Source: Promethearchaeota archaeon
Lineage (GTDB): Archaea > Asgardarchaeota > Lokiarchaeia > Sigyniarchaeales > SOKP01
Assembly (NCBI GenBank): GCA_013375475.1
Contig: JABXKD010000058.1
Location: 1 to 23,910, forward strand
Direction: 5' to 3'
Length of the DNA stretch: 23,910 nt
Positions 1-23,910 of this stretch are shown here, piece by piece. A program made the position numbers and the translations under genes. The notes beneath the pieces were generated by a model. The model did not search any database, was not told the origin of the DNA, and was given only the letters and a program-made list of their open reading frames with translations. Positions within the stretch are counted from its first letter, which is position 1. Each line of letters begins with the position of its first letter.

Positions 1-27
1 ATTAAAGAATATGTAAAATTAAAAAAA

Positions 28-327
28 TTAATTAAAGGTTTGTACAAATAAAGTCGATTCGTTGACAAGATCTACATTATGGTCACCTTTACCTATTACT
101 GACACCGTGTGAGTACCAGCAGCCATTGTTGAATTATAATGTTGCATTGCTACAGAGATTCGTATTCCAAAAGCACTTGGCCCGGGAACGTTATACCTCC
201 AAACACGACGGACAGGATCGGTCCAAATAATGCCATCCACTTTGAATCGAAACTCAATATATGTATTTGGGATTGAACTGTCATCAAATGTGACGAGTGC
301 CTCAAAATTTTTGTAAAAAATTACATA
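28..327 (-). pseudogene. Probable 5'-truncated gene remnant (beta-rich C-terminal domain of a surface/secreted-type protein)
   Basis: The 70-aa ORF frame stays open upstream of its GTG (240) to a TAA at 328-330, reading YVIFYKNFEALVTFDDSSIPNTYIEFRFKVDGIIWTDP...HYNSTMAAGTHTVSV. The sequence is protein-like, but the extension has no ATG/GTG/TTG. Confidence 0.45.
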
Positions 328-396
328 TTATTCTATCATACTTATGAGAGCTCAAAAAATATTTAACTTTTAATGCATTTATTTTAATGATAGTTT

Positions 397-1872
397 ATGG
401 CTAAAAAGAAAAAGGAAGCTCCCTTAACCGGAATAACGGTTTCAAAAGAAGAGGATTTTTCTGGGTGGTATACGGAGCTAATCAACAAGGCAGAGTTAGC
501 AGATATTAGATATAACATTAAGGGTTTTGTAGTTTACCGAGAATGGGCGACCATCACAATTAGAAAAATGTATAGAAAAACCGAAGATCTATTAGAGAAA
601 AAAGGTCATCTCCCACTTACGATGCCTTCTCTCATCCCTGAATCGAATTTCTTGTTAGAAGCGGATCACGTTGAGGGTTTTGCTCCAGAAGTATTTTGGG
701 TTACCGAAGCTGGTAGTTCTGGCAAGTTAGCAGAAAGGTTGGCATTACGACCAACTAGCGAAACTGCGTTATATAAAATGTATTCAATGTGGTTGAGAAG
801 TTATAAGGATTTACCTTTTAAAAGATATCTTTCGTGCCAAGTCTGGAGATATGAGGGAAAAATGACAAGACCATTCTTTAGAGGTAGAGAATTTCATTGG
901 ATCGAATCACATAATGTTTTTGCTACAATGGAAGGAGCAATGGAACAGGTTAAAGAAGATATGGAAACCACTTATCAGATTCTTCAGGATGAGTGTTGTA
1001 TCCCTTTAATCTTTTTTCAAAGGCCCGAATGGGATAAATTTGCGGGGGCGGTTCATACATACGCTGCCGATGCGTTAATGGGATCTGGAAAAGTTCTGCA
1101 GTTACCCTCAACTCATTTGTTAGGACAGAATTTCTCAAAACCATTTAACGTAAAATTTGTAGATACAGATGGAGAAGAGAAATATGGTTATCAGACTTGT
1201 TACGGTCCTTCTCAAAGTAGAAATTATGGAGCTATGATTGCATATCTTGGGGATGATAAGGGGTTGGTATTACCTTTTGATCTTGCTCCCGTCCAGATAA
1301 TTATTATTCCAATAATCTACAAGGGCAAAGAAGAGTTCGTTTTAAAGAAAGCAAGAGAGATAGAAAATCAACTTAAAGATAAGTATATCGTAAAGTTAGA
1401 TGATTCGGACGAATCTGCTGGAAATAAATTTTATTATTGGGAGTTAAAAGGAGTACCTCTTCGAATTGAAATAGGTCCCAAAGACATTGAAAAAAGCCAT
1501 GTAGTGATTGTTAAAAGACACGATGGTCAGAAGTTCTTTGTTCAAGAAAACGAATTAAAAGAATTCATCGATAATCTCGCGGAAAATTATACAAAAGAAA
1601 TAAAAGAGAAAAGTTTGGTTGATTTTGAGTCACAAATAGAAGTTGCCTATGAAAAAGACGCCGCAATTGAAGCTATTAATAACGGAAAAATAGTGTGTTG
1701 CGGATTTTGTTCAATAGATTTTGATGGCGAACATTGTGCCGAAATAGTTGAGAAAGACATTGGAGGATTCGTGCGTGGAAAACGAATTGACGAGGAAAAA
1801 CATGAATTTGCAACTTGCATAATTTGTAACAAACCAGCAACTTGTACGGTTTATATTGCTAAAAGTTATTAA
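397..1872 (+). CDS. proS: Proline--tRNA ligase, archaeal/eukaryote-like type
   Basis: Motifs FSGWY, LALRPTSET, RYEGKMTRPFFRGREFHWIESH, HLLGQNFSKPF and GDDKGLVLP; anticodon domain WELKGVPLRIEIGPKD; C-terminal Zn-binding Cys residues and terminal Tyr (IAKSY). Confidence 0.97.
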   Translation: MAKKKKEAPLTGITVSKEEDFSGWYTELINKAELADIRYNIKGFVVYREWATITIRKMYRKTEDLLEKKGHLPLTMPSLIPESNFLLEADHVEGFAPEVFWVTEAGSSGKLAERLALRPTSETALYKMYSMWLRSYKDLPFKRYLSCQVWRYEGKMTRPFFRGREFHWIESHNVFATMEGAMEQVKEDMETTYQILQDECCIPLIFFQRPEWDKFAGAVHTYAADALMGSGKVLQLPSTHLLGQNFSKPFNVKFVDTDGEEKYGYQTCYGPSQSRNYGAMIAYLGDDKGLVLPFDLAPVQIIIIPIIYKGKEEFVLKKAREIENQLKDKYIVKLDDSDESAGNKFYYWELKGVPLRIEIGPKDIEKSHVVIVKRHDGQKFFVQENELKEFIDNLAENYTKEIKEKSLVDFESQIEVAYEKDAAIEAINNGKIVCCGFCSIDFDGEHCAEIVEKDIGGFVRGKRIDEEKHEFATCIICNKPATCTVYIAKSY

Positions 1873-1915
1873 GATTTTAAAACAAAAATGGATGCCTTAA
1901 CGGGTAATCTTTATT

Positions 1916-2209
1916 TTATTTATCTGTATATCCAATAAATCCAGCAACTAAAATTAGTATACCTCCTGCTAAGCTACTAAATATTATTATCACTATACCT
2001 AATCCTACATACAGTAACCAATTCATTGGTACAGGATTGCCAGGTCTAATGACACTAAGTATAACAATTACAGCGAGAACGATTGAAATTACAATTAACA
2101 GCATTTTAGAGGTATCAAAATTCCTTTCGTTTAAACCTAGTAAAGTTTCAATTAATGAGATTACTCCACCAATACCCGCTAACAATCTCATTAAATCTTC
2201 TTCTCTCAT
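1916..2209 (-). CDS. Small integral membrane protein (3-4 TM), unknown function
   Basis: 97-aa ORF dominated by hydrophobic segments; SD-like AAGTGAT just upstream of the ATG. Confidence 0.8.
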   Translation of the reverse strand: MREEDLMRLLAGIGGVISLIETLLGLNERNFDTSKMLLIVISIVLAVIVILSVIRPGNPVPMNWLLYVGLGIVIIIFSSLAGGILILVAGFIGYTDK

Positions 2210-2407
2210 TTGATCACTTCAAATTTATTGTTTATAGAAAATGTTTAATTCGTGTCTAAGTGCTTTTATTAGATTTAAGGAGTTGTTTTAGTTATTTAAA
2301 ACCAATTGGAATAAAATTAATATTTTTTAACTTATTTTCTAGAGAAAGAGAGTTTTTATCTTTTTCATTATTAGTTTCGTACAAGATACTATCTGAGAAT
2401 TTGAATT

Positions 2408-3043
2408 ATGAAGCAGGAGTATAAATTATATACGTATGCAATTATAAATCACATAGTTGTAATTGGAGCTTTAATTGGATTTTTAACAGCTATCACTGCA
2501 ATAATATTATATGTATTAGCAGATCCTACATTTAGCTTTTTAACTCATTGGGTGAGTCATTTAGGTGTAGGTCCGAACGGTTCCGATGTTGTTTTTAATG
2601 GAGGTATGATATACTCTGGAATTATTAGTTGGATTTATAGCTTATTTCTGGCAGGATATTTACACAAAAAAGGAGCGTTTAAAATTTTGGTAGTTATATC
2701 GCTAGGATGCGGTATTATTTTAGGAATTGGGCTTCTGATGCTTGGAATATTTCCTTTGGAGTTAATTTTTGGGATACACAATGTTGCTGCGGGGCTCTTC
2801 TTTTATGGAGGAATGTTTAGTTGTATCGTTTATGGTATCACTGCGTATCTCACTCCAGGTATATCAAAATTACAATCTATTATTGGATTTATGATAGCAT
2901 CAATATTTTTAGCGTATATCGTAATAAATACGCTACCAATTCATGTCTCATTTAAAATGGCTGCGGAATGGTGTGTATTCTTTGCAATTCCAACTTGGAT
3001 ATTGTCTCAAGGTATCCTTGTTTTAAGATCAAACTATACATAA
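2408..3043 (+). CDS. Multi-pass membrane protein, DUF998-like
   Basis: About 6 hydrophobic helices with the pattern SFLTHWVSHLG...VFNGG...GIFP...HNVAA...EW, typical of DUF998/Frag1-like proteins. Confidence 0.7.
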   Translation: MKQEYKLYTYAIINHIVVIGALIGFLTAITAIILYVLADPTFSFLTHWVSHLGVGPNGSDVVFNGGMIYSGIISWIYSLFLAGYLHKKGAFKILVVISLGCGIILGIGLLMLGIFPLELIFGIHNVAAGLFFYGGMFSCIVYGITAYLTPGISKLQSIIGFMIASIFLAYIVINTLPIHVSFKMAAEWCVFFAIPTWILSQGILVLRSNYT

Positions 3044-3076
3044 CTTAAAGAATCTAAAAATTGATGAGAGTTTATC

Positions 3077-3982
3077 ATGGAAGATTTTATTATACCTTTA
3101 TCATCTGAATTTGACGGTATTTATTTTATAGAAGGATTCCAACATGCTAGATATCCTTACTCGCATTCTATGTTAATCGGAGATTATTTAATAGATACGG
3201 GGATTTCTCATAAACGATTAAAGACCCTAAAAAAGCGCTTCCCTATCAATAACGTTTTATTCACCCATTGGCACGAGGATCATATTTCTGGAAATTATTT
3301 ATTAAAAGATGCCAAGTTCTATTGTCATTTAAAGGATAGAATACCTATTGAAAATGTCGATGAAATGATACGTCTCTATAATGTTAAAAATACACCAGTT
3401 GAAGATGAATTAAATAGTTTGATTAAACTGTTAAGGATGCAGAACATTAAAGTAGACGCATTGATTGAAGACAATGATATTTTTAATATTAATGATCAGT
3501 TGAAATTAAAAGTACTTTTTACTCCTGGACATACCGCGGGACATTGTGCATATTATGAACAGAATTCTAAAATAGCTTTTCTTGGGGACATCGATCTTTC
3601 AAAATATCCGTATTATGGAAATCTTGACGCTAGTTTAATTGAGTTTGAGGAATCTATAGCTAGGATTAAGAGTTTAGATATAAAAATCGTCGCTACCGGG
3701 CATAGGGGAATAATTGAAGGAAAGAAAAAAATTAACGAAGAAATTGAAAAATACATGTCAATCCTGCTAGAACGGGACGAACGAATTCTCGCGTTCTTTT
3801 CTGAACGGAGTAGGCCAATTGAATTAGATGATCTTAGAGAACATAATATCATATATCGAAAGTATACCGCGTTTAAGGATTTTGAAATTATTGCTGAGCT
3901 TCTTATGATTGAAAAACACTTAGAAAAGTTCCTGAAAGAGAGGCTAATAATAGAAAAGAAAAATGGCTATGTTCTAAATTAG
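3077..3982 (+). CDS. Metallo-beta-lactamase-fold hydrolase
   Basis: LIDTG, THWHEDH (HxHxDH), TPGHTAGH, FLGD and TGH metal-binding motifs; helical C-terminal domain. Confidence 0.92.
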   Translation: MEDFIIPLSSEFDGIYFIEGFQHARYPYSHSMLIGDYLIDTGISHKRLKTLKKRFPINNVLFTHWHEDHISGNYLLKDAKFYCHLKDRIPIENVDEMIRLYNVKNTPVEDELNSLIKLLRMQNIKVDALIEDNDIFNINDQLKLKVLFTPGHTAGHCAYYEQNSKIAFLGDIDLSKYPYYGNLDASLIEFEESIARIKSLDIKIVATGHRGIIEGKKKINEEIEKYMSILLERDERILAFFSERSRPIELDDLREHNIIYRKYTAFKDFEIIAELLMIEKHLEKFLKERLIIEKKNGYVLN

Positions 3983-4031
3983 CATTAATCATTAAATTAA
4001 TAAATTTTTTATATAACAAATTTTAATCATC

Positions 4032-5321
4032 ATGGAAAAGAAAAAGCCAATTTTGTTTGATGTATATCCTAATTTAGAAGGAAAAGTTCCTTGGTTATCA
4101 CTATTAACGGGAATCCCGTCTAAGGTTGATCGTTTGAAAGATTTAGAAAAATATTTGAATTTAAAAACTGGAGCGTTATATATCAAGCGGGATGATAAAA
4201 TTCATAATGTATATGGGGGGAATAAACTTAGAAAATTTGAATTTATTATCGGGGAAGCTTTAAAAAAAAAGAAAAAAGGTATTATAACCTTAGGGGGTAT
4301 TGGCACGAATCATGGATTAACTTGTGCAATTATAACGAAAGAGCTTGGATTAAGGTGTGAATTGTTTTTATCACTTCAACCACTCACTTGGCACGTTCAA
4401 AGAACTCTTCTATTATCCGATTATTTTGGAGCCAAATTACATTTTGCTAAAAGTTTTGAATTTGGAGTTTTCAAAAGTTTGTTGTTTCGATTATTTCATC
4501 CAAAATATTATTTAATGTCTAATGGAGGGTCGCCAATTCTAGGAGTTGGCACGCCATTAGGATCCATCGGATTTATCAACGCTATGTTTGAACTAAAAAA
4601 GCAGATGGATGAAGGATCAATACCTGTTCCGGATGTTATATTTGTTCCCGCGGGAACTAGTGGAACTGCTGCTGGTTTAACAGCAGGTTGCAAGCTTCTA
4701 GGATTAAAAATCAAAGTATATCCCGTGAAAGTTTCTATGGACATAGTGGTTAATCCGAAAAGATTAATTAAAACTGCGAATAAATCAATTAAATTTTTAA
4801 GAAAAAGAGATGATTCGATACCAGATGTAAAGGTTGGAAAGAATGACTTCCAACTGATTAAAGGTTATCTGGGATCAGGGTATGGAACAAAAACTCTTAA
4901 AGGTCAAAACGCCGTAGATTTAATTCAGGATTTAGAAGGGAAAAAATCTGGTTTCTTACTAGAAACAACATATACCGGAAAGACAATGGCAGCAATGATT
5001 GATTTTTTGGAAAAAGAAGAAAATAAATCAAAAACGGTTCTATTTTGGAACACTTACAATTCGAACGATCTCGATGAGTATCTTAGAGAAACTAAATTTG
5101 ATTATAAAAAATTACCAAAAAAATTTCACAAATATTACACTAGCAAAATTTTTCAATGTTGGCAAGTAACAGACTGTCCTGAGGAAATTAAATTTAAATG
5201 TGATGCTTATTTAAACCATGAATACAGATTTTGGAAGGTTGCAGAATGTCAATTAGATGAATCTAAAAAACAAAAGGCTATGAATTATCTAAACGAAATT
5301 AAACAGCTTGAAGATGCGTGA
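4032..5321 (+). CDS. PLP-dependent D-cysteine desulfhydrase / ACC deaminase family enzyme with Cys/Trp-rich C-terminal extension
   Basis: KRDD...GGNKLRK (PLP lysine), GGIGTNH, GTSGTAAGL, ETTYTGK and VLFWNT; extra tail of ~55 aa containing CWQVTDC...C...FWKVAEC. Confidence 0.88.
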   Translation: MEKKKPILFDVYPNLEGKVPWLSLLTGIPSKVDRLKDLEKYLNLKTGALYIKRDDKIHNVYGGNKLRKFEFIIGEALKKKKKGIITLGGIGTNHGLTCAIITKELGLRCELFLSLQPLTWHVQRTLLLSDYFGAKLHFAKSFEFGVFKSLLFRLFHPKYYLMSNGGSPILGVGTPLGSIGFINAMFELKKQMDEGSIPVPDVIFVPAGTSGTAAGLTAGCKLLGLKIKVYPVKVSMDIVVNPKRLIKTANKSIKFLRKRDDSIPDVKVGKNDFQLIKGYLGSGYGTKTLKGQNAVDLIQDLEGKKSGFLLETTYTGKTMAAMIDFLEKEENKSKTVLFWNTYNSNDLDEYLRETKFDYKKLPKKFHKYYTSKIFQCWQVTDCPEEIKFKCDAYLNHEYRFWKVAECQLDESKKQKAMNYLNEIKQLEDA

Positions 5322-5684
5322 TGCAATTACCGAAAATTAAAGCAGTCATTTTTGATCTCTTTGGAACTCTCATAGATAGCTTTAATGCCCAAGAGTATAA
5401 GCAAGTATTATCAGGAATAGCTTCCTCTCTGTCCTTACCGAAGGCTTCTTTCATCCAGATGTGGTGAGAAATAGTTTTGTTCATCAGAGTTAAAAGTAAA
5501 ACCAAAAAATTGCCTTTACATCGGTGATGGTAGTAGCCGTGAATTATCAGGAGCTCATCACATAGGTATGTTCCCTATCTTAATCAGATCTCCTCTTGAA
5601 AAAGATTCAGTTAGGTACGACGAGGAAGACTGGGACGGTCAAAGAATCAGCTCTTTAAGCGAGATTTTAACCTATTTTAATTAA
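5321..5684 (+). pseudogene. HAD-superfamily hydrolase pseudogene (internal deletion plus frame change)
   Basis: ATG at 5321 overlaps the upstream TGA and reads MQLPKIKAVIFDLFGTLIDSF...IQMW* (motif I; stop 5465-5467). A second frame reads CSSELKVKPKNCLYIGDGSSRELSGAHHIGM...ISSLSEILTYFN* (motif IV; stop 5682-5684). Motifs II/III and most of the cap are missing. Confidence 0.85.
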
Positions 5685-5708
5685 AATAGGTATTATCTAA
5701 AATCTATT

Positions 5709-7208
5709 TTAATCTCTCTTCAATTCTTCGATATGAGCAACAATTCTTTTAAGTAATTCGTACAATGTCCCAACATCGCTAATCTTTAACTTTTCACTGG
5801 GAGAATGTAAACCTTCTACTGTGGGCCCTAACGATACCATTTGAAGGCCAGATACCCTTGTACTAATCATTCCGGTCTCTAAGCCTCCATGAATAATGTT
5901 TGTTTTAACGGGCTTTTTCAGCACCAATTCATATTCTTTCTTTACATATTTTAAAAAGTTGGAATTTAGGTCCGGTAACCACTCAGGTAAAACAGGTCTT
6001 AAAAACACTCTCCAATCTCCTAATAGCCCTAATTGTTCCATTGAAACGCAAAAAGAATTCAATTCGCCTCTGATTATGCTACGGGGATATAGCCAAATAA
6101 TTTCGTTATCATTTTCAGTATTAACAATAGCAAAATTATTTGAACTTTCTACAAATCCTTCGTAAATGTGAGACATTTTAAGTACTCCATGAGGGATGAT
6201 ATTAGCAGTAGAAATCAATATGTTTGAATCCTCAACTGACAGGTAATCTTCAGGAGATGCTTTATTATGTTCAATATTGATATTCGGTTCGAATTTTTTA
6301 TAATATTGATAAATTGAAGAGATTTCTTCGTCTATCAATTCTTCAAATTTGGTGCAATTTTTCTTTTTTACTCCAAATTTAATACAAGATTTTGCTGGGA
6401 TGACATTTGATTTAGTCCCACCTTTCCATTTGCAGACATATAATTTCATTTCTTGAGATAATTTTGAAGCAATTCTACTGACTATTTTATTAGCATTCGC
6501 TCTTGGTAGGTGGATATCTTCCCCCGAATGCCCACTCAGCAATCCTTGAACAGTGAGTTCAATAAATTCTAAATTATCGCCTTCAAGATAGGTTTTCCAA
6601 TCAAATTTTTTTGAAAATCGCACTCTTCTTCCGCAAACAGAACCAACTACGATATCCCCGATAGGTCCACCATCTAAATTGATCATTAATTTACTCCTTA
6701 TGTCAAGAGCTGAAGGATCTAATAAAGTTGCTCCATCAAACCCATCCTCTTCGTTTACCGTAAGTAGAACCTCAATTGAACCGTGTTTATCTATTGATGG
6801 ATCAATTAAAATTGCTAAGGCAAAAGCAATTCCCATGCCATCGTCAGCGCCTAGTGTGGTTCCATCAGCATCCAACCACTCTTTATTTTCTTGAATTCTA
6901 AGGGGAATCCCAGAGTTCATAAAATCAAATCCTTCTGGTTTATCTGTTTCACATACCATATCCATATGAGCTTGAAGCATTAAAGAAGGGGCTAATTCTA
7001 ATCCTATTGTGGCGGGTTTTCTAATCAAAATATTCCCTACGGAATCTTGATTAATATGATAATCAACTTTATTTGATCGACCAGATTCTAAAATAAAATC
7101 TTTTATCACTTCACGGATTCTTTCTTCATGTTTGGAAGGTCTCGGAGTATTTGCAATCGTTTCAAATATTTTCCATACAATTTTAGGTTCTAAATTTTCC
7201 AACACCAT
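5709..7208 (-). CDS. pepD: Aminoacyl-histidine (Xaa-His) dipeptidase, peptidase M20C
   Basis: PRPSKHEE, LQAHMDMVCE, GTTLGADDG, TVNEEDG, GHSGEDIH, IHGGLETG and HSPSEK. Confidence 0.92.
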   Translation of the reverse strand: MVLENLEPKIVWKIFETIANTPRPSKHEERIREVIKDFILESGRSNKVDYHINQDSVGNILIRKPATIGLELAPSLMLQAHMDMVCETDKPEGFDFMNSGIPLRIQENKEWLDADGTTLGADDGMGIAFALAILIDPSIDKHGSIEVLLTVNEEDGFDGATLLDPSALDIRSKLMINLDGGPIGDIVVGSVCGRRVRFSKKFDWKTYLEGDNLEFIELTVQGLLSGHSGEDIHLPRANANKIVSRIASKLSQEMKLYVCKWKGGTKSNVIPAKSCIKFGVKKKNCTKFEELIDEEISSIYQYYKKFEPNINIEHNKASPEDYLSVEDSNILISTANIIPHGVLKMSHIYEGFVESSNNFAIVNTENDNEIIWLYPRSIIRGELNSFCVSMEQLGLLGDWRVFLRPVLPEWLPDLNSNFLKYVKKEYELVLKKPVKTNIIHGGLETGMISTRVSGLQMVSLGPTVEGLHSPSEKLKISDVGTLYELLKRIVAHIEELKRD

Positions 7209-7290
7209 AATTACTATCTTGGTCTAATGCTATTTAACCTTATAATATAGAATCGTTAAATAAACCTACATACTCTAACTGCAATAACAA

Positions 7291-8166
7291 TTATAAACTC
7301 CAGATTCTAATTTTTTTATCAGCAGCTCCCATTAACAGGGATTTACCGTCTGGAGAGAAACATAAGGAATCTACTCCTTTGGGTTTTACTTCAATTGTTT
7401 CTTGGAGCTCACCATCATTTATATTCCAGATTTGTGCTTTGTAATCAAAACCTATAACAATAATCTTCGAATCAGGTGAAATTACGTGAGGACGAGGGTA
7501 CTTAGTAGCAAATTGAACAGTTTTCAACAATTTCCAATTTTTAGGGTTCCATATTTTTAACGATTCAGATCCGATCGATATAAATAAATCTCCATTAGGT
7601 GTATAGCAGGCTCCAGAAACGACGATTTTGTGTTCGCTTACGCTTTTCAGTAGTTCCCCTGAGGGGATTTTCCAGAGATGAAAAGAATCTCCAAGACCTC
7701 CTCCTACCAAAATCTTTCCGTCCGGTGAAAACCTTACTGAAGTTACATTTCTTTCAAAAGCATTGATGGTAAAGAGCTCATTTCCATTAGCTGCATCCCA
7801 TAACTTAATTTTTCCATCATATGAGCCTGTAGCAATAAACTTAGAGTCAGGCGATATCTCTGCAGCTATGACTGTTTTTTTATGCCCTTTTAATGTATGC
7901 AGAACATCACCAGAGTCAAATTCCCATATTTTAGCAGTTGTATCAGTGGAACTAGTGGCAAATGTTAAACCCCCGGGCGCGATAGATATCGAATTCACAC
8001 TTTTAGAATGTTCTTCTAAAGTTTTAACTAGTTCAAAAGAGGGTAGTTTCCAATATTTCACTAAGTTATCCATGCCCGTAGATAATAGTATTGAACCATC
8101 TGGAGTAATTGCGAGACCTAATACATAATTTGTGTGAGCTTGGAATGTTTTTATTAATTTAAACAT
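7291..8166 (-). CDS. WD40-repeat protein (single ~7-bladed beta-propeller)
   Basis: Seven repeats of ~40-42 aa, e.g. HSKSVNSISIAPGG...SSTDTTAKIWE, GHKKTVIAAEISPDS...GSYDGKIKLWD and ADKKIRIWS. Confidence 0.95.
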   Translation of the reverse strand: MFKLIKTFQAHTNYVLGLAITPDGSILLSTGMDNLVKYWKLPSFELVKTLEEHSKSVNSISIAPGGLTFATSSTDTTAKIWEFDSGDVLHTLKGHKKTVIAAEISPDSKFIATGSYDGKIKLWDAANGNELFTINAFERNVTSVRFSPDGKILVGGGLGDSFHLWKIPSGELLKSVSEHKIVVSGACYTPNGDLFISIGSESLKIWNPKNWKLLKTVQFATKYPRPHVISPDSKIIVIGFDYKAQIWNINDGELQETIEVKPKGVDSLCFSPDGKSLLMGAADKKIRIWSL

Positions 8167-8298
8167 GATTAGATATGTGTTTTTTATTAAGAGTATTTTA
8201 TTTCATTAAAAATCGAATTAAAATTTTATATCTTTAGTTTAAGAATTATAAGTTTTAGCTAAATATCAAGAATGAAAAATTAATAAAAAAAATATAAA

Positions 8299-9837
8299 TT
8301 AACAGTCCTTTTCTAGTTTCTTTCCTTTCATTGCTTTTCGGAACTTCTCGAGTTGTTTTCGTGGAGTTACGGTTGGCCTTTCGTATCTTTTCAAACTGGA
8401 TCTAATCCCAAAGAGATATTTAGATATATTTTTCAATTTTTCAATATCGTAGCGCATCATCATCGTGATAGTTTCCATCGCAGGACTTCCTCCACCATGT
8501 AAACCTGCAACTTGAAGAAGCCCTGCAATTTCTGAAACAGCAAACGCTTCTATACCTTTAAAGCAGCGTAAAATATTTTCCGGTTTGACTCTTGGATTTC
8601 TCTGCATATATTTCATAGCAAGGGGTCCTACATCTTCAGAGAAGAACGATCCTTCAAACGGTAAAGTTGCGATCAAGCCACCAGAAATGTCTGCTAAAAT
8701 TTTATATTCTTCATATATCATCTCACCCGCAAGTCTTCTTCCAGCATTAGTCAATATTTCATCCGGAACTTGAGTCCCTGAAGGCGCTTTTTCGGAGTGC
8801 TTCGCACTGGATTCTCCAGCTGCAAATACCAGTTCTGCTGTACCTATGAGATGTGAAAGTTTATCTTGAACATGCGATGTTTTTTCAATGCCATTATATT
8901 CTGCAACTAATGCTGCGGCGCTAGCTATCACTTCTGTTACAGCCGGCTTACAACCAGTGTAACTATGGCGATGGTAATGAGCAAACATTAACGCTAAAAA
9001 GCCTGCATATGCTGTCTGTCTAGGATCTCCATGACCATTTAAAAATACTCTCTCGTTGGGAACAAAAACGTCATCAAATATTATAAATGTCTCTGCGTCT
9101 CCAAATTTAGCAGCAGGGGAATCTAAATGTTCCCCAGACCTAAAACTAGCTGGGCGAGTTAACAATTTAACACCATCCCAATCAGCAGGTAAAGCAAAAG
9201 CTACAGCATAATCTTTATCTTCTGGACCCATATACCTACAGGGAACCACAATCATCTCATCTGCATATGGTGTGTTAGTGATGTTTATTTTACATCCCCT
9301 AACAACGATGCCATCTTCTCTCGTTTCAATCACTCTTAAGTATTGATCTGGATCTACTTGCTCGTGAGGTCGCTTCAAGCGATCTCCCTTAGGATCTGTC
9401 TGAGCTGCGCTTCCTACTAAATCATTCTCTTGAAAATACTCTAAAAATTTCTTAAATCGCTCGTAATGATCGGTTCCTAAAGCTTGGTCTAACTCGTAAG
9501 TAATAACAGAAAGGGCGTTCAACGCGTCACAACCCATACAACGTTGTATACACCCACCGACTCGATGACAGAGTAATCGAGTCATTAATTGCTTTTTTAA
9601 AAGATCATCTTCGCTTTGGTGTATGTGAGTAAATCGATTGATCTTCTTTCCAGTTAAATGAGAATTTACTACGCACAAATCTTCGAATTCTTCGCTATGG
9701 GCACAATCAAATGTAACTTTTACAATATTCATTCCCCCTCGTAATCGGGGGTCGTCTCGACCAACTAATTCTTCACCAATATAGATATTTGGCTTCATTT
9801 TTAAGAGTCTATTATAATAATCTTCAAAAGTTTTCAA
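8299..9837 (-). CDS. abfD: 4-hydroxybutyryl-CoA dehydratase / vinylacetyl-CoA isomerase (AbfD family, FAD and [4Fe-4S])
   Basis: CIQRCMGCD (CxxxC) and HRHSYTGCK supply the 3Cys+1His cluster ligands; QTDPKGDR and HGGGSP motifs; TTG start with AGGAGG SD. Confidence 0.85.
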   Translation of the reverse strand: MKTFEDYYNRLLKMKPNIYIGEELVGRDDPRLRGGMNIVKVTFDCAHSEEFEDLCVVNSHLTGKKINRFTHIHQSEDDLLKKQLMTRLLCHRVGGCIQRCMGCDALNALSVITYELDQALGTDHYERFKKFLEYFQENDLVGSAAQTDPKGDRLKRPHEQVDPDQYLRVIETREDGIVVRGCKINITNTPYADEMIVVPCRYMGPEDKDYAVAFALPADWDGVKLLTRPASFRSGEHLDSPAAKFGDAETFIIFDDVFVPNERVFLNGHGDPRQTAYAGFLALMFAHYHRHSYTGCKPAVTEVIASAAALVAEYNGIEKTSHVQDKLSHLIGTAELVFAAGESSAKHSEKAPSGTQVPDEILTNAGRRLAGEMIYEEYKILADISGGLIATLPFEGSFFSEDVGPLAMKYMQRNPRVKPENILRCFKGIEAFAVSEIAGLLQVAGLHGGGSPAMETITMMMRYDIEKLKNISKYLFGIRSSLKRYERPTVTPRKQLEKFRKAMKGKKLEKDC

Positions 9838-9846
9838 TTTATTTAT

Positions 9847-9852
9847 CCTCCT
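9847..9852 (-). promoter_or_regulatory. Shine-Dalgarno AGGAGG for abfD
   Basis: cctcct on + strand (AGGAGG on -), 9 nt upstream of the TTG start at 9837. Confidence 0.75.
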
Positions 9853-10023
9853 AACTTTTTATTAATAAGTTTACTTAATTTTCCAATTAATAATTAAGAA
9901 TATTCGCAAAATTTAAAGATTATTGCTATAATTCTTTCCTAAAATCCATTTGGATTCGAGATTTAGTAGGTTATTTAGAGAGAGATAATTACTCAAATTT
10001 GCTGATACAGAAATTTAGGAGTT

Positions 10024-10527
10024 TTAAATTTCTCTAGTTATTTGGGATAAACTTTTTCTCATGGGAGGTTGTGGAATGGCCCCCTTTATATATCCCATAG
10101 GTAAGATAGTCAACAGATAATCAGATTCATCTAATCCTAGCATCTCCTTCACAACATCGCGCTCTAAAGCCCCAATCCAACAAGTACCTATTCCTAGCGA
10201 CCATGCCATTAACATCATGCTCATTGATACAAATGATGTATCTTGAATGTAATAGTAAGGATTTTCTTTAATTTTACCTACAATCGCGATTGCTAGAGGA
10301 GCTCTCTTTATATGCAGTCCATAAAAAGCTTTTTTTGAAATACTTCTTAACAGTTCCTTATCTCTAATAACTAAAAATTCCCAGGGTTGCTTATTAGAAG
10401 CACTTGGAGTCCATCTTCCCGCTTCTAAAATCATTTCAATTTCCTTTTCGGGTATCGGTTTATCGAGATACGACCTGATGCTCCTTCTTTCTTTTAAAAA
10501 CACCAAAAATTCTTCTGGGTTAATCAT
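10024..10527 (-). CDS. Nitroreductase family protein
   Basis: RRSIRSY, PSASNKQPWEF and AWSLGIGTCWIG. ATG at 10527 (MINPEE) preferred over the track's TTG at 10542. Confidence 0.93.
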   Translation of the reverse strand: MINPEEFLVFLKERRSIRSYLDKPIPEKEIEMILEAGRWTPSASNKQPWEFLVIRDKELLRSISKKAFYGLHIKRAPLAIAIVGKIKENPYYYIQDTSFVSMSMMLMAWSLGIGTCWIGALERDVVKEMLGLDESDYLLTILPMGYIKGAIPQPPMRKSLSQITREI

Positions 10528-10648
10528 AAAATAAATCAACAAGGATTATTATTTCTAATTAAAATTACAAAATCTAGATCTCTTTTAAACATAATTATAA
10601 TGAGTTATTAATCCTAAAAAGGAGTGGCTTAAGAAAGCTGTGCAATAA

Positions 10649-11902
10649 TTAATCTTTATTGTGATTAAAATAATCAGACTCAAGATTAGGGAAGATTTTT
10701 TTCTTTCTCCCATCACTCTTGAAATTGATTAGATTGAGATCCTTTAACTTATTGACATGATATTGAATAGTTTTGTGATCTACCTTAAAATGTTTTGTTA
10801 TTATGCTATTCCATAAACCTGGTTCTTTTTCTATCATTTCTAAAATCTCTAGCGTCAATTTGCTTTTACTTAACTGAAGATCAAGATTTGAAATTGGGTT
10901 TTTTTGGTAATACGGAAAGTAAGCGATAAAATTTCCAATTCGCTTTTTCCCTACAACTTTGTACGTTTCTAAAATATCAAGGTGCCAAACGAGATTACCC
11001 GCAGCTATTTCAGTTTTTCTTAACAACTCATTAAAATGAATTCCAGGTTCTTTGAGAATTAAGTCAATAATTTTGTTCCTGTTCTCGTTTTCTAAGACGT
11101 CCTCTAAGCTTAATCGATGCGCACCTTTTTCAATTGGAATAGTTCGAGTTTTTAAATATTGGAAATAATCCTTTTTTGAAATTAAAATAGCAAGTGAAGC
11201 AATTCCTACCACACCTACAATTAAAACAATTACTAAAATCCAATCGTCAAAAACTTTAGTAACTTCATAAAAAGTAACATAATATTCGGTGTCTACTTGT
11301 AGATTTGAGACGGAAGCTATTAAAGAAATTTCAGAACTTGATTCATTTAACTCCTCGATCGTATCAATAAGCACCCATGAATCTTGCGAAGGTTCATACA
11401 ACGCTAAGGAATAATCCAGATTAGGATTTAGCCCGTATAAAGATTTTTTAATGCTACTTACAGTTAAATGTTCTATAGTTGTGTTAGTTTTAAATCGAAG
11501 AATACAATTATACTTATATTGAAATTGATTATCTCCTCTTCTCGGTCCTTGAGGAGGTCTTGATATTCCAAAATTCTGCATTAAGGCTTTAGAAGTTATA
11601 TTGAGAGATATAGGGTTACTATTGTTAATTTGAAAAAAGATTTGACGGTTTTCAATATTGGATTCATATTCAATGTTAAGATCGATAAAAGAATCAGTGG
11701 AGATATCGAAAATTATGCTGTTATTAAACATGTATTTCACAGAGTCGTTAGGATTGACCTTATCATGAGTAGAAAATCCCGGAATATTTTCAGTTCTATA
11801 TGATAAAACTTGAGAAATTAGAATATTGAAATTAATGAATACTAATAATAGAATAAATATGCTGAATAATTTCGATCTGTTCTTTATTTTCAATTTAATC
11901 AT
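10649..11902 (-). CDS. Membrane-anchored transcriptional regulator: signal peptide/anchor, ~180-aa ectodomain, TM helix, cytoplasmic tandem winged-HTH (ArsR-like, HVO_0163-like)
   Basis: Basic-hydrophobic N-terminus; six N-x-S/T sequons in the ectodomain; TM WILVIVLIVGVVGIASLAILIS followed by KK; wHTH1 (NRNKIIDLILKEPGIHFNELLR...GNLVWHLDILE) and wHTH2 (EILEMIEKEPG...KTIQYHVNKLKDLNLI). Confidence 0.85.
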   Translation of the reverse strand: MIKLKIKNRSKLFSIFILLLVFINFNILISQVLSYRTENIPGFSTHDKVNPNDSVKYMFNNSIIFDISTDSFIDLNIEYESNIENRQIFFQINNSNPISLNITSKALMQNFGISRPPQGPRRGDNQFQYKYNCILRFKTNTTIEHLTVSSIKKSLYGLNPNLDYSLALYEPSQDSWVLIDTIEELNESSSEISLIASVSNLQVDTEYYVTFYEVTKVFDDWILVIVLIVGVVGIASLAILISKKDYFQYLKTRTIPIEKGAHRLSLEDVLENENRNKIIDLILKEPGIHFNELLRKTEIAAGNLVWHLDILETYKVVGKKRIGNFIAYFPYYQKNPISNLDLQLSKSKLTLEILEMIEKEPGLWNSIITKHFKVDHKTIQYHVNKLKDLNLINFKSDGRKKKIFPNLESDYFNHNKD

Positions 11903-11974
11903 ATATAATTTTTGATCGTTAGAATATATTTTTTAAAAATTAAAAAAAAATTATTATTTATATTAATTTATTAC

Positions 11975-12661
11975 CTACTTTCTCTTTTTTATGTAGAACA
12001 CTGAAGCGATTATTATTAGAGCAGCAACTCCGCCACCGATGGTGAATCCTAAGATTAACATAGTGTAATCAGGTAAGAGTATTGTCCATGTTGAAAAATG
12101 CGATACTTCAGCAGTTAGATAACCATCATCCACAGTTGTTGGTACGCAAACCCATTCTTCGGTTGCTTCGTTGTAATACGCAAATTGTCCAAATTGATTT
12201 TCATTTGTTGCTCTTATTCTTAATCTTGCCCGTGTAAAAGTTCCATCACATTCTATATCAATAACAAATCCTTCCTTATATTGGTATCGGTTGCGATTTC
12301 GTGTTTGATACATATTCCCCTTTACTAGCCCTAGTTGCGCCTGTTCTTCAGTACAAGTCATAGTCATTTGAAGATCGCCTGTACCTTCAATTTCAAGAGC
12401 AAAATCTTTAACCCCGATTCTTAAAGCTTCACATTCAAGGTCTAAATCTAAATTAACATTAGCTTCTACCCTTAATCGAGTTCTATTCCTAAATCGAAAC
12501 TGAGTTGCAATATTAGCTTCCACATGTGCTGATTTTGAGTCTGTAGGGACGTCAATGACTACATCGGGATCAGCAATCGCTACAACATTAAACGATGTGA
12601 CCGTCGAAAATAGGATCATTAGGAAAAAAGTGCCTAAGAGAATTTTACTTAATTTTTTCAT
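11975..12661 (-). CDS. Single-pass cell-surface protein with beta-rich ectodomain ending in a GPS/GAIN-like HFS motif
   Basis: Signal peptide MKKLSKILLGTFFLMILFS...; FAYYNEATEEWVC...LTAEVSHFSTWTILLP; C-terminal TM helix and KKRK tail. Confidence 0.8.
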   Translation of the reverse strand: MKKLSKILLGTFFLMILFSTVTSFNVVAIADPDVVIDVPTDSKSAHVEANIATQFRFRNRTRLRVEANVNLDLDLECEALRIGVKDFALEIEGTGDLQMTMTCTEEQAQLGLVKGNMYQTRNRNRYQYKEGFVIDIECDGTFTRARLRIRATNENQFGQFAYYNEATEEWVCVPTTVDDGYLTAEVSHFSTWTILLPDYTMLILGFTIGGGVAALIIIASVFYIKKRK

Positions 12662-12974
12662 GGTTTTTTTTCACTAAATTGTTTTAATTAATACAAGAAA
12701 ATGGCGTATAAAAAGGATTGAGGAATAACATTACCCGATTGAAAAAGGAAAAATTATACAATATTTTCTAAAAAACTGTACCCCAATTACATTTTTGGAT
12801 GGAGCAATAAAATCTTAAATTATGAAACATCTTAATCCTTAAGTTTTAATATAATAATTTTGAAGATATAATTATAACTTTAAAATATTACAAAAATATT
12901 AAAAAGAAATTCAGACTAAATTAATTTTAATAAGAAATATAACAAATTTTAATTTTAGAAATGGAGAGAAGCTA

Positions 12975-15230
12975 ATGAGCTTAAAAGAATTTACGAAAGA
13001 AATTTTCACGAGATATGGTTTCACGGAAGACCAAATTAATGTTTACATCGTTTACCTTAGAGTTCCAAGAGCCACATCGTCTGAAGTTTACCTTTCTTTA
13101 GCAGAAGAACATCCCGAGTTGACATACGAATCCGTTCTTGAAATTACTGATTGGCTAGTCGAAAAAGGCTTTCTCAAAAAAGTAACTGGGATTGTAGATA
13201 GATTCATTCCTTTAGAACCATTCTTTGAATTATATATTGGAGAATCCAAAATCTTTAGAGACGAAATTGCTAAAATCAAGGACTCAATCTTAGCAGATCA
13301 ATCAAATCGCTTTGAAAAATTAGAAGCTATTCAAGATAAAAGCATAAATGAGGTTGTAACTGCTGTTGATGATCAACTTAAGGCATTTTTTAATGATTCG
13401 GATACCAAAAACAATAATAAAAGAGACCGAATTAATAGCTCGAGAAATCGATTCACAGACACTTCAAAGACTTTGGAAGAAAATTTACATTCCATTATGG
13501 ATACGCTAAACTCTAATGTCAAAAATATTAGCGATACTAGAGTAAAAGAAAATGAATCCATGGTGAATAAAACTAAAGATGGAATTACCGGTTTAATATC
13601 AAATTTATTAGTAGATTTTACTCAAAGAGTAGAAGCACTTGAAAGGGAATTGAAAAGTGATTTGGATGATCACGTTGATAGGCATCAAACTATCGCTAAT
13701 GACCTGAAACCAAGAATGGAACAGATTCTCGAAAAATATCTCGAACGGATGGATAAAATAGTTGTTGATTTGAAAGAGAGAATCTCAAATCTATTGAAAG
13801 AACATTTAAGCCATCTTAAAAACACAACCGACACGCTTCAAACTAATTTGAAAGCTACTGTTGACGAAAGACACAGAGTATTAACGGATCAAACTAACGA
13901 TTTTAAAAGCATGACATTAACACTGATTGACAATCTATTAGAGCACGCAAATAGATTTACGGATTTTACTGGAGAAATGGCTAAAAAAGGCTTTTTCTGG
14001 ATGGGAAAGAAGAAAAAATACAAAGCAAGACATGAAACAACAATTCAAAATATATTAACATATACTGAACCAATGAAGGAGGATTTTACGACCACTAGCG
14101 AAGATTATATAAAGAACACAAGGGAAACAACAGATAGTTTAAAGACAGATGTTACCGATATAATGACAATTGAGAACGATAATGTTGTTACGGAAACCAC
14201 AGACCTTGATCATAAAGCTCAAGAAACAATCAACGTTCAATTAGAAACGCTGGCTACTGATATGGCTGGTGAAGTTGACACTACTTTACAAAGTGGTGTA
14301 AAAGATTGTTCTGATACAAGGATTAAATTGAAAGACTCTTTAGAAAATTCGCTTAAAACACATCACAGACAATACGACGAAGCCATTAATAAACATAAAG
14401 AGGAATCGTTAAGACATTATAATGAGTATGACTCTGATGTCAAGAGAATCAAAGAGGATTGGATTAGGGATCTCGATGACAAATTTATAGGCGGAAAAAG
14501 AGACACTTCAGATAAGATTACTGCTGAGATCAACTTATGGGGCGATGAATCAGCAGATATGGACAGGAATTTAAGTGAAATGTTAATAGATCATAAATCC
14601 AAATATGAAGAAACTGCGAAAACCTTACAAAATAGTCTTTCTACTACCACTCGAGATACTACTCAGAATATTAAAGATGCAATAGCAGATTTCACGCTTC
14701 AATTTATGAATTCTATTGACGACAGTACTGAGATTGCAGAAAAAAATGAAAGTAAACTAGGAGATATACACAAAGCCTCAAGTTCTATTCCAGAAATAAT
14801 GGACATTACTACTTGGCAAGTAATAGGACGAGACGCTTTAATAGCTGCTATAAAGGACGCTATTTATAGGGTTAAATCTTCCATCATTATTGTAATGCCT
14901 TATGTACTACCTGAGATTTTACAAGTTATAAGCGAATACGCCTTTCAGAAGAAAGCAGTGCGCTTTATGCTTACCTCACGCTTCGAAATGGGACAGTATG
15001 GCGATATCATCAGAAAAATGATGGGATTGGGCAACATTCAGTTCAGACAACTTAGTGGCGCAGGAGAATTCTTCGCACTCACTCGGGACGCAGAGGAAGT
15101 AATAATTGGTCCTGCAACCGACAAAGAAGGCGAAATGATAAGCGTTATCTCAAATCAAGCCGCGTTCAGTATTTTATATAGTCAGTTTATTGGGCCTATA
15201 TTCCAGGCTAACAGTCGCCCGATCAAGTAA
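12975..15230 (+). CDS. TrmB-like protein: N-terminal wHTH, ~520-aa coiled coil, C-terminal TrmB effector/PLD-like fold
   Basis: N-terminus YGFTEDQINVYIVYL...TSSEV...LVEKGFL...RFIPLEP (TrmB HTH pattern); C-terminus WQVIGRDAL...AIYRVKSSIIIVMP...TRDAEEVIIG (TrmB C-terminal pattern); amphipathic, nearly Pro-free middle. Confidence 0.75.
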   Translation: MSLKEFTKEIFTRYGFTEDQINVYIVYLRVPRATSSEVYLSLAEEHPELTYESVLEITDWLVEKGFLKKVTGIVDRFIPLEPFFELYIGESKIFRDEIAKIKDSILADQSNRFEKLEAIQDKSINEVVTAVDDQLKAFFNDSDTKNNNKRDRINSSRNRFTDTSKTLEENLHSIMDTLNSNVKNISDTRVKENESMVNKTKDGITGLISNLLVDFTQRVEALERELKSDLDDHVDRHQTIANDLKPRMEQILEKYLERMDKIVVDLKERISNLLKEHLSHLKNTTDTLQTNLKATVDERHRVLTDQTNDFKSMTLTLIDNLLEHANRFTDFTGEMAKKGFFWMGKKKKYKARHETTIQNILTYTEPMKEDFTTTSEDYIKNTRETTDSLKTDVTDIMTIENDNVVTETTDLDHKAQETINVQLETLATDMAGEVDTTLQSGVKDCSDTRIKLKDSLENSLKTHHRQYDEAINKHKEESLRHYNEYDSDVKRIKEDWIRDLDDKFIGGKRDTSDKITAEINLWGDESADMDRNLSEMLIDHKSKYEETAKTLQNSLSTTTRDTTQNIKDAIADFTLQFMNSIDDSTEIAEKNESKLGDIHKASSSIPEIMDITTWQVIGRDALIAAIKDAIYRVKSSIIIVMPYVLPEILQVISEYAFQKKAVRFMLTSRFEMGQYGDIIRKMMGLGNIQFRQLSGAGEFFALTRDAEEVIIGPATDKEGEMISVISNQAAFSILYSQFIGPIFQANSRPIK

Positions 15231-15277
15231 GGGGAGATTAACCAAAAACCAGAACCCGCAGATTAAATACAAGATTT

Positions 15278-15306
15278 ATTTTCTATCTTTCTTTTTTTAC
15301 TATTTT
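15278..15306 (+). terminator. Probable archaeal oligo-T terminator
   Basis: T-rich tract (tttctatctttctttttttactatttt) about 50 nt after the stop of the TrmB-like gene. Confidence 0.4.
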
Positions 15307-15524
15307 GAACGGATTCTAACCATTTCATGGATGTTTAGATTTTCTTCATAATCCTTAGGATTTTAGTAAAATAATAGATATTAGATCGTTAAAAAATTCA
15401 AATCTTCTATGCTATATTTTTAATAGTTTCTGACCATCTTATAGATAATGCAAGAATCATTAAGCTATCTTGAATTTTTAATCGTAGACCCATCTAATAA
15501 TTATTAAATAAATCCGAGATAAAA

Positions 15525-16349
15525 GTGCCATTTCAAGAAAGAAATATTTCTAAAACTACAGTGGATTTTCAAAAAACAAGGATCATTTTCGATGATGGCA
15601 TGAAATCTTCAGCAAACTTTTATCGATCCATTTCAGAGACTATTCTCACCGATAAGGGGAGGCGTTATCCCGAACCCAGACCGACAATCATATTTTTTCA
15701 TGGATTTTGGGCAAAAAAGGAGGAAAATGAGAAATATTTGATTAGTCTCGCTCACATGGGATTTGTTGCTGTAGCATTTGATCAAAGAGGTCACGGAGAG
15801 GCTGAAGGTAAAAAATCGGATTGGTTCAAATTATACAATGATGTTGATAGTGTTCTTGACTTCATATGTACTTTTGATGATGTTAAAAAGGGAGCTCTGT
15901 GTTGTATCGGAAAATCAATGGGTGCTACTTCCGTTCTAACAAAATGTTATGTAGACAAACGGGTTGCGATGGTGATAGGGATAAGTGCACTACATTCTAT
16001 TGAACATCTAATTAAAGCCAAATTTCCTTTTTTATCATCGGGATGGTTTGTCAAACGTCTTATATCTAAAGTAAAGGATGAAAAGGCATTAAAAACGACA
16101 GCTCGTTATTTCCTCAAAAACGATCCAAACTTTAATGAAAATCGCGTGTATCTCATTCATGGAAGAGAAGACAAAATATTTCCATTCTCAATAACTTTTG
16201 AATTCAATAAAAAACAAGCTAAAATACCGGAAAAGCACGCACTACTGTTAGATAGAACAGGGCATAATTTGGGAGATCAAGAACTTTTAGTTTTTGGAAT
16301 AATTATCAAATGGATTTTAGAGAACGAAGCTATGAAATTCTTTCGCTGA
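15525..16349 (+). CDS. Alpha/beta-fold hydrolase
   Basis: FFHGF, FDQRGHG, nucleophile elbow GKSMG, HGREDKIFP (Asp) and TGHN (His); GTG start. Confidence 0.9.
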   Translation: MPFQERNISKTTVDFQKTRIIFDDGMKSSANFYRSISETILTDKGRRYPEPRPTIIFFHGFWAKKEENEKYLISLAHMGFVAVAFDQRGHGEAEGKKSDWFKLYNDVDSVLDFICTFDDVKKGALCCIGKSMGATSVLTKCYVDKRVAMVIGISALHSIEHLIKAKFPFLSSGWFVKRLISKVKDEKALKTTARYFLKNDPNFNENRVYLIHGREDKIFPFSITFEFNKKQAKIPEKHALLLDRTGHNLGDQELLVFGIIIKWILENEAMKFFR

Positions 16350-16580
16350 TAAATTTAGGAAATTATTCTGGATTGGCACAAAAAAAGCTATTCAATTTGG
16401 AAAACAAATCAATGAAATAAAATAAATCTGATTTATCCATTTTTAATTATTTAACCCATAAATTCAATCCAATTTAGCATTTCTTCTCTATTTTAGCCCA
16501 TATTACCGAATGTGATTCATATTGAGAAGATATAAAAGGTGAACGTTTAATAAATTAAAGTTTTTCATATCTAAATAAAT

Positions 16581-16727
16581 TCATTTCCGAAACTTTTTTT
16601 CAAGTTTCTTCTTCTTTAGTTGATTTCTTACAATTTGAACGTAATTACATCTATTGATGTTTTCCTTAAGCGTTTCATCGCAATAATTCCAGCTAGAACA
16701 TCCGTCTTGATATTTGTAGTTTCTCAA
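16581..16727 (-). CDS. Small (48-aa) Cys-containing basic protein, not in the ORF track
   Basis: TTG start at 16727 preceded by SD AGGTGA (16734-16739) and TATA-like TTATATAA (16781-16788); reads MRNYKYQDGCSSWNYCDETLKENINRCNYVQIVRNQLKKKKLEKKFRK*. Confidence 0.6.
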   Translation of the reverse strand: MRNYKYQDGCSSWNYCDETLKENINRCNYVQIVRNQLKKKKLEKKFRK

Positions 16728-17085
16728 TTTACATCACCTTTTTATTATCTTTACTTTTCTCAACTTAATCATAAAAAATATTATATAACAATGTAGTGTT
16801 TAAAGTTAAGAAGAATTTTGATAAAATTGTTTTAATAATATAAAGATGAGATGAATTTGGTTTATAAATTTGAAAGTTTAATTTGAAGGTTTTGAATTTA
16901 ACATTTTGAATAGTTTCTGACAATATTTTTGATAAATCAGATCATCAAGTCCAATTGGAAGAGTATTCTATTTTCTTACTCTTATTTGATCATAAATATG
17001 ATCTGATTCTAATTTTTTTAGAGGAAATATTAAATTTAGTACATAAGAGGTTTACAACAAGAAAAAAGAAAAGTTGAATATTACT

Positions 17086-18369
17086 CTAATCCCATTTAGG
17101 CTTCTTTACGGAATTATCATCGTCTTCCGTGTGAATTCTCTTTAAGTCAATATCAGAGTAACCTGGTATGAGATTAAGGAGTCTTCTCATCGAATTTTCA
17201 ATGTCTTTAGATGATGTAACAAATCTGCCGACTATCAAAATATCTGCTCCCATTTCTAACGCAGAATTGGCGGTAGTTGGATCAATTCCACCAGCAACAG
17301 CAACTAAAACGCGGTCTCGACCGGATGCTAATTTCTGGTCTTTATATAATTCCTTAATCTTAGGAATTGCTGCCCATCTTGCTTTTTGAGCTGCGTTTGA
17401 GGATTCTGAACCAGCAGCTTGTTCCACGTCAATTGCTCGATGTAAAATGACAACATCAGGGATTTGTTTTAATTTGCTCAATTTTGCTACAGGATCATCT
17501 ACTTCCATTGTGTCAACAAAACCATAAATTCCCATACGATTAGTTTCTAACAGGAATTTATCTATTGAGGAAGCCGCCGCTAAACCACTTGCAACTGCAG
17601 CATCTGCAGTAGCGTCAAAGACAAAATCGACTTCTAATTTCCCTACATCCAAAGTTTTTAAATCGGCTACGATGAATTTTTGAGGTGCAAGCTCCCGAAT
17701 TTTTTTGATCGCTTCCATTCCGTACTTTTTAAGAAACGGTGTTCCAATTTCTAAGATAATCCTGTCACTCTTGGGTAATTGTTTTACTACTTTCATATGA
17801 TGTTCGATATTTGGATGATCCAAAGCTACTTGGATATATGGAGGTCTCCAAAGCCTTGGTACTTTCATTCCAGCAACAGGGTGCTTTGCTCGATCTTTAT
17901 CGTAGAAAATTTTGTCAATTGGAGGGTAATTCATTAAAGCTCTTTTAATCGCTAATTTTGCTGCGCTATAATTATATTGATATATTTTCCTATAATCCTT
18001 TGCATCGGGGTGAATAAAAACGCTTACGATGAGTACCCATTCATCCAGTTTATTCATTGGAATTATGTTTTCTTCTACTGCATCGGCTATTGCTTTAGCA
18101 ACGGCAGCCTGAGCAGGACCAAAAATCTTGTTAGCCTCTTCCATTTTTGAGACCGTTACTTTAGGGATAACAAGACTAATTGGTTTAGTAAGAAGATTTG
18201 GTCTGATACATGCGAGTAGCCCCCCATGGCCTATAGATGGTGAACTAAGAGCATTTGCAAACGATATCCCCACGGGACCATCTTTTGAACCAATTATTAA
18301 ATCTATATGAGCCATATTTTCTTCGGCCCCTAGCAGAGCTTCGCCGATAAAGTAGTCACTTTTTGCCAT
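17086..18369 (-). CDS. fae-hps: Bifunctional formaldehyde-activating enzyme / 3-hexulose-6-phosphate synthase
   Basis: Fae half: GEALLG...AHIDLIIG...GPVG, PNL..KP, FGPAQAAVAKA, VFIHP and YNY. HPS (OMPDC-like barrel) half: QVALD, LEIGTP, ADLKTLDVG, LHRAID and VAGGI...IVGR. Confidence 0.93.
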   Translation of the reverse strand: MAKSDYFIGEALLGAEENMAHIDLIIGSKDGPVGISFANALSSPSIGHGGLLACIRPNLLTKPISLVIPKVTVSKMEEANKIFGPAQAAVAKAIADAVEENIIPMNKLDEWVLIVSVFIHPDAKDYRKIYQYNYSAAKLAIKRALMNYPPIDKIFYDKDRAKHPVAGMKVPRLWRPPYIQVALDHPNIEHHMKVVKQLPKSDRIILEIGTPFLKKYGMEAIKKIRELAPQKFIVADLKTLDVGKLEVDFVFDATADAAVASGLAAASSIDKFLLETNRMGIYGFVDTMEVDDPVAKLSKLKQIPDVVILHRAIDVEQAAGSESSNAAQKARWAAIPKIKELYKDQKLASGRDRVLVAVAGGIDPTTANSALEMGADILIVGRFVTSSKDIENSMRRLLNLIPGYSDIDLKRIHTEDDDNSVKKPKWD

Positions 18370-18587
18370 AATAAATACAGTACCTACGTTTTATTTATTT
18401 TTTTATATGTTTTGGATATTATAAAATAATTCTTTCCTACATTAAATTAGAGTTAATTCTCCATTATTAAAATTATCCTTCCCCCATTTAGAAAAAAACT
18501 CATTGTAGATAATTATAAATATAAAAATTGTTATGATCTTTAGAGAATACAGAATTGTATTTTTCTGTCGAGGCGTGAAAGTAAAAA

Positions 18588-18887
18588 ATGTCACATGCAT
18601 TATCTAAAGGAAGATATCCTAGACAACCCGATGGAACAGCCGTTTTAACAACATGTAGGGAAGATTTTAGAAAATTTAAGGAAAGAGATGGAACTATGTT
18701 ATCAGAGTACCTTAGCACCTTAATTACTGTCTTAGAAACAAAAGGCATAAACCCGGATATCTATAAAATACAAAAAGAAAATTTGGAAGAAATCAAGACA
18801 TTACTCGCAAAAGGTCAAGAAAAAACCGCTTTTACTCATTTTACACGAACATTTCCCTATTGTGCACCACATAGATCAATATTTTAA
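18588..18887 (+). CDS. Hypothetical protein (99 aa)
   Basis: ATG-initiated ORF with GGCGTGA upstream; fills the gap between fae-hps and the radical SAM gene and converges on the latter's stop; no recognisable motif. Confidence 0.65.
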   Translation: MSHALSKGRYPRQPDGTAVLTTCREDFRKFKERDGTMLSEYLSTLITVLETKGINPDIYKIQKENLEEIKTLLAKGQEKTAFTHFTRTFPYCAPHRSIF

Positions 18888-18889
18888 GG

Positions 18890-20215
18890 TTAAGTAAATA
18901 ACTTTTCTGTCTCTTTAGCGACACGAAGTAATTTGTGTAGTTTCTTTAAGTCTAAATCGTGAGTTTCAAAAATAATGTGTTGACAATCGTATTTAGTGTA
19001 ATCACGTTCTACAATCTTCAGTTTAAAATAATCCCTCTCGTCCCATAAGCGAGAACCAGGATAAGGCGTAGCTGCAAAATAGTTAATCTTATCGTCGTTA
19101 TTAAAAGGCAAACTCTTAATGAACGCGATAGTCTTTTGAAAACTAAGTTCAGTTTCACCTGGTAGCCCTAATACAAAGTACGCTTGAATAGGAATATTTT
19201 CTTTTTTTAAATGTCGTATTCCAATCGCTACTTGTTTAGGATCTTGGTATTTCAAATTTTTTTTAAGAACTTCTAGACTTGCAGATTCTATACCAGTTGC
19301 TACTAGCCGGCAACCTGCTTTTTTTAACAATTTTGCATCCTCATAGGTTATTGTATCAACTCGTAATTCACAACCCCATGGAGTTTCAATCTTATTGTCA
19401 ATAAATAATCTGCAAAAACCGTGGAAGAATTTTCTGTTAATGTTAATATTGTCGTAAAAGTTTATATAGTTGTACGTTTGATATGTTGCAATATCTCGTA
19501 TTTCAGATAAAATCGAATCGAGACTTCTTATCCTTACTACTGGAGCCATTTTTTGTCTGGAGCAAAAAGAACATTGATTAGGACACCCTCTATTAATAAT
19601 AACGCTCGCTACCCTATAATAAAAGTTTTCCTGAGGTAAAAGGTATCTTGCAGGCAATGGTAAATTGTCTATCTTAACGGTATTGGGAAAACTTGTAAGT
19701 ACAATCTCTCCTTTTAAATTTTTATATGCTAATCCTTTAATCTTGTTCAATTCTCCCTCGTAATCTTGATGAAGTCCATTTTTATTTACTACTCTTATAA
19801 GAAGATCAACTAATTCAGGAAAGGAATTTTCGGATTCTTTAATGCATATAAAATCTATAGCATCTTCTTTGGTTAAAATTTCCTCGTAGTTAAAGGATAC
19901 ATGAGGCCCTCCCATAACAACAATCTTCTTTCTACTATAATTTTTCACCAACTTCGCAATGTGAATTGCTATATGAAATGTATTAGTAAGCGAAGTAATT
20001 CCAATAATATCGTGATTCTTAATTTTTTGTATAATAATCTGGTCGATATCATTGCTCTCCAAACCATAATACTGTTCTAAATCTAAAATTTCTACAGGTA
20101 TGCTATTTTGATCCATAATAGCTGCTAAATATAAAATTCCGAGGTTAGGTTCTCTGAAAAATTCTGTTTGAAGTTCAGTGGATTTTGTTGTTTTAGGATT
20201 AATTAGTAGAATCAT
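18890..20215 (-). CDS. Cobalamin-binding (class B-like) radical SAM protein
   Basis: B12-binding N-domain (LLINP...PNLGILYLAA, GGPH); RGCPNQCSFC (CxxxCxxC); YDNI, GIES, GLPGET and TPYPGS. Confidence 0.92.
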   Translation of the reverse strand: MILLINPKTTKSTELQTEFFREPNLGILYLAAIMDQNSIPVEILDLEQYYGLESNDIDQIIIQKIKNHDIIGITSLTNTFHIAIHIAKLVKNYSRKKIVVMGGPHVSFNYEEILTKEDAIDFICIKESENSFPELVDLLIRVVNKNGLHQDYEGELNKIKGLAYKNLKGEIVLTSFPNTVKIDNLPLPARYLLPQENFYYRVASVIINRGCPNQCSFCSRQKMAPVVRIRSLDSILSEIRDIATYQTYNYINFYDNININRKFFHGFCRLFIDNKIETPWGCELRVDTITYEDAKLLKKAGCRLVATGIESASLEVLKKNLKYQDPKQVAIGIRHLKKENIPIQAYFVLGLPGETELSFQKTIAFIKSLPFNNDDKINYFAATPYPGSRLWDERDYFKLKIVERDYTKYDCQHIIFETHDLDLKKLHKLLRVAKETEKLFT

Positions 20216-20224
20216 TTCAAGAGA

Positions 20225-21040
20225 TCAATTTTGTTTTTCATTCTCGGTTGATTCAATATCTGGAAGTGAATCAGGTATTTGAAAAGCAGCAAGGAGTTTT
20301 CCCATATCTCCTTCATTGCTAATTTTTTCTTCATGAATAATAGGTGATTTAATTTGAACAACAGGCATTTTATCGTTCTCATGCACAAATAATTCAATCC
20401 CTTGGATGGATCTATTTTTTACTATCACTCTAGTAGAATAATTCCTATCATCGAAGAATGTGAAGCCATTGTTCAATCTTCCCATTTTGACTATGCTGTC
20501 AGAATCTTCTTCTTCAGATAGAAACGATTTCGGAGTTTCTTCATCAGAATATATGGTACCTGCAATAATAAGAAATATTCTATTGAATTCTTCTGGCGTA
20601 GAATAAGAATTTATATTTTCCAAAGCTTTACTTAGTCTGGGATTATGAATACTTATATTTCCTAATGCTCTTTGCGCTGCTGTTTTAGAAAAATCTTTTT
20701 TTTCTATTGTTTTCGCTCGTCCTGGTCCTATAGTTTTAACCATGACTTTTTGAAATTCAGGATCGTCCATAGAATATTTATTTAACGGAAAAATTCTATA
20801 AAATATACCTATCTGTTTACGTAGCATTCCAGCTAGGATTCCTCCGAAAATTTGAAGTTTAAAAGAGCTATATTGACCATTATAAGTCCAAATTCTCTTA
20901 CTGTCGTGATCTACGAGCAGATAGACTTTACGACTATTCATATTATTAATTACATCCGCAACTAGTTCTCCTTCCTCGACTTCCACAGTTAGAAAGTAAG
21001 GATCTTCTCTCACTTCTAAAACTTCAAAAATCTGTATCAT
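20225..21040 (-). CDS. Gelsolin-like domain protein with uncharacterised C-terminal domain
   Basis: NSRKVYLLVDHDSKRIWTYNGQYSS...GGILAGMLRKQ...DDPEFQKVM matches the gelsolin-repeat pattern (fllD-x-iyvW-x-G-xx-s, long helix, terminal F); ~150-aa extra region with an acidic tail. Confidence 0.6.
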   Translation of the reverse strand: MIQIFEVLEVREDPYFLTVEVEEGELVADVINNMNSRKVYLLVDHDSKRIWTYNGQYSSFKLQIFGGILAGMLRKQIGIFYRIFPLNKYSMDDPEFQKVMVKTIGPGRAKTIEKKDFSKTAAQRALGNISIHNPRLSKALENINSYSTPEEFNRIFLIIAGTIYSDEETPKSFLSEEEDSDSIVKMGRLNNGFTFFDDRNYSTRVIVKNRSIQGIELFVHENDKMPVVQIKSPIIHEEKISNEGDMGKLLAAFQIPDSLPDIESTENEKQN

Positions 21041-21129
21041 TTAGTTAAATCCCAAGTTATATATATATTTTTAATAGGATGTGATCTTTAAAATAAATTG
21101 TATTTTTTTTAATAATATTCTCAGAAAAT

Positions 21130-21300
21130 TTCTATAGAACATAAAATCATTGAACATTTACATCCTAAAGGACATGGATTCGTAGGTTAAGAATTAATAC
21201 ACCTTTAACACTACTGGGTGGTTCAAGCACCCTCTATCCCCTATCCGCAAGGATTCAGGGACTCCTTTACACATGATGTTCCTCGAAGCGTTCACATCAG
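21130..21300 (-). ncRNA. Predicted omegaRNA (reRNA) of TnpB; guide ~UGAUUUUAUGUUCUAUAGAA
   Basis: Inferred from IS200/IS605 biology: the scaffold overlaps the tnpB 3' end and right end up to TCAA (21150), and the guide is the flanking 21149-21130. The 5' boundary is a guess. Confidence 0.5.
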
Positions 21301-22491
21301 CATTTAAGACCATTTCGCACTCTTTACAAACATACAGTCCTCGATATTTGCGGTTGGACTTGCGAACGACTCCACAAGAAGAGCACACTTGCGATGTATA
21401 TTCTTCGGTGATTCTCACGACTTTAATTCCCACCATCTCGGATTTATATTCAATTTGGTGAACAAGCTTTTGAAATGGGATTGAAACGAAATTTTGATTG
21501 TTTTTCTTTCCGATTTTAATCTTCTGTTTCCAGCCCTCGTTATAACCGATGATAATTGTTCCGATATCGTTAGAAATGCAATTATTGATGATCGTACGTG
21601 ATGCTTTATGGAAAAAATCTCTTATCTTATTGTTCCGCTTTCGATGAAGCCTTAAAATCCGACTCGTCGCGTCAGTGTTATTACATTTCTTGCTCGAGGA
21701 TTTATACTTGGCCAATTGTTTGTTATAGAATTGATTGATTGATTTCACGACACCGCCCTTGATAATCAATGGGTTATTTCCAATGTTATCTGATGAAGTT
21801 ACGATGTTCGTGAGTCCTAAATCAATTCCCATTACGTTTTTTTCGTTCAAGTGTAAGTCTCGTGGATTGTAATCGTAAATTAATTCGATGTTGTATCGAT
21901 CTCCGAAAGGAACAATGCGTACACCCTTCACATTTTTTAAGTATGTATTAATTTTTGGAAAACCTAATTTTTCCATTTTTTGCGTGAGTAAGATAACTCC
22001 ATCTCTCAACCGGCACTGTAAAGATGTGAAATAGAGGAGATTACGACCATTCTTGTGTTTGTAATGGGGGAGTTTTGGCATTCCTCTAAATTTAGATGGT
22101 TCTCGTTTCCATTGCTTCATTGCGTTAAAAAAGCTCTTAAAGTTTTTATCTACTTGTTTTAAGACTTGCTGTGGGGGATGTGAACCGCAAGTCTTCTGAA
22201 GCTCTTGATATGCACCATGAGATTTTAAGGTGTTCCATAACTCAATATAGCGAATCCAATGTCGATCCTTGAAAAATCGTTGTCGAACCTCATAGGTGGC
22301 TAAATTATACAAGTTTTTTGAAAGAAATGTGATGTTATCCAGTAGTCGTGAACGCTTAAGTTGCACTTGTTGAACGAGTTGCATTATTTTTACCATTAAT
22401 TATCTTGTATTTAAAAGAAGGGGGATTACTTGTTTTTTAATGGCAATATTCATCACGACCCTAAAGGAAGGTGTTTTTTTTGTGAAAATCA
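21150..22491 (-). mobile_element. Non-autonomous IS200/IS605-family element (tnpB only, IS1341-like)
   Basis: Right end (- strand): GAAT-CCATGTCCTTTAGGATG-TAAATGT-TCAA, ending at 21150. Left end: AAAA-CACCTTCCTTTAGGGTCGTG (~22476-22454). Both hairpins share CCTTTAGG. No tnpA in the window. Left boundary uncertain between 22484 and 22491. Confidence 0.85.
21194..22396 (-). CDS. tnpB: RNA-guided endonuclease TnpB
   Basis: LYN; QQVLKQVDKNFKSFF...PKLPHYK; RuvC-I GIDLG; YTSQVCSSCG...YVCKEC Zn finger; RuvC-III NADVNASRNI. True start may be 22384 (MQLVQ), 23 nt after a TTTTAAATA box. Confidence 0.95.
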   Translation of the reverse strand: MVKIMQLVQQVQLKRSRLLDNITFLSKNLYNLATYEVRQRFFKDRHWIRYIELWNTLKSHGAYQELQKTCGSHPPQQVLKQVDKNFKSFFNAMKQWKREPSKFRGMPKLPHYKHKNGRNLLYFTSLQCRLRDGVILLTQKMEKLGFPKINTYLKNVKGVRIVPFGDRYNIELIYDYNPRDLHLNEKNVMGIDLGLTNIVTSSDNIGNNPLIIKGGVVKSINQFYNKQLAKYKSSSKKCNNTDATSRILRLHRKRNNKIRDFFHKASRTIINNCISNDIGTIIIGYNEGWKQKIKIGKKNNQNFVSIPFQKLVHQIEYKSEMVGIKVVRITEEYTSQVCSSCGVVRKSNRKYRGLYVCKECEMVLNADVNASRNIMCKGVPESLRIGDRGCLNHPVVLKVY

Positions 22492-22553
22492 ATAAAATTT
22501 TTAAATTTTAGGATATTATTCATAGTAATTTCCTTTTTGTAAGTTTGATAAAA

Positions 22554-22955
22554 ATGAGCTCAGATAAGAGAGTATATAAGCTAAATATTTCTGGTGGAAC
22601 CTCAGGACCTGGAAAAGGATTATCTAAATTAATTGAGATAGACGAGAAGAAGTTTCGCTTTGAAGCTATGAAGATCGGGGATACAATAAAAGGGGGCCTT
22701 ATTGGTTTTCCTAACTATGAATTTCAAATTACAGGTGGTTCAGATGCTAGCGGATTTCCTATGAGAAAAGATGTTCATGGTCCCGTAAAAAAGAAAATAT
22801 TAGCATCAAAAAGAGCTATCGGTTACAAACCAATACGAAAGGGTGAAAAAAGAAGAAAAACAGTTCGGGGCAACGAAATTACGTTCGATATGACACTTAT
22901 CAACCTCAAAATATTAAAATATGGAGAAACCGAACTTTTTAAAGCGACAGAGTAA
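22554..22955 (+). CDS. rps6e: 30S ribosomal protein eS6
   Basis: KIGDTI.GGLIG, FQITGGSDASGFPMRKDVHG and GEKRRKTVRGN. ATG at 22554 preferred over TTG at 22545. Confidence 0.96.
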   Translation: MSSDKRVYKLNISGGTSGPGKGLSKLIEIDEKKFRFEAMKIGDTIKGGLIGFPNYEFQITGGSDASGFPMRKDVHGPVKKKILASKRAIGYKPIRKGEKRRKTVRGNEITFDMTLINLKILKYGETELFKATE

Positions 22956-22993
22956 TAGGATTGAGCTTATTAGTAAAGTGAGATGAAAAATCC

Positions 22994-23176
22994 ATGGTTA
23001 AAGTAAAGCGATGTTCCTTTTGTGGATACGACATTCCCATCGGCAAAGGACACATGTATATTAAAAAAGACGGAACAATCTATAATTTCTGTACCCATAA
23101 ATGTAGAACCGCTCTAATAGTTCAGAAACGTAACCCACGTAAAGTTAGGTGGACAACGCTTTACGGGAAAGAGTAA
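22994..23176 (+). CDS. rpl24e: 50S ribosomal protein eL24
   Basis: CSFCGYDIPIGKG.MYIKKDG...FCTHKC and RNPRKVRWT. Confidence 0.97.
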   Translation: MVKVKRCSFCGYDIPIGKGHMYIKKDGTIYNFCTHKCRTALIVQKRNPRKVRWTTLYGKE

Positions 23177-23256
23177 TTGTTATAAACTAAGAATTAATTA
23201 CTTTCTATATCTCTAAACCAAATCTTAATTCATTTTTGAAAAAGGTAATATAAATA

Positions 23257-23709
23257 ATGAAAGTTCTAATTGTTTTTGATACAAAACATGGGAATACTCA
23301 AAAGGTGGCTGAGTTAATTGCTGATGGAATTAAGTCTGCTGAGCGTAACGAAATAAAGGTTCTAAATGTAAAAGATGTTGATCTTAATGAAGAACAGACT
23401 TATGATCTAGTAGTAATTGGATCTCCAAACCATGTGGGAAGCCATATAAAGAGTATTAAGAAATTTATAAATAATCTACCAAGTGCCAATTTAAAATTCG
23501 ATTCATTTGCAGTTTTTGATACATACATGGGAAATGACTTTGAAAAAGTTGTTAAGAAGATGGAAAGGCAACTAGACGAAAAAATTCCTAATTCAACAAA
23601 GACTTTTCCTGGCTTATCAATAAAAGTTGGTGGAATGAAAGGTCCCATCGTTGAGGAAGATTTGGTCAAATGTAAAGAATATGGAACTAAATTAGCTAAG
23701 AAAGAGTAA
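23257..23709 (+). CDS. Flavodoxin-like protein
   Basis: FMN loop DTKHGNTQKVAELIA; VVIGSP; FAVFDT. Confidence 0.9.
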   Translation: MKVLIVFDTKHGNTQKVAELIADGIKSAERNEIKVLNVKDVDLNEEQTYDLVVIGSPNHVGSHIKSIKKFINNLPSANLKFDSFAVFDTYMGNDFEKVVKKMERQLDEKIPNSTKTFPGLSIKVGGMKGPIVEEDLVKCKEYGTKLAKKE

Positions 23710-23797
23710 GGTGCACCTTTCTAAATTAATGAATTAAAATATTCCTTTTTATAATAATAGTAAAATTTTTTTAGAATACTTCTTTTCCTTATCTATA

Positions 23798-23910
23798 ATG
23801 ATTATACCGATCAGGTGTTTTTCATGCGGGAAATTAATCGCCCATATCTATAAACCCTACTTGGAACTCATCGAAAAGGGCGAGGATGCTGATGTTGCTT
23901 TTAAGCAATT
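23798..23910 (+). CDS. rpo10: DNA-directed RNA polymerase subunit Rpo10 (N), 3'-partial at window edge
   Basis: ATG at 23798 reads MIIPIRCFSCGKLIAHIYKPYLELIEKGEDADVAFKQ..., the Rpo10/RPB10 signature MIIPxRCFxCG. Confidence 0.95.
   Translation, partial: MIIPIRCFSCGKLIAHIYKPYLELIEKGEDADVAFKQ

Follow-up and report, generated by a model that had tools for sequence, protein, structure and literature searches.

The window analyzed here, the whole stretch of 23,910 nt, carries two adjacent genes on its (-) strand. The first (11975..12661) encodes P0001, a 228-residue protein whose translated open reading frame comprises an N-terminal hydrophobic segment, a GAIN/MAIN-like ectodomain, a C-terminal transmembrane (TM) helix, and a KKRK tail. 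The second (10649..11902) encodes P0002, a 417-residue protein identified from its translation and Pfam matches as a transmembrane transcription regulator. The open reading frame coordinates bear out the description, given in an initial annotation of this DNA, of two co-oriented genes separated by 72 bp (11903..11974, (-) strand); the gap holds a T9 run followed by an AT-rich TATA-like sequence. The same annotation suspected an Asgard archaeon, and the names of relatives and genomes place the source in the Loki group. The genes neighboring the pair are housekeeping or unrelated, and none adjoining it encodes a protease.

Residues 1-29 of P0001 (12575..12661, (-) strand, as are all P0001 and P0002 coordinates below) include a hydrophobic stretch after MKKLSK, which would be a signal peptide or a retained signal-anchor. 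Residues 30-199 (12065..12574) form a beta-rich ectodomain of the HFS (MAIN/GAIN_B-like) family, as indicated by profile matches, motif counts, and an alignment (A3) of 43 diverse small-protein relatives that excludes regulator sequences and has a mean column identity of 20%. Residues 200-228 (11978..12064) make up a TM helix with a Gly-rich face (GFTIGGGVAAL) and a cytoplasmic stub. The KKRK stub and the HFS motif that had been read in this protein are both present, the latter as H188-F189-S190 (codons 12092..12100), a predicted autoproteolysis site at which the F189-S190 bond would be cut. The domain alone fills the 228-residue protein from the N-terminal hydrophobic segment to the TM helix, with no large passenger.

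Searches returned 279 P0001 relatives at E<=0.01, most of them named Loki or Promethearchaeota. Among orthologues, H188-F189-S190 is invariant (29/29), as are G205 and G210 of the TM helix. Across the far more diverse A3 alignment, H188 is the sole invariant column and S190 is kept in at least 90% of sequences; a single invariant residue at this level of identity is the signature of a catalytic residue. In the family at large, 124 of 135 domain matches (105 proteins) contain H-x-S/T, and the His is missing in the other 11. Orthologues are most alike in the N-terminal hydrophobic segment (93.2% mean pairwise identity; the ectodomain has 74%). Such conservation would be unusual in a signal peptide that is removed, and suggests that the N-terminal fragment may stay in the membrane. 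An AlphaFold2 (AF2) model of low confidence (mean pLDDT 43.8) places helices at 2-21 and 200-227, and strands at 181-186 and 191-195 that flank S-H-F-S.

Further clues to the identity of the P0001 domain come from distant matches. Against 1.84 billion proteins, the P0001 profile (A1) matches P0332 (E 5.9e-6) and P0342 (E 4.6e-5), which contain Big_2, Cadherin-like, and Flg_new domains and C-terminal SLH repeats, with the A1 match just before the repeats. Such bacterial SLH-anchored multidomain matches carry HF(S/T)(K/T)(F/Y). The profile also reaches P0338, in which Pfam GPS covers the same site at 27.8 bits (cut-off 22.5), and the pattern YYDE..W..V.....G.(L/I).(A/V)....HF(S/T).(W/F/Y) is common to the P0001 family, the SLH-anchored bacterial proteins, and this Pfam-GPS-positive protein. 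A recent preprint, in the portion available to us, defines Microbial Autoproteolysis INducing (MAIN) domains as microbial relatives of the adhesion-GPCR GAIN_B subdomain, and describes MAIN proteins averaging 158 kDa, with 15,000 proteins listed in its tables (Brogan and Rudner, bioRxiv 10.64898/2026.05.12.724683). In Bacillus subtilis YfkN, cleavage occurs between the F and S of HFS, and GAIN and MAIN fragments stay associated after cleavage, according to the same text (bioRxiv 10.64898/2026.05.12.724683). P0332 and P0342, likened to MAIN proteins by architecture as described, share their arrangement of adhesion or enzyme domains, the domain itself, and a wall anchor. By sequence, the P0001 family fits these MAIN/GAIN-like autoproteolytic domains (bioRxiv 10.64898/2026.05.12.724683), and P0001 is probably a lone, self-cutting GAIN-like domain, for which the YfkN Edman data suggest by analogy a cut between F189 and S190.

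Structural and database comparisons are less direct. Foldseek with the low-confidence P0001 model ranked the GAIN entry 4dlo_B second (E 7.8e-3, TM 0.38 on the query) and returned 9mqr_A, 8oek, 4dlo_A, and 8vy2_A within rank 29, all GAIN matches having E > 0.001; they are weak because the model is poor. Pfam GPS (PF01825) gives no match to P0001 at E<=1 and is absent among the 25 of 75 Pfam families listed for A3 members, each of which matches at most 2 of the 43; among the families listed, none reaches its cut-off on P0001 or the other 42 relatives. Sequence searches of the PDB with the A1 and A3 profiles gave chance-level matches only (E >= 0.4), and in the ESM Atlas the closest clusters belong to P0001's own family or are archaeal and unnamed. 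Several candidate identities were set aside. DUF5803 (E 0.064) and TamB (0.14) are chance matches to P0001 below cut-off in Pfam and NCBIfam, and Atlas rows naming PGF-CTERM, Gram_pos_anchor, and ZU5 score 0.76-0.84, which is chance level. A ZU5/FIIND identity is likewise not supported: there is no ZU5 Pfam match, none appears among the 50 Foldseek matches listed for either the P0001 or the P0002 model, and the HFS motif of P0001 is followed by one predicted strand and a TM helix only, with no UPA domain.

The partner gene has 203 relatives at E<=0.01. Residues 35-220 of P0002 (11243..11800) form an ectodomain that homology and AF2 identify as a paralogue of the P0001 domain without its catalytic motif. 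A TM helix follows at 221-243 (11174..11242), predicted from sequence and covered by an AF2 helix at 221-251. Residues 244-335 (10898..11173) comprise a juxtamembrane linker (SKKDYFQYLKTRTIPIEKGAHRL) and a first winged helix-turn-helix (wHTH) domain of the HVO_0163 N-terminal type, and residues 336-405 (10688..10897) a second, HTH_24/ArsR-like wHTH matched by PF13412 and PF01022. The tandem wHTH proposed in the initial annotation was confirmed, since both families score above cut-off: PF24266 at 57.1 bits (cut-off 31, E 1.9e-15, residues 272-330) and PF13412 at 36.5 bits (cut-off 21.9, E 3.5e-9, residues 348-392), with PF01022 at E 1.4e-6. As read from its sequence, P0002 is a transmembrane transcription regulator (TTR), having at least one TM segment and a DNA-binding domain in one protein, and it shows the HVO_0163-type tandem of a PF24266 N-terminal HTH followed by a second wHTH. 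The linker and the first wHTH, with mean identities of 88% and 89%, are better conserved than the ectodomain (56%). The P0002 ectodomain model is all-beta and confident (block pLDDT 67-92 over 41-210, mostly 84-92), and it contains a hairpin equivalent to the HFS site (strands 191-201 and 206-216); Foldseek with this model listed no GAIN entry among its best 50 matches. Both proteins had been described as crossing the membrane once. The TM helix after each ectodomain agrees with this, but a long N-terminal hydrophobic helix is also present in both (in the AF2 models, the P0001 helix noted above and 9-32 in P0002), so the count is ambiguous; each N-terminal helix may be removed as a signal peptide or kept as an anchor.

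The paralogy of the two ectodomains, first proposed by eye, is upheld by BLASTP, Smith-Waterman, hhalign, and a within-genome profile search. BLASTP aligns P0001 37-187 colinearly with P0002 39-193, at 19% identity in 156 columns (40.4 bits, E 2e-8 as a single comparison). The Smith-Waterman score of the two ectodomains is 94, against a shuffle mean of 29 (sd 4.8, maximum 58) and a reversed control of 32, and 0 of 2000 shuffles of either ectodomain reached it. HHalign, which had been suggested as a check, gave 93.9% probability (E 1.6e-7) for A1 against A2, the P0002-side alignment used in the profile-profile comparison, and 99.0% (E 7.5e-18, 188 columns) for A3 against A2. When the 10,690 frames of the source genome were searched, P0002 was recovered by the A3 model (E 1.5e-17), and P0001 by the model of the P0002 ectodomain (8.9e-8). 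Of the four blocks originally paired by eye, the first three match these alignments, while the fourth, YLTAEVSHFSTW against SLIASVSNLQVD, is about 7 residues out of register. The hhalign columns instead equate P0001 H188-F189-S190-T191-W192 with P0002 Y207-Y208-V209-T210-F211. P0002 does lack HFS, as claimed: the equivalent position (codons 11276..11284, from hhalign column mapping) reads YYV, with His and Ser both lost. Across 34 regulator sequences, Y207 and T210 never vary.

In related genomes, the TM helix and tandem wHTH of P0002 recur as a module attached to different ectodomains, one example being an FG-GAP/He_PIG/PKD protein. In P0256 and P0306, an intact HFS domain is fused via a TM helix to the tandem wHTH. 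In a quick tree these two lie outside the His-less regulator clade, and coupling of this domain type to the wHTH module is thus seen more than once. A search with the P0306 ectodomain for more HFS-bearing regulators returned P0306 itself only. Each fused form is a single cluster, on one and two contigs; these forms could be rare recombinants or assembly chimeras.

Linkage of the two genes in other genomes, which the initial annotation had expected, was found in 29 of 30 assessable loci. By coordinates, 59/60 genomes of its own family and 7/7 of the sister family have the pair side by side, together 66/67 of the genomes sampled from one Asgard order. The arrangement and orientation persist at protein identities as low as about 45%, and the pair recurs in two distant metagenome loci, L042 and L046, as well as in L060. 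At locus L043, a regulator of P0002 type has no detectable small partner in the 3.1 kb upstream. Both genes are missing together in 8 genomes of the family; this joint absence carries no weight, because adjacent genes drop out together in draft assemblies. The adjacency of tandem duplicates can persist without physical interaction.

The region upstream of P0001 contains a candidate operator, a 17-nt element (TTATTCCTCAATCCTTT, 12712-12728, (-) strand) that lies 67 nt before the P0001 start and directly 5' of a TATA-like sequence (TTATACGC, 12704-12711, (-) strand). Of 30 upstream regions, 25 carry the identical 17-mer at -64 to -68, and its exact 13-mer core is unique in the genome. A genome pattern scan and the sequence itself reveal the core a second time, as CTTAATCCTT with TTTTAATA after it (12831..12851, (+) strand), facing a divergent gene for a 751-residue coiled-coil protein (12975..15230, (+) strand); this distal motif is present in 19 of 30 upstream regions at a variable distance from P0001. 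The 751-residue protein is a conserved neighbor, encoded beside the pair with 73-98% identity in 23 of 36 loci; it matches no Pfam family above cut-off, and its gene is possibly co-regulated with the pair. A third, Cys-rich paralogue has the same promoter element and is located elsewhere without a regulator. Genome scans found 16 sites for the 13-mer core with one mismatch (18 in the control) and 33 for the 10-nt core CTYAATCCTT (63 in the control), which is not enriched genome-wide. With core counts at or below control, the genome as a whole gives no sign of a regulon larger than the three promoters of P0001, the 751-residue protein, and the Cys-rich paralogue, and the element is tied no more to P0002 than to another factor. 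It does offer a concrete DNA probe, given its conservation.

All 23 orthologous loci examined have a run of 8-11 T in the intergenic gap, so the pair may not be one transcript. Judging from its sequence, the gap (11903-11974) is likely a terminator or attenuator, and may possibly hold P0002's own promoter. The 17-nt promoter element, the conserved intergenic T-run, and the third Cys-rich paralogue sharing the element are new here.

The explanation that best accounts for the whole, and to which we give about an even chance, is that P0001 and P0002 act together as a two-gene module of one Loki-type Asgard order. What is established here is the homology, the conserved motif and promoter, the domain composition, and the linkage; the cleavage, the protein contact, the DNA target, and the signal are inferred. 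P0001 would be a stand-alone GAIN_B/MAIN-type domain on the outer membrane face, held by its C-terminal helix, that cuts itself between F189 and S190 into pieces that would stay joined through the beta-sheet. The P0002 ectodomain would be a decayed sensor copy of this domain, in which the change of HFS to YYV precludes self-cleavage. Its cytoplasmic tandem wHTH, to judge from the family, would bind DNA from the membrane, and the state of P0001 (intact, pulled apart, or ligand-bound) would be read by P0002 through ectodomain or TM contacts. The regulator would then act on the 17-nt element before the P0001 promoter, and also on the related elements before the 751-residue protein gene and the Cys-rich paralogue.

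A possible but clearly less favored explanation is that the two are tandem duplicates that no longer cooperate. P0001 would be a small MAIN-type surface protein, an adhesion or force-breakable tether, and P0002 an independent one-component regulator with its own ligand, their adjacency kept because P0002 controls its neighbor or simply by descent. The T-run between the genes, the Cys-rich paralogue that shares the promoter element with no regulator beside it, the L043 regulator without a detected partner, and the ability of the TM-wHTH module to work with many unrelated ectodomains are all consistent with this, and the MAIN preprint, in the portion available, reports that MAIN domains have not been linked to any signaling mechanism (bioRxiv 10.64898/2026.05.12.724683). 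The maintenance of adjacency and orientation across loci and genomes, to about 45% identity and into distant metagenome lineages, argues against it, as do the HFS-bearing fusions to the same wHTH module.

It is unlikely that HFS is kept for folding or binding only and that both proteins are ordinary, uncleaved beta-sandwich sensors, possibly with a ZU5-like HFS fold. The missing Pfam GPS match and poor structure model of P0001 would permit this, one chance-level Atlas row (score 0.76) names ZU5, and the 11 of 135 matches without His indicate that the fold tolerates loss of the motif. The catalytic signature of H188 and the flanking pattern common to the SLH-anchored and GPS-positive proteins point instead to cleavage; one predicted strand and then the membrane follow HFS, as in GAIN, whereas a ZU5-UPA arrangement would add a domain, and ZU5 is not among the Foldseek matches listed in either search. 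Slightly less probable still is the original proposal that the outer fragment of cleaved P0001 is shed as a diffusible ligand or co-sensor detected by non-cleavable P0002, which is compatible with the HFS motif and family, the ectodomain paralogy, and the gene linkage but is opposed by the continued association of GAIN and MAIN fragments, by the conserved N-terminal segment that suggests a retained anchor, and by the lack of a passenger domain to release.

If P0001 and P0002 do cooperate, as the two-gene module proposes, they would provide a simple system for studying how a self-cleaving surface domain passes information into the cell, and would bear on whether such signaling predates eukaryotes. 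A more specific form of this proposal, which we regard as speculative and rather improbable, is GAIN-type mechanosensing or ligand-sensing that ends in transcription: self-cleaved P0001 would be the breakable sensor, and its dissociation or rearrangement would be read by the dead domain or TM helix of P0002, which would then switch a small CTYAATCCTT-TATA regulon made up of its own locus, the 751-residue neighbor, and the Cys-rich paralogue. If true, a microbial GAIN-like domain would for the first time be connected to a signaling output, and the pair would be a two-protein forerunner of tethered-agonist signaling in the prokaryotes closest to eukaryotes.

The initial annotation did not recognize the pair as a described system. 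This stands for the pairing, which we did not find in print, but not for its parts, as both the MAIN domain type and TTRs are published. Like MAIN domains, as far as the available preprint text describes them, P0001 is an extracytoplasmic beta-rich domain with an H-hydrophobic-S/T motif, predicted to lie just before the last strand, and is placed directly N-terminal to a cell-surface anchor. Unlike them, it is a stand-alone protein of 228 residues without an adhesion or enzyme passenger, its anchor is a TM helix rather than a sortase or SLH anchor, and it is paired with a regulator bearing a dead copy of the domain.

GAIN domains are a hallmark of adhesion GPCRs, and the Asgard pair may link this domain type to gene control. 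The GAIN/GPS region of these receptors (PF01825; 4dlo, 8oek, 8vy2) has HX(S/T) within its final beta-hairpin, after which come a single strand (the Stachel position) and the membrane, and P0001 is predicted to share this layout. P0001, however, lacks the GAIN_A helical subdomain and the 7TM, Pfam GPS does not score on it, and the proposed output is a separate DNA-binding protein, not a G protein.

On the regulator side, ToxR/ToxS, to which the pair was initially compared, offers a parallel, since there the regulator is modulated by another small membrane protein whose gene adjoins its own. In P0002 the topology is reversed relative to ToxR, with the sensor N-terminal and outside and the wHTH C-terminal, and its wHTH domains form an archaeal HVO_0163-type tandem; P0001, unlike ToxS, is a paralogue of its partner's sensor domain and bears a self-cleavage motif. 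Like published TTRs, in the part of the survey available to us (Demey et al., 2023, PMC10269533), P0002 combines one or two membrane spans with a DNA-binding domain, and so could regulate transcription while membrane-bound. Prokaryotes do offer a precedent for control of transcription across the membrane by a self-cleaving extracytoplasmic domain, namely RsgI anti-sigma factors, which, as described in the available text, combine autoproteolytic SEAL domains with regulated intramembrane proteolysis (bioRxiv 10.1101/2023.06.27.546760, PMC10328401). Their fold and cleavage motif are unrelated (SEA-like), and they sequester a sigma factor rather than binding DNA. The Asgard system usually splits the cleavable domain and the regulator between two polypeptides, and it is the rare fused forms, P0256 and P0306, that would resemble RsgI most.

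The small membrane protein P0001 and the adjoining membrane regulator P0002 make up a genuine two-gene module that is clearly defined and conserved. Open reading frames on the minus strand agree with the adjacent, co-oriented genes and 72-bp gap of the initial annotation, with P0001 (228 aa) encoded at 11975..12661 and P0002 (417 aa) at 10649..11902. Each protein has a basic N-terminus followed by a hydrophobic segment (residues 1-29 in P0001, 1-34 in P0002), a beta-rich region (30-199, ending in ...YLTAEVSHFSTWTILLPDYT, and 35-220, respectively) and a hydrophobic helix, which in P0001 (200-222) is Gly-rich and precedes a KKRK tail and in P0002 (221-243) leads into a conserved linker and two wHTH domains, PF24266 HTH_HVO_0163_N (57.1 bits, cut-off 31) and PF13412 (36.5 bits, cut-off 21.9).

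The expected linkage of the two genes across genomes was borne out. The P0001 profile was used to fetch 36 loci, 30 of which hold the orthologous short form; the regulator lies directly downstream on the same strand in 29 of these, and a contig end cuts the remaining one. When 301 genomes drawn evenly from the phylum were searched, P0001-type matches turned up in 60/68 genomes of the window's family and in 7/7 of its sister family within the order, with only weak, C-terminal matches elsewhere; regulator matches (E <= 1e-40) were present in 63/68 (in three of the 63 only as a short paralogue) and 7/7. Both matches fall on one contig and strand, at most ~740 nt apart by the coordinates of the matched stretches, in 59/60 and 7/7 genomes, counts that are non-independent because the sampled genomes are kin; the exception (G201) shows only the long paralogue, with a regulator on another contig. 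More distant lineages have the pair too (loci L042, L046 and L060), and at locus L043 the regulator is present with no partner detectable upstream. In two related genomes the regulator beside an intact P0001 orthologue is either broken by two in-frame stops or matched in two separate pieces (G273:C206:2449-3390; G291:C43:10405-11762), which may mean that the regulator half sometimes decays or that the assemblies contain errors. A nitroreductase-family gene (10024-10542, minus strand) lies downstream of the regulator in 24/36 loci, sometimes with other genes between.

Several comparisons agree that the outer regions are paralogous. BLASTP aligns them colinearly (19% identity over 156 columns, E 2e-8 as a single comparison), and their Smith-Waterman score of 94 is attained in 0/2000 shuffles of either partner (29 +/- 4.8, maximum 58). 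With hhalign, the two orthologue alignments match at a probability of 93.9%, and an alignment of 43 diverse small-protein relatives, free of regulator rows, matches the P0002 alignment at 99.0% (E 7.5e-18, 188 columns). Searched against the window's own genome, the model of diverse relatives matches three frames and no others, namely P0001, P0002 (E 1.5e-17) and a third paralogue, and the reverse model of the P0002 ectodomain finds P0001 at 8.9e-8. The last block of the initial by-eye alignment was out of register: HFSTW pairs with YYVTF (P0002 207-211), not NLQVD.

P0002 is a transmembrane transcription regulator, as first proposed from its tandem wHTH and hydrophobic helix, of the general kind surveyed by Demey et al. 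(2023; PMC10269533). AF2 models its ectodomain as a confident all-beta structure (block pLDDT 67-92, mostly 84-92) whose last hairpin comprises strands 191-201 and 206-216, and the 50 Foldseek matches listed comprise only wHTH proteins and weak jelly-roll-like structures. The reported lack of HFS holds in the hhalign register, where the position reads YY(V/I) with Y207 invariant, which excludes GAIN-type self-cleavage of P0002. The juxtamembrane linker (88%) and first wHTH (89%) are the most constrained parts of P0002, and the ectodomain (56%) the least. In related genomes the same transmembrane helix and tandem wHTH are found on other N-terminal regions, in proteins of 241 to 843 aa, and in a metagenome locus on a 1281-aa FG-GAP/He_PIG/PKD protein that also has a cadherin-like domain; the combination therefore behaves as a general, reusable output module for surface sensors. 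Such proteins lie at L045:111-3956 (+), L056:653-3184, L057:700-5348, L059:390-2483 and L058:467-1192, and the N-terminal regions of those of 241-843 aa are unannotated.

The wHTH module is also present in 4 of 125 matches of the P0001 profile. Two of these (P0346, P0351) lack the His, and two (P0256, P0306) join an intact HFS domain, a TM helix and a tandem wHTH in one protein. In a quick ectodomain tree the 12 regulator rows without the His lie together on one side of a branch (SH-aLRT 93), a small protein is sister to P0256 (support 100) and P0306 groups with HFS proteins, positions which suggest that the domain has been joined to the wHTH module repeatedly. For each of the fused forms there is just one cluster, on one or two contigs, and these may be rare recombinants or chimeras.

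A 17-mer, TTATTCCTCAATCCTTT, immediately 5' of a TATA-like box, lies 64-68 nt ahead of the P0001 start. The identical sequence is present in 25/30 upstream regions, some of them from lineages with proteins only ~46-60% identical; a variant with 3 mismatches occurs in 4/30 (at -56 to -67 in three and at -171 in the fourth), and neither form was found in 1/30. The exact 13-nt core occurs nowhere else in the genome, and the core CTYAATCCTT followed by a TATA-like box also precedes the divergent 751-aa gene and, at -59 to -66, the third paralogue in this genome and 6/6 other loci (two with one mismatch). Across the whole genome the 10-mer shows no enrichment (33 sites, 63 for a control), so the case for the element rests on position and conservation rather than counts. 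The third paralogue (279-309 aa; contig C47:2222-3148, minus strand, in the window's own genome; L032:3995-4924; L025:1077-1916) has V/I-L-S in place of HFS, an insert within the domain of ~50-80 residues made up of metallothionein-like CxC/CxCxC repeats and no adjoining regulator, and retains the promoter element (..TTATACCTTAATCCTTTTTAT..) ~59-66 nt before its start. The divergent gene (12975-15230, plus strand) encodes a coiled-coil protein for which no Pfam family passes its cut-off; it lies beside the pair in 23/36 loci at 73-98% identity, is more conserved than the pair itself, and has a copy of CTTAATCCTT and a TATA-like element upstream. The window also holds a TnpB/OrfB_IS605-type gene with a Cas12f-like TNB domain (21194-22396, minus strand), a 291-aa WD40 beta-propeller protein (7291-8166, minus strand) and a Fae-Hps gene, formaldehyde-activating enzyme fused to an OMP-decarboxylase-family domain (17086-18369, minus strand).

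The function we infer for the module is the likeliest of those considered and has, in our judgment, an even chance of being correct: P0001 would be cut at F189/S190 with its pieces staying assembled on the membrane, P0002 would be a membrane-bound regulator functionally coupled to it, and the conserved promoter element would be the probable DNA target. Between the two genes, all 23 orthologous loci examined have a run of 8-11 T (T9 in the window) followed by AT-rich sequence. Such a sequence resembles a terminator or attenuator of the archaeal type together with a second promoter, and a fixed 1:1 co-transcript is therefore doubtful. That P0001 and P0002 are tandem duplicates functioning independently is a possible, if rather unlikely, alternative.

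The coupled, self-cleaving reading places the cut within the HFS motif (H188-F189-S190). A word-indexed search found 279 relatives of P0001, mostly in Loki/Promethearchaeota MAGs; the 120 matches listed share 70-93% identity over 94-100% of the query and are mostly full length. Among 1.84 billion representatives, most of the 125 profile matches are single-domain proteins of ~220-260 aa with a P0001-like layout, and some carry 2-4 tandem copies. Across the 43 diverse relatives (20% mean column identity) H188 is the sole invariant column, with W160 and S190 retained in at least 90%. H-x-S/T is found in 124/135 domain matches covering the site (HFS 101, HFT 11, HLS 8, HYS 2, HLT 2), and the His is absent in 11. 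That HFS is a non-cleaving structural motif we hold to be improbable. In eight tandem-domain relatives (P0245, P0248, P0251, P0254, P0309, P0314, P0327, P0328) 2-4 HFS domains precede one C-terminal membrane anchor, and nearly every copy retains its own H(F/L)S motif, one in P0245 reading HFSIR.

Slightly less probable still is the original proposal that a P0001 fragment is shed as a ligand; two points count against it, the unusual conservation of the N-terminal helix in P0001 and the fact that GAIN/MAIN fragments normally remain together (bioRxiv 10.64898/2026.05.12.724683). The hydrophobic residues 1-28 (12575-12661, minus strand) are the most conserved part among orthologues (93% against a 74% ectodomain mean identity), unexpectedly for a cleaved signal peptide, and the least conserved in the wider family (17%).

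The initial annotation did not recognise a described system; the literature searched indeed describes neither the pairing nor the dead-copy sensor nor the conserved promoter element, but the parts belong to known kinds. No paper found in it connects MAIN/GAIN-like domains with a transcription regulator or with Asgard archaea, and the supplementary tables of the MAIN preprint may list the P0001 family. The Pfam scan of P0001 and its diverse relatives recognised no family. The AF2 model of P0001 is poor (pLDDT 43.8) because it was folded with close orthologues only, and the GAIN domains of four adhesion GPCRs (4dlo, 9mqr, 8oek, 8vy2) within the first 30 Foldseek ranks (E 0.008-0.08) hint at a GAIN fold for this low-confidence model. 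Weaker profile matches include long proteins in which the matched stretch lies just N-terminal to a wall anchor: it directly precedes SLH repeats in P0332 (after Big_2, Shr-like and Fn3-associated domains) and P0342 (after Flg_new, GLUG and Cadherin-like domains), and in P0338 the Pfam GPS motif scores above cut-off on the same residues. The family and the long proteins share the pattern (Y/W)YDE..(E/K)W..V......G.(L/I).(A/V)....HF(S/T).(W/F/Y). According to Brogan & Rudner, Microbial Autoproteolysis INducing (MAIN) domains are GAIN_B-like, extracytoplasmic and adjoin an anchor, and self-cleave between F and S of HFS with the fragments remaining associated; they state that the anchored fragment has not been associated with any signalling (bioRxiv 10.64898/2026.05.12.724683). 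At the level of primary sequence, the P0001-family pattern and its pre-anchor placement match this description. Unlike the described MAIN proteins, P0001 carries no passenger domains and its anchor is transmembrane.
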